In this document: positions 1 to 64,000 of the stretch, piece by piece
How positions within the stretch are numbered: position 1 is the stretch's first letter
How the letters are laid out: every line of letters begins with the position of its first letter
DNA from: Pristiophorus japonicus
Taxonomy: Eukaryota
DNA length: 64,000 bases
Assembly: GCF_044704955.1 (NCBI RefSeq)
Contig: NC_091978.1
Span: 212,598,001 to 212,662,000 of the forward strand
Direction: 5' to 3'
Notes under the pieces: model-generated
Told to the model about the DNA's origin: nothing
Seen by the model: only the letters and a program-made list of their open reading frames with translations
The model's database searches: none
Program-made: the position numbers and the translations under genes

Positions 1-775
1 GCGAGAAAGAAAATGGGGAAACGACAGACCAGTTAGCCTGACATCAGTCGTAGGGAAAATGCTAGAATCTATTATTAAGGATGTGGTAACAGGGCACTTA
101 GAAAATAATAATAGGATTGGGCAGAGTCAATGTGGATTTATGAACGGGAAATCATATTTTACAAATCTAAGAGTTTTTTGTGATTGTAACTAGCAGAATA
201 GATATGGGGGGAACCAGTGGATGTGATGTATTTGGATTTTCAGAAGGCATTCGATAAGGTGCCACACGAGGTTATTAAACAAAATTAGGGCTCATGGGAT
301 TGGGGGTAATATATTAGAATGGATTAAGGATTGGTTAATGGACAGAAAACAGAGTGGGAATAAACGAGTCATTTTTGGGTTGGCAGTCTGTAACTAGTAG
401 GATGCCGCAAGGATCGGTGCTTGGGCCCCAGCTATTCACAATCTATCAATGATTTGGATGAGGGGACCAAATGTAATGCAGGTACAAAATCCCAAATCTG
501 GAATTCTAAAAACCAGAAATGTCTGAAAACTGGACATTTTGCAGATCACAGAAGGAGTCGTCTGGAATCCGGAAATATGTTCCGAAACTCGGACATTTTT
601 TTTTAAACGGCGCATTACAGACCTGTGATCGGTCCGAGCCTTTCGGAATGCCCCCCGAGCCGACCCGACCTAATCCACGTACTCCACTCGATCAGGCCCC
701 ACCCAACGTGACTCAAGCACTGTTTTTTTTCCCGATTTAAAGGTATTGTGAATTTGTGTTGTTTGCCATTGCAAC

Positions 776-3700
776 ATGTCAAAAAGACCAACAGATACCC
801 CAATGGATAATACAGGTAGTGCAAAGAGGAAGCATAATTCATTGTCAATTGCAAGAAAGTGGAATTACTCCAGAGATTAGATAGAGGTGCTTCAGTGAGA
901 ATACTGAGTGAGGAGTATGGTGTTGGAATCTCCACCATTTACGATTTAAAAAAAAAACAAAGAATAGATCATGAAGTTTTATGCAGAAAATGACGTTCAT
1001 TAAGAAATGAGTAAGAGAAAAACTATGCATAAGCCTAAAAGTGATGAGCTGGATCGAGTAATGATGGAGTGTGGGCGACAGAGAAGTGAAAAGGTTCCTT
1101 TGTCTGGCTCAATGGTGATGCAACAAGCCAAGATATTCCGTGCAGAACTGAAGATTGAAACTCCATGCGAGTACTCTTCAGGTTGGCTAACCAAATTTAA
1201 AAGATGTCATGGCATCAGGCAATTGAAAGTGTGTGGTGAAAAAGGCTCAGCAGATCATGAGGCAGCTGAAGGTGATATAGATGAGTTTGTTAAACTAATT
1301 GCTGATGAAAACCTTTCGGTTGATCAAATCTATAATACCGACAAGACAGCACTGTTTTGGCGCTATATACCGAGAAAGACATTAGCAACAGCAGAAGAAT
1401 CGCAGTGAGGAGGTGTAAAAGATGTCAAAGTTAGACTGGCTGTGCTTCTTGTGCAAATGCGGCTGGGACACAAGTGTAAGCTGATGGTCATTGGGAAAAG
1501 CCAGCATCCAAGATGTTTCAAGGGGGCGAGAGTATTCCAAGTGCATTATTGTGCTAATAAGAGAGCATGGGTAACCAGGGTAATTTTTCTGAACTGGTTT
1601 GAGAAGCATTTTATTCCCCAGGGCCCATGCTCATTGCACGGCAGCCGGCCTTGAAGAAAACTGCAAAATATTTTTGCTGGTAGACAATTGCTCAGCACAT
1701 CCTGATGCTGAGCTTCTAGTAAAGGATAATGTCCATGGAATCTAGTTACTTCCCAACGTAACATCACTGGTACAGCCAATGGACCAAGGAATTTTGAGGT
1801 CGATGAAGTGTCTACAAAAACGAATTCATGAGGTGTTTGCTTAGTGCTGTGATCAGAGGCATGGGGATAACTGTTCTCAAAAGGTTCCTTCTCTGTGAAG
1901 GATGCCATATGGGCAGCTGGAGATGTGTGGAATGAGGTAACTAGAGACACCTTGGCCAATGCTTAGCATAACCTCTGGCCAGCAACTATGTTTAGTGAAG
2001 ATGACGACGATGCTACGGATGTCTTTGAAAGTTTTCATGTGTCCAGGGAGAAGAAATGATCGCTGAAATTTTAGAATATGCAAAAGGGCTGACTCGTGAA
2101 GCTGCGCGAGAATTGAGTGAAGACGATATCGCAGAAGTCATGAACATAGACAATGATGTTCCTGTTGTGCATGTAGTGACAGAAGAAATTGTAGGCATGG
2201 TTTTGCGTCCAGAGGAAAAGGATGACAAAAGTAAGGGTGACGATACTGATGTTGATGATCAAGTGGAAAAAGTGTCCATTGACAAAGCTATCAATTTTTG
2301 TCAACGAAACATAGAAACATAGAAAATAGGTGCAGGAGTAGGCCATTTGGCCTATCGAGCCTGCACCACCATTCAATAAGATCATGGCTGATCATTCACC
2401 TCAATACCCCTTTCCTGCTTCCTGTCCATACCCCTTGATCCCTTTAGCCGTAAGGGCTGTATCTAACTCCCTCTTGAATATATCCAATGAACTGGCATCA
2501 ACAACTCTCTGCGGTAGAGAATTCCACGGGTTCACAACTGAGTGAAGAAGCTTCTCCTCATCTCGGTCCTAAATGGCTTACCCCTTATCCTTAGACTGTG
2601 ACTCCTGGTTCTGGACTTCTCCAGTATTGGGAACATTCTTCCTGCCTCTAACCTTTCCAATCCTGTCAGAATTTTATATGTTTCCAAGAGATTCCCTCTC
2701 ATTCATCTAAACTCCAGTGAATACAGGCCCAGTTGATCCAGTCTCCTCATGTCAGTCCTGCCCAGGAATCAGTCTGGTGAACCTTCGCTGCACTCCCTCA
2801 ATTGCAAGAACGTCCTTCCTCAGATTAGGAGACCAAAACTGAACACAATATTCCAGGTGAGGCCTCACCAAGGCCCTGTACAACTGCAGTAACACCTCCC
2901 TGCTCCTATACTCAAATCCTCTAGCTATGAAGGCCAACATGCCATTTGCCTTCTTCACCGCCTGCTGTACCTGCATGCCAACTTTCAATGACTGATGTAC
3001 CATGACACCCAGGTCTCATTGCACCTCCCCTTTTCCTATTGTGCCTTCGTGTTTTTGCCACCAAAGTGGATAACCTCACATTTATCCACATTATACTGCA
3101 TTTGCCCACTCACCTAACCTGTCCAAGTCACCCTGCAGCCTCTTAGCGTCCTCCACACAGCTCACACCACCACCCAGCTTAGTGTCATCTGCAAACTTGG
3201 AGATATTACACTCAATTCCTTCATCTAAATCATTGATGTATATTGTAAATAGCTGGGGTCCCAGCACTGAGCCCTGCGGCACCCCACTAGTCACTGCCTG
3301 CCATTCTGAAAAGGACCCGTTTATCCCGACTCTCTGCTTCCTGTCTGCCAACCAGTTCTCTATCCACATCAGTACATTACTCCCAATACCATATGCTTTA
3401 ATTTTGCACACTAATCTCTTGTGTGGGACCTTGTCAAAAGCCTTTTGAAAGCCCAAATACACCACATCCACTGATTCTCCCTTGTCCACTCTACTAGTTA
3501 CATCCTCAAAAAATTCCAGAAGATTTGTCAAGCATGATTTCCCTTTCATAAATCCATGCTGACTTGGACCGATACTGTCACTGCTTTCCAAATGCGCTGC
3601 TATTGCATCTCTAATAATTGATTCCAACATTTACTCCACTACTGATGTCAGACTAACGGGTCTAAAATTCCCCATTTTCTCGCTCCCTCCTTTTTAAAAA

Positions 3701-5330
3701 AGTGGTGTTACATTAGCTACCCTCCAGTCCATAGGAATTGATCCAGAGTCGATAGACTGTTGGAAAATGATCACCAATGCATCCACTATTTCTAGGGCCA
3801 CTTCCTTAAATACTCTGGGATGCAGACTATCAGGCCCCGGGGATTTATCGGCCTTCAATCCCAACAATTTCCCCAACACAATTTCCCGTCTAATAAGGAT
3901 TTCCTTCAGTTCCTCCTTCTCACTAGACTCTCGGTCCCCTAGTACTTCCGGAAGGTTATTTGTGTCTTCCTTTGTGAAGACCGAACCAAAGTATTTGTTC
4001 AACTGGTCTGCCATTTCTTTGTTCCCCATTATAAATTCACCTGAATTTGATTGCAAGGGACCTATGTTTGTCTTCACTAATCTTTTTCTATTCACATATC
4101 TATAGAAGCTTTTGCAGTCAGTTTTTATGTTCCCAGCAAGCTTCCTCTCATACTCTATATTCCCCCTCCTAATTAAACCCTTTTATCCTCCTCTGCTGAA
4201 TTCTAAATTTCTCCCAGTCCTCAGATTTGTTGCTTTTTCTGGCCAATTTATATGCCTCTTCCTTGGATTTAACACTATCCTTAATTTCACGATTGAGCCA
4301 CCTTCCCCGTTTTATTTTTACTCCAGACAGGGATGTACAATTGTTGAGGTTCATCCATGTGATCTTTAAATGTTTGCCATTGCCTATCCACCGTCAACCC
4401 TTTAAGTATCATTTGCCAGTCTATTCTAGCCAATTCACGTCTCATACTATCGAAGTTACCTTTCCTTAAGTTCAGGACCCTAATCTCTGAATTAACTGTC
4501 ACTCGCTATCTTAATAAAGAATTCTACCATATTATGGTCACACTTCCCCAAGGGGCCTCGCACAACAAGATTGCTAATTAGTCCTTTCCCATTACACATC
4601 ACCTAGTCTAGGATGGCCAGCCCTCTAGTTGGTTCCTCAACATATTGGTCTCGAAAACCATCCCTAATACACTCCAGGAAATCTTCCTCCACCACATTGC
4701 TATCAGTTTGGTTAGCCCAATCTATATGTAGATTAAAGTCACCCATGATAACTGCTGTACCTTTATTGCACGCATCCATAATTTCTTGTTTGATGCTGTC
4801 CCCAACCTCACTACTACTATTTGGTGGTCTGTACACAACTCCCACTAGCGTTTTCTGCCCTATGGTATTCCGCAGCTCCACCCATACCGATTCCACATCA
4901 TCCAAGCTAATGTCCTTCCTTACTATTGCGTTAATTTCCTCTTTAACCAGCAACTCTACCCCACCTCCTTTTCCTTTCTGTCTATCCTTCCTGAATGTTG
5001 AATACCCCTGGATGTTGAGTTCCCAGCCTTGGTCACCCTGGAGCCATGTCTCCGTGATGCCAATTATGTCATTTAATGAAACTTCATAAGTGAAGTCAAA
5101 ATAATGCAGGTGTATAAAATTTCAGAAAAAATAATGAAACAAAAGCCCAAATTACTTAAACAATTAAAATGAGTTGATCTGTTTCAAAAGGTATCTCAGC
5201 AGAGTGCCCAAGACCTACAGCCTACAACTACACCAGTAATTTCCAGATTTGAAAGTCCTATTGCTGGCCCATCTTCAGCCCCAGACATTATAACTGAGCC
5301 CTCTACCTCAAACACAACCTCCAGCTAATT
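776..5330 (+). pseudogene. Tigger transposase pseudogene (776-2306, resuming ~5068-5330 after a CR1 insertion)
   Basis: MSKRPTDTPM..LSEEYGVGISTIYDLKK, EYSSGWLTKFKRCHGI, KGSADHEAAE, DQIYNTDKTALFW, LLVDNCSAHP, VTSLVQPMDQGI. Several frameshifts and stops. Confidence 0.88.
2307..5067 (-). mobile_element. 5'-truncated CR1 LINE (endonuclease + RT + 3' tail) inserted in the Tigger
   Basis: Minus-strand ORFs 4603-4953 (VGVVYRPPNS, MGDFN), 3694-4095, 3091-3630 (FADDTKL) and 2752-3003. Tail reads aaacatagaaacatagaaa on the plus strand at 2307. Confidence 0.93.
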
Positions 5331-5469
5331 GTAACCTGTACCTATTTCTGTTCCGCTTACTTCGAAAGTGGATCACAGGAGGAATATTATTCTTTATACA
5401 TTACAGGGACCCTGCATTCTGTTTCATACTTGTACTCTGTTTACCAAATAAAAACCTTTATTTACTATA

Positions 5470-5942
5470 CAGGTTGAACCTCCCTTATCTGGCACCCTCG
5501 TGACTTGGCCTATGCCGAATAAGAGATTTTGCCGGATGAGGGGAGGTCAGCGGCCCGAGGAGGGGGGCGGGGCGGAGGAGGTCGGCAACCCGGGCGGGCC
5601 CTCAAGTGGATATGGAATCTTCTGCAACCTCCAAGCAGCAGTCTCTTACTCCTTTCCAGGTAAATGCTCAGCTAAATTAGATGCTACATTCTAAACTTCA
5701 CATCAAATGCTTTTATGCAAGTCCAAAGTAAGTAAAGTTGGTGCACAATGTGTACCAATCTTTTGGACAATTGTATGGTATGTAGACTAAGGAAATATGC
5801 TATTTCTTTCACCTGTGTTGTGTCAGCGCGGCCCCAAAGTCGGGGTGGACGTCGGCCGTGTTGTGCGCATGCGCCCCCAGGAATCATGCCAGACGAGGAA
5901 TGGTGCCGGATAAGGGATCCCGGATAAGGGAGGACCAACCTG
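5470..5942. mobile_element. Tc1/mariner-pogo type MITE with TA target duplication
   Basis: TA|CAGGTTGAACCTCCCTTATC ... GGATAAGGGAGGACCAACCTG|TA. Confidence 0.8.
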
Positions 5943-6840
5943 TATTATATTTCATACCTGTACTGTTTACCAAATAAAAATCTTTATATTTCATGCTTTC
6001 AGTATATTCCTTTTCATATTTTAAGTATATTTTAAGCTGTACATACCTTTTCAAAGATAAATCCAGAAAAATATGCAAACCAGCCCGGCCTCAAGTTTAC
6101 CGGATTCGGGACGTCGGATTGTCTCAGAAATCCGGAAATACCTGAAAATCGGCACTGCCTCGGTCCCGAGGTTTCCAGATTAGGGACGTTGTACCTCTAT
6201 ATCAAAGTTTGCTGATGATACAAAGCTAGGTGGGAATGTAAAGAGGCTTCAAGGGGATATAGACAGGCTAAGTGGATGGACAAGAACATGGAAAATGGAA
6301 TGAAATGAGAAATTATCCACTTTGGTATGAAAAATAGAGAAGCAGGGTATTTTTTAAATGGTGAGAGATTGGGAAATGTTGGTGTTCAGAGGGACCCGGG
6401 TGTCCTTTTGCACGAATTACTGAAAGTTGACATGCAGGTACAGCAAGCAATTAAGAAAGCAAATTGGTCTTTATTACAAGGGGATTTTAGAATAAGAGTA
6501 AAGACATCTTATTGCAATTATATAGGGGCCTGGTGAGACCTCACCTGGGGTATTGTGTACAGTTTTGGTCTCCTTAACCAAGAACAAAGGTTCACCAGAC
6601 TAATTCCTGTGGTGGGGGGATTGTCCTCTGAGGAGAGATTGAGTAGACTAGGCCTATATTCTCTAGAGTTTAGAAGAATGAGAAATGAGCTCAGAATAAG
6701 GGGTCGGCCATTTAGGACTGAGGTGAGGAACAACTTATTTACTCAGCGGGTGGTGAATCTTTGTAATTCTCTACCCCAGAGGGATGTAGAGGCTCAGTCT
6801 TTGAGTATATTCAAGACAGAGATCGATAGATTTTTGAATA

Positions 6841-7244
6841 CAGGTGCAGCGTCGAGAATCCGGAGTTCCGGAATCCAGACCTGCCGACCCCATCTCGCCG
6901 CCGCTGCCCTTACCTCAGGGCCTCCTCGCCGGCCCGCCCGCTGACCTACTCGGTAGAGCCCTGTCCGACGTGAACAGCTCCTAGTGGGGCCCCGGCTGAC
7001 AACCTCCTCAACGCGACCCCGCCTGACGCGAACAGCTCCTCCTCGGCGGGGCCGGATGGCCCCACCTGCTCCTCAGCAGCGACACCGCCGCCCCTTTCTG
7101 ACATTCCAAAATCCAGAAATACCCGAACCTGGGCTTGGGTGTTTTTGGATTCGTGACGTCAGAAAGCAAATTGGAAGTCCGGAAAAGCCCGTAATCCAGA
7201 ACGACCTCAGTCCTGAGAGTTCCGGATTTTAGGCGCTGCATGTG
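6841..7244. mobile_element. Tigger-type MITE inserted in the CR1 3' region
   Basis: TA|CAGGTGCAGCGTCGAGAATCCGGA ... TCCGGATTTTAGGCGCTGCATGTG. The CR1 sequence is continuous across the insertion. Confidence 0.7.
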
Positions 7245-8229
7245 TTTTAAGGGAATCAAGAGATTTGGGAACAGTGTAGGAAAGTGGAGTTGGGGTAGAA
7301 GATCAGCCATGATCTTATTGAAAGACTCGAGGGGCCGAATGGCCTACTCCTGCTCCTAATTGTTACGTTCTAAAATAATCTAAATATGTTTACATGGACA
7401 CAAATGTTTCAATTAGAATAAATTAATCTGTTTGCACTAGACATAACATTTTCAGGCATAGTTGGTGGGCAATTAGCCCAACTCTGTGCCAGCAATTAAA
7501 AGTTCCATGTCGTTGCGGATCATCTGTCAAGTTGGAACTTGACCGATCGCAAGTTTGGGATTTAGTGCATGCACTTTATCCCAAAATTGCTGTCATAAGA
7601 ACATAAAATTAGGAGCAGGAGCAGGCCATATGGCTCTTCAAGCCTGCTCTGCCATTTAACGGCTGATCTTTGACCTCAGTTCCACTTTCCGGCCTGATCA
7701 CCATATCCCTCGAGTCCAAAAATCTATATCTCAGCTTTGAATATACTGAATGACTCAGCATCCACAACCCTTTTGGGTAGAGAATTCCAAAGATTTACAA
7801 CCCTCTGTCCATTTGAAAGGTGGTATGACACCATACTCAGAGTACACCATTATATCAATTGCAAAATTCGGGTCATCATTCAGTAAATGATTTTTTAAGG
7901 GGGGAAATGAGGGAGGGAAACAAACTGTATGCAAAGTTTTTACTATATTTGTAATGGAGTCATGTTTTTGGGATAGGGTTTATGTAATTTGGGTCACTCT
8001 ACAGAGTAAGACCATGCCTGTCCCTCTGTATTCTCTTGTTAAATCCATGCTAGTAGGTTGGCCAAAATCACAAGAATAAAGAATTTACAAACGGTTTATT
8101 TAATTTACAAAAACAAATTTGAACAATCATCTATGTTATAGGGGTAGAGCCCCATTACAGAAAGAACATTAAAGCCATCATCATCATAGGCAGTCCCTTG
8201 GAATCGAGGAAGACTTGCTTCCACTCTTA

Positions 8230-11200
8230 GGGCCCAAGTTTCCACATGATAAAAAACGGGCGCCCCTCTGAGCTGGGCGCCCGTTTTTCAAGCCTAAAAC
8301 GGCGCCTAAAAAAAACCTCGCAATTCTGGAGCATTCTGCAGCTCCTTGTCTGCCTGGCGCGGCGCCCAGGGGGGCAGAGCTTACACTCGCGCCGATTTTG
8401 TAAGTGGGAGGGGGCGGGTACTATTTAAATTAGTTTTTTTTCCTGCCGGCAACGTTGCGCGTGCGCGTTGGATCGTTCGCGCATGCTCAGTGTGAAAAAA
8501 ACATTGGCACTCGGCCATTTTTGTAGTTCTTTGTAGCTGTTTAATTTTTGAACATTTTTTTAATAAAAGCACATTAGCACTTGCAGCCTTCTCACTGTCT
8601 CCTTCCCCCCTCCCCCGCGGGAACAAAACGGCTGTTCCCTTCCCCCCTCCCCTCCGCGGGAACGAAGTGACTGTTTAATTCCTCCCCTCCCCTCCCCGGG
8701 AACGAAGTGACTGTTTAATTCCTCCCCTCCCCTCCCCGGGAACGAAGTGACTGTTTAATTCCCCCCCCTCCCCTCCGCGGGAACGAAGTGACTGTTTAAT
8801 TCCCTCCCCCCCCCCTCCCCTCCCCGGGAACGAAGTGACTGTTTAATTCCTCCCCTCCCCTCCCCGGGAACGAAGTGACTGTTTAATTCCTCCCCTCCCC
8901 TCCCCGGGAACGAAGTGACTGTTTAATTCCCCCCCCTCCCCTCCGCGGGAACGAAGTGACTGTTTAATTCCCTCCCCCCCCCCTCCCCTCCCCGGGAACG
9001 AAGTGACTGTTTAATTCCCCCCCCTCCCCTCCGCGGGAACGAAGTGACTGTTTAATTCCCCCCCCCCCTCCCCTCCCCGGGAACGAAGTGACTGTTTAAT
9101 TCCCCCCCCTCCCCTCCCCGGGAACGAAGTGACTGTTTAATTCCCCCCCCTCCCCTCCGCGGGAACGAAGTGACTGTTTAATTCCCCCCCCCCCCCCCCC
9201 CCTCCCCGGGAACGAAGTGACTGTTTAATTCCCCCCCCCTCCCCTCCCCGGGAACGAAGTGACTGTTTAATTCCCCCCCCCCTCCCCTCCCCGGGAACGA
9301 AGTGACTGTTTAAATCCCCCCCCCTCCCCTCCCCGGGAACGAAGTGACTGTTTAATTCCCCCCCCCCTCCCCTCCCCGGGAACGAAGCGGCTGTTTAATT
9401 CCCCCCCCCCCCTCCCCGGGAACGAAGTGACTGTTTAATTCCCCCCCCCCTCCACGGGAACGAAGTGACTGTTTAATTCCCCCCCCTCCCCTCCGCGGGA
9501 ACGAAGTGACTGTTTAATTCCCCCCCCTCCCCTCCCCGGGAACGAAGCGGCTGTTTAATTCCCCCCCCCCCCTCCCCGGGAACGAAGTGACTGTTTAATT
9601 CCCCCCCCCCTCCCCGGGAACGAAGTGACTGTTTAATTCCCCCCCCTCCCCTCCGCGGGAACGAAGTGACTGTTTAATTCCCCCCCCCCCCCCCCTCCCC
9701 GGGAACGAAGTGACTGTTTAATTCCCCCCCCCTCCCCTCCCCGGGAACGAAGTGGCTGTTTAATTCCCCCCCCTCCCCTCCCCGGGAACGAAGTGACTGT
9801 TTAATTCCCCCCCCCCTCCCCGGGAACGAAGTGACTGTTTAATTCCCCCCTCCCCTCCCCGGGAACGAAGTGACTGTTTAATTCCCCCCCCCCTCCCCGG
9901 GAACGAAGTGACTGTTTAATTCCCCCCCCTCCCCTCCGCGGGAACGAAGTGACTGTTTAATTCCCCCCCCCCCCCCCTCCCCGGGAACGAAGTGACTGTT
10001 TAATTCCCCCCCCTCCCCTCCCCGGGAACGAAGTGACTGTTTAATTCCCCCCCCCCTCCCCGGGAACGAAGCGGCTGTTTAATTCCCCCCCCCCTCCCCG
10101 GGAACGAAGTGACTGTTTAATTCCCCCCCCTCCCCTCCGCGGGAACGAAGTGACTGTTTAATTCCCCCCCCCCCTCCCCTCCCCGGGAACGAAGCGGCTG
10201 TTTAATTCCCCCCCCCCCCTCCCCGGGAACGAAGTGACTGTTTAATTCCCCCCCTCCCCTCCCCGGGAACGAAGTGACTGTTTAATTCCCCCCCCCCCCT
10301 CCCCGGGAACGAAGTGACTGTTTAATTCCCCCCCCCTCCCCTCCCCGGGAACGAAGCGGCTGTTTAATTCCCCCCCCCCCCCTCCCCGGGAACGAAGTGA
10401 CTGTTTAATTCCCCCCCCCTCCCCTCCCCGGGAACGAAGTGACTGTTTAATTCCGCCCCCCCCTCCCCGGGAACGAAGTGACTGTTTAATTCCGCCCCCC
10501 CCTCCCCGGGAACGAAGTGACTGTTTAATTCCACCCCCCCTCCCCTCCCCGGGAACGAAGTGGCTGTTTAATTCCGCCCCCCCCTCCCCGGGAACGAAGT
10601 GACTGTTTAATTCCACCCCCCCTCCCCTCCCCGGGAACGAAGTGGCTGTTTAATTCCGCCCCCCCCTCCCCGGGAACGAAGTGGCTGTTTAATTCCCCCC
10701 CCTCCCCTCCCCGGGAACGAAGTGGCTGTTTAATTCCGCCCCCCCCTCCCCGGGAACGAAGTGACTGTTTAATTCCCCCCCCCCCCTCCCCGGGAACGAA
10801 GTGGCTGTTTAATTCCCCCCCCTCCCCTCCCCGGGAACGAAGTGGCTGTTTAATTCCGCCCCCCCCTCCCCGGGAACGAAGTGGCTGTTTAATTCCCCCC
10901 CCTCCCCTCCCCGGGAACGAAGTGACTGTTTAATTCCACCCCCCCTCCCCTCCCCGGGAACGAAGTGGCTGTTTAATTCCGCCCCCCCCTCCCCGGGAAC
11001 GAAGTGGCTGTTTAATTCCCCCCCCTCCCCTCCCCGGGAACGAAGTGGCTGTTTAATTCCGCCCCCCCCTCCCCGGGAACGAAGTGACTGTTTAATTCCG
11101 CCCCCCCCTCCCCGGGAACGAAGTGGCTGTTTAATTCCCCCCCCTCCCCTCCCCGGGAACGAAGTGGCTGTTTAATTCCCCCCCCCCCTCCCCGGGAACG

Positions 11201-13581
11201 AAGTGACTGTTTAATTCCCCCCCCCCTCCCCGGGAACAAAGTGGCTGTTTAATTCCCCCCCCCTCCCCTCCCCGGGAACGAAGTGACTGTTTAATCCCCC
11301 CCCCCCCTCCCCGGGAACGAAGTGACTGTTTAATTCCCCCCCCCTCCCCTCCCCGGGAACGAAGTGACTGTTTAATTCCCCCCCCCTCCCCTCCCCGGGA
11401 ACGAAGTGACTGTTTAATTCCCCCCCCCCTCCCCGGGAACGAAGTGACTGTTTAATTCCCCCCCCTCCCCTCCCCGGGAACGAAGTGACTGTTTAATTCC
11501 CCCCCCCCCTCCCCGGGAACGAAGTGGCTGTTTAATTCCCCCCCCCCTCCCCTCCCCGGGAACAAAGTGGCTGTTTAATTCCCCCCCCTCCCCTCCCCGG
11601 GAACGAAGTGACTGTTTAATTCCCCCCCCCCTCCCCGGGAACGAAGTGGCTGTTTAATTCCCCCCCCCCCTCCCCGGGAACGAAGTGACTGTTTAATTCC
11701 CCCCCCCCCTCCCCGGGAACGAAGTGGCTGTTTAATTCCCCCCCCCCCCCCTCCCCGGGAACGAAGTGGCTGTTTAATTCCCCCCCCCTCCCCTCCCCGG
11801 GAACGAAGTGGCTGTTTAATTCCCCTCCCCTCCCCGGGAACGAAGTGACTGTTTAATTCCCCCCCCCTCCCCTCCCCGGGAACGAAGTGACTGTTTAATT
11901 CCCCCCCCCCCTCCCCGGGAACGAAGTGGCTGTTTAATTCCCCCCCCCCTCCCCGGGAACGAAGCGACTGTTTAATTCCCCCCTCCCCTCCCCGGGAACG
12001 AAGCGGCTGTTTAATTCCCCCCCCCCCCTCCCCTCCCCGGGAACGAAGTGACTGTTTAATTCCCCCCCCCCCTCCCCGGGAACGAAGTGACTGTTTAATT
12101 CCCCCCCCCTCCCCGGGAACGAAGTGGCTGTTTAATTCCCCCCCCCCCTCCCCGGGAACGAAGCGACTGTTTAATTCCCCCCCCCCCTCCCCTCCCCGGG
12201 AACGAAGTGGCTGTTTAATTCCCCCCCCCCCTCCCCGGGAACGAAGTGGCTGTTTAATTCCCCTCCCCTCCCCGGGAACGAAGTGGCTGTTTAATTCCCC
12301 CCCCCCCCCTCCCCGGGAACGAAGTGACTGTTTAATTCCCCCCCCCCCCCCCCCTCCCCGGGAATGAAGTGACTGTTTAATTCCCCCCCACCCCCTCCCC
12401 GGGAACGAAGTGACTGTTTAATTCCCCCCCCCCCCCCCCTCCCCGGGAACGAAGTGACTGTTTAATTCCGCTCCCCCCCCCCCCTCCCCGGGAATGAAGT
12501 GGCTGTTTAATTCCCCCCCCCCCCCTCCACGGGAACGAAGTGGCTGTTTAATTCCCCCCCCCCCCCTCCACGGGAACGAAGTGACTGTTTAATTCCCCCC
12601 CCCCCCTCCCCGGGAACGAAGTGGCTGTTTAATTCCCCCCCCCTCCCCCCCCTCCCCGGGAACGAAGTGGCTGTTTAATTCCCCCCCCCCCCTCCACGGG
12701 AACGAAGTGACTGTTTAATTTCCCCCCCCCCCCTCCCCGGGAACGAAGCGGCTGTTTAATTCCCCCCCCCCCCCTCCCCTCCCCGGGAACGAAGTGGCTG
12801 TTTAATTCCCCCCCCCCCTCCCCGGGAACGAAGTGGCTGTTTAATTCCCCCCCCCCCCTCCCCGGGAACGAAGTGGCTGTTTAATTCCCCCCCCCCCCTC
12901 CCCGGGAACGAAGTGACTGTTTAATTCCCCCCCCCCCCCCTCCCCGGGAACGAAGTGGCTGTTTAATTCCCCCCCCCCCCTCCACGGGAACGAAGTGACT
13001 GTTTAATTCCCCCCCCCCCCCCCTCCCCGGGAACGAAGTGGCTGTTTAATTCCCCCCCCCCCTCCCCGGGAACGAACGGCTGCAGAATTCTCCCTGCCTG
13101 AAGCACTTTCACACAGGTAGGAAGATGGTTTATTTAATCTTTTCTTTGCTTATAAATGTTTATTCAGGTTGGATTTATTTGTATAATATTTGTAGAAGTA
13201 TAAATAAGGATTGATTGTAGAATTTAATGAGTTCCCTCCCCCCCCCTCCCCCCCCCCCCCCCACCTCGTTCTGGACGCCTAATTTGTAACCTGTGCCTGA
13301 TTTTTTAATGTGTAGAACAGGTTTTTTCAGTTCTACAAAAATCTTCACTTGCTCCATTCTACTTTAGTTTGGAGTACGTTTTCACTGTGGAAACTTTGAA
13401 ATCAGGCGTCAGTGGCCGGACCCCCCCCCTTTTGAAGAAAAAATTCTGTTCCAAAGTAGAACTGTTCTACCTGACTAGAACTGCAGAAAAAAAAATGTGG
13501 AGAATTGTGATTTCTAAGATAGTCCGTTCTCCACCAGTTGCTCCTAAAAATCAGGCGCAAATCATGTGGAAACTTGGACCC
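8230..13581. mobile_element. PIF/Harbinger-type non-autonomous element containing a minisatellite
   Basis: TIRs GGGCCCAAGTTTCCACATGAT and ATCATGTGGAAACTTGGACCC (20/21 match). TTA target duplication at 8227-8229 and 13582-13584. Confidence 0.88.
8604..13078. repeat. Minisatellite, ~35-45 bp unit, roughly 110-115 copies
   Basis: Unit CCCCGGGAACGAAGTG(A/G)CTGTTTAATT + C(7-15) + optional TCCCC + T. Copy number estimated as length divided by unit size. Confidence 0.97.
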
Positions 13582-14646
13582 TTAATGTGAGTCCTTAGGT
13601 GGCTGTACAGTCCAATACGAGAACCACAGTCTCTCACAGGTGGGACAGATAGTCGTTGAGGGAAGGTGTGGGTGGGACAGGTTTGCCGCACGCTCTTTCC
13701 GCTGCCTGCGCTTGATTTCTGCATGCTCTCAATAACGATACTCGAGGTGCTCAGCGCCCTCCCGGATGCACTTCCTCCACTTAGGGCAGTCTTTGGCCAG
13801 GGACTCCCAGGTGTCAGTGGGGATGTTGCACTTTATCACAGAGAGGCTTTGAGGGTATCCTTGTAACGTTTCTGCTGCCCACCTTTGGCTCGTTTGCCAT
13901 GACGGAGTTCCGAGTAGAGCTCTTGCTTTGGGAGTCTCGTGTCTGGCATGTGAACTATGTGGCCTGTGGTCAGTGCTTCAATGCTGGGGAATGTATAGAG
14001 AGCATGTAGCATAGATTCAGTAGGATGATGCCAGGAATGAGAAACTATAGTTATCAGGAGAGACTCGAGATACTGAGATTATTTCCACTGAAGCAGAGGA
14101 GGAGAATCAGATTTTTTAACATTTTGAGAAGTGTTGATACAATCGGAAAGAAAAGATAATTTCTTTTGAATGGGGAGTCAATGAAGAGGGATCACCAACT
14201 AAAAATGACCAATAAGTGAGGAGAAGCTAGGAACATTTTCTTTATGAAAAGAGAGTTGTTAGAACATGGTCATCTTTGTCACTGTACGGTTGAGATGGAA
14301 ACAATGGCTATGTTTAAGAGAAGTTCGGATAAATATTTGAAACAGAGGCAGATATCGGGCTATAGTGAGAGAATGTGGCAGTGGGATTAGTTTTAGATTG
14401 CTCTAGCAAAGAGCCAGTACAGACATAATGGGCCAAATAGCCACCTTCTTCTATACTGTAAACTTCTATGGTTCTATGGTTTGCTTGTGCCTGAATTACA
14501 CCTGTGAGGTAAAGAAATTTTGGGTTCAGTTGCACAGATTGGTTTATTTTCTGAAAGCCATTGATAGTTGGCCTGTATCCTCTGCAAATGATACAGAACA
14601 TATCCAATCCACTTTCATTTTAGGTGTTGCATAAAAAAGAACTCAC

Positions 14647-14850
14647 TGTTGTAGCCTCAGAGTTATCAGAAAAGGCATCCAGCAGCTCTTGAGGTGGAAA
14701 AAGTGGTCTAATGAACCTGGTAACGAAAACCATCTTGCCAGTGAGATCTGTGACTAACATAACACATCGACGATTCGGGAACTTTTGCTCCACTTCCTTC
14801 TGGAACTTTTCTGCTCTTTGAAGGAGTTTCTCATCCTCCTGAGTCTCAAA
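14647..14850 (-). CDS. CC2D2A: CC2D2A coding exon (last found in window), 204 nt, phase 0-0
   Basis: tttag|TTT...ACA|gtgagt. Translates FETQEDEKLLQRAEKFQKEVEQKFPNRRCVMLVTDLTGKMVFVTRFIRPLFPPQELLDAFSDNSEATT. Confidence 0.94.
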
Positions 14851-16443
14851 CTAAAAACCAAAATCAAAAAGTTTCAACAAATATCAGGAAGACTTTGTTT
14901 TAAAATTCAGCAGAACCTCTACATGACTTTGAAACACTAGTACAAATAATCAAAAGAAATCATAAGAAAATTATGCTTATTTTTAGAAAACTGACTGATG
15001 TTATTTTGTGATATTTAAACTGTCACATTAATATAACAATGTGCTAAGACAAAATACACGTTTAAAATAATCCTGATTTGTTGCTAAACTATTGAAACAC
15101 TTAAAGTTCTATGTTAGAATTATTTTTCCATTTACAGTAGCAGGTCAAACAGTTAAGCCTACAAGAAGAGGGATATTTTACCTTGAGATGCTGATAAATC
15201 ATCTGAAAATAAGCAGCAAAAGTAAGAAAGAAAATAGAGACAGATATAAAGAGCAGGAGCAGAAGGATGGGTGTGTAGGTGTAGATCTAGAACACTTATG
15301 AAATCTGAACAAATCAAAGCAAAACTTCAAAACATAGAGACGGCAACAAAATCCCACAATGTAGATTGGTTTGTACAAGCAAATAAAATATATGTGTATA
15401 TTTCATGGGGATAATTTTCAATTATATGCTCCCAGTGGTGAGTCCTGCCCACTGAAAATTATGGGTGCTCATGATTTGCTAACCTATCATTTTAAATGGT
15501 TGAAAAATCACGTGGAGTGTATAGCCAAATTTCCAATATATGTATCACCGGGCGAAGCACCCAACAGCAGTGCAAAATCAGAAAATTATTCCTCTCATCT
15601 AATTATGTCCAGAAATTCTCTTTAAAAAATGCTTTTCATGTATTTTCTTGCCCACATTTGCAAAATATGACCATTTCTTACTCAGATGTCCATTAGTGGG
15701 CTGCTGCCAGAACTCACTAATGCTGTTGTGTAACTTAATTGTTAATCCCAAAGTGGTTTTCAGCCAATGAAATGTAGTAATTGTGGTAAAATAGGAAATG
15801 CTCACACACAGCGAGGTCCGACAAACAGCAATAAAATAAATGACTATTTTCTATGTTTCTATCAGTTTCCACTGATGGGGGAGACTAGAACTAGAGTGCA
15901 TAATCTTAGAATAAGGGGTAGCCCATTTAAAACTGAGATGAGGAAACATTTATTCTCGCAGCAGGTTGTGAATTTGTGGAATTAGCTACCTCAGAGAACT
16001 GTGGAAGCTGAGACTTTAAATAAATTTAAGGTAATCTATTTTTAGGCGTTGGTTAAGAGATAAATATTGGGGAGGACACTGGGAAATCTCCCCTACCCTT
16101 CTTTGAATAGTGCTGTAGGATCATATATGTCCAGCTGAGTGGGCAGATAGGACATTGGTTTAACACCTCCGATAGTGCCCACCACTGTTGCTATTGGAAA
16201 CAGTGGGGGTCAGGAAATCAGTCTAACGCAGCTTTAAATCTACAAACAACTCTTGCAAGTTATAACCTTGAAAAAAAAAATTCTGTCCATTAGTGCATAC
16301 AGCAAAAAGGATATTTGTGATATATATACAATATGTATATCAAATGAGAACTGCAGGCCATTTATTAGGGAGTTACATCAGTTATAGGATGTTGTAACCA
16401 TTGGAAGCAAATATAATCCTTCCTCTTTACCACCTAACACATT

Positions 16444-16627
16444 TGGTGAGATTTTGACTTTGTGCTATAGTGTAAAATGGGCGATAGTGAATTGACAACC
16501 TGTTTTACACCACTCCTGACTTTAACTTCCAGTGACTTCAATGGAAATTAAAATCAGGAGAGGTGTAAAACAGGCTGTTAATTTGCTATCGCCCATTTCA
16601 CACTATCGCACAAAGTCAAAATTACCA
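16444..16627. mobile_element. ~185-bp near-perfect palindromic (foldback) MITE
   Basis: The left arm ATTTTGACTTTGTGCTATAGTGTAAAATGGGCGATAG.. is mirrored by ..CTATCGCCCATTTCACACTATCGCACAAAGTCAAAAT. Confidence 0.75.
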
Positions 16628-17678
16628 CTACTGAGTTCAAACTGATATAGACATCCAGCACTTGCTCAGAGAATACTGTACGCAACTTAAAATGCAACTT
16701 CTGTAGTCTTCTCTGCTCTTGAAAAAAATAAATTTTCAGCATGTGGTATTATCTATATGGAGGCTTGGTGATGAGTTAGTTGTTTCCTCAGTGAAATTAG
16801 AAAACTATCCAGATAAAGAAATTCATATTTTGTTTAGTCAACACAAAATAAATCTCTCTTCTGTCTTACATTATGCGGCTTAATAACTTTCATTCTAACA
16901 TCCAAGTGCAAAACCTACTCTGCAATACTGGAAAATAACAGATCCACAATGCTAGCTGTGCAGTCAAAAGCTCCTGTGTCAGTCATCTGCTCTGCTCTCA
17001 GCATTACATTCCTCAGATTCTGGCTCCACCACGCACTGTAACTATTCCTGAAATCTGGGGAAAAGTTAATTCAGTTAGCCCCTCACTCAAAAGAAGCTGA
17101 AATGCATCTCAAATAGATTTCTCAATATTCCTTTCGAACAGTGTTATTAGGACATTGAATGTTCTACCAGAAGCGACTGTGGAAGCAGAATCCATACCAG
17201 CTTTTAAAAGGGATGTAAATAAGTATTTGAAAAATAATTAAAAAGGGTATGGGGAGAAAGGGACTCAGTGGAGGACTCTTTCAGACAGCCACCATAGGCG
17301 CAGAGAGCCAAATAGCCTCCTACTGTGCTGCAAAGTTCTCGGATTCTGTAGGTCATGGAAGCTATTCCTGTGATGCAGGGTTACCCTGTGCAACCCAATA
17401 CTGAAAAGTGAATGAAGACAAAGGACGGCTCTGTTGGTGTCCTCATGCAAATAATGTACTTAGTTATTTAACAAGGACTCAGAACATTTCCATTGGCTAA
17501 AGATTAAAAATCTAATGCAAGTAGGTTGGCTTTTTAACCACTTATCAGTCCAGATTTTGAGCTAACTTTTTGCTTTTTGCCCATTTAAAAATTTACAGCA
17601 TTAAGCAGGATTTGAAAGTAAACCAATCTATTGCACCATTATCAAACTGTTCTACTTTAGTTAAATATTAAAAAATAG

Positions 17679-18138
17679 ATTTGGATTTATATAGCACCTT
17701 TCATGACCATCAGACATTCCAAAGTGCTTTATAGCCAACAAAGTACTTTTTGAAGTGTAGTCACTGTTGTAATGTAGGAAAGGAGGCAGCCAATTTGCAC
17801 ACAGCATACTCCCACAAACAGCAAGGTGATAATGACCAGATAATCTGTTTTAGTGATGTTGATTGAGGGATAAATATTGTCCAGGACACTGGGGATAACT
17901 CCCCTGCTCTTCTTCGAAATAGCGCCATGGGATCTTTAATGTCCATTTGAGATAGCAGACGGGCCTCGGTTTAACGTTTCATCCGAAAGATGGCACCTCC
18001 GACAGTGCAGCACTCCCTCACAGAACTGCACGAGAGTGTCGGCCTAGATTTTTGCACTCAAATCTCTGGAGTGGGCCTTGAACCCATGACCTTCTGACTC
18101 AGAGGTGAGGATGCTACCAACTGAGCCACTGGCTGACA
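17679..18138 (-). mobile_element. tRNA-derived Deu-domain SINE, near full length
   Basis: Minus strand shows an A-box (TGGCTCAGTTGG), a B-box (GGTTCAAG), a central Deu-like domain and an L2-like 3' tail (..GGTGCTATATAAAT). Confidence 0.8.
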
Positions 18139-18259
18139 CACAAATAGATTGCAACTATAATTTTGATTTCACAAGAGTATAAGATTATGGCTATTCCATC
18201 AGTCTGTCCTTGTCCCACTGATTCTCACTCTGTAATTTTTGTTACGGCTGTATGGTGTT

Positions 18260-19300
18260 CATTTTCCGGTTGGCAAACAGTAACTAGTGGGGTGCCGCAG
18301 GGATCGGTGCTAGGGCCTCAACTATTTACAATCTATATTAATGACTTGGATGAAGGGACTGAGTGTAATGTAGCCAAGTTTGCTGATGATACAAAGATGG
18401 GTGGAAAAGCAAATTGTGAGGAGGACACAAAAAATCTGCAAAGGGATATAGACAGGCTAAGTGAGTGGGCAAAAATTTGGCAGATAGAGTATAATGTGGG
18501 AAAATGTGAGGTTATCCACTTTGGCAGAAAAAATAGAAAAGCAAGTTATAATTTAAATGGAGAAAGATTGCAAAGTGCTCAGTACAGAGGGACCTGAGAG
18601 TCCTTGTGCATGAAACACAAAAAGTTAATATGCAGCTACAGCAAGTAATCAGGAAGGCAAATAGAATGTTGGCCTTTATTGCAAGGGTGATGGAGTATAA
18701 AAGCAGAGATGTCCTGCTACAAATGTACAGGGTATTGGTGAGGCCACACCTGGAGTACTGCATATAGTTTTGATCTCCGCATTTAAGGAAGGATATACTT
18801 GCATTGGAGGCTGTTCAGAGAAGGTTCACTAGATTGATTCCGGAGATGAGGGGGTTGACTTATGAAGATAGGTTTGAGTAGGTTGGAACTACACTCATTG
18901 GAGTTCAGAAGAATGAGAGATGATCTTATCAAAACATGTAAGATAATGAGAGGGCTCGACAAGGTGGATGCAGAGAGTATATTTCTACTCATAGGAGAAA
19001 CTAAAGCTAGGGGTCATAGTCTCAGAATAAGGAGCCGCCCATTTAAAATTGAGATGAGGAGCAATTTCTTCTCTAAGGGTTGGAAATCTATGGAATTCTC
19101 TGCCCCAGAAAGCTGTGGAGCCTGTGTCATTGAATATATTTAAGGCAGAGATAGACAGTTTTTGAGCAATAAGAGAATAAAGGGTCATGGGGAGCGGGCA
19201 GGGAAGTGGAGTTGAGTCCATGATTCGATCAGCCATGATCTTATTGAATGGCGGAGCAGGCTTGAGGGGTCAAATGGCCTACTCCTGCTCCTATTTCTTG
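18260..19300 (+). mobile_element. 5'-truncated CR1 LINE (RT C-terminal half + 3' UTR)
   Basis: [33 protein letters not shown], followed by a CR1 3' end. Confidence 0.9.
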
Positions 19301-19309
19301 TGTGTGTGA

Positions 19310-19880
19310 GGCAGAATTCTGAATGAAGAGATTGAAACATGGAGTTACAGGCATGGACTTTGGATGTGACAACACGTTCAATGACTCTGAAGAGGAAAGG
19401 AAGTTTGGAGAAGGGACAATAGTTTGCAAGGACAGAGGGGTTGAGAGTGTGTTTTTGAAAAGGGGAGAGGAGGTGTGTGGAGATAATGGTGGTTTTGAAA
19501 AGGAGTGGGGGCAGCTCCCAAGGAGAGGAAACCATTTATAAACTGAGCTAGATGCCAGGAAGATAAATTTGGTGATCAGTAATTTAGTGGGAATGGAGTG
19601 AAGGGAGCAGAAGGTGGGTTCGTGGATGAGATTAGCTTAGAAGGGATAAAGGGAAAACCTGGAAAAAGAGAGATGGGTTGCAGGGCTAGGACTGGGGGGC
19701 CCGTAGGCAAAGCAGAGTTAGTTTTGCACTCCAGAGTGATCCTGGAGTAATGAGTAATTTTGGCAGAGGAGAGTGAGGCTCAGTGGCACTTTATGTGGTC
19801 CAGCCAGATCTGGTGATGGATGGCTAAGCCAGGTGTGCACCAGGTAAGATGAAGCCTGCACCCCTTGGACTTGAGGAAAC
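19310..19880 (-). mobile_element. Degenerate L2-like LINE fragment
   Basis: The minus-strand frame resembles L2 RT (LANYCPFSKLPFLFRVIERVV). Confidence 0.6.
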
Positions 19881-20413
19881 AAGTTAAAAGAACACTCAAC
19901 ATTGAGTTGGCAAACGCCTACCTTTAATAATTTGTTTAAATAAAATATAAAAGGGAAGGTAAACTTGTTTCAGTTGAAGATAAAGCTCTTTAAAAGATAG
20001 TTTTCTCTCCTTCCCTGGTTCTCCATGTTACCACTCTTTTCTGAAGGGTCAGAAGATGTCCTCCTGAGCCTCTGTCAATATTACTGTGAAACCAATGAAT
20101 AAGAGTGGTGTGATTCCTGGAGTGATTCTCCTTGTATTGGGATGAAGATTACAGCATCCTACCATTCTGCACTATAGCGAGGAAGTGGGGTGAGGTGCAG
20201 GGGGCAATCCTGCTGAGGTTCATCAACTTGGGGAAGGAGAGCAATATACCGTATTAAAAAAAAAGGACATTGAAATCACTCACAGGACAGTTGCTGTCCC
20301 CCCAACCATCCCAGTCTTCATCACATTTCTGAAGCTAGGCTTGAAATTGTATTGTCTTTGCCAAACCTCAGGTCATGACATCCTGTCTATTATCATTGGT
20401 TGCTTTAACATCA

Positions 20414-21078
20414 TGGCCGAATTTTTCACAGGTAAGAACGGGTGGGTTGGGTGGGTTGGAGGTGTGTGTGTGCGTGTGTGTGTGTGTGTGGGGAGGGAGT
20501 GAAAGTTGAAAAAACGTGAACCCCAACCTCAACCTGCCTGCATTCACCTGTTACTCAGGAGGGACGGTGGGGCGGGCAGCCCACCCGCTGCCAAGAGGCG
20601 GGTTGGCAATTTACATATTATAATGAGGCCCAAAACCTCTACTTTTAAGCTGCTTTGCAGGTTTTACTGCAGGTGGCCAGGGATCCTGGGGCTCAGTTTC
20701 TCAGTGGCTGCAATGAGACAGCCACAGCCTCAGGGAGCAATCCTTGTGGGCCAGCAGGAGAGCAAGTGCTTCCTCCCTGCCCCACAAGCCCATCAGCATG
20801 GCTCGCCACAGGGTCGGGGATCGGGCCCCCCCCCCCCCGCCGGGATTGAGCTCACCACTCCGCCCGGGGTCGCCGATCGGACACCCAACCTTCCTGGGCC
20901 CAGCACTTACCTTATCCTGCAGACTCCTTCTCTGAGTTCCCTGCACAACTGGAAGCCAGCCTGTCAATCATCCTGTCAATCAGGCTGACTTCCAACCAGG
21001 GAACCTGCCTCCGACGATGCCCACTGTCTCCTGGCTGCCCCTGCACTGTTTGGGTGGGACCCAGCAAAATCCAGGCCC
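20414..21078. mobile_element. GC-rich MITE-like element (Harbinger-type ends) containing a (GT)n microsatellite at ~20462-20489
   Basis: Ends TGGCCGAATTTTTC ... GCAAAATCCAGGCCC. GC-rich island in an AT-rich intron. Confidence 0.5.
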
Positions 21079-21636
21079 ATGTTTCTGCACACAGCATCAA
21101 AAATGGAGTGAAAATAGCTTTACTGATTAGGCTGCCATCTATTATGCAATGAGTTTAGTACTCCCCTTCGCCTCTCGTGCAAGGTGTAGCAATTGCTGAT
21201 ATGTTTTGGAGCACATACCTAGTTCAGCGTATCTAATTAGTTTGTTGATTCTCAACCATGATTCTGGTGGGAATCCAACATTTGGGTAAAAGACCGTAAA
21301 TTCACCTATCCTTGACTGATTGCTCCTCTTATCCTCTCTCCAGGCTGAATGAGGATACACAGAGCCGAAGGAAAAAAATATGTGGGGAATGAAAACCTCC
21401 TCAGCTGAAACGCCTCATGCTACAAAATGCACCATTTGTGTAAAAATTAGCTCCGTCCTTGAATTAGGTTGACCTTTCTCGAAATAACATGTACACAAAC
21501 ATACCTACAATATTTTTGGATAAAACATTTGATAATGTTAATGGGAGGGATAAAAAGGTCTGACACAGGGAATGTGAAGGGCACTTTTGAAATGCTGTCT
21601 TCATTGACACATTTTTAAATCAAGAATGCACATTAC

Positions 21637-21813
21637 CTTTTCATTTACAGATTCTCCAGGTACAAGATGAGGTTCAACAGTAATGAAGAGGGACAAATAA
21701 GAGCCTTCACTTAGGCTCCGAACCGCCTCCCATCCTCTTTCACTGGCTAGATTGCGCTCTTTGCTATATCCCAGAAGGACTGGGGGTGTATTAATCCTGA
21801 AGGTTCCATCTAT
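21637..21813 (-). CDS. CC2D2A: CC2D2A coding exon, 177 nt, phase 0-0
   Basis: tgcag|ATA...AAG|gtaat. Translates [59 protein letters not shown]. Confidence 0.95.
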
Positions 21814-21974
21814 CTGCAAAACAGATAATTGAAAACGCTTTATTTTAAAACAAATTGCCAAAAGTGCTCCACTGTTAAGACAAATCTAAAAGTAAAAAAG
21901 GAACCAAGTATGTAATTGGGTTGGTTCAAATAAAGAAATGATGGGGTTTGAAGTGGGAGTGACCTTTGATCTGT

Positions 21975-22310
21975 AGGCAAATTGCACAGCAAGACCCAAC
22001 AAATAACAATGAGATGAATGACCAATTTATCTGTATTTGTTGGCGTTACTTGAGGAAGGAATGTTAGCGAAGACACTGAGAAAAATTCCTGCTCCTCTTT
22101 GAATTGTGCCAATGGATTTTTAGAGTCCACCTGAACCAGCAGAAGCAGATGGGACCTGGGTTTAACGTTTCATTTGAAGGGTTGCACCCACACTCCTCCA
22201 AGACTGCACTGAAGCAATAAGCTATTTTCATGTGCTTAAATCCTGGAGTAGGATTTGAACTCATGAACTTCTGAGTCAGCGGCATGAGTGCTATCCAACT
22301 GAGCCAAACT
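21975..22310 (-). mobile_element. Diverged Deu-domain SINE
   Basis: Collinear similarity to the SINE at 17679-18138. Confidence 0.7.
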
Positions 22311-22318
22311 AACATATT

Positions 22319-23100
22319 GGGCCAGTTTTGCTGTCAAAATAATGGTGACATATTGAGCGTTGGATAAGATATTTACATAAAATATGTAGCGCTCGCTGTT
22401 ACTTATGCATAATTGGTACAGCAACTTCAGGCAAGGAGCAGATGCGTGGTTAAATGCCAATATCCAAAAGTTGCTGTCCAAGTTGCCCCACTCCGCTGTT
22501 GGCTTTGCAAAAAGGGCATTTCATTGCCTGCCTGCATTGAATGTTATGAAGTTGCTTTATTTACTCGTGGTAGATACAAGCTTAACTCGCCACAGAAACT
22601 GATGTCTTGTAATTAAAAGCGCAAGTACTCTTCTAACAAGGTGATAATTGTTAATTACTGCCTAGCAATCTCTGGCACTGATAATTAACTATTACAAGCG
22701 TGGAGTCTCACTACTTCAGGTAAAAATTGTTGGAGATTTTAAAAATATCAAATTAAATTTTTTATTTTTCCTTTAATTTCTGACTTTTTTTTCACAATCC
22801 AATCTTTCGTTTTCTCTATATGTACTTGATTTGACATTGAATTCATCCTCTTTAAATTTACCCTTTTCCTCAGTCCTTCCGCTGTTTATTTCCCAATCCT
22901 TAAATCACATTGGTTAAGGAGATACCCTGTTGGGTGCCCTGTTTATTCAAGTCCCAGATGTCCTGTTTCCCTCGCTGTTCCGTTGTCAGTTCGCACTTTC
23001 AGCAACTTAACGGGAAAAATGTTTTGAGCTGAAGGGTGCAGGGGCAAATCTAACTCATGGCAGATGTCGTTAGATGACCTGCTACAGCAAAATTTGACCC
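22319..23100. mobile_element. ~780-bp non-autonomous TIR element (same family as 47654-48418)
   Basis: TIR-like ends GGGCCAGTTTTGCTGT and ACAGCAAAATTTGACCC. Internal blocks are shared with the second copy. Confidence 0.65.
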
Positions 23101-23519
23101 GATGTATTTTTAAATGTAAATGAACTTAACTATAAGCAACAATTGAAACACATGACCAGTATTAATTTTAGGGTTTGTAGACATCACAAGGATATACAAT
23201 CAAAGCATAGGCGTTCCATACTTAAAATTTACTCTCCAGGAAGACAAAAATAATCACATTGAAAGGTCTGTAATTTTTTTAAAAATTACATAATCTTAAA
23301 ACAATTTTCATGTTGGAGTATTTGCCAGGTTTTTTTTGCACATTTCTCTCCCCCCAGCCTTACCACTGCTTGCTTCTTTTTATTTGAATGCTATCACTTT
23401 GTGTGTACCAGTAGCTATGCCAATATTTTATTCTTTAACATCACAAAGATATCAGAGCAGGTAGTCCGTTTCTGCAGGGCCAGCTCAGTCCTCCGTGAGT
23501 GGACTTTAAATACAAATCA

Positions 23520-24210
23520 AAGGACACCATTCTGTCATTATATAGATTGCTGATTAGACTGCGTCTGGATCACTGCACCAGTTTTGATTCCCTCACAAGG
23601 AGGGCCATATAGTGGCTTTGGAAAAAGGTTCAGAAAATATGAGAATGATTCCTAGCTTAAAGAACATTAGTTACTCAGATAGGCTTAAAGAGCTGGACCT
23701 TTTTACTCTCGTGCAGAGTAGGACTTAGAGGTGACATGATAGAGCTTTATAAAATAATGAAGGGTTTGAATAGCATACCTATTGATAGATTATTCCAGTT
23801 TGATAGAGTGGGGAGGACCAGGGGTTATGCATTTAAACTACGCAAAAGTAGAAATAGACTGGACGCTATGCTGTTCTCTTTACCAGAGAGTAGAGAGCCT
23901 CTGGAATGCCGTGCCGGCTGGTGCAGTGGATGCTAACTCTGCACACCTTCAAGGGGGAGCTGGACCAGTTCTTGACTGGGGCAGAGGCCGCATCATATAG
24001 AAGGTAAGAGTCTGAAGAGGTAACACATTTTTTCCATTTCTGGCTCTGGGTTTTTCTGTTTTGTTGGACTCTCCCTAGAGATTTCATGGCTGGGTGAAGA
24101 GGAGGAAATGGGGGCAGTTTTGAGTCATGGTGCTTCAGCCATCATCAGCTTGGGGCAGGCTTGATGGGCCAGCTGGTCTTTTCCTGTCAGTCATTTTTGT
24201 ATATTCATAT
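23520..24210 (+). mobile_element. Old CR1 3' fragment
   Basis: RGDMIELYKIMKG motif and a CR1-like 3' region. Confidence 0.65.
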
Positions 24211-24424
24211 GACTTGGCTCATCTAGCTAGCTGCACAGAGTCAGAGGTTTCTCACTACATTTATTAGCAAAATTGCCGATTGCTCCCGTGTGCAGCCCAC
24301 AGAGTGCCCGGCCATGCCAAGATTCAAATATTTTAGCTGCCATTCAGGAGTTTAAAAAATAAGTGACTTTTAAAAAATTTGGAAAAAAAGATAAAATGAG
24401 GTGTATAATCTAACTGATAAATAG

Positions 24425-25185
24425 TGGCCCTGAATCCGGTCGGAGGCTTCTTTCGGATGAATGCCTCCGACCGGAGAATTTTTATGAATTTACCTGGTGG
24501 TCCCGGAGGCCCCTGCGATTGCGGTGGGGAGGCCTTCTCTTCCCGTGCTGCGAAGCGCGCTCCGGTCCTCCAGGTTCGGGCGCAGCGGTGCAGTCATGTG
24601 TGACTGCTCAGCCAATCAGGTACTGTGTTCCACAGCATTCTCATTAATAGCAATAAGAACTCCGTATTTACGAATTCTCATTGCTACTGATGAGAAAAAA
24701 AACACACTAAACACCATAATAAAAAATAAAAAACACAACTCACATAATTAAAATTAATTGAAATTAAATTTAATAAATGTCTTAGAAAAAATAAATTCCG
24801 ATTTTTAAAAAAGTTTTGAAAATTATGGTTTAAAATAAACTTACCGTAGTGGGCAGGGTTTTTAAAAATAAAATGTATTTTTTAAATTTAATTTAATTAT
24901 GTTTTTGTATGTTTTAAAACTCTTACGCCTGTAAAAGTAGGCTATGTGCCTGCTTTTATCAGGCGCAAGCGTTTTCAGGACATTTGCTGGGCAAGCTATG
25001 GACGAATATCGCAATCTTGCCCATGCAAATGTCCTGGCCGCCGAGATGCGGAGGATCTGTCAAGCTGGAGCTTGACAGATCAGAAAGACCGGTTTTCATT
25101 GTGCGCTGAAAACCAGCTTTTGTGATGCCTCCCCGGGTTCGTATACGCTCCGTATAGACCCAGGGAGGCTGGCATTTCCAGGCCA
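24425..25185. mobile_element. Harbinger-type MITE
   Basis: Ends TGGCCCTGAA ... TTCCAGGCCA. GC-rich termini around an AT-rich core. Confidence 0.6.
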
Positions 25186-25269
25186 TTAGTTTACATTCTA
25201 AAAATATGTTGAGTTACTTGATCTCAGCTTGGGCAATACTGGAAACATTATAAATATAAATAGTCCAGC

Positions 25270-28000
25270 ACGGAACATCCAAGGGTATTCAACATTCAGG
25301 AAGGATAGAATAAAGGGAAAAGGAGATGGGGTAGCATTGCTGGTTAAAGAGGAGATTAATGCAATAGTTAGGAAGGACATTAGCTTGGATGATGTGGAAT
25401 CGGTATGGGTAGAGCTGCAGAACACCAAAGGGCAAAATACGTTAGTGGGAGTTGTGTACAGACCTCCAAACAGTAGTAGTGATGTTGGGGAGGGCATCAA
25501 ACAGGAAATTAGGGGTGCATGCAATAAAGGTGCAGCAGTTAACATGGGTGACTTTAATATGCACATAGATTGGGCTAACCAAACTGGAAGCAATACGGTG
25601 GAGGAGGATTTCCTGGAGTGCATAAGGGATGGTTTTCTAGACGAATTTTGTCGAGGAACCAACTAGGGGGGAGGCCATCTCAGACTGGGTGTTGTGTAAT
25701 GAGAGAGGATTAATTAGCAATCTCGTTGTGCGAGGCCCCTTGGGGAAGAGTGACCATAATATGGTGGAATTCTACATTGGATGGAGAATGAAAGAGTTAA
25801 TTCAGAGACCATGGTCCAGAACTGAAAGAAGGGTAACTTTGAAGGTATGAGGCGTGAATTGGCTAGGATAGATTGGCGAATGATACTTAAGGGGTTGACA
25901 GTGGATGGGCAATAGCAGACATTTAGAGACCGCATGGATGAACTACAACAATTGTACATCCCTGTCTGGTGTAAAAATAAAAAAGGGAAGGTGGCTCAAC
26001 CATGGCTATCAAGGGACATCAGGGATAGTATTAAAGCCAAGGAAGTGGCATACAAATTGGCCAGAAATAGCAGCGAACTCAGGGACTGGGAGAAATTTAG
26101 AAATCAGCAGAGGAGGACAAAGGGTTTGATTAGGGCAGGGAAAATAGAGTACGAGAGGAAGCTTGCAGGGAACATTAAAACGGACTGCAAAAGCTTCTAT
26201 AGATATGTAAAGAGAAAAAGGTTAGTAAAGACAAATTTAGGTCCCCTGCAGTCAGAATCAGGGGAAGTCATAACGGGGAACAAAGAAATGGCAAACCAAT
26301 TGAACAAGTACTTTAGTTCGGTATTCACTAAGGAGGACACAAGGGAAATCCTTATTGGTCGGGAAATTGTGTTTGTGTTGGGGAAACTGATGGGATTGAA
26401 GGCCGATAAATCCCCAGGGCCTGATGGTCTGCATCCCAGACTACTTAAAGAGGTGGCCTTGGAAATAGCGGATGCATTGACAGTCATTTTCCAACATTCC
26501 ATAGACTCTGGATCAGTTCCTATGGAGTGGAGGGTAGCCAAAGTAACCCCACTTTTTAAAAAAAGAGGGAGAGAGAAAACAGGGAATTATAGACCGGTCA
26601 GCCTGACATTGGTAGTGGGTAAAATGATGGAATCAATTATTAAGGATGTCATAGCAGCGCATTTGGAAAGAGGTGACATGATAGGTCCAAGTCAGCATGG
26701 ATTTTTGTGAAAGGGAAATCATGCTTGACAAATCTTCTGGAATTTTTTGAGGATGTTTCCAGTAGAGTGGACAAGGGAGAACCAGTTGATGTGGTGTATT
26801 TAGACTTTCAGAAGGCTTTCGACAAGGTCCCACACAAGAGATTAATGTGCAACGTTAAAGCACATGGGATTGGGAGTAGTGTGCTGACGTGGATTGAGAA
26901 CTGGTTGGCAGACAGGAAGCAAAGAGTAGGAGTAAATGGGTACTTTTCAGAATGGCAGGCAGTAACTAGTGGGGTTCCGCAAGGTTCTGTGCTGGGGCCC
27001 CAGCTGTTTACATTGTACATTAATGATTTAGACGAGGGGATTAAATGTAGTATCTCCAAATTTGCGGATGACACTAAGTTGGGTGGCAGTGTGAGCTGCG
27101 AGGAGGATGCTATGAGGCTGCAGAGTGACTTGGATAGGTTAGGTGAGTGGTCAAATGCATGGCAGATGAAGTATAATGTGGATAAATGTGAGGTTATCCA
27201 CTTTGGTGGTAAAAACAGAGATACAGACTATTATCTGAATGGTGACAGATTAGGAAAAGGGGAGGTGCAACGAGACCTGGGTGTCATGGTACATCAGTCA
27301 TTGAAGGTTGGCATGCAGGTACAGCAGGCGGTTAAGAAAGCAAATGGCATGTTGGTCTTCATAGCGAGGGGATTTGAGTATAGGGGCAGGGAGGTCTTAC
27401 TACAGTTGTACAGGACCTTGGTGAGGCCACACCTGGAGTATTGTGTACAGTTTTGGCCTCCCAACTTGAGGAAGATCATTCTTGCTATTGAGGGAGTGCA
27501 GCGAAGGTTCACCAGACTGATTCCCGGGATGGCGGGACCGACATCTCAAGAAAGACTGGATCAACTGGGCTTGTATTCACTGGAGTTCAGAAGAATGAGA
27601 GGGGATCTCATAGAAACGTTTCAAATTCTGACGGGTTTAGACCGGTTAGATGCAGGAAGAATGTTCCCAATGTTAGGGAAGTCCAGAACCAGGGATCACA
27701 GTCTAAGGATAAGGGGTAAGCCATTTAGGACCGAGGTGAGGAGAAACTTCTTCACCCAGAGAGTGGTGAACCTGTGGAAATCTTTACCACAGAAAGTTGT
27801 TGAGGCCAATTCATTAAATATATTCAAAAAGGAGTTAGATGTAGTCCTTACTACTAGGGGGATCAAGGGGTATGGCGAGAAAGCAGGAATGGGGTACTGA
27901 AGTTGCATGTTCAACCATGAACTCATTGAATGGCGGTGCAGGCTCGAAGGGCCGAATGACCTACTCCTGCACCTATTTTCTATGTTTCTATGTTTCTATG
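25270..28000 (+). mobile_element. Young 5'-truncated CR1 LINE, ORF2 nearly intact (endonuclease + RT)
   Basis: ORFs 25229-25666, 25934-26710 and 26707-27900 (397 aa, FADD RT core). (TTTCTATG)3 tail ending at 28000. Confidence 0.95.
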
Positions 28001-29066
28001 AAAGCAATTTGTGCAAATTAGAATAAAAATCGTATCGGGATCCTAATGACATCATTAGACCCCAACATTTTATTATTGATGAGGTACCTGCCTACCTACA
28101 GTGGGCAACATCCCTGCGATGTAAAACAATGGGGTTAAAAGGCGGAGGGAGCAAATGTGTTTGGAATGCAGGGGGAAATGTTCAACTGCCATTTTAGCCA
28201 CCTGCCCATCCCGTTCCTGTCGGGTGGACAGGGTTAACATCGGGCCACATATATACGTATTCACCACCAAGCATTATCAAGAGTGGGAATCCTGGCTAAT
28301 ACACCCCTAGCCTAGAGTCACTGACGTCAGTTGTGTTCCCAATGCTGGTGAAGTACCTGATGGCATCCAACTCCTGTGTGCTATACCTCACCTTTAGCCA
28401 CCTCCAACAAAAGAGAACAAGATAATAATTGGGAGGCATAGAATAAATAAGCGATTAAAAAGGATTTCAACCCAGTCCTCTGGAAAGTGCCTCCAGGGGA
28501 ATTTCCAAACATAGCTGAATGCCAAGTTAACACCATTTAAAGTCTTAAGTGCTTAACCAAGTCTATCAGAACTGAATGCATGCTCAATTATTTAAGTTGC
28601 TCAAAAGTAAAACACCTGATATGGTACAAAGTGAGTCCACGCTAATGAAACAACCACAAGCAAATGGGATTGAAGAAAGAAAAGGTCAAAGATAATCACA
28701 AATAATTAGTGGATTACGCATCAAAGACAATTGGCGGTACAAAATTGTGAGACTCACCTCAGAATTACTGGGACTGTAATGATTTGCACAGATGCAAGCT
28801 GTAATTTCTAAAGGTCTCAAGCCACGGGGTTGTTAGTTGTATACAAATAAATATGCAGAGAGTTGATCACATCAAATTTGTCTTGGTGCCAAAGCAACTG
28901 AATGACAATGTGTCGAAACTTGCATACAACAAAGTTAGACTTTATTAAATACAAGTTACATAAGCTAGCTTTCAGATATAGCTCCTATGTCTCCCACAAA
29001 TGAATATGCCACCATTTAAAAAATACCCTCCACTGCAGGCAAATACTCATAGAAGAAAATCCTTAC

Positions 29067-29165
29067 CCTGGATTGACAGTAAATGGTAGTAAATGGGATA
29101 TGTACAGCACCCAACCAGTGTCGCTCTCTACGAGTGTGAACTCCATTTCCTCTTTCTCTATCATC
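29067..29165 (-). CDS. CC2D2A: CC2D2A coding exon, 99 nt, phase 0-0 (follows a 95-bp intron)
   Basis: tttag|GAT...AGG|gtaag. Translates [33 protein letters not shown]. Confidence 0.95.
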
Positions 29166-29260
29166 CTAAAAATGCATAATTATTTTTCAAAAATGTTATA
29201 TATTTATTTTAGTAATTGGGCTGATTTTGCTCAATAATAAATTTTTTTTTTAAGCTTTAC

Positions 29261-29357
29261 CTCTAGAACATCATAAACAACTTCATCGAAGACATTGATG
29301 AATACCTCATCCATAACAGACTGCAGGCTCGCTGTGCTGTAATCACCATTTGGTGCT
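29261..29357 (-). CDS. CC2D2A: CC2D2A coding exon, 97 nt, phase 2-0
   Basis: ttcag|AGC...GAG|gtaaa. Translates [32 protein letters not shown]. Confidence 0.95.
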
Positions 29358-30565
29358 CTGAAATCAAAATTAAATAAACCAGACACTCACTATTACAGCG
29401 CTTTCACTCGTATCACAACTCTGCAATTATTACTATTTAATGGCATCTCCTTAAGAAGCTGCAAAAATTTCCAACGTAGAGTGCTTTGAATCATAGAATC
29501 AGAATCATAAGCACAGAAGGCCATTCTGCCCATTGTATTTGTGTCAACTCTTTGAAAGAGCTAACCAATTAGTCCCATGCTCTTTCCCCATAGCCCTGCA
29601 AATCTTTCCTTTTTAACTACTGATCCACTGAATCAGGAACACACTTCTTAGTTAACTTACGAAGAAAGGCTTTCAGAGAAAGCTAAAATGATTCATATGG
29701 GATACAATAAACATAGCTATGACAATGGTGAAAATAAAATCATATCTAACAGCAATATAATATTCACTTGATGATCTGCTTAACCTGACATTGTTCACAG
29801 GTTCCAAAGTGGAAAAAGCAGCCATGTAATAAACACTCTTACCACACAAATAACAAATGGTGTAATGTATTGTTACACACTCATCATTGTTCACACTTGT
29901 GAAATAGCTCCTGCAATGCATTATCACACTGTTAATTTTTTTAACAGGATAAAAGATTGGCAAAGCATAAAAGAATAAAATTAAAGTTAAAAATGTAAAA
30001 AAAAATGAAATATAGAGATGGCAGGGTGTGCAAAATTAGTGTTTAACTTTTCTTTAAGTTTTAGATAAAATTGTTAGTGTGTTCTGTAGTATAGGGTTAA
30101 TGCGATAGTAATTCCTGATGTTTGAGTAATTTTATGACTAATATTAACTATTATTTCGAGCATTGCAGTGCTTGAGCTGAAAATAAACAAAACCAGTAGA
30201 GACAGGGAGTCAAGATGTACCTTGCACCTATTAGCAGTCCAAAGTTTAAACTATATACTATGTACAGAACTAAACACAATCTTATTAAAGAAAAAAAGGT
30301 GTAAGTTTCAGCTTGGTTCAGTTGGTAACACTCTCACCTCTGAATTAAGAGATTGCAAGTTTGCGACTCACACCACAGCACTTTGGGCATCCAGGCAGAC
30401 ACAAGAGAGTTGTACTAATGAAGGTGCTGTGTTGTTAATGGTGCAGTCCTTCAGATGAGATATTAAAGTGATCCCTGCCTGGGCATTAAAAGTATTCTGG
30501 AAGGATGAGATCAAATGGACCAAAGGACCTTCTTTTTCCAAATGAATCCAGTTTAAAAAAATTAC

Positions 30566-30675
30566 CTGAACGGAAGTTCCAGTTCTTCATTCCAGTTAGG
30601 GTTCGGACCATCTGCAGCAACAGTTTGTCGGACTGTACGTTGAAATGAAACCTCCACAAATGGATGCACTGAGAC
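30566..30675 (-). CDS. CC2D2A: CC2D2A coding exon, 110 nt, phase 0-2 (C2 domain)
   Basis: aaaag|GTC...CAG|gtaat. Translates [36 protein letters not shown](R). Confidence 0.94.
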
Positions 30676-30944
30676 CTTTTGAGAAAAAAATCCAAAATGT
30701 TAGACTGCTTATCCTTTGTATGATCTTCAATTTCTATATATAACTCATCTTTCACGTACGCATGAGCAACCACCACCCAAAATAGGGGAAACCAGAGGAC
30801 AGTGTCACTTCAAAGATATTTCAACTTTGCACTAACCAGGTGCATTAAATCACCTCATCCAGAATGTACAACACAGCTCTTTAACACAAGTGGCAGCAGA
30901 GACCAAATTGATCTGATGTCAAATACACACTTAAAAAAAATGGT

Positions 30945-31335
30945 AACAACTTGTATTTATATAGCGCCTTTAATGTAGTAAAACAACCCAAGGTGCTTCA
31001 CAGGAGCAAAGGCAAACAAAATTTGACACCAAGCCGCATAAGCAGATATTAGGACAGACTTGGTCAAAGAGGTAGCTTTTAAGGAATGTCTTAAAGGAGG
31101 AAAGAGAGGTAGAGAGAGGCGAAGAGGTTTAAAGAGGGAATTTCCGAGCTTCGGGCCTAGGCAGCTGAAAGCACGGCCGCCAATGGTGGAGTGATTAAAA
31201 TTGGAGATGCGCAAGAGACCAGTGTTGGAGGAGCACAGATATCCTGGAGGGTTGTAGGGCTGGAAGGAGCAAGGCCACAGAGGGATTTGAAAACAAGGAT
31301 GGGAATTTAAAATTGAGGCTCCAATTGGGTCCAAT
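30945..31335 (-). mobile_element. L2-related 3' end fragment
   Basis: Tail caacttgtatttatatagcgcc. Minus-strand frame reads TIGGRAFSCLGPKLGNSL. Confidence 0.7.
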
Positions 31336-31749
31336 AAATGGGTCAGATCAGAGACAGAAAATGGGGAAGGGTAGAGGTTACCATATGGTTTCCTAAGGGC
31401 CCAAAGCAGCTCACAGGCTGTTTTGAAGTCGAGGGTTTTACTGTTTCCATAGGAGCCGCTCCAGAGCAGGTAGAGATGCTACCTATTGGTGGTGATGTCA
31501 TTAGAACAATCTAGCAATGTGGGAGACCAGACTTGAGGGTATTCATGCCAATTAAAAAAATTGATAGTTTTACCAAGATGTCAAACATAATTCTGAATAT
31601 ATTGTTTTACCTCATCGAAGGTGGCATATTACAAACAAAAAAAACTCCGTCTAAACCTCCTCTCCCTTCAAGTCCCAGAGTTCTACTGCAACAGTAGAGG
31701 TTTTTTTTAAAAACTTGTTCTCAAAGTGGACGAGACTTGCAAGGCCACA

Positions 31750-32310
31750 TGTATTGCCTGCAGTTATCAGAGCAGTTGTCAATGCGGCTGAACACTGTGG
31801 AATTGTCAGTAAATAGTTCCACTCTTGCCTTTATGGCACAGGGAAAGTCATCGATGAAGCAGCTACAGATGTTTGGGTCGATGATTATTCCCTAAGGAAC
31901 TTCTGCAGTAATATCCTGGGGCTTCGATGATTGGTCTCCAGACACCACAACCATCTTCGTTTCTGTCAGATAAGATTCCAGTCACTGGAGAATTTTGGCT
32001 TCGACTTCCATTAACCTCAGATTTGCTAGAGCTCCTTGATGCCATTCTCAATTGCATGTTGCCTTTATGTTGAGTGCAGCTACTTTCACCTACCCTCTGG
32101 CATTCAGCTCTTGCATCCAATTCTGGAGTATAGCTATGATGAGGTTTGGAGCAGAGTGTCTCTGGCGCAATCCATAGTAAGCATTGGTTAGTCGGTGTCA
32201 ATTGATGGCCTTTACTGGTGGTTGTGAGGCAGCTGATGGAGTAGTCATTGGCCTGGTTAGATTTATCCAGCTTTTTGTGGATAGGATAGGCCTGGGAAAT
32301 CTTCCACATT
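31750..32310 (-). mobile_element. Degenerate CR1-clade RT fragment (different family)
   Basis: Minus strand MWKISQAYPIHKKLDKSNQANDYSISCL and a degenerate VPQG..FSCFINDLP-like block. Confidence 0.6.
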
Positions 32311-33525
32311 GTTCATCTCTGCCTTTCCCTCAGCCCATCTGCTGCTGAACCCTCATCCATGCTTTTCTTACCTCCAGATTCCACTATTCCGATGCCCTCC
32401 TGGCTGGTCTCTCATCTTCCACCCTCCGTAAACGTCAGCTCATCCAAAGTTCTGCTGCCCATATCGTGACTCACACCAAGTCCCTTTCACCCATCACCCC
32501 TGTTGTTGCTGACCTACATTGATTTCCAGTCCAACAACACCTCAAATTTAAAATTTTCATGCTTGTGTTCAAATCTCTTCATGGCCTCACCCTTCCTTGT
32601 AATCTCCTCTAGCCTTACAGCCCTCAAAAAACTTTGCATTCCTCCAATTCTGGGCTCATATGCATCCCCGATTTCCTTCAGCCCTCCATTGGTAGCCATG
32701 CATTCAGCTGTCTAAGCTCCAAGCTCTGGAATTCCCTCCCTAAACTTCTCTGCCTCCCTCTCCTCATTTAAGTTGCCCCTTAAAACCTACGGGGGCAAAA
32801 TTGGGGCGGTAACTTTCCGGTGCTGGGACTACTTGCGCCCGGCCTGGAAGTTAACCCCCACGTGGAATTGGGCCGTATGCCCCTAAAAGGAAAGCGGAGC
32901 ACTGTCTCCGGCATCCGCTTCCTTTGAGGGGCGCTCCCGGGGCTGCGTCCAGGCCAGAGCTATGCACATGCTCCGCGAAGCGCTGACGCACTACAACGCC
33001 CCATCCCTTCCATTAAAGGGGAGGGCCGCTGCGCAATCTGCATGCCCCTTTAGTGGCCGCCACTGGGCCACCAGGAACATGTTCGACCGGGCTAGCAGCC
33101 CGGCACCCAAAACGGAGTTGACATCCGCCCGTGCCAGCCTCGCGGGACAATTTCCCCCGTGGGGCGGAAAGGGGATGGCATGGGGTGATGAGGGGTCAGT
33201 GTGCATGGTGATGATGTAATTGCTGGTTGCGTGCTGGCGCGGGGCGCTCACTACGAGGCAAAGCACTGTTGAGACAGCACCCCCAAACTTCCGGGGGTGG
33301 TAGCACCACCTACCCTGGGCGAAAACACCATTGTGCCCTGTTAGCGCTACTCCCCGGAGGCACTAACGGGGCTATAAAAAGGGTCAATTCCGGCCCCCCC
33401 AAGTCTTCGACCAAGCTTTTGGTCATCTATCCGAATATCTCATATGGCTCGGTATCAAATTTTCTCGGATAATCCACCTATGAAGCGCCTTAGTACATTT
33501 TACTACGTATCAATGCAAGTTGTTG
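32311..33525 (+). mobile_element. L2 3' fragment interrupted by a GC-rich Harbinger-type MITE (32791-33399)
   Basis: L2 C-terminal motifs (HPC..SRFHYSDALL, LQLIQSSAA, ITPVLLTYI). MITE ends GGGGGCAAAATTG ... CAATTCCGGCCCCC. Confidence 0.7.
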
Positions 33526-33796
33526 CTTGGTCATCCACCACCCATTCTCAACTGGAGGTGGTAGGGCTACAGTGCTTTGCTCTGATTGTGGGACCACTTC
33601 GCTCTGCTTTTGGTATTTAGTATGTAGCTACACACGTGGTGGTAAGTTCTTTCTTCACGTCCCTCATTCATTCCATGTACCTGATTTATTTCATGTCTCC
33701 CCGCGCCTCTGTTACAAACATAAAGATTTCTGAAATCTTCAGTCCCTCTTCACACATCCATTCCATATTCCTTTGCATTTGCTGATTGTTTCATAC

Positions 33797-33902
33797 CTGG
33801 TTAGTAAACCACTCGTGGCTTTGAGTAGGGCTCTGAGGTACCTGTGAGGTTGAAAATGTTTCATCAACGGATCTAGCTGATCTGGAAGTTAGTGGCGGTT
33901 TG
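33797..33902 (-). CDS. CC2D2A: CC2D2A coding exon, 106 nt, phase 2-0
   Basis: ctctag|CAA...CAG|gtatg. Translates (S)KPPLTSRSARSVDETFSTSQVPQSPTQSHEWFTNQ; length and phase bridge the flanking exons. Confidence 0.87.
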
Positions 33903-34307
33903 CTAGAGAAAAAGAAACAAAAACAATACAAAAATGTATTTATTAATTTCTTTTAAATAGATCTGACAAAAGATTTAGAGTCTGTGTTACAAAGAATAAC
34001 CCATGTCAAAGTCAAATTGATTAAATGGTAAGTAAACTTTACATCATGAAAAACTTTATAACGAAGAATAAAACAGCAGGATATTATTAATTTCAATGCA
34101 AAAAAAAGTACTTCAACTATTTTGCTGGTTACAGTAATTATATTTAAAGATCAAATTTGCTGCGATTCATTTCACTGAAGTTTTTATTGGGCAATTAAAT
34201 TATTATTTGATCTCACCAATGGTAATTTGCAGAGAAGAACTTGCAAAACAAAATCTAAATTCTCGTAGACATAGAGACGATCTCTCAATGATCTTGGTAT
34301 CTCCTAC

Positions 34308-34475
34308 CTTCCTATGGATTTGCGTATAGGTATATCATAGGCTCGGATAATGTTGACCAAAATGTTAATGTCCCCATCAGAAAGATTCTGGGCACTGACT
34401 TTTTTTCTTTCTTTTCTTCGTGGTCTAAGTGGCCTCCTTGGTTCAGTCAGTTTGAACAGGCTGACGCCTAACACA
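34308..34475 (-). CDS. CC2D2A: CC2D2A coding exon, 168 nt, phase 2-2 (start of C2 domain)
   Basis: aatag|TGT...AAG|gtagg. Translates [55 protein letters not shown], a highly characteristic CC2D2A segment. Confidence 0.95.
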
Positions 34476-34636
34476 CTATTGGGCAGAAAACATTTAACTA
34501 TATTTAAAACACGTTCTCTCTTTCTCACCCCCTTTTAAAAATTCTGAATAGATTTAACTTTGCAAAGTATTAGAGTCATAGAAATTTACGCCAAAGAAGG
34601 AAGCCATCATGTCTGTGCCGGCTGAAAAAGAGCTAT

Positions 34637-37012
34637 CCATAGAAATATAGAAAATAGGTGCAGGATTAGGCCATTCGGCCCTTCGATCCCGCACCACCAT
34701 TCAATAAGATCATGGCTGATCATTCACCTCAGTATCCCTTTCCTGCTTTCTTTCCATACCCTTTGATCCCTTTAGCTGTCAGGGCCATATCTGTGGAATT
34801 CTCTGCCCAAGGAAGCAGTTGAGGCTAGCTCACTGAATGTATTCAAATCACAGATAGATAGATTTTTAACCAATAAGGGAATTAAGGGTTACAGGGAGTG
34901 GGCGGGTAAGTGGAGCTGAGTCCACGGCCAGATCAGCCATGATCTTGTTGAATGCCGGAGCAGGCTCGAGGGGCTAGATGGCCTACTCCTGTTCCTAATT
35001 CTTATTTTCTTATGTTCTTGAATATATCTAACGAACTGGCATCAACAACTCTCTGTGGTAGAGAATTCCACAGGTTAACAACTCTCTGAGTGAAGAAGTT
35101 TCTCCTCATCTCAGTCCTAAATGGCTTACCCCTTATCCTTAGACTGTGACCCCTGGTTCTGGACTTCCCCAACATCGGGAACATTATTCCTGCATCTAAC
35201 CTGTACAGTCCCGTCAGAATTTTATGTTTCTATGAGATCCCCTCTCATTCTTCTAAACTCCAGTGAATACAGGCCCAGTCGATCCAGTCTCTCCTCATAT
35301 GTCAGCCCCGCCATCCCGGGAATCAGTCTGGTGAACCTTTGCTGCACTCCCTCAATAGCAAGAACATCCTTCCTCAGATTAGGAGACAAAAACTGAACAC
35401 AATATTCCAGGTGAGGCCTCACCAAGGCCCTGTACAACTGCAGTAAGACCTCCCTGCTCCTATACTCAAATCCTCTAGCTATGAAGGCCAACATGCCATT
35501 TGCCTTCTTCACCGCCTGCTGTACCTGCATGCCAACTTTCAATGACTGATGTACCATGACACCCAGGTCTCGTTGCACCTCTCCTTTCCTAATCTGCCGG
35601 CATTCAGATAATATTCTGCCTTCATGTTTTTGCCACCAAAGTGGATAACCTCACATTTATTCACATTATACTGCATCTGCCATGCATTTGCCCACTCACT
35701 TAACCTGTCCAAGTCACCTTGCAGTCTCTTAGCATCCTCCTCACAGCTCACAACGCCACCCAGCTTAGTGTCATCTGCAAACTTGGAGATATTCCTTGAT
35801 ACTCAATTCCTTTGTCTAAATCATTGATGTATATTGTAAATAGCTGGAGTCCCAGTACTGAGCCCTGCGGCACTCCACCAGTCACTGCCTACCATTCTGA
35901 GAAGGACCCATTTATCCCTACTCTCTGCTTCCTGTCTGCCAACCAGTTCTCTATCCACGTCAATATATTACCCCCCAATACCATGTGCTTTAATTTTGCA
36001 CATTAATCTCTTGTGTGGGGCCTTGTCAAAAGCCTTTTGAATGTCCAAATAACCACATTCACTGGTTCTCCCTTGTCCACTCTACTAGTTACATCTTCAA
36101 AATATTCTAGAAGATTTGTCAAGCATGATTTCCCTTTCATAAATCCATGCTGACTTGGACCGATCCTGTCACTGCTTTCCAAATGCGCTGCTATTTCATC
36201 TTTAATAATTGATTCCAACATTTTCCTCACTACTGATGTCAGGCTAACCAGTCTATAATTACCCGTTTTCTCTCTCCCTACTTTTTAAAAAAGTGGTGTT
36301 ACATTAGCTACCCTCCAATCCATAGGAACTGATCCAGAGTCGATAGACTGTTGGAAAATGATCACCAATGCATCCACTATTTCTAGGGCCATTTCCTCAA
36401 GTACTCTGGGATGCAGACTATCAGACCCTGGGATTTATCGGCCTTCAATCCCATCAATTTCCCTAACACAATTTCCTGACTAATAAGGATTTCCTTCAGT
36501 TCCTCCTTCTTGCTAGACCCTCGGTCCCCTAGTATTTCCGGAAGGTTATATGTGTCTTCCTTCATGAAGACAAAACCAAAGTATTTGTTCAATTGGTCTG
36601 CCAGTTCTTTGTTCCCCATTATAAATTTACCTGATTCTGACTGGAAGGGACATACGTTTGTCTTCACTAATCTTTTTCTCTTCACATATCTATAGAAGCT
36701 TTTGCAGTCAGTTTTTATGTTCCCAGCAAGTTTCCTCTCATACTCTATTTTCCCCCTCCTAATTAAACCTTAGTCCTCCTCTGCTGAATTCTAAATTTCT
36801 CCCAGTCCTCAGGTTTGCTGCTTTTTCTGGCCAATTTATATGCCTATTCCTTGGATTTAACACTTTGCTTATTTTCCCTTGTTAGCCACGGTTGAGCTAC
36901 CTTCCCCGTTTTGTTTTTATTCCAGATAGGGATGTACAATTGTTGAAGTTCATCCATGCGATCTTTAAATGTTTGCCATTGCCTATCCACCGTCAACCCT
37001 TTAAGTATCATC
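34637..37012 (-). mobile_element. 5'-truncated CR1 LINE, itself interrupted by a plus-strand CR1 3' fragment (~34791-35015)
   Basis: Minus-strand RT ORF pieces at 35222-36685; tail at ~34640. Confidence 0.9.
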
Positions 37013-37124
37013 GAGCCTAATCCCACATTTCAGCTCTCGATCGGTAGCCTTGTAGGTTACGGCACTTCAAGTGCACATCCAGGTATTTTTTAACTGCTAT
37101 GGGGGGTTCTGCCTCTACCATCCT

Positions 37125-38288
37125 TATCAATGGATCCATTACAGACCCAATCCATGTCGGACTGGGGTCAAACAGGGCTGCGTGATCGCCCCAACCCTTT
37201 TCTCAATCTTCTGCTGCTCCACCTCACAGTCAACAAGCTCTCTGCTGGAGTGGAACTAAACCACAGAACCAGTGGGAACCTGTTCAACCTTCGCCGTCTC
37301 CAGACCAGGTCCAAGACCACATACAGAGGCTAAACTCCAGGACAAAGTCGACGTATTTACTAAGGCATACGAAAGCATGGGCTTTACGCTAAACATCCGT
37401 AAGACAAAGGTCCTCCACCAGCCTGTCCTCGCCGCACAGCACTGCCCCCCAGTCATCAAGATCCATGGCGCGGCCCTGGTCAAAGTGGACCATTTCACAT
37501 ACCTCGGGAGCCTCTTATCAACAAGAGCAGACATTGACGACGAGATTCGAAACCGCCTCCAGTGCGTCAGTGCAGCCTTCAGCCATCTGTTAAAAGAGTG
37601 TTCAAAGACCAGGTCCTCAAATCTGCCACCAAGCTCATGGTCTACAGGGCTGTAATAATACCCACGCTCCTGTACGGCTCAGAGACATGGACCATGTACA
37701 GTAGACACCTCAAGTAGCTGGAGAAATATCACCAATGATGTCTCCGCAAGATCCTACAAATCCTCTGGGAGGACAGACGCACCAACATCAGCATCCTCGA
37801 CCAGGCCAAAATCCCCAGAATTGCAGCACTGACCACACTTGATCAGCTCCGCTGGGCAGGCCACATAGTTCGCATGCCAGACAAGAGACGCCCAAAGCAA
37901 GCGCTCTACTCGGGACTTCTTCACAGCAAACGAGTCAAAAGTCGGCAGAGGAAACGTTACAAGGACACCCTCAAAGCCTCCCTGATAAAGTGCAACATCC
38001 CCACTTGACACCTGGGAGTCCCTGGCCAAAGACTGCCCTAAATGGGGAAGTGCATCCGGGAGGGCGCTGAGCACCTCAAGTCTCATCGTCGAGAGCATGC
38101 AGAAATCAAGTGTATGAAGCGGAAAGAGCGTGCAGCAAACCTGTCTCACCCTCCCTTACCCTCAACGATTATCTGTCCCACCTGTGACAGGGACTGTGGT
38201 TCTTGTATTGGACTGTTCAGCCACCTAAGGACTCATTTTAAGAATGGAAGCAAGTCTTCCTCAATTCCGAGAGACTGCCTATGACAAT
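37125..38288 (+). mobile_element. 5'-truncated RTE LINE (RT C-terminal half + 3' end)
   Basis: GVKQGCVIAPTLFSIF, FTKAYESMGFTLNIRKTKVLHQP, FTYLGS, and a C-terminal CPTC..C..H zinc finger. Confidence 0.88.
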
Positions 38289-41100
38289 GTCTTTGAGGCA
38301 GTGAATTCCTGACACCCACCACCTTCTGGGTGACAAAAAGATTCTCCTCAACTCCCCTCTAATCCTTCTAACAATTACATTAAATCTATGTCTTCAGGTT
38401 ATTGACCTCTCTGTTATGGGAAATAGGTCCTTTTTATCCACTCTATCTAGGCCCCTTATAATTTTATACACCTCAATCAAGTCTCCCCTCAGTCTCCTCT
38501 GTTCCGAAGTAAACAACTCCAACTTATCAAATCTGTTCTCATAGCTAAAATTCTCCAGTCCTAGCAACATCCTTGTAAATCTCCTCTGTACCCTCTCTAG
38601 TACAATCACGTATTTCCTGTACTGTGGTGACCAGAACTGTCAATAGTACTCTAGTTGTGGTCTAACTAGTGTTTTATGCAGTTCCGGCATAACCTCCCTG
38701 CTTTGATATTCTATGCCTCGGCTAATAAAGGAAAGTATCCCGTATACCTTCTTAACATTTATCTACCTGGCCTGCTACCTTCAGGGATCTGTGGACATGC
38801 ACTCCAAGGTCCCTCTGTTCCTCTTCTTATAAGAAATCATATAAAAATATTAAATAATAATATTGATTGTAGAATTATTGAAATTCTATAAACTTTTAAT
38901 GTTAAAATAATAAACTAAAATAAATCATCTTAAGTCATCTACATGGAAAGGAAATTTGAATAATGCAACATACCGTGAATCACCAGAACTGCTCAGAAAA
39001 TGCAAGAAATAAAGAAACACCAAGATATATGAAAGGAAATCAACAACAAAGCAAAGACAGACACAATACTTTGTCATAAAAACACTTTTTATAATGAAAT
39101 GCAAGAATCAAAAGTTTAATTTGGTTTTAAGAGAAAAATATTAGAAAGGAAATGGAAAAGAGAAAGCATCCAGTGTCACGTTTTTGAGATTTTGCTTAGA
39201 TATTTTTCTCAATATTCAGTTGCAAAGACCACTCCCATAAGCAATTCCTTAACGTCTATGGCTCAGAATTTGTTATGCGGTATCTGACAATGTAGTGAGC
39301 CCAGGGGTCCAAAATAAATTCTTAATACTGGATTTAGCTTACTGGATATTACCAGACCGCGGATCAGCATCAAATCCTCTTGTAACACCCTGAACTTCTA
39401 TTTTAACCCCAGAAAGTGAAATACACCTTTTCCATAGGTTATCGTCATAGTTTAAGCTATAAACAATGGGAAATGTTTAGGAAAAGTAATAGATAAGCAG
39501 TAATAATAGACAATACAGCAGAATACAATAGTTCACAGAACTTTACCTATACCTCCTCAATATAGATAACAGTGAGACCCATCACTAATTCTCTCACTAT
39601 TACCAGCCCATGGATCAGCATCTGTTGCATAACTTGCATGTGGGATTTCATTAGACTCCTATCTCAATGACCTTAGGAGGGCTACCTACCTGGGTGCACA
39701 TCCCTCTAGTTAAACCCCAGATATCCTTTGATACTCAGACATACGACACAGGACACTAAGACATTGTAGCCATATCATCTGATTATCACTCACTGAAGAT
39801 TTAAAGCAATAAGGCTATGCTTCCCAGAAGTTGTTCCCAAGGTGACAACTCAACTACATCCCGATTCAATAGCTTGATAAATATGTACATAGCTAACATG
39901 AACTATTTCAAAAAGAAACTCAAAATGGCTGAAGCCCAGCTAATATAAATCAGTTTGTCAATTTTTTCAAATCATTTTGGACTTACCAGACCCTCCACAA
40001 AACAAAGCAACCAGGTAAACAAGGTTGTAATTAAAACATCAGTATATTAATGCCTTCATGACCCAGAATCCAGACAGTTCATCTCTTGAGTTTGCTGGTG
40101 TTGTGTACTCAGGCAGAATGGCTTTTGCAGTAACATTTTAAAAACGGGACGAAGCAATTCTCAGAGAAAGTTACAAAAAATATGGAAACTTTCTTATAAT
40201 CTGAAATGTGAAATTCCCTATTCATCGCAGAAATAAGCAGAATGTGGCATACCCTTGTTCATTGGAAGTGAATATCCAGAAAATAGATACCAAAATGTAC
40301 AAAGGATCAATAAAAGCAAAACAGAAAAAGAATAAATCAAATTTCTGACAGATCTTCATTTCACTCTTGCAGTGTACGTTTGACTGATTAGCATTTGTAT
40401 GTTATACTGAGATATGCCAGTTTATCTGTAAAGTGGATTTTGAAACAGTACTTTCCTGAAAACTGCCCATTGGTGCTGAAAGTTCACATATTCAACTAAT
40501 GAAGGACATTCATGACAACAGCCAAAATCATCGTGTGCTGGCTCAAACAGAAAGGTGATAGCTCACATATTTCCATGAGAAAACATAGATCACTGACTGC
40601 TGGAAATGTTTCTCAACAGAAGGAGCAGAATCTGAGGTTCAGTGTAAGCACATTTGCTAAAGCATGTTTTACTTTGAATAAAAACGCTAAGATGCTCCAG
40701 CAATTATAACATTTCTTCAAACAAGTCAACACAAAAATGATACCATCACCATTTGGAATATCCAAAATCTGAAACAGAATTGTCGGTTAGAGAACATTTC
40801 CTAACAGAAACGCAGCTGCAAGACACTGCTAATGTCAACGAAAAATTGGCTTGTCTACAAGGTTGGGGAAGATCATAAAAGAATACAAGAAATTATTAAT
40901 ATTGTCAGTTGTTGCAGAGATAAACATTGTCCTGGTTATTTCCCCTGTTCCTCATTGTACAATGGATGCCATCTTAAGGTAAATGAAGAGTAAATGAAAT
41001 AATAATGGCCTCTGGATATTCAACACCAACAGAATGCTTAATTCCATCAGAACCAGAGGATAAAATATATGTCAAAAATAAAGCATTACACGATATTTAC

Positions 41101-41192
41101 CTGATGCTGGGAACTGCTTCCTCGACTACCAGATCTGACAAGATGTAATGATGCTTTTCCAGCAGGAACCTACTTATTACAGAATCCCGAAC
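41101..41192 (-). CDS. CC2D2A: CC2D2A coding exon, 92 nt, phase 0-2
   Basis: cttag|GTT...CAG|gtaaa. Translates VRDSVISRFLLEKHHYILSDLVVEEAVPSI(S). Confidence 0.92.
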
Positions 41193-41369
41193 CTAAGAAA
41201 GCAAAAAAGGTGTCAATTATTGCTCCCCTATTTTGCTTCTTCTCAGAATTTCAGTTCCCTCATCACTCCATATGCACGTCCTAAGCATAAGCCTGTTTCT
41301 GCAATGTAGAGTTTTCAACTTCAAAGACAAAATCTTCTAAAATCTATACCTAATAAACAGAATTATAAC

Positions 41370-41930
41370 AGCTTAACATTTATAATAGTGCCTTTCATGT
41401 AATAAAATGTCCCAAGGTGCTTCACAGGAGCGTAATCAGAAAAAAATGACACCACGCCGAAGAAGGAGACATTAGTATAGATGACCAAAAGCTTGGTCAA
41501 AGAGTTAGGTTTTAAAGACTCTTAAAAGGAGAGGTCGAGAGGATTAGGGAGAGAATTCCAAAGCTTAGGGTCTAGATGGCTGAAGGCAAGGCCGCCAATG
41601 ATGGGGGAAAGGAAGCGGTGAATGGACAAAAGGCCAGAGTTGGAGGAATGCTGTGTTCTCGGAGGGCTGTACAGGAATTTACAGAGATATTGAGTGGCGA
41701 GGTCATGGAGCGTTTTGAATGTGACAATGAGAATTTTAAAATTGAGGCATTCGGGGACTGGAAGCGAGCACAGGGTTATGGGTGAATGGGACTTGGTCCG
41801 AGCTAGAATATGGGCAGCAGAGTTTTGGATGAGCTTAAGTTCATTGAAGGTGGAAGATGGTAGGCTGACCAGGAGAGCACTAGAATATTAGAGTCTGGAA
41901 GTAACAAAATTATGGATGAGGACTAAAATG
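41370..41930 (-). mobile_element. L2-related 3' fragment
   Basis: Same tail and body as 30945-31335. Confidence 0.65.
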
Positions 41931-42075
41931 TAATATACATGAATTATCTAAGGAAAATATATTGAAAAAACTCAGAACATCAAGCAGCTACCTGGTTTGA
42001 TAAGCTAATATTTTATTGGCTGTGAACAATTGTTTCCCTGAAGCAACAGTTTCTGCTTACACCATTGCAGCCTAT

Positions 42076-42405
42076 GTGTGTCAACTGTGGCTCAGTTGGT
42101 AGCACCCTTGTTTCGGAGTCAGAAGGTTGTGGGTTCAAGTCTCACTCCAGAGACTTGAGCACAAAAATCTAGGCTGTCATTCCAGTGCCATACTGTGGGA
42201 GTGCTGCACTGTCGGAGATGCCGTCTTTCGGCTGAGATGCTAAACCGAGGCTCCATCTGTTCTCTCAGGTGGGCATAAAAGATTCCATGGCACTATTTCA
42301 AAGAAGAGCAGGGGAGTTGTCCTCTGTGGCCTGACAAATATTTATCCCTCAATTAAGTGACTACACTTCAGCGTCTTGAGGTCATGAAAGGTGCATTATA
42401 AATAT
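42076..42405 (+). mobile_element. tRNA-derived Deu-domain SINE (internally deleted)
   Basis: GTGGCTCAGTTGGTAGCAC ... GGTTCAAGT head. Reverse complement of the 17679-18138 family. Confidence 0.8.
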
Positions 42406-45400
42406 TAATTTATTGTTTTTGATGTTAATATTTGCTGCATTAAACCAAACATAAACTATCACTTTCTAAATTAGTCTACAAAATACAATGCATCTTTTTC
42501 AGTATTATTTCAGATGGATGTATTTTTTTCCCAGAGACTCGGGATCCTTATAACTAAATTTCTCATTTGTTTTTGTTTTAAAGATTGCACCACAAAAAGG
42601 CACTTCTGTTCTTTAAATTATTAAAAATGAAGAAAAACACATTACTTTGTTGGGCCCTGCAACTGGAAATGAGCAACATTGAGTGGGAAGAACAGGGATC
42701 GAATGCACAGCACCATAACAACACACAAGTGGGTCTGAAGAGGTGAGAGGGAAATGACCGAATGAATTGTATTTAAAATGACAAACTGTTTACTTTCCTT
42801 TGTTGAGGAACTTTACACAAGTACTGCTTAGGGTTTAATTGCATTTTATTGTGTTCCCTGGAGTAATCCTTTAAAAACAGACCAGTTTTAACCCTCAACC
42901 AAGGATATATACTGCCTCAAATATTTAACCAGTGACCTGTTGCTCAGAATCTGCAGCATTACATGCTACTTATTTCCTGCACTGACTAGATCACAATCAA
43001 CAAGGTATTCAGGAATGCACAGCTAATGTACATTCGATGTCATTACATAAAGATTGTTTTACACTAAATATACGTGGTCCTAAAGGAATGATGCTCAGAA
43101 ACCTTTGACATCCACACGCAGCTCCCCCCCTCCCCTTTATGTTTGTTGGTAAACATAAAACACCTTACCCTAGTTACGTGACGAGCAGACAGTAAGCTCA
43201 GGGGACCATTCGGAAAGTTGGTCTCTGATGCCATTGTGTCTCTGGAGGTTGGCAGCTTTATATTTACAAATGCTACTGAGAAAAGGCAAGTCATATCTCT
43301 TGTTGAATGAAATGTAAAACCCCGTTAAATGGCTGTTGGCCCTCATCATCCCAGTGTTTAACAGAATTTCTAAACTCTGAATGTTAAACAAATGATACCG
43401 AGGAGCGATTAAAAGATAGTAATCCATTGAAATCAAATGACCCCCACAAGCTGTAAAAAGCATTGCTTGAGCAGTTTGCAACTGTTCCCCTGAAACCAGT
43501 GGCAAATTTAGTCTTGTTGTAAATGTCATGCACTAGCAATGATCCAGCACAATTTAGGGCTGAGAAATACTTTCAATATAAAAAGCAGTGATATTTCTGC
43601 ACCACCATTTTCTACACTGACAACCATGTTGGCAATAAGTCACCAGCTGGAGGTGGTTGTTTGATTCAAGAAATGTTGAAGTTAAAACAATTTTTTCTTT
43701 AAAATAAAAAAACGTGACCAACTGTACCACTAACATTTTAAAGACAGGAAGGCGGAAATTCTGCCCCCGGGAAGGGTGATGTAATTCAATCACAGCGGTG
43801 GCAGTGGGAGAGTCACAACGTGGGGTGAAAACCGGATCCGCACAAGGACTCTTAATCCAGCAGGAGGGAAGGGAGAGGAAAGAGCAGAAGCAATCTTTGC
43901 TTGCTCCAGTTACACTACTCCAACAGTCTGGGGCAGTCCCAGTAATTCCACCCGAAAGGCCAGGCATAGATCCTTTTGTGGTTCTACACTGGCGCCTATA
44001 ATGGAGAAGGGAAATGGCAATTGATCTCAGAAGGATTATTGGAAGAGAGGCCACAACACTTCCATTAAAAAAAAAACATTTTGACTTTACTTTCCTTCAG
44101 CCAAATATGTGCCTTGTGCTCCCAGTTTACGAGCGGCAAGGTAACGCTCTGAATTCCCAGTGGCATTGCCAGGCAGTGACCTCTACTGCAATCTGTGGGC
44201 ATGTGATGACTGGCTGGAAAATTTAAATGACCCAATCCCCAAAGTCACGAACAGGGTGAACTGGCAGGTGGAAATCTTGCGCTGTTGAAATTCTGCACCC
44301 CTCGATAGGGCTCCCTAAAAGTTTACAGAAAGTCTATTTTTTCTACAAAAGTCATAATTAATTTGTGAAATAAAAAATCATGGTCTCCTAACAGGTTTGT
44401 TGGTGCAGAAAGTGGTGCTACAGAAAGTCCACTATGTTTTAATCTTCAGTGACAATGAAGTTCATTCTTACCTAACGCAGCAGCATTTTACCAGCTGTCT
44501 CTATGATGACAAGCCAGCACTTTACATCATATGTAGCTGGAGGTTTTGTTTCCTGCTGACTGCTGCCTTCTAGGTTTAAAAGTGTCTTTTTTTAAATGCA
44601 GCATTAAATTTGTGATGAATTTCTAATGTTACTCTGAATGCTAAAGTAGTCACATGAAGGAAGACATACAATCATTTAAATTACAGTACAGGAGAAGGCC
44701 ATTTTGCTCATTGTGCCTATGTTCGTGATAATTCTTTACAGGAGCTACCATAATCCCATTCCAATGCCCTTTCCACATATTCTTTTTATTTACTCCAATT
44801 CCCTTTTAAGCAATGTTACAGGCCTTGAAATTTCTGCGTGATTTTTCCGATTTTCTGCTATAATCTCAATAGACCTCTGCAGAATTGAAGGGAGAAATTT
44901 GACCTTTCACTCATTTTTCGGCAGTAAAACGAGAAAAAACCTTACCAAAAGCAGGTCGGGATCAGCCATGCCCGATCTGCACCCGAAGCTCGCTGGCTGC
45001 CATTTTGGATCGGGCAATTGTTCGTCTCACAGGACACCCGCCTGAAACAGGCGTTAGGCTCCTTGGATATGCTAATCAGCGGCCTAGTTCCTGTTTCAGG
45101 ACCCCAATGCCAAATTGGACAAAAACTGGATGGAACCTGCACCGAGCATGCTCCGTTCAGTTTTTCTGGGTCTATGATGGCCTAATCAGCGATCCTAACC
45201 AGAGGTCACCGAAGATGAGCTGAGCTTCCAGTTCTCATTTCCCTTAATGTGGAGACTCTGCAGACCGCCCTGCCCACACCACTTCCCCCCTCCCAGGACT
45301 CACCTGCGAGCCGACATGAAATTCGAGTAGGCAGATTTATGGAAGGCCCAGACTGGCGAGCTCCATTGGGATGCCTGATTGGCATTTGTTGCTCGCCGGT

Positions 45401-45559
45401 ATTATGGAGATGAGGTTCAAATTGGGAAAGCTTTTGGGCTCTGTCTTTGGACACACGTTTTCAACATGTTGCCAATTTGCACTGGTTCATACACAAACTC
45501 AGTTTCTTCCCCACGGTGTTTTCAGCCATTTATGTCATTATGGTGGGAGATCAGGTCAA

Positions 45560-47100
45560 TCATCTTGGAAATACAAGGCCGTAGTCTCTTCCTCAATAGC
45601 CAATGTGGTGAATCAATCCATGTTCTAACAACCCTCTGTTTGAATGAAAGTTCTTTTAACTTTCCCCATGGCTCTTCTGCTGATCACTCTCAATCTTCCA
45701 GCAAATTGTATATTATTTATCACAATTTGCTATGTCCCTTAAATTGGTATTGAAAAAAGACTCATTTTTTAACTATGTCCTCTCATTCCTCATGGCATTC
45801 TAGTGAGTCTTTATGTAAACTTTCATGGCCAATACTCCCACATTGGCCTAATCAATGTCTTGTACAAATTCTACATCGCTTCCTTAGTTTTATATTCAGT
45901 GCGTCTATTTATAAATTCAGAATCCCATTTGCTTTTTTCATGGTCTATTTGCCTGCATTGAACCTTATATAAGCGCCCTACAACCCATCTGTCTTCCTGA
46001 AAATTGTTGCATTCTTCATCACAATTTGCCATGCCCCTTAAATTGGTATTTTCAGCAAGCTGTAATATCATTCCTCTTGTGGCTATATCTAAATCATCTG
46101 TACAAATGGGAAACAAAAAAGGTCCCAGCTCACTACTCACAACCCACCAATACAAAAAAAAATAATTTACCACCTACTCTCTGCTTTCGGTCCCCAAGCC
46201 ATCTCGTTATTCATGTACCTACATCTTCCTATCTATACACCGATATTCTCAAAAATTTAAATTAAATTAAATGCCCTTTATGAACCCATGCTGATGAACC
46301 CTAGCCCATGCCTTTCTGTTGATAACATTTAGTGCCCCATAATCATTTGGTAGAAGTTCCATTTCCAAAAATTTTTGTAAAATTATAGTTAATGCTACAC
46401 TCTCCCTAACCTACTTCATTATTCTGTGATGCACGCTAACTAGGTCTGGGGATTTTTCTATTTCAATCCTATTCATTTTTTAAAATTTTCCTTTTCTTTT
46501 GAATATTTATCTCCACTAGTGGCTCTTTCACATTTTCCTCCAGTAGTTCTGCAGTCCTACTTTTATATTTCTCTGTTAAAAACTGAGCCAAAATAAGTAA
46601 ACAATTCTGCTATTCCCTCTTTATAAAGTACAAGTTAGCTCCCTAAGTTGTCCTACCCCTTCTTTGACTACCTCTATATGACGTACTATTAAAAGATTGT
46701 ACTACTTCTCTTTATGGTGAATGCCAGTCTTCTTTTGTACTCCCTTTTAGACTTTCTAATCTCCCTTTTGGCTTCCTTTCTTTACTTTTTATGTTTGCGA
46801 TAGCTTTCTTTTGTATCTTCTCCCCTCTATTTATTACATGCCTCTTTTGTAAAACCTAGTTTTTGCTCCATCAATTTAACCACAGAGCCGAAGCCTTTGA
46901 TGAAATTCCTTTATGCCTGGTTCGAACATATTTAATCTGTACCTTATCCATCTCGATATTAAATAGAACCCATTGCTTGATTTGATATTTTTTCCAATCG
47001 ATTGATAATGTGCTTCACTTCCTTTCATCCCACTCATATTAGCTAACTTACAGTTCAACACCTTTATCTTTGACTCCTCTTTTTCGTTTATGATCTAAAA
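45560..47100 (-). mobile_element. Very old, degraded CR1 remnant
   Basis: Minus strand SELGPFLFPICTDDLD..QLAENTNL, a decayed form of [22 protein letters not shown]. Confidence 0.55.
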
Positions 47101-47653
47101 CTCAGGAGCAGTGCGAGTTGACACCAGTGCCCAACTTCCTGATCCATACTTCTATCGAACAAGACACTGCCAGGAGCAGAGTTTTTGAAAATTTACCTTT
47201 GTATGTGAAGAATTACTCATGATAAATGATTGAATTAATTTGCATAGGATAGAAGACTAAGGGTTCTGTAATTGCCTGTTTTGTCACACTTAATTGAATA
47301 TGTGCATCACATAGGCCTGGCCTATTTCCAATGTTTTGGAATCTCCCCAGTGCCCATTAATTCCCTCATAATTATGGTCAGAATCTTGCCAATCTATTCC
47401 TCAGCCCTCTGTTGTTTTGAGCCATTTTAGCCTTTTGAGGTATTCCATCTCATTTATATCAAAGTCACTGATTCAGAATACTTACGACAATCCAGTTGCA
47501 ACTTTTACGGTTCTCACCTCTTCTCTGACTGCTCTTACAGTTGTGGAACTGAAATAATTTTCTTTAGTGTATGTTTAGTCTCAGCTGCTACCTTTTTTAC
47601 TAGATCTCTCTATGGCCCTCTGAACACCCTTTTAATTTGTATCTGCATTATAT

Positions 47654-48418
47654 TGGTCAAAACTTGCTGGAACAATAATGGTGTGTTAAAGATGCACGCC
47701 ATTATTAATATGCAAATCAGCCAGCATGTTCAGGGGATTGAGGGATACACTGCAAGTTGTGAATCTCCAGAACTTGCTGGTCGATTTAAACAGCTCCACT
47801 GTTTGCTTTGCACAAACGGCAAATCGCCTTTAGCCTCCCTGTTATTTTTAAGATCTTGCTAGATTTGCACATCAATTGCCCATTAAACTCGCTGCATTAA
47901 GTTAGGGCTGGTGATTAAGAGCATAAGTACCCTTTCAATTACATAATAATTGTTAATACAATACCAAACAATCTCTCTTGCTCACAAAGGGAACAATTTA
48001 AACTGTTGATTCTCATTCCTGCATGTAGTAAATTCTTAAGAGTTTAAAAAAAATCAAATGTTATATATTAAAATGTTTTCTTACTTTGCCTATCTGTCTC
48101 TTTTACTCTCTATCTTAATCCAATCTTTCCTTCCTTCTCTTTATTTCCCTTTCTATACCTGATTTGACTCTAACTTGCCCTCCTTCTCCATCATTCCTAG
48201 GTTTCTTTCTCTATCCTTAAACCCCATTGGTTAAGGCGATACACTGTTGGTTCCACCGGTCACTAAGGTCTCAGATATTCCATTGCCCTTGCCACGCTGC
48301 TATCAGCTTGCATTTCCAGGAAATTGCGGTGCAAACATTTTTCTAGCTGAAGGTTGCAGGAAAAAGTCTAACTAATGACGTACACTGTGAGGTGCCCTGC
48401 TCCAGCAAGACTTGGCCC
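47654..48418. mobile_element. ~770-bp non-autonomous TIR element (same family as 22319-23100)
   Basis: Ends TGGTCAAAACTTGCTGGA and TCCAGCAAGACTTGGCCC. Shared blocks include cattggttaagg.gata and agctgaagg.tgcagg. Confidence 0.65.
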
Positions 48419-48627
48419 AATATATTCAGACCAGCAAACACATTCCCCTTCATTCTTGCAGGATTTGTAAAGGTCATGCTTTCTGTTTATCTCACTTTTA
48501 ATTTATTTATTAATGAATTTAGGGACACATTTTTTGATTTTTGGTATGTTTATCCTGCATGCTCAGCATCATACTTTTAAATGTGTTCTACTTGTCTTGC
48601 ACTGAAGTACTGAACAACCTCTTTAAT

Positions 48628-49230
48628 CATAGAATCATAGAAATTTACAGCACGGAAGGAGGCCATTTCGGCCCATTGTGTCCGCACCGGCCGACAAAGA
48701 GTTATCCAGCTTAATCCCACTTTCCAGCTCTTGGTCAGTAGCCCTATAGGTTACGGTACTTCAATTGCACATCCAAATACTTTTTAAATGTGGTGAGGGG
48801 TTCTGTCTCTACCACCCTTTCAGGCAGTGAGTTCCAGACCCCCACCACCCTCTGCGTAAAGAAATTTCCCCTCAAAACCTACCAATTATTTTAAATCTAT
48901 GCCTCCTGGTTGTTGACCCCTCTGCTAAGGTAAATAGGTCCTTTCTATCCACTCTATCTAGGCCCTTCATAATTTTATATATCTCAATAAGGTCTCCCCT
49001 CAGTCTCCTCTGTTCCAAAGAAAATAACCCCAGCCTATCCAATCTTTCCTCATAGCTAAAATTCTCCAGTCAGACACTATCCTCATAACTCTCCTCTGTA
49101 TCCTCTCTAGTGCAATCACATCTTTCCTGTAATGTGACCAGAACTGTACGCAATACTCTAGCTGTGACCTAACTAGTGTTTTATACAGGTCAAGCATAAC
49201 CTCCGTGCTCTTGTATTCTATTTGCTTTAC
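48628..49230 (-). mobile_element. CR1 3' fragment
   Basis: LYKTLVRSQLEYCVQFWS on the minus strand; tail catagaatcatagaaa. Confidence 0.85.
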
Positions 49231-49627
49231 TTGTTCATTGACTTCATTAAATTTAGCCCTCATCAACTTGGCTCCCGATAGGTTATGGCGCCCTACGTTA
49301 TGCTTGATCATTCTATGGTCACTATCACCCAGGGGTGCTAATGACTTTCATTTTGTATACATTTTCTGCATCATTAATAAAACACAAGATAAGTAGTAAT
49401 TTTCAGTGTAAAAATCAAATGCAATAATTATACATTCAATGAAAAAACTGAAAAAATAAACCCTTTTGTAAATTATACCTAGCACATTAAATCACTTAGC
49501 CAGGAGTTTGATGGCCAGAATCTGTACAAGGTTGAACTGAATGATTTTTACTGAAACTTTGAAAGTGTTGAGATTGTAATGCTAAATCCTAAAAGTATAC
49601 TGGCAGTTTTCCGTGTTATTAGATTAC

Positions 49628-49720
49628 CTTCTGCAGGTACCTAGCTACCAATGCTCTGTGGGCATCGAGGTGGCTTGTCATATCAATTACGTCTTTCTCA
49701 CGCTGTTTCTTCTCATATTC
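49628..49720 (-). CDS. CC2D2A: CC2D2A coding exon, 93 nt, phase 0-0
   Basis: tttag|GAA...AAG|gtaat. Translates EYEKKQREKDVIDMTSHLDAHRALVARYLQK (human [31 protein letters not shown]). Confidence 0.92.
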
Positions 49721-50904
49721 CTAAAGTAATAAAATAAAACAAAGCAAGATTCATTTGCAAACAGATTCCTAAAATAGCAAATTTGCTTCTGAATATTTGG
49801 TTGACTTACTCTTTCGCCCAATTCCCCCCCCCCTCCACCCTCTCTAGCGGGTATGAGCCTGGCAGCTTGAATGAGAAAAGTTCTGAAACTCACCATGTGC
49901 AGTTTCATGACTGAACATTGATGCCCCAAAGCACTATACTATCAAGTCATTGGATAAAATATTCTTAAATTGAGGTGATGTTAATGTTGCAGGCATGTAG
50001 AGAATTATTAACAGTATATTTGTATGTTGCACTGACAAACCTTAACATGATTTAATTTTTCATTTTACAGACCATAACCTAGGTTCACAGATTCTCAGCT
50101 ATTCTATTTGGATAAATCTCTTAGTTGAGGGGCAATTACAAATTTGAAGTGTTTTTTTAAATTTAAGTGTAAACTTAGCTTGTGGTTAATGTAACAAAAA
50201 TATAGATCCCTTGGTCAGTTTCCTTATTTTGGGACTTTTCTTGCTGACGAGCACGCACGAGGCGACAGGGAACACACTTTATTGTCTGCTATGCTGAAGT
50301 CATTATTTTGGGGTTGTGGCTTATTACTTTTGAACAAAAGGCAGTTTAATATGCTAATATCTGTTGAATCACTGGTGTCACTCCAACCTATAGTGTACTT
50401 GATAGCCAGCTCAACAAAGCCCTAATTTTCCAATAATCACATCATAAAAAATATTTAGAATATCTTGTGTAATTCATATCCTGGGGTGTCTTTGAGGTAC
50501 AGATTTCGATTGAAGACTGTATTTAGGGTGTATGCATGGGTTAGATCTCTGAGATGCAAGGTCAATATACTTTGTAGTTCTTTTTGTAGATAGCTCTGGG
50601 GCCAGGACCTTCTGAACGTGGATTACATAGGATATACGGCACAGAACCAGACCATTCGGCCAAACCAGACCACGTGGACTTATATTTTTCTGTCTCTACT
50701 TAGCTCAGTCAGTCCATCATAGGTACGAAGCTAATGAGGGCTCATGAACGTGTCGCATCATATCGGAAATGAGCAAATGTTTCCATGATCAATTTTATGA
50801 TCAGTTTTGATATTTTGACATTGATGAGTATAGTAAAGTTTGTAATTACTGCAAACATATTATTAGTACTGTTCATTTACTTGATTACTGTTAAATAAAT
50901 TCAT

Positions 50905-51632
50905 GAGTTCGTGAGTTCCGAGAGGTTGTGAGTTCGGGAGTTCTGAGAGGTCGTGAGTTCGGGAGTTCCAAGAGGTCGGAGTTCCAAGAGGTCGTGGTTC
51001 CAAGAGGTCGGGAGGTCTGAGGAGCAGAAGGCTCGAAGGTCGATGAGGATTTCAATTCTGACAAGTCGGGAGGTCAGTGTGTCGACGAGTCAGTAAGGCC
51101 CTGAGGTCGGCGAGTCGGGTGTTCGGTGAGTCAGGAGGTCGGTAAGGCCCTGAGGTCGGCGAGTTGGTAAGGCCCTAAGATCGGTGAGTTGGGAGGTCGG
51201 TGAGTCGGGAGGTCGGTGAATCGGTAAGGCCCTGAGGTCGGCAAGCTGGTAAGGCTCTGAGGTCGGCGAGTCGGGAGGTCGGCAAATAGGTAGGCCCTGT
51301 GAGGTCGGCGAGTGGGGAGTTCGGAGACCGGGAGTTCGCAGGCCTCGGAGGCCGAGAGATCGGGAGGCCACAGAGGTCGGTGAGTTCGGGAGGCCACTGA
51401 GGTCGGTGAGGTGAGTTGGTAAGTAGCTCTCTCTATTCTCGATTTCTTTTTAAGTACATTTTTAACTAGATAAGGCTAACTAGAGGAATAGTAGTGCAGC
51501 TCAGTCCTGTGGAATGCACATCCTGCGGCATGTGGGAAGTCCTGGATGCTTCGTGCAGCCTAGACAACCATGTGTGCAGGAGGTGTCTAAAGGGCTGCTG
51601 ACCAAGGGCCGTGTAAATTTCTATGTTTCTAT
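50905..51632 (+). mobile_element. CR1 5' end (tandem-repeat 5' UTR + ORF1 zinc-finger start) joined to a CR1-type tail
   Basis: GAGTTCGG/GAGGTCGG repeats at 50905-51420, then QLSPVECTSCGMWEVLDASCSLDNHVCRRC, then tttctatgtttctat. Confidence 0.6.
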
Positions 51633-52107
51633 CTGTTGGTTCATTACACCTCACCTCGCTTCCAAAGGTACAGCAGGAATTTCGAGACTACCATTTCTAG
51701 GATTTTAATATTTGGTCTTGTAGATGTGAGTGACACTGATAAGCCCTTGCCCTAAGAGTCAACAACACAAGTGTACGATTGAAGTTACATGTCAGCCAGG
51801 CAAAGGGAGGTGGGGGCTAGCTGGTTCCCTTCCTTGAAGAACATTAGTGAACCACTGTTTTTATTTAAATTCAGCAATCTGGCAGCTTTTGTTGTCATTT
51901 TATCTACTGCCAGCTCACAGCACATCAGATTTATTCAATTCAATTAACAAATTGTCTTGGTGGGATTTGAACTCATTAACTCATTAACTCTGGGTAGGTA
52001 GTCCAGTAACATAACCACTAGGTTATCATATTCTACTGTACATAGAATGCTTTTCAAGAATTAGATTCCAGGGTACTAGCGATCCTATGTAATGCCATTG
52101 ATCTTAC

Positions 52108-52311
52108 CTGGAAAATCTTCTCAGAAATCTCGTGATCCAGAATTGGTATTTGTTTATAATTATGAAACTCTGCCACCTTTTCATTTCGGAGCTGTAGAAG
52201 TCGGAATCTCTTGGATTTATTGAAATCTTCTCCTGAAACAAAGTTAAACTCTTGTTGCAGCTGCTCAAGTCTGAAGTAATCCTCATCCTGAGCTTCACCA
52301 CTTGTTGCACC
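52108..52311 (-). CDS. CC2D2A: CC2D2A coding exon (first in window), 204 nt, phase 0-0
   Basis: tgtag|GGT...CAG|gtaag. Translates [68 protein letters not shown], matching recalled human CC2D2[22 protein letters not shown]. Confidence 0.93.
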
Positions 52312-52623
52312 CTACAAAAACAACAACTTGTGTTTATATACCTCATTTCACAAAAAGAAATGCTCTATGTTGCTTCACAAATAAGGAAAACAGAACCAGG
52401 GTAGGAATTGGAGAAATGGAGTAGTAAGCAAAAGTTTTGTTCAAGAAATGGATTTTGAGGTTTTTAAAAAGGTGAAGAGAGAAGTGGAACTGCGTAGGGG
52501 TCTGGGGATGGAATCCCAGAGGGTAGCACTGGCACAACTGATGGCTCTACTATCTTATGAGAGGCAAAAAGGAGGAGCTTTGTAATGAAGGCTGGACTTA
52601 GAGGAAGAAAGTATTTGAGAGGG

Positions 52624-53123
52624 TGAAGTGGGAATTCAAGACTTAAACATGTTTTAGATTAGGAAGGCAAAAACACAATTTGCTGATGTGGCAGAATTAG
52701 TAGGTGCAACTGTAGGACAATGGTACAGTTCCTGTTATTCAGAGCTAAGGTCGTAGACCTAGGAAGTAGCTTCCTATTGTATTCAGAACTTAGAAATAAA
52801 TTCCTGTTAGTGGCAGGAGGCAGGACCCAGGATACATATGTTCATACCCAAGGAGGATGTGAAACAATTAACAAAGTTGGAATCTGCAACAAAGTGAAAA
52901 GAAATTGTCACGCAGTAGAAAGACTGACCAATGATAATGTAAATGATGATTTTGCAAAGAATTCTGTATAAAAGAAGCAGCTACTAAAGTGTTTGACGAG
53001 AATGATTCGGAAGGCATCCAGTTAAGGAACTGGTGTAGACTGTGTCTCCCTTGATCAAGCAATTAAACAATTCTTTTCTCCACAACAGACCTGTGTTGAG
53101 TGTCTTTGTCATACTCTACATCA
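52624..53123 (+). repeat. ERV 5' LTR
   Basis: TGAAG...CATCA. CCAAT 52928-52932, TATAAAA 52967-52973, ATTAAA 53062-53067. About 90% identical to the 3' LTR by manual comparison. Confidence 0.93.
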
Positions 53124-53125
53124 AA

Positions 53126-53143
53126 TGGCGTAGTCTGGCAGGA
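53126..53143 (+). promoter_or_regulatory. Primer-binding site, tRNA-Ser
   Basis: TGGCGTAGTCTGGCAGGA lies 2 nt after the LTR. It is the complement of the tRNA-Ser 3' end (TGGCGTAGTCGGCAGGA) with a 1-nt insertion. Confidence 0.85.
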
Positions 53144-54525
53144 CGCACCCGGGCGAGAGATAGACGGACGTTTGCAGACCATTAAGAGTGAGTATATTTT
53201 AAATACCACTCATAAATCTGATGTAATCTGCCGCGAAATGTGTCGGTCGCCTGGGGTGTTCGAACTTGTGAGAAAGGTCTGTAATGGTATAAAAGACTTG
53301 ACGATAATTATCAAAGTAGGATCGGCTTCGTAGGTTTGTAATTGCAGAGCCTAGGTTCAAGTAAACCAGGTTAAAGGAAACCAGGTTAAAGGGGACAACG
53401 AACCGATAGAATGGTAGACGTATCAAAAATAAATGGCGTGACAAGATATGCTAGATTAGGGGCTGGGAGGTTCGCTGAGTAGGTATTTTGCCGACGACCA
53501 TAAAAAATTGATAGTTACTATGTTATATTGTTTGCAATATAAGACCATGGCCAGGTCTCAATTAGAGGAATTGCGCAAATTAAGAGTAGGGGATAGAGTG
53601 GGTAGATCTAAGAAGAATATAACACCGACACAGAAGATTCATCTTTTGTGCCGAGGAAGAGAAAGATAAGCTTGTTGAATGAAAGTGGTTGCGTGGAAGT
53701 TTTCTTGACTATAGAATATTTGAGTGGGAGTTAATGAATTTTCCAGTTGTCTGAAAGCCGGTCTTTTAAAAGATAAATAGTGCATCTGTATCTTTGTTTT
53801 AACTCCACCCACTTTTCCGGGCAGTGAGCTGAAAGTTTTTAACCTTTGTGGCGTTGTCCTCGATGTGGGAAGTTTAAGAAAATGTGAAGAAGTTAAATTG
53901 TGTATCTCGAATTGAATGACACTTTAAGTTAGAAACACAGATATGGATTTATTTTGATGATAAGTTACAGAGCTAGAAAATGTACAAAGGATGGGTTTGT
54001 TTAACAAAAGATAAAACTTCAATTAAAAATGTGTGGTCTAATTTTAAATCAATTAGAATCATAAACAAAGTGTTGTCTTTTCAATTTGGTTATTGCAGGC
54101 CGAGACGCTCAACAATTACTTGTGTAAAAAAAACACACGTAATCATTCATTACATTGGGTTGAAAGATAATAAATTTAGTCTATGAGTGAGATAAATAAA
54201 GGAGATGGGAGAGTGTAATGTCTTTTTAAAAAAGGCCTGCGTGGGTTTCTTGAGGCTACAGGCTGGGGAAGTTCCGCCCTCGTTTCCTTTGTGTAGGATC
54301 TTATTTTAAATGACGTGAAAGCTTCTAGTTCAATAAAAGAGATTTAATAAAAAGATTTGCAGTACAGTATTTGAATTGGGATTTTGAGATATTCTTCTTG
54401 ATAAACATTTTAGTTGCATTGGAAAATCTTGGGTTTGGAAACCTTTGTAAAAGAAATAATAATAAACAGTTTAAAAAAAAATACTAAAAGTTTGGAAACA
54501 ATCTAAAAATTTTCTCTGATGAGAG

Positions 54526-56520
54526 ACAGAATTGCACGGGGACAGAATGAGACCCATAGCTTACTATTCAACCCAACAATCACCAGTAGCCGTGGGCTTG
54601 TCCAGATGCGTGGCTGCACTAGACTGCGCCACATGGGCAGTCAAGGTCAGCGAACCTGTCGTGATGACAGGCAAAATTGTCCTACACACCAAACACACTC
54701 TGGTAGAAATATTGAATACTGGAAAGCTCCAGACCGTCTTCAATGTCCGCCGAGCGAAGTGGGAAGCCGTTTTACTGCCCCACGATGAATCAGTAAAGAT
54801 AGTCAGAGACACCTGGGAAAACCCGGCAGAAGGAATCCTCACTTGGTGGAGCCCCACGAGTGTAACGCATTAGAATGGGAAGATTCCCCAGGGAATATAA
54901 GTGAGGTAGCTCTCGAAAACCCAGAGCTCACATTGTATGTGGACGGATCCCGATGGTACGTCGACAGCCACCCATGTATGGAATGGATGGTATTAAACCA
55001 ACATCTTGAGGTAGTGATGCAGGGAGCGCTGGACGGAGGCCTTTCGGCCCAAGTAGCAGAATTCACCGCACTGACGGAAGCCTTATTACTGGCAGAGGGA
55101 AAGACAGTGAATATATATACAGACAGTAGGTAAGCCTTTGGGATAGTACATGACTACATGGTAGCATGGGGAAGGAGAGGCCATCAAATATGATGAACAT
55201 ATAAAATTATTATTAGAAGCAGCCAGCAAACCAGCTAAAGCAGCAGTGATAAAGGTAAAGGCCCATTAACGAGTAGTGGATGAAATACAGCGTGGAAATG
55301 AGGCTGCGGACAATACCGCCCGAGAAGCGGCCACATCCGCAGACATAAAGATAGAGTCAGTCGGTAGCATTACTACAGAAGAGGACATAAACATAGTTAA
55401 ATTGCACGCAGATACGAACGAGGAAGAACGAGCAGAATGGGAGAGGAAGGGAGGATCACCTGGTATAGACTCCGTGTGGAGAAAGGACGGAAAGTTGTTG
55501 GCTCCTTCCTGCATTCAGCAAATGATCATGGAGTTACACCACGGCATTAACCATGCTGGGCGTAACACCATGATATCCAATATCTCATGGGATTGGTGGT
55601 GGCTGGGAATTGAGCGCGATTTTGCTAAACATTGTCAGCACTGTGTTACGTGCGCCCAACATAATGTGGGAAAAGTGATAAAAATAAGGATGGTGCACCA
55701 ACCCCGCCCACGGGGACCATGGGAAAACATACAGATTGATTTTACTGGGACCCGAATAAACTCCAGGGGAAGGAAGTACTGCTTGGTGATTATTGACCAG
55801 TTTACAAGGTGGATGGAAGCATTTGCCACCCGCAATTGTACCGCAACCACGGTAGCCTGTATATTAGCAGAAGAGGTCATTCCTAGATGGGGAATTCCCA
55901 TTCAGATAGATTCGGACCAAGGGACTCATTTCACAGGAAAGGTAATGAAGGAAACTTGTAAAATACTGAACATTAAGTAGAAATTCCAAATCCCCTACCA
56001 TCCCCAGAGTTCAGGAATGGAAGAAAGAATAAATAGAACCCTCAAAACCTCCCTGAGTAAAGCAATCCAGGGAACCGGACAGGCAGGGTCGGAACTCCTG
56101 CCCATCATATTGATGAGACTGCATGCTACACCGAACCGCACAACAGGACTCACCCCTTACGAACTAATGACTGGATGAGCAATGAAACTCCCTGAGGGAA
56201 TAGTAACAGGAGGAGTAGAGTTAGAAGCATTACGTGATAGAATTAGGAAGTATGTGATGGAACTGGGTAAGCAGTTGAAAGGTATGTGACAGGAAGTGCG
56301 AGATAAGCAGGAAGAGGAAGACGAGGATAAAGGAACAAAACCCCCGGCGGTAGTACCCGAGGTGGGGGCAAGGGTAATGGTCTAGAGTGTTATCAGAGAA
56401 ACCTGGATTCGTCCCTCGAAAGGGCGGACTCTATGAGGTATGATTAGCGGAGACACGTGGGCATGTGTAAATATGAAAGGTGGGGGCTGATGGAAACATT
56501 GGTCCCAGCTGAAAGAATAA
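54526..56520 (+). pseudogene. pol: ERV pol remnant: tether/connection, RNase H and integrase
   Basis: RPIAYYS (tether); LYVDGS..SAQVAEFTALTEAL..VNIYTDS (RNase H); HHGINH..CVTC (HHCC); IQIDF..IDSDQGTHF (DDE); WKHWSQLK (C-terminus). Multiple stops. Confidence 0.92.
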
Positions 56521-56531
56521 GGAGTGGAGAG

Positions 56532-58487
56532 ATGCATTGATAGATGGACTTTTCGGGGGACTAGGATTAATATTTGCAATACTAGGGGTACTTGCTATAA
56601 TAAAATGGATCTGGGAAAGGTCACATGCCGGAGAAACGGTGCATACAATCCGGTAGAAGTAGAAATGGTAAGAATCTAACTAAAAGCCTGGAATATCCAG
56701 GATGTGTTTTATCAACAGAATGTATATAAACGTGATCACCACCGCCCTCATAATTCTAGTAGCCCATCACCCGCCCCAGAGGGAAGTACAAGTTGTGACA
56801 ATTATACAGGAGGGGGAACGATGTTCCTGTATAAGAGGAGAACTCCAAGGTGCCCTCACATAACAAAGGGGGCCAAAGGGGGGTTAGTAATGAAATACAC
56901 GAAGGAAAAAAATACACTTTGGAATAGGACAGAAGATAATCACGATATTTCTAAATCTGACCAGATCCTGCGGGTCAAAAACAATAAGAATGTATAAAAA
57001 TCTGACACTGCGGGCCTTAGATGGATCCGAGACTAAGACCCTGAGGTTTATCACATTAAACGAGGAGGTTAGATGAAAAAGGGAGATATTAGAAATGATG
57101 GGCGCGGGATATGCGGCGGGCGTAGCCACGGTAAACACTATAGATCTCCAGATGGTAGAAGAGCAGGTTAACACATACACCCAAACCCTAAGAGGGTTGC
57201 TGGAAAGGGGAAATGATAATGAGAAAATGCAGGTCCAATTGGGAGATGGGGCCGAGCGAGAATTGTTACAAGTGGTCCACCCACTAAGGGATCATGCCAA
57301 GACAATTAACTTAATAAACGCGAACCAAAAGTACAATAGTGAAAGTGGACGAAATGCCGCAGTATGCGCCGGGTATGGAGCATGGATGATAAGTACAGTA
57401 GAACATAACTTAGAACAGCTACAAAATGGGGAGGTCCCAGATTGGATAACCATTGATGTATTCAGGGAATGGACCTTGAGAAAAAGGGAAACAGATGCCT
57501 GTGAAATTAGACGAAACAGCCATGCATGGGTTCCTAAAACTAAATGTGTAACTGGTCATCAGAATATAATCGGATTTGTACTGTCAATACCACAATATGA
57601 TGTGACCAAGAGAAACCTCCTGTATAAAGTTGACAATATAGGAGAAATAAGAAACCAAACACGGGTCAGATACCACAAACTGCACCAATATGTTATTAAG
57701 AAGGGAGATGATGCCAAGGGTGTGTGCATTACAGATTGTTATAAGAATAACCAGGTTGGTTTGTGCTGAGAACATCCCAAATTTGATCAAGATGATTGTG
57801 GATACAGCCGTACAGAAGGATGCATCCTGAGCATAACCGTGCTGATGCTGGATTTCAAGACAACAGCAGCACCACGAAGTAATGGGCAATGGTGTGTCAG
57901 CACCACAGCCACAAACATGACTGTGGGAGGAGTAACACACTGCCCACTGCCCCATCACTACCACCGACTTTTGCTTTATGATCAGAGAAGAGGTTAATAT
58001 TCAGGGACATATTATATATCCAGAATTAAAAGAAGAAACTATCAGTGGAATAATGGTAGACACTATAAAGGCAGGGTACGAAGGCTTCAAAGAGCCTCAA
58101 GGAAAACCTATTTCCAAACTAAGTGAGGAACAGACAGCGTTGGAGAAGAGTGTCCCTGAGCAATGACAAAAATACATCATCCTGATGAAAGAGATTGTTG
58201 AGCTGCAAAAGGACACGAAGAAAGTGCTGGCCAATTAACCCTGGTATACACGACTATGGGATTTGGGACTTAATGTTCATGTACACCCTTGGATAAGAAT
58301 TATGTCACATGTATTAGTGATAGTGCAGATGTTGGTTATACTTATATTACTGTTTGACTGGTGCTTTAGATGTAGGAGGAGAAGGATGAAAGCGCTGGTA
58401 AAAGCCGCTCATAAATACGAAAGGAAGCCTTCGCTGAAAATAGGTAACAGGCGAGACGAACCAAACCAACACGACTACCTGATATGA
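56532..58487 (+). pseudogene. env: ERV env remnant of atypical architecture
   Basis: Hydrophobic leader GLGLIFAILGVLA; furin-like R*KR at 57071-57082; fusion-peptide-like EILEMMGAGYAAGVATVNTIDL; heptad region; Cys-rich region; anchor IMSHVLVIVQMLVILILLF and a basic tail. Confidence 0.82.
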
Positions 58488-58611
58488 ATCGTGAGTGTCC
58501 CAATCCTATCGCCTGATTAACGAAATCGGGGTGGGAGACACACAAGCCTAGTAAGGTAAAAGAATTGGTCACGGTGGGTTAATAGAATAACCATGTGACC
58601 AAAGTGGGGAT

Positions 58612-59112
58612 TGAAGCAGGTATTAAGGAGTTAAACATGTTTTAGATTAGGAAGGCAAAAACACAATTTGCTGATGTGGCAGAATTAGCACTGTAGGACA
58701 ATGGTACAGTTCCTGTTATTCAGAGCTAAGGTTGTAGGCCTAGGAAGTGGCTTCCTGTTGTATTCAGAACTTAGAAATAAATTCCTGCTGGTGGCAGGAG
58801 GCAGGATGTAGGATACATATGTTCATACCCAAGGAGGATGTAAAACAATTAACAAAGTTGAAATTAAACAATCTCTAACAAAACAAAAGAAAATTGTCAC
58901 GCGGTAGAAAGACTAACCAATGATAATGTAAGTGATGACTTTACAAAGAATTCTGTATAAAAGAAGCAGCTCCTAAAGTGTTCGACGAGAACGGTTGGGA
59001 GGGCACCCAGTTAAGGAATTGGTGTAGACCGTGTCTTCCTTGATCAAGCAATTAAACAATTATTTTCTCCACAACAGGCCTGTGTTGAGTGTCTTTGTCA
59101 TACTCCACATCA
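58612..59112 (+). repeat. ERV 3' LTR, preceded by the polypurine tract AAAGTGGGGA (58601-58610)
   Basis: TGAAG...CATCA followed by the TSD GAGGG. Confidence 0.93.
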
Positions 59113-59972
59113 GAGGGTATATAGGGTTGGAGGAGATTGCAGAGCTAGGATGGGGCAAAACCATGGAGGAATTTATAGGGCAGGATTTTGAATTTAAGGT
59201 ATTGCAGCATGAGGAGCCAATGCAGATCATCACGGATGGTGATTATGGTGAGTAGGACTTAGTTCAGGATATGGAGGGTGAAGTTTGGGAGACTACCAAA
59301 GAGTAGTCATGGAGAGAGATAGAGCTGGTATCATCATTGTATATGTGAAAATGATCTCATACCTGCTAATAATGTTGCCGAGACATATGTAGATAGAGAA
59401 GAAGGGGCAAAGATAGATGTTTTGGGAACTCTGCTGGCAGTAGTGTGAGGAAGGAAGAGAAGGCATTGATGAAAGTGCACTGGCTACATTTGGACAGTTA
59501 CGGTTTGGACAGTTACGGACAGAACTATGCAAGAGCAGTCCTAAAGAGGTGAATGGAGAGGTGTTGGAGGATGATGATGTGGTTATTCTCATTGGATGCT
59601 GAGAGAAAGTCAAGAAGGAATAATGCACCATGGTTACAGTCATAGTGGATGTCATTTGCAACTCTGGGTAGTGCCATTTTGGTGCTGTAAGAAAGATAGA
59701 AAGCAAACTGGAAGGATCTCAATGGGAAGTTCTTGTCGACATAGGTATTGAGCTGGGATATGATGAGATGTTCAAGGACATTAGAGAAGAAAAGCAAGTT
59801 GAAAATTGCATGATAGTTGGATAGGACAGATGAGTTGAGGTTAGATTTTTTGAGGATGTAAAGAGTTAATGTTGGCTTTGAAGAGAGAGGGATAATGTCC
59901 GAGTAAAGGGAACCATTAACAATGCTGGCTAGTATATATGCCAGGAAGGGCAGTTGAGTGATCAGAAATTAA

Positions 59973-61355
59973 GGGCTAGACTTTCCACTATGATCACTAT
60001 CGCCCAAAAATGGGCGACATTTATGGCCTTAGTGCTTTTATTATTTTCCATGATCACTGGCATATCGCCCATTTTAAAAAGCGCTAGTTTCGCCTTTTTA
60101 TTTTGGGCGATTGCCTTAGCGACGTGAAATGGGCCTTAGCGATGTATTCAGTTGTGCAAGGCTGGCGTCCATTGCAACGGCTGTTCTGCATATGTGCGGT
60201 TTTTTTTAGCAAAGAAGTTTTCCCACGATTCGGGAGTTCAGGGGTCATCTGCGCATGCTCAGAAGAGAGGGAGAGAGAGAAGGAGAGAGAAGGGAAGCAG
60301 TCTGTTAACTTTTAAGGCTGTCGAGTGATACAAGTATGCAGCAGGAGGAGTGGTCAGGGAGACGGAGGGTGAAACCTTCTCGGATGAGGAGAATGAGGCC
60401 CTCGTAAATGAGGTGGAAAATAGGTGGGGCCAATTAACCCGGGGTGGGTGTGGGAAACCTCCCCCCACCCCCGGACCTATCAAAAAATATGGGGCGATAT
60501 CACCGCCGTTATTTCTTGTGTGGCCCACGATAGGTGTGAGGCAGACCAGGGCTGCAAGAGGTGGAGCAGCCTGGTTGTTCGGCAAGAGTAAGTATTAAAT
60601 TATTACATTTTAAATTGTTATGATGCAATGAATTAATTAGAATGTAAATCTGCCAGATTGTAATTAAGCTGAGTAATCTTGGGTAGCTTCCCTGCTAAGA
60701 TTTACACTGGGGTCAGAACCTCCACCCTTTAAGTCTAATTTTGCTCAGATGCCTCAATCAACAGTATTAATTATTATTGAAAGGAATGACTGGAAACAGA
60801 CAGACCTCAAACATTCTGTATTTCTACCACGTTTGTTTAGGAGGAGAATTTTTGTGTGCTGTGAGCAAGTCTTTAACTTGGGCACCATCTCCTTTTTGGT
60901 TACATTGGTGAATGGGGCACGACTGAGCACTGAGGGGTCCGGTCACCTTTACCCAGACTGTGTGAGCCTCTCCGGCTGCTGTCACTCACACCGTGACCCA
61001 GCCTGGACTGGAAGAGAGCTGTCCCAGCTCACTGTCTGCCCTGGGACACTTTGGGACATTAGCTCCGGTCACATGGAGGCCTCCGAGCACAGCCCAAGGA
61101 CACGGTGCCACCTCCCATTACACTCCGAGCTCACCAGCGGTGCTCATTCCCTCCCCTGGGGGACCTCCATCAATTCAAATAAACGGCATACCTCCCCTCA
61201 GGCGCCGCAGAATGGCCGTGGATGGGGCCTTTCCTGGAGATTGTACGCGAGATATTTGGCGTCAAGCATTAGTTCCTAAACACGATCTTATTAAATATTT
61301 TCTCTGAACGTAAATGTTATAACCATGCATCCATTGTGGATACAAACCGTATTAG
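59973..61355 (+). mobile_element. Harbinger-derived element with a Myb/SANT-like ORF remnant (~60350-60590)
   Basis: TAA|GGGCTAGACTTTCCACT terminus. FSDEENEALVNEVENRWGQL..YQKIWGDI..EADQGCKRWSSL followed by gtaagt. The right TIR was not seen. Confidence 0.65.
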
Positions 61356-63217
61356 CATAGAAACATAGAAAATAGGAGCAGTAGTAGGCCATTCAGCCCT
61401 TCGAGTCTGCACCGCCTTTCAATATCATGGCTGATCCTTTATCTCAACACCATATTCCCGCTTTTTCTCCATATCCCTTAATGTCTTTTGTTTCTAGAAA
61501 TCTATCTATCTCCCTCTTAAATATATTCAGTGACTTGGCCTCCACAGCCTTCTGTGGTACAGAATCCCACAGGTTCACCACTCTCTGAGTGAAAATATTT
61601 CTCCTCATCTCGGTCCTAAATTTCCGACCCCGTATCCTGAGACTGTGACCCCTTGTTCTAGACTTCCCAGCCAGGGGAAACATCTTCCCCGCATCCAGTC
61701 TATCCAACCCAGTCAGAATTTTATATGTTTCAATGAGATCCCCTCTCATTCTTCTAAACGCTAGTGAATACAGGCCTAGTCGACCCAATCTCTCCTCATA
61801 CGACAGTCCTGCCATCCCAGGAATCAATCTGGTGAACTTTTGCTGCATTCCCTCTATGGCAAGTATATCCTTTCTTAGGTAAGGAGAGCAAAACTGCACA
61901 CAATATTCCAGGTGCGGTCTCACCAAGGCCCTGTATAACTGCAGCAAGACATCCTTGCTCTTATACTCAAATCCTCTTGCAATGAAGGCCAACATACCAT
62001 TTGCCTTTCTAACTGTTTGCTGCACCTGCATGTTTGCTTTCAGTGACTGGTGTACAAGAACACCCAGGTCCCTCTCTACATCAACACTTCCCAAGCCATC
62101 ACCATTTAATAATACTTTGTCCTTATGTTTTTCCTACCAAAGTGGATAACTTCACATTTATCCACGTTATACTGCATCTGCCATGTGTTTGCCCACTCAC
62201 TCAACCTATCTAAATCACATTGCAGTGTCTTTGCATCCTCCTCACAACTCACAATCCAACCAAGTTTTGTGTCGTCAGCAAACTTGGAAATATTACATTT
62301 GGTTCCCTCATCCAAATCATTTATATATATTGTAAATAGCTGGGGCCCAAGCACTGATCCCTGTGGTACCCCACCAGTCACTGCCCGCCAACCCGAAAAT
62401 ACCAGTTTATTCTTTCTCTCTTTCCTGTCAGTTAACCAACTTTCAATCCATGCCTGTATATTACCCCCAAATCCTTTGTGTTTTAATTTTGCACACTAAC
62501 CTCTTATGTGGGACTTTATCAAAGGCCTTCTGAAAATCCAAAATACACTACATCCACTGGTTCTCCCTTATCTATTCTATCAGTTACATCCTCAAAAAAC
62601 TCCAGTAGGTTTGTCAAACATGATTTTCCTTTCATAAATCTATGTTGACTTTGTTTAATCCCGTTGACATTATCTAAGTGTGCCGTTATCATATCCTTTA
62701 AAATAGACTCTAGCATTTTCCCTACTACTGATGTTAGGCTAACCGGTCTGTCGTTCCCCGTTTTCTCTCTCCATCTTTTTTTAAATAGTGGGGTTACATT
62801 TGCCACCCTCTAATCTGCAGGAACTGTTCCATATTCTATAGAATTTTGGAAGATGACAACCAATGCATATTTCCATGGCTACCTCTTTTTAGTATTCTGG
62901 GATGCAGATCAGCAGGCCCTGGGGATTTTTCAGCCTTCAGTCCCATTAGTTTCTCCAGCACTATTTTCTTACTAATAATCATTTCCTTTAATTCCTCTTG
63001 TTCACTAGACCCTTGGTTCCCTAGAATTTCTGGGACGTTATTTGTGTCCTCTTCCACTCTTCCATGAAGACAGAACCGAAGTATTTAATTAATTGTTCTG
63101 CCATTTCCTTGTTCCCCATTACAAATTCTCCTGTTTCCAACTGTAAAGGACCTATATTTGTCTTCAATAATCTTTTTCTTTTTACGTACTTGTAGAAACT
63201 TTTGCAGTGGGGTTTTA
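61356..63217 (-). mobile_element. CR1 LINE (RT + 3' end), interrupted at ~63217
   Basis: Minus-strand ORFs 61444-62094, 62106-62381, 62519-62806 and 62836-63057; tail catagaaacatagaaa. Confidence 0.92.
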
Positions 63218-64000
63218 TGGGCCCAAGTTTGCCTCCTCTGCTAGGTGCACCAATTTTGTAGAACAGAAACGGCGTCGATTTCTTATCTCCGTATTCTCCC
63301 CGTTGGTTCCAGGCCTGTGGTGCAGCGCATTGGAACCCGTGGTGGGCCGAGCCAGGTCTCGGCGCTGAGTCTGCGCGCATATGCAGTAGCTCCTGGCAGG
63401 CTGTTTCTGCAACCGCGCGCTGCAGGCTGTGTGGGAGGGGCCCGAAACACGCTGTCCCTAGCCCTGGCCGAATGGGCTCCCTCATTGGCGGCCAGAGTGT
63501 GCTCTGCAGGCTGTGTCAACCCTGACCTGATTGTAAAACTCCTGAAGAGTTTCTGGGGGTCTGGGTTTGTAACTCTCGACCAGATGAACCGGGGATTCAT
63601 GCGGGTGTTTGATGCCATGCCCGACATCAGTCTAGATGTGCCAAACTCTTACAGGACTCTGAAGGGGTTTTTGGCCATTGTCATCAGCAAGCGGTCATCA
63701 CCAAACCCCTCCAAGATTAGTGCCCCAAACGTGAAGCCAGGCCCTCTGTGAGTGAGGACGGGAGTAACTGTGTCACGCAGGCAGCCTAGTAAGCGGCCCC
63801 GACAGCAGGAACAGATGCGCTTGTGTGGAGGGAATGTCCACCGTATCTTGGGCGAACAAGATCCTCAGGATACTGAAAACCAAGGGGCTGGCTCCAGACC
63901 TTCCAGAGGATTTGTACCATTTGAGCAAGAGGGTACTTCCACCTCCCCCCTCCTCCTCTCCCCCCCCCCCCCCCACACTCTCTCCACCCACCCCCTCCTA
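63218..64000. mobile_element. Harbinger-type non-autonomous element running off the window, containing a host gene fragment
   Basis: The terminus GGGCCCAAGTTT is shared with the 8230-13581 element. It interrupts the CR1. Confidence 0.6.
63524..63765 (+). pseudogene. PDCD4: Intronless PDCD4-like fragment (C-terminal MA3 domain end)
   Basis: DLIVKLLKSFWGSGFVTLDQMNRGFMRVFDAMPDISLDVPNSYRTLKGF /frameshift/ HCHQQAVITKPLQD*CPKREARPSVSEDG, versus recalled human MILDLLKSLWKSSTITVDQMKRGYERIYNEIPDINLDVPHSYSVLERFVEECFQAGIISKQLRDLCPSRGRKRFVSEGDG. Confidence 0.82.

Follow-up and report, generated by a model that had tools for sequence, protein, structure and literature searches.

Envelope proteins resembling the F protein of paramyxoviruses and pneumoviruses have been tied in published work to two basal branches of the retroviruses, the lokiretroviruses and the foamy viruses, and their dissimilarity to orthoretroviral Env has been used in the literature to support the subfamily split. 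Wang and Han leave four scenarios for the origin of Env standing. Lokiretroviruses have a retroviral gag-pol-env arrangement, with a tether and RNase H, an integrase close to CGIN1 and an F-like Env carrying an RXKR site, and no cartilaginous fish stands in the host list of PMC7947760. In spumaviruses Gag has no zinc knuckle, and pol is read in a frame of its own from a start codon of its own. Shark members are known of the snakehead retrovirus (SnRV)-like endogenous retroviruses (ERVs; clade Huo), namely CmiERV lineage I of the elephant shark (PMC4422223), while SnRV itself encodes small extra ORFs from spliced mRNAs. Published work calls the Envs of the walleye epsilonretroviruses uncharacterised and sets them apart from other orthoretroviral Envs. 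Surveys of fish and amphibian Envs used gamma- and beta-type baits (bioRxiv 2021.11.23.469661).

The window, that is the whole 64,000-nt stretch of DNA of the shark Pristiophorus japonicus analysed here, holds at 52624-59112 a 6.5-kb provirus, internally deleted and inert, of which the env region forms part. It is very likely that this env is the broken gene of one member of a many-copy ERV family, with a polymerase that is probably SnRV-like and an Env predicted to have the F fold shared with foamy Env. As in an endogenous retrovirus provirus, there are paired LTRs, a primer-binding site, a polypurine tract, a target duplication and regions for tether, RNase H, integrase and env, all but the target duplication being on the forward strand. 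The 5′ LTR (52624-53123, TG...CA, recognised by identity to the 3′ LTR and by repeats D2-D4) and the 3′ LTR (58612-59112) are about 500 bp each and identical at 450 of 494 aligned bases (~91%), and they are flanked by the same five bases at 52619-52623 and 59113-59117. Their K2P distance of 0.089-0.094 corresponds to ~20 My at a rate of 2.2e-9 and ~200 My at 2.2e-10 (the rate assumed for sharks), both clock rates being taken from published work. Two bases past the 5′ LTR lies the primer-binding site (53126-53143), an 18-mer beginning with TGG which is also present in the related copies L044 and L047 and which we take to be probably of the tRNA-Ser type; the window contains no tRNA gene to compare with it. 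A polypurine-tract-like, purine-rich segment (58597-58611) precedes the 3′ LTR.

The leader and remnant that follow (53144-54525) lack gag, protease and the RT polymerase domain, as Gag, protease and RT-polymerase queries from relatives gave no tblastn match between the LTRs (E 0.01). The pol remnant at 54526-55290 comprises tether and RNase H (Pfam RT_RNaseH 2.5e-5, RNase_H 7.1e-8) and has 52-60% identity to the related copy L045. The integrase (55480-56520) has its zinc finger, core and C-terminal part (Pfam Integrase_H2C2 1.7e-10, rve 5.3e-15; also placed by tree). Both pol regions are broken.

A genome search with 228 post-cleavage residues of this env returned at least 150 matching places. 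As 150 of 15,914 candidates were scored this is a lower bound, and since all 150 scored places match at 60-100% identity the env-like pattern is not due to chance. The 30 closest copies comprise seven of a long type, 17 of a short type, to which the window copy belongs (start and core both located), and six not fully typed. In the long type, a separate ORF of about 65 codons with one membrane segment follows the integrase stop; behind it come an acceptor-like site and then an env that opens with a signal peptide, continues with some 130 residues of Cys-rich domain and passes into a Pro/Thr linker. The acceptor-like site is found in the 17 short-type copies, with an equivalent in the seven long-type copies and in four frames of a sister family. 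All 17 short-type copies have a stop in the signal-peptide frame before the core, at codon 20 in 12 of them. Upstream DNA was compared for ten close copies (five long-type, four short-type, one untyped). All five long-type copies have protease and RT, with gag in four of them (in L049 only the protease end of the gag query matched); full gag-pol is present in long-type copies. Three of the four short-type copies checked besides the window have, as the window does, only tether, RNase H and integrase and the fourth only integrase, while the upstream DNA of the single untyped copy gave no match to the window's retrovirus family. Because no short-type frame reaches the core, 12 share the codon-20 stop and gag, protease and RT are missing, the short type was likely defective before it spread and was likely copied in trans.

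The sister family has 61% identity to the window over the same 228 post-cleavage residues (L033). It has unbroken env frames 730-731 codons in length (L032, L033), of the kind that the first-pass annotation advised looking for, with 458 residues after the R-T-K-R site of L033. No RNA data set containing the element was among the sequencing runs listed, which has no bearing on its expression. Between the two families dN is 0.30 with dS saturated, which indicates that env was in the past under purifying selection. The within-group dN/dS values (0.42, 0.55, 0.19) are biased by the choice of top hits and by the counting method, and no conclusion rests on them. Between the long and short types there is no net divergence in the post-cleavage part, and a net dN/dS test gave no signal.

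Between pol and env the window has the remnant of a small ORF with a single membrane segment (56522-56656), recognised by three-frame comparison of 30 copies. In long-type copies it has about 65 codons and its own ATG, and its MVR(L/I)-stop ending is common to both types; it may be an accessory protein of the Vpu or SH kind, although this is a guess. The hydrophobic leader at 56532, initially read as the start of env, belongs to this separate ORF: as an env signal peptide it was rejected, being the membrane segment of an ORF with its own start and stop in long-type copies (e.g., L009). A pyrimidine-rich tract and an AG next to a start codon suggest a splice acceptor at 56700-56718, and ATG 56720 directly behind it opens the env with a signal-peptide-like segment (56720-56764) that is out of frame with the core. 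The N-subunit counted from this ATG is about 120 codons, not ~180 as first estimated. It has been shortened, since ~250-350 residues stand upstream of the cleavage site in those relatives whose env frame is open over a long distance. Of the small-N/large-C architecture proposed at the outset, the large C holds; the small N is in part owed to the truncation of this sub-lineage.

The F2-like core of the N-subunit (56851-57070), with a Cys-Pro...GGLV strand, a second strand and a helix, was located by tblastn to residues 164-270 of L033 env. It runs into a basic furin-type cleavage site (57071-57082), AGA-TGA-AAA-AGG, with a stop codon inside. At the cleavage codon, R-x-K-R is unbroken in 8 of the 18 displayed copies and a stop stands at the same codon in six. 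It is followed by EILEMMGAGYAAGVATVNTIDL, and the segment behind the site (57083-57148) is a putative fusion peptide by its position and by its conserved glycines, G281 (L033 numbering) being kept in 72% and G285 in 94% of aligned rows. The post-cleavage subunit (57083-58487), with HR1 helices, Cys-rich beta domains, HR2, a transmembrane stretch (58293-58367) and a short tail, spans 1402 nt or ~467 codons to the stop at 58485 and contains three stops and one frame change. In total, the reading frame of the window env shifts three times, after the signal peptide, near 56905 and around 57950-57966, and it is interrupted by stops at 57074, 57767, 58164, and 58236. The first-pass annotation had placed an integrase stop before env, and the integrase frame does end at 56518-56520; its interrupted cleavage site and the fusion-peptide-like sequence behind it are where it put them, its ~465 codons agree with the present count, and the order of helix, Cys-rich beta region, second helix and membrane anchor that it described is seen in both structure models below.

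CX6CC, said to be absent, occurs in none of the three frames of window 57083-58487, nor in the env frames L033, L055, L059, and L074; the string is found in one of 36 homologues, where it is located in the membrane anchor. A gamma-type TM identity was rejected on this account together with the length of the post-cleavage subunit (458-467 residues vs. ~200) and the lack of a TLV_coat match. In contrast, an unrelated gamma-type env in L039 does score with TLV_coat (3.6e-15).

Sequence profiles give little purchase on this protein: hmmscan with Pfam, including PF00523, had no match to the window and relative env frames at E<=1, no solved fusogen was matched by phmmer or hmmsearch against PDB sequences, and a word-seeded search gave 0 of 7558 candidates with a single env and one of 8000 with alignment A2. 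Structure was predicted with AlphaFold for L033 env (monomer, 46-sequence alignment, mean pLDDT 58) and for the window's own 300-residue frame with X at the stop (monomer, mean pLDDT 65). In the L033 model residues 1-167 are unmodelled, and most ten-residue blocks of 171-230 and 341-560 are at pLDDT 70-87. Model quality is moderate (pLDDT 58 and 65, pTM 0.41), with large whole-chain rmsd and a TM-score by query of ~0.3.

The L033 model gave 232 Foldseek matches in the PDB at E<=0.001, all of those listed being F proteins, among them RSV F (6apb, E 7.6e-11) and hPIV3 F (1ztm, 1.5e-10). With VIA-align it matched hPIV3 F 1ztm (Z 12.3, 327 aligned, rmsd 14.4) and Langya F 8tvg (Z 11.6, 306 aligned, rmsd 5.9), and in an unbiased search of 48,161 chains the best 13 rows were F proteins or foamy Env (Z 10.7-6.0; foamy Env 8.0 and 7.7), followed by short coiled coils. 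Residues 177-565 of the model align to F 26-430 at 9-13% identity, the alignment beginning inside the N-subunit (from F residues 26-38 on) as described for the class Ib arrangement in PMC11468914. With the window fragment, Foldseek ranked foamy Env 8rm1_D first (6.4e-7, 16% identity), with foamy Env 8ozh at 17% identity, hMPV F at 1.4e-5 and RSV F also matched; its wide VIA search returned mostly helical bundles (Z<=6.9; RSV F 6.0, hMPV F 5.9). ESM Atlas gave PF00523 at 0.95 in the best three clusters. In BFVD, the L033 model matched lispivirus and baculovirus F-type proteins, the 928-aa A0A384ZVF2 (rank 2) with the highest identity at 17%, as well as the walleye Envs Q9WHI8 of WEHV1 (2.2e-8) and A4GTG3 of WDSV (6.7e-7), the latter two at low TM-scores by query of 0.23 and 0.09. 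No orthoretroviral TM was among the structure-search rows listed.

A class Ib fold, that of paramyxovirus and pneumovirus F and of foamy Env, is thus well supported for this env by modelling, and it is predicted to begin ~80 residues before the end of the N-subunit and to extend across the beta domains. The class Ib order of basic cleavage site (interrupted in the window), fusion peptide, HR1, HR2 and membrane anchor is present, while the nested domain I-III core built from both subunits is seen in the predicted model only. The early call of an F-like fusogen is backed by the two structure predictions and the language-model search, and the structure prediction and Foldseek comparison advised with it matched F and foamy Env. 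Of the original wording, that the protein is more like F than an orthoretroviral SU-TM, the second half stands, but the comparisons do not show the fold to be nearer to F than to foamy Env, which the window fragment matches first.

Like the F proteins (1ztm, 6apb, 3maw, 5l1x), the family has a predicted F2-cleavage-F1 order with HR1, two beta domains, HR2 and a transmembrane segment; it differs in its low identity to them (9-13%), in having its own variable N-terminal Env domain and no separate attachment protein, and in being retrovirus-encoded. With foamy Env (8rm0, 8rm1, 8ozh; PMC11468914) it shares the predicted class Ib core and a post-cleavage subunit that exceeds 400 residues and has no CX6CC, but it has an ordinary signal peptide instead of a membrane-anchored leader and an accessory domain ahead of the core. 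The walleye Envs, whose predicted models match the L033 model, are 1159-1317 residues long, and the RT of the family is not epsilon-like. These walleye viruses contradict the assumption that every epsilon-type TM is short and carries CX6CC.

The gag-pol backbone was read from long-type and sister copies (L044, L038, L045), which have two CCHC knuckles and a stop followed by the protease in the same frame; the family RT has YVDD. RT-RNase H scores 300 bits to MLV, 165 to foamy virus and 122 to Ty3, and RNase H by itself 100 bits to MLV/XMRV vs. 27-28 to foamy virus, i.e., it is MLV-type. The RT carries the motifs QYP, YPIVAS, and PQGFHNS and shares LDI.NGFW, RLT.DY, and YP.VAS with SnRV and SnRV-like ERVs, to which hand-tallied identity was highest: over the 109 positions shown for SnRV, L038 RT has ~48 identical residues with SnRV, 38 with WDSV, and 35 with Loki-Sri. 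In the PDB the integrase matches that of foamy virus best, few retroviral integrases being among the rows there.

Trees were built for RT (126 rows, three more being dropped for short coverage), for a reduced RT set and for integrase (45 rows chosen from the panel). In these trees the family groups with Pols of sharks (Mustelus cluster, Heterodontus) and of teleosts and lies outside the gamma/epsilon-like rows as recognised by host and Pfam. The non-gamma/epsilon rows form a grade with no supported clade, the root is a very long branch, and SnRV, ERV-L, foamy and Loki reference sequences are not among the rows. The polymerase is likely SnRV-like (class III, clade Huo), judging by the RT motifs and the tally, with trees that do not include SnRV. 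Among its differences from SnRV, the family has no 3′ ORF and a cytoplasmic tail of ~35 residues vs. 136. The likeness to SnRV comes from the comparison of pol, and no named SnRV Env was among the homologues returned (10 of 36 hits looked up by name).

Three other placements were rejected. All lokiretrovirus RT rows displayed in the published alignment, compared by eye, carry QYKIP/KYRIP, SRWP/SRC, and PFGY.NSP, which the family RT lacks, and the RNase H scores given above disagree with the foamy-grouping RNase H of lokiretroviruses; the family further differs in that its Env has an additional domain at the N-terminus, a fusion peptide of weak hydrophobicity and no detectable PF00523 match. 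The backbone of Spumaretrovirinae and foamy-like ERVs does not fit with the two-knuckle Gag, gag-pol in one frame with a stop before the protease, and MLV-type RNase H. With XtERV-S, ERV-S, and ERV-L (PMC8278194) there is class III affinity, a Ser-type primer-binding site, a 5-bp target duplication and gag-pol in one frame with TGA in common. However, these carry YIDD and lack a Gag zinc finger, their Env, where there is one, is gamma-type with ISD and CX6CC, and ERV-L and XtERV-S have a dUTPase, whereas the family has YVDD, two knuckles, a predicted F-fold Env and no dUTPase match. Among the lineages offered at first sight the snakehead-retrovirus-like one hence fits, while lokiretrovirus and ERV-S fail on defining features; the cartilaginous-fish host that had been proposed agrees with the closest named relatives.

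It could be argued that the fold is as predicted but that the env was captured by recombination from a foamy-like virus, being a stripped-down spumavirus Env on a snakehead-like backbone and no old vertical trait. We regard this as unlikely, although foamy Env is the best Foldseek match of the window fragment, the foamy prefusion Env at Z 8.0 ties with several F rows, and sharks have foamy-like ERVs (CmiFLERV is named in a published supplementary tree). Furthermore, one distant family with this env class has an RNase H that is not MLV-type, and therefore domain swaps occurred in this group. Yet the alignment of the full L033 model to F is longer and scores higher than that to foamy Env (Z 12.3 vs. 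8.0), the family has an extra domain ahead of the F2-like strand, whereas in foamy Env the RBD lies within the N-subunit and the leader peptide provides a second membrane segment, and five env lineages with 21-31% mutual identity all lie beside RTs of the same motifs where an RT was found, which suggests long residence. That the structural match is generic, produced by coiled coils and small beta domains in a diverged ordinary retroviral Env, appears highly improbable. The low pTM, large rmsd and 9-13% identity would allow for it, as would the helical bundles returned by the wide search with the window fragment; the alignments, on the other hand, cover 250-330 residues continuously from the F2 strand across both beta domains and score above unrelated rows (Z ~6), no orthoretroviral TM is among the rows listed, ESM Atlas points to the same family from sequence features, and the only CX6CC string among the 36 homologues lies in a membrane anchor.

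An extension of the lokiretroviruses to cartilaginous fishes would account for an F-like Env with RXKR, a published hallmark of that group, and for the similar first strand at the start of an amphibian Loki Env. An RT without the motifs of all Loki rows displayed, an MLV-type RNase H where that of Loki groups with foamy viruses, and the lack of the PF00523 sequence match that Loki Env has make this scarcely credible. A different objection concerns the short type, the ancestor of the window copy included, which might have made a working Env without the N-terminal domain through splicing or recoding invisible in the DNA and have spread by reinfection. The acceptor-like site and signal-peptide-like segment kept in 17 copies, and the short-type dN/dS of 0.55 (interval 0.42-0.73), are in line with it, but that estimate is biased low, there is no net divergence of long and short types after the cleavage site, 12 of 17 copies have the codon-20 stop in common and the short-type copies checked are without gag, protease and RT; we consider it very unlikely. 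The reading of a short type already defective when it spread, within an SnRV-like family with a predicted F-fold Env, is followed below.

In the ancestral virus, a spliced mRNA would have given a signal-peptide-bearing Env precursor, which by analogy with F proteins and foamy Env would trimerise and be cut by furin. Its N-subunit would begin with a domain that varies and can be swapped and that probably binds the receptor, followed by a Pro/Thr linker and the F2-like core, and would remain built into the fusion machine, likely by a disulfide between the subunits, for which the conserved C233 and C367 are candidates. Once triggered, it would insert its fusion peptide, and HR1 and HR2 would refold to a six-helix bundle, as in F proteins. 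The short sub-lineage of the window copy likely lost gag, protease and RT, the N-terminal domain and the in-frame env start before its spread, was probably copied with proteins from complete relatives, and is now inert.

This env class is present in several families of the Pristiophorus genome and also among the proteins of sharks and frogs, four of each. When 1.84 billion representatives were searched with a profile, 36 hits reached E<=0.001; those named among the ten looked up belong to the sharks Mustelus, Chiloscyllium, Pristiophorus, and Heterodontus and to the frogs Pelodytes, Mantella, Bombina, and Xenopus tropicalis, the Mantella hit being a cluster of 16 members, mostly of 677 aa. Genome searches with the distant homologues P0193 and P0191 gave 124 of 124 scored places at 86-100% and 69 matches, respectively. 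Env frames of further families (L055, L074, L059) are 23-27% identical to that of the window's family and have an R-x-K/R-R site, with unrelated N-terminal parts. L059 was rejected as an orthologue of the Chiloscyllium protein, having 45% identity to it vs. 75-76% for broken copies elsewhere in the genome. From 16 upstream stretches of the further families, seven RT frames were long enough for the tree; LDISNGFW is present in six, the seventh frame being short of the motif, and all lie outside the gamma/epsilon-like rows and adjoin a frog Pol. In the distant family with the different RNase H, its best matches are RNase H1 and foamy virus.

The Env family is unannotated, of predicted class Ib fold, occurs in sharks and frogs and sits on a backbone that is neither Loki nor foamy; besides the two branches of retroviruses known with an F-type entry protein there would then be a third, with members in sharks and frogs. 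F-like retroviral Env is already known, and it is this lineage and architecture that appear new: no description of an F-fold Env in SnRV-like or epsilon retroviruses was found in the literature searched, subscription journals being mostly outside it. As the surveys used gamma and beta baits and Pfam misses this Env family, its genes sit unnamed in shark and frog annotations. A predicted F-fold Env on an orthoretrovirus-type backbone (knuckles, in-frame gag-pol, MLV-type RNase H), with its distribution across sharks and frogs and together with the walleye matches, favours an F-type Env that was ancestral and replaced later. It is tentatively proposed, with somewhat less than an even chance of being correct, that the F-fold Env was that of the Retroviridae ancestor and survives in Loki, foamy, the shark-and-frog snakehead-like radiation and the walleye viruses, SU-TM (class Ia) being a later replacement, that in the radiation the F core acts as a fusogen of a single chain whose receptor-binding domains, some of them Ig-like, can be exchanged, and that some long-open-frame copies may be host-kept. 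The many natural open frames make the idea of an ancestral F testable, the window copy itself being an inert fossil.

The variable N-terminal domain is likely, by analogy, a receptor-binding module. It had no usable match in ESM Atlas, and hints of an Ig-like nature come from V-set matches in P0220 (E 0.045) and in P0217, whose link to env is a short stretch, and from the UniRef label of P0191.

The env genes at L032 and L033, which belong to the sister family with open env frames, and those at L035 and L037 have no ATG in the env frame ahead of the signal-peptide core. Each has an acceptor-like site at this 5′ end, so that its start codon is likely to be supplied by an upstream exon. A small ORF of approximately 65 codons with one membrane segment lies between pol and env in the long-type copies L003, L005, L009 and L024, where its start overlaps the integrase stop, and as a remnant in the window (56522-56656). 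In the short type, the window's deleted sub-lineage, it runs on in the integrase frame in nine of 14 copies inspected.

At L059 (G000:C18:30167389-30169392, minus strand), a member of a more distant family, an env frame of the F-like class is open over 786 codons. The surrounding provirus is gag/pol-deleted and its LTR pieces share an identity of only 86-88%. Some 40 related places were identified, with identities of 84-96%. An open frame is unexpected in a provirus of such age, and the L059 env may therefore be retained by the host.

The predicted Envs of the walleye epsilonretroviruses (BFVD Q9WHI8 and A4GTG3), described as uncharacterised, match the F-like AlphaFold model of the L033 env. 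Among animal homologues, the P0219 cluster of Mantella aurantiaca comprises 16 members, with env proteins mostly of 677 aa, spread over several chromosome-scale contigs, which suggests a recently active family. Pieces of the F-like env class are also contained in the shark gene models P0211, P0213 and P0216, named Niban 1-like, cadherin-related and fbxo15, these being either exonised ERV fragments or annotation errors.

The families L075 and L076, near L074 (another of the more distant families), share the env class and have similar RT motifs and a different RNase H, for which the best PDB matches are RNase H1 (42 bits), foamy virus (37.5) and MLV (31). A further replacement of RNase H in these families is possible.

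Directly upstream of a long-type copy lies an unrelated ERV (L039:3178-4002), whose env is of the usual gamma type and matches TLV_coat at 3.6e-15. In the window, a degenerate, GC-rich tandem repeat of family D1 (50900-51430) sits approximately 1.2 kb ahead of the 5′ LTR, and LINE-type reverse-transcriptase fragments, presumably CR1-like, lie on the minus strand (49000-49347 and 61444-63084). There is also a 4-kb block (9000-13000) with a GC content of approximately 0.63 and a strong C skew.

Follow-up and report, generated by a model that had tools for sequence, protein, structure and literature searches.

A family of non-autonomous PIF/Harbinger elements in the genome of the shark Pristiophorus japonicus works like a Pack element, but it loads pieces of spliced mRNA, serially and at one site, and the loads have been amplified on a large scale. 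The family combines spliced cargo from four named parent loci, junctions shared at 42-118 sites per load, TIRs, 3-bp footprints, a single loading site, and intermediate structures. For four loads, RNA processing preceded capture, while amplification came afterwards and left DNA-transposon ends. One loaded copy lies at the right edge of the window, that is, the whole stretch of 64,000 nucleotides that was analysed (assembly GCF_044704955.1, contig NC_091978.1, positions 212,598,001 to 212,662,000, forward strand). A preliminary description of this window had proposed either a Pack-type capture of host cDNA by a Harbinger MITE or a retrocopy inserted into the MITE. These two options are not mutually exclusive, and the evidence given below supports the first of them, in which a non-autonomous Harbinger-type element took up host cDNA and mobilised it.

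Comparison of the window copy with 19 others delimits a 1,282-bp (1.28-kb) non-autonomous PIF/Harbinger element at window-equivalent positions 63219-64500, bounded by imperfect TIRs of ~16 bp. The right TIR, which the preliminary description expected beyond position 64000, ends at G000:C2:212,662,500 (window-equivalent 64500), just past the window edge. The features of the window that bear on this element are as follows.

8230..13581, no strand assigned: related TIR element of 5.35 kb with a perfect TTA TSD; ends 91-93% like the autonomous element L149; different subfamily
62109..63215, minus strand: decayed LINE (RVT_1), host of the element insertion; the LINE picks up again beyond the right TIR
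63216..63218, plus strand: left target triplet TAT; the right triplet, ATT, is beyond the window (imperfect TSD)
63219..63235, plus strand: left TIR, its start identical to the TIR of transposase-coding Harbinger elements
63219..63493, plus strand: left arm of the 1,282-bp element
63419..63493, plus strand: family-wide loading-site motif; foreign loads start right behind it
63494..63521, plus strand: short duplicated backbone piece, which marks where an older load (cargo 3), since deleted, had been joined
63522..63592, plus strand: PDCD4-like cargo, 3' part of the third-last exon (parent alignment)
63593..63731, plus strand: PDCD4-like cargo, entire second-last exon, with both introns absent, a 1-bp deletion after 63674 and a premature stop at 63718-63720
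63732..63853, plus strand: PDCD4-like cargo, last exon, with the coding end, the native stop at 63790-63792 and ~60 nt of 3' UTR; no poly(A)
63854..63930, plus strand: RPS13 cargo, ~codons 69-93 (parent exon 4)
63926..63944, plus strand: RPS13 cargo from parent exon 5 (~codons 130-135); a deletion across 5 nt of microhomology connects it with the preceding piece
63945..63996, plus strand: C-rich tract, highly variable in length between copies
63997..64000, plus strand: beginning of a repeat of the loading-site motif; a further ~500 bp of right arm follow past the window

The repeat that the preliminary description had noticed, of a motif at ~63419 recurring at ~63503, is real, and the last 38 nt of the loading-site motif reappear once more behind the cargo, at 63997 to ~64034. 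Part of cargo 3 is retained at loci L047, L061, and L162-L171. The terminus GGGCCCAAGTTT, described as common to 63219 and 8230, is present at both positions, but a lone 12-mer of this kind is not above chance (6 matches against 9.4 expected, with 2 mismatches). The supposed TTA-flanked MITE at 8230 is a TTA-flanked relative, but it is a 5.35-kb element of another subfamily rather than a small MITE. It contains a long tandem array near 8600-9200, and its ends match L149, while its interior does not.

The window element is assigned to the non-autonomous PIF/Harbinger (Tourist-like) elements because of its TIR, its TSD and a partner element. Among 14 regions fetched around DDE_Tnp_4 matches, two elements, L146 (4.8 kb) and L149 (4.6 kb), were picked out that share the TIR start and carry a DDE_Tnp_4 transposase ORF (E=3e-39) together with a convergent second ORF. 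Pfam searches of this second ORF, in which a Myb/SANT domain was sought, gave a match in none of three cases. Across ~210 bp, the right end of the window element is 65-72% like the ends of L146 and L149, and the copies were likely spread by Harbinger transposase acting in trans. The Harbinger burst in this genome is very large and young. For the superfamily, TIRs of usually 25-50 bp and a Myb-like ORF have been described, and the available portion of the same paper (PMC9179366) reports that no Harbinger was found in elephant shark. A first look across the genome gave 89,386 DDE_Tnp_4 candidates, of which 150 were scored, and many lie in open frames of at least 400 aa.

Insertion of these elements adds 3 bp. 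Perfect 3-bp TSDs flank 21 of the 52 elements for which both ends were found (a set that includes L026, a neighbouring cargo-free element of another subfamily), against a mean of 4.6 and a maximum of 12 in 10,000 shuffles; a further 18 have one mismatch, 7 have two and 6 have three. TSDs of 2, 4, or 5 bp, seen in 12, 0, and 0 of the 52 as against 10.6, 0.3, and 0.1 in shuffled sets, are not above chance. The TSD consensus is A-W-T, unlike the TTA/TAA of plants. When 51 elements were tried for paralogous empty sites, 10 had them, and the gain was exactly 3 nt in 7 of these, with other offsets in 3. For the window copy, all 10 of the 10 paralogous LINE flank pairs stand at an offset of -3, and its footprint is therefore taken as 3 nt despite the TAT/ATT mismatch: compared with these empty paralogues, the interrupted LINE has gained exactly 3 nt. 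Imperfect TSDs, the window copy included, make up 31 of the 52; in some cases the triplet on one side, or on both, is not that of the empty site. Such TSDs exceed what a decay of 3-4% should produce, which counts against the explanation favoured below. Staggered cleavage within the TSD, proposed for Tourist-like elements in the available part of PMC4561436, could by analogy bring donor bases along.

Translation of 63100-64000 gives a PDCD4-type C-terminus divided between two frames. The resemblance proposed in the preliminary description is supported by Pfam MA3 (E=4e-8), by PDB PDCD4 chains (E=1e-15), and by the best protein match, a shark PDCD4-like paralogue (P0001, a sawshark record) that is 94% identical to a cleaner element copy, L003. 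The fragment had been placed at 63524..63765; it is real, but it extends over 63522-63853, and its source is the PDCD4-like paralogue. The parent gene, which had been suggested as something to be sought together with its intron positions, lies on the minus strand at G000:C4:138.455-138.482 Mb, with exons essentially identical to P0001. The element aligns to three consecutive exons of this parent, joined exactly at GT-AG sites; the two parental GT-AG introns, of ~3.17 and 3.48 kb, follow DQMNR and CPKR and are absent from the element to the base, as expected from the earlier claim that two exon junctions are crossed. The frameshift and the stop that had been noted are the 1-bp loss after 63674 and the premature stop at 63718-63720, and there is a second premature stop at 63787-63789. 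A 115-nt piece of PDCD4-like 3' UTR (97%) was also seen at G000:C7:695,528-695,642 (L179/L291), in what appears to be another short TIR-bounded element.

A second cargo, RPS13 (uS15), occupies 63854-63944, directly behind the PDCD4-like 3' UTR (PDB E=2e-13); the preliminary description had overlooked it, as well as the serial history and the common loading site set out below. A search for the RPS13 family found sister elements that carry a longer RPS13 piece and no PDCD4. Jointly, the RPS13 carriers span exon junctions 3/4, 4/5, and 5/6 of a six-exon parent on C14. The majority sequence of the RPS13 cargo has 2 differences from the parent, which are common to most free retrocopies and look ancestral. 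One free retrocopy, L041 at G000:C11:165,727,500, covers RPS13 in full and has an open reading frame, an A-rich tail and 6 differences from the parent. This retrocopy is not supported as the template, as the cargo majority is without its 3 private differences in the shared span.

Each of these loads was carried to many sites. The copies with the same element-PDCD4 junction, which the preliminary description had proposed to count, amount to at least 118 genomic sites; the PDCD4-RPS13 junction was found at at least 110, the element-HYPK junction (described below) at at least 78, and the element-RPS13 5' junction at at least 42, while the loading motif occurs at least 4,185 times, with some elements holding two. 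All are floors, obtained with 25-nt patterns and at most 1 mismatch, and each reversed-pattern control gave 0. The PDCD4 stretch itself has 306 candidates, 40 of which were scored, at 92-100%. Copies diverge from the majority by 4.4% for PDCD4 (41 pieces) and by 2.9% for RPS13 (55 pieces). Amplification after capture is thus seen for several loads, which makes them multicopy in the sense used for Pack-TIRs. An ordinary single retrocopy is ruled out by the multicopy shared junctions; neither a missing PDCD4 match nor a single copy with its own poly(A) and TSD, the outcomes named beforehand as refuting a mobilised capture, was found.

The family loads at one ~50-bp internal spot. This was established by a census of the first 62 exact motif matches on C1, two of which were dropped as second motifs of the same element, leaving 60 that were read. 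Of these copies, 26 are empty or nearly so, 8 hold GC-rich repeats only, 2 retain a 9-nt HYPK remnant, and 24 are loaded. The loaded copies carry 12 kinds of load, all beginning 1-25 bp after the motif as judged against two empty references, with linker accounting for some of this gap; one shared segment of ~155 bp sits further right in some copies. The census is anchored on the motif and on exact matches, and inserts elsewhere may be lost by stopping transposition. Two apparently empty copies (L223 and L242) retain 9 nt of the HYPK junction, and some empty copies therefore arose via loss of cargo between the duplicated motifs.

A search with the backbone revealed other loads behind the same motif, of several kinds. 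The HYPK load joins four exons of a parent on C21, across 3 junctions (Pfam E=1e-16, PDB E=1e-39). It ends in 7-10 A residues ~18 nt behind AATAAA, 5 of which can be templated, and the sequence then resumes inside RPS13. A syntaxin-type piece, indicated by an Atlas lead at 0.90 and with no match in PDB or Pfam, may be STX5; it is element-borne in 19 of 20 loci, the 20th being the parent exon bounded by AG and GT, both ends of which the cargo crosses in frame. Introns are absent in four loads, namely PDCD4-like, RPS13, HYPK, and syntaxin. DNA-like pieces, which belong to the 12 kinds counted in the census, occupy the same site. A mitochondrial ND5-type piece of 550 bp is inserted antisense (Pfam E=1e-18, translation table 2); it has 27 full-length matches, and the junction was the same in all 8 of those fetched. 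The loci concerned (L196 and L300-L307, for example G000:C1:48,507,944-48,508,494) represent a transposon-spread NUMT, and a sequence that is 84% like the ND5 piece, at C4318:12,654-13,199, may be a mitochondrial contig. A further load of 334 bp has an unspliced parent at C14:160,096,511, with 20 of 21 fetched matches element-borne and 1 free. The host parents, free of the element, are located on C4, C14 (two), C21, and C29.

In total, 17 distinct inserts were counted, of which 5 are named, 1 is traced to an anonymous site and 11 have no identity attached, some of these 11 being present in more than 100 candidate copies. Cargo 3 had no match in the protein search or in Pfam, a best Atlas lead of 0.86, 3 weak HMMER matches and no parent among the fetched matches. 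For loads U2 and U3, all 12 of the 12 matches fetched for each were element copies rather than parents. Two anonymous loads, at L206 and L207, end within ~35 nt of AATAAA or ATTAAA, as do RPS13, HYPK, and the long PDCD4-like piece, and may be the 3' ends of mRNAs.

Nested structures among the copies suggest serial loading. RPS13 occurs alone (codon ~31 to the 3' UTR), together with deletion forms, and also behind cargo 3. At L047, a cargo 3 stub is followed by a long PDCD4-like piece, a second motif and RPS13; L061 has the same arrangement with a deletion joining PDCD4 to RPS13, from which loss of the stub yields the form seen in the window. In the order that we infer, RPS13 (codon ~31 to the 3' UTR) would have been loaded first, cargo 3 would then have been placed ahead of it, and the PDCD4-like cDNA would have entered this composite, which two microhomology deletions would later have cut to the window form. 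Along the way, arms were probably swapped with other subfamilies. In trees of the two arms, built from 23 chosen rows and with one long branch in the left-arm tree, L047 clusters on either arm with copies that carry RPS13. Those that carry PDCD4 fall into two well-supported clades of each arm, each also containing empty copies. As these clades are mixed, loads or arms have moved between subfamilies, as template switching in gap repair would bring about.

We consider it probable that mRNA-derived cDNA was patched into breaks by microhomology and then transposed. During a very large Harbinger burst, the repair of excision gaps by copying element from element would repeatedly stall or break at the motif. 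The free 3' end could then be extended on an mRNA, or could anneal to loose cDNA or to mitochondrial or genomic DNA, before being rejoined by 1-6 nt of microhomology, often with duplication of 11-68 bp of the backbone. On this reading a cDNA would enter one copy once and spread from there through transposition. The PDCD4-like and RPS13 ends have no poly(A) and show microhomology at their joins, and backbone duplications of 11, 15, and ~68 bp accompany loads. Break patching is favoured because of these tail-less pieces, short microhomologies and backbone duplications, and because mitochondrial and unspliced DNA entered at the same site. The wider proposition, that transposition repeatedly breaks one internal site, that the germ line patches the break with reverse-transcribed mRNA (and mitochondrial DNA), and that each patch is then amplified 20-200-fold, is put forward tentatively, at slightly less than even odds.

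Part of what speaks against break patching fits the most serious alternative, which we regard as rather unlikely: that mRNAs were inserted into copies of the element by the LINE machinery, through target-primed reverse transcription, either by chance or with a Tx1-like endonuclease cutting the motif, after which transposase spread them, as in bat Helitrons. The HYPK A-run stands at a plausible cleavage site, and an 11-bp repeat surrounds the PDCD4-like piece in the intermediate form (L047/L161), both compatible with LINE-type insertion, as is a 15-bp repeat around cargo 3; moreover, LINE reverse transcriptase is abundant, and all 4 named mRNA loads have the same orientation as the element (sense). 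The 11-bp repeat has a deletion upstream, and a 7-20-bp TSD of its own was not seen for RPS13 or HYPK. Compared with LINE processed pseudogenes, the loads have the exon-exon junctions and lack the 3' poly(A), a short A-run being found for HYPK only; its absence from PDCD4-like and RPS13 argues against LINE insertion, as do the antisense ND5 and the unspliced genomic DNA at the same site, one of them with a flanking duplication of ~68 bp, and as does the finding that in the 60 census copies no LINE body starts at the motif. Chance retroposition in particular would have had to hit a target of ~0.4 Mb, or 0.007% of the genome (an estimate from the motif count), and a small RPS13-bearing lineage acquired three further inserts, although survival bias towards a dispensable interior is real. 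It is more doubtful still that DNA-level gap repair copied retrocopies already present elsewhere in the genome, so that RNA was never the template at the element. Free RPS13 retrocopies do exist (8 non-parent among 10 rows), one element copy (L073) has a variant in common with retrocopy L041, and entry of DNA-like templates is demonstrated by ND5 and the C14 piece. Yet both candidates (2 of 2) for the downstream 3' UTR of PDCD4-like turned out to be the parent and the 115-nt piece, no free PDCD4-like copy with upstream exons was found among 94 scored of 3,346 candidates in a strict first look, the HYPK N-terminus matches the parent only, and the RPS13 cargo departs from L041 and the parent in the manner already described. 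The searches for free retrocopies are floors.

Two further readings have very little probability. Chimeras formed at the RNA level, by a template switch of reverse transcriptase between element transcript and mRNA, with the copies then spread by retroposition, would accommodate the uniform sense orientation of the named mRNA loads and the presence of the motif in contigs of runs X6-X8, which are runs of unrecorded kind; against this, the ends of the copies are TIRs, tail-less and with 3-bp footprints, and the ND5 load is antisense. It is just as improbable that the cargo was kept or amplified as useful, whether as a peptide or as antisense or small RNA against PDCD4-like or RPS13. The PDCD4 cargo has an unweighted pN/pS of 0.66, below 1, a value that transition and CpG bias can also yield; a public perilipin gene model begins with the cargo frame, and hundreds of copies could produce small RNAs. 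Nevertheless, changes number 150/122/132 at codon positions 1/2/3, there are 11 stop codons in 41 copies, frameshifts are frequent, and anonymous and mitochondrial loads reached similar copy numbers. The cargo looks like a decaying pseudogene, with no sign of function.

Several candidate causes of a hotspot were considered, and none accounted for it. A ribozyme or structured RNA at the motif was rejected (0 Rfam matches in 4 loci), as was folding, since 5 of 6 stretches folded no better than shuffles (z of -0.11, 0.39, -0.05, -0.05, and -0.48); the single exception is the 37-mer of the window copy (z=-2.17). Stalling at the C-rich (G-quadruplex) tract was rejected as the sole cause, several loaded subfamilies being without the tract.

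Exons of a CC2D2-family gene flank the window on either side, on the minus strand, at C2:212,719,822-212,728,407 and C2:212,587,832-212,591,941. The insertion had been described as antisense to the CC2D2A pre-mRNA; the antisense orientation to a minus-strand CC2D2-family gene holds, but the gene may be either A or B, as a second paralogue is found on C3, and PF15625 matched on C3 only. A domain scan of 146 of the 230 window ORFs of at least 70 aa found TE domains only. In runs X6-X8, contigs match the motif, PDCD4-like and RPS13 of the parental type, and short stretches of cargo 3; none is clearly a chimeric transcript, and since the kinds of these runs are unrecorded, they are silent on expression. 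Runs X9 and X10 gave no coverage of the motif, which is not taken as absence. A 186-nt contig of run X5 (organism B) links the backbone to the beginning of PDCD4, with 3 differences, and continues from there directly in the RPS13 end piece, which hints at a loaded element under a second organism label. One copy with PDCD4 and RPS13, L182 at G000:C18:41,960,069-41,960,406, sits 4 kb upstream of a perilipin gene and contributes the N-terminal 51 residues to the public model P0024; the fusion runs via a cryptic GT donor in the PDCD4 stop context, which is present in most copies, and is seen in the gene model alone. Annotators should therefore be aware that such copies mimic PDCD4, RPS13, HYPK, or syntaxin retrogenes, and that one has been built into a public perilipin model.

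Related systems, compared here through the available portions of the cited papers, share some of these properties. In the little brown bat, four mRNAs were retroposed into Helitrons and spread to 118 copies, which was claimed as the first such case for any DNA transposon (PMC4224331). As in the shark family, these are intronless, mRNA-derived host pieces in a DNA transposon, amplified and sequential, with one ribosomal-protein mRNA among them. The bat Helitrons differ in being rolling-circle elements with 4 events and 118 copies in total, L1-type poly(A) and TSD, and no single loading site reported in the part available, while the shark elements are of the cut-and-paste TIR type, with 42-118 or more copies of each load, joins that mostly lack tails and show microhomology, a single site, and mitochondrial DNA as well. 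Animal Pack-TIRs (PMC8277862) number 370 in 100 genomes, 4 of them multicopy (one example with 3 copies), and are mostly hAT and Tc/mariner. They are likewise non-autonomous TIR elements with internal host sequence, breakpoint microhomology, and an origin by gap filling or template switching. The design of that study excluded captures without introns when the source gene had several exons, and its main text, as far as available, mentions neither Harbinger nor shark. By definition, Pack-TIR and Pack-PIF elements acquire sequence at the DNA level and keep introns, unlike the shark family with its four intron-free loads.

Plant Pack-PIF and other Pack-TYPE elements (PMC8903248) belong in the former case to the same superfamily and, like the shark family, are multicopy and contain fragments of genes, in some cases of two; acquisition is at the DNA level, through fusion of neighbouring insertions, whereas the shark cargo is intron-free. 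GingerRoot (PMC6839031) also forms multicopy families with gene fragments, captured at the DNA level with introns retained, unlike the shark cargo. The animal Harbinger Turmoil-1 of C. elegans (PMC2572040) carries two unrelated coding pieces at nearby positions, from which a hotspot was tentatively inferred, but an intron is retained, the pieces are within long TIRs, and there are 9 copies. The consulted portion of a plant review (PMC13317346) has nothing bearing on mRNA-loaded Harbinger elements. For the joins themselves, the closest analogy is found in mouse zygotes (PMC4516963), where cDNA of spliced messages is taken up at breaks, poly(A)-free and joined by microhomology. This reverse-transcriptase-mediated repair resembles the shark family in its tail-less spliced mRNA pieces, short microhomology and serial inserts; it differs in that the breaks are Cas9-induced and the events single, with no amplification. 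A search of mostly open literature, with Repbase and Dfam outside it, found no report of this family or of mRNA-loaded Harbinger elements in sharks.

Gene capture by animal TIR elements has been reported as rare, nearly always single-copy and DNA-based, whereas in the shark family it is repeated, serial, mRNA-derived, and amplified to tens or hundreds of copies per load. The family offers many independent natural junctions for testing RNA-templated break repair in the vertebrate germ line, and a defined sequence of ~50 bp as a candidate fragile site. If the wider proposition given above is true, the family would be a Pack element that loads mRNA and would preserve a fossil record of break repair templated by RNA, and DNA transposons would be a mass route for processed pseudogenes and NUMTs.
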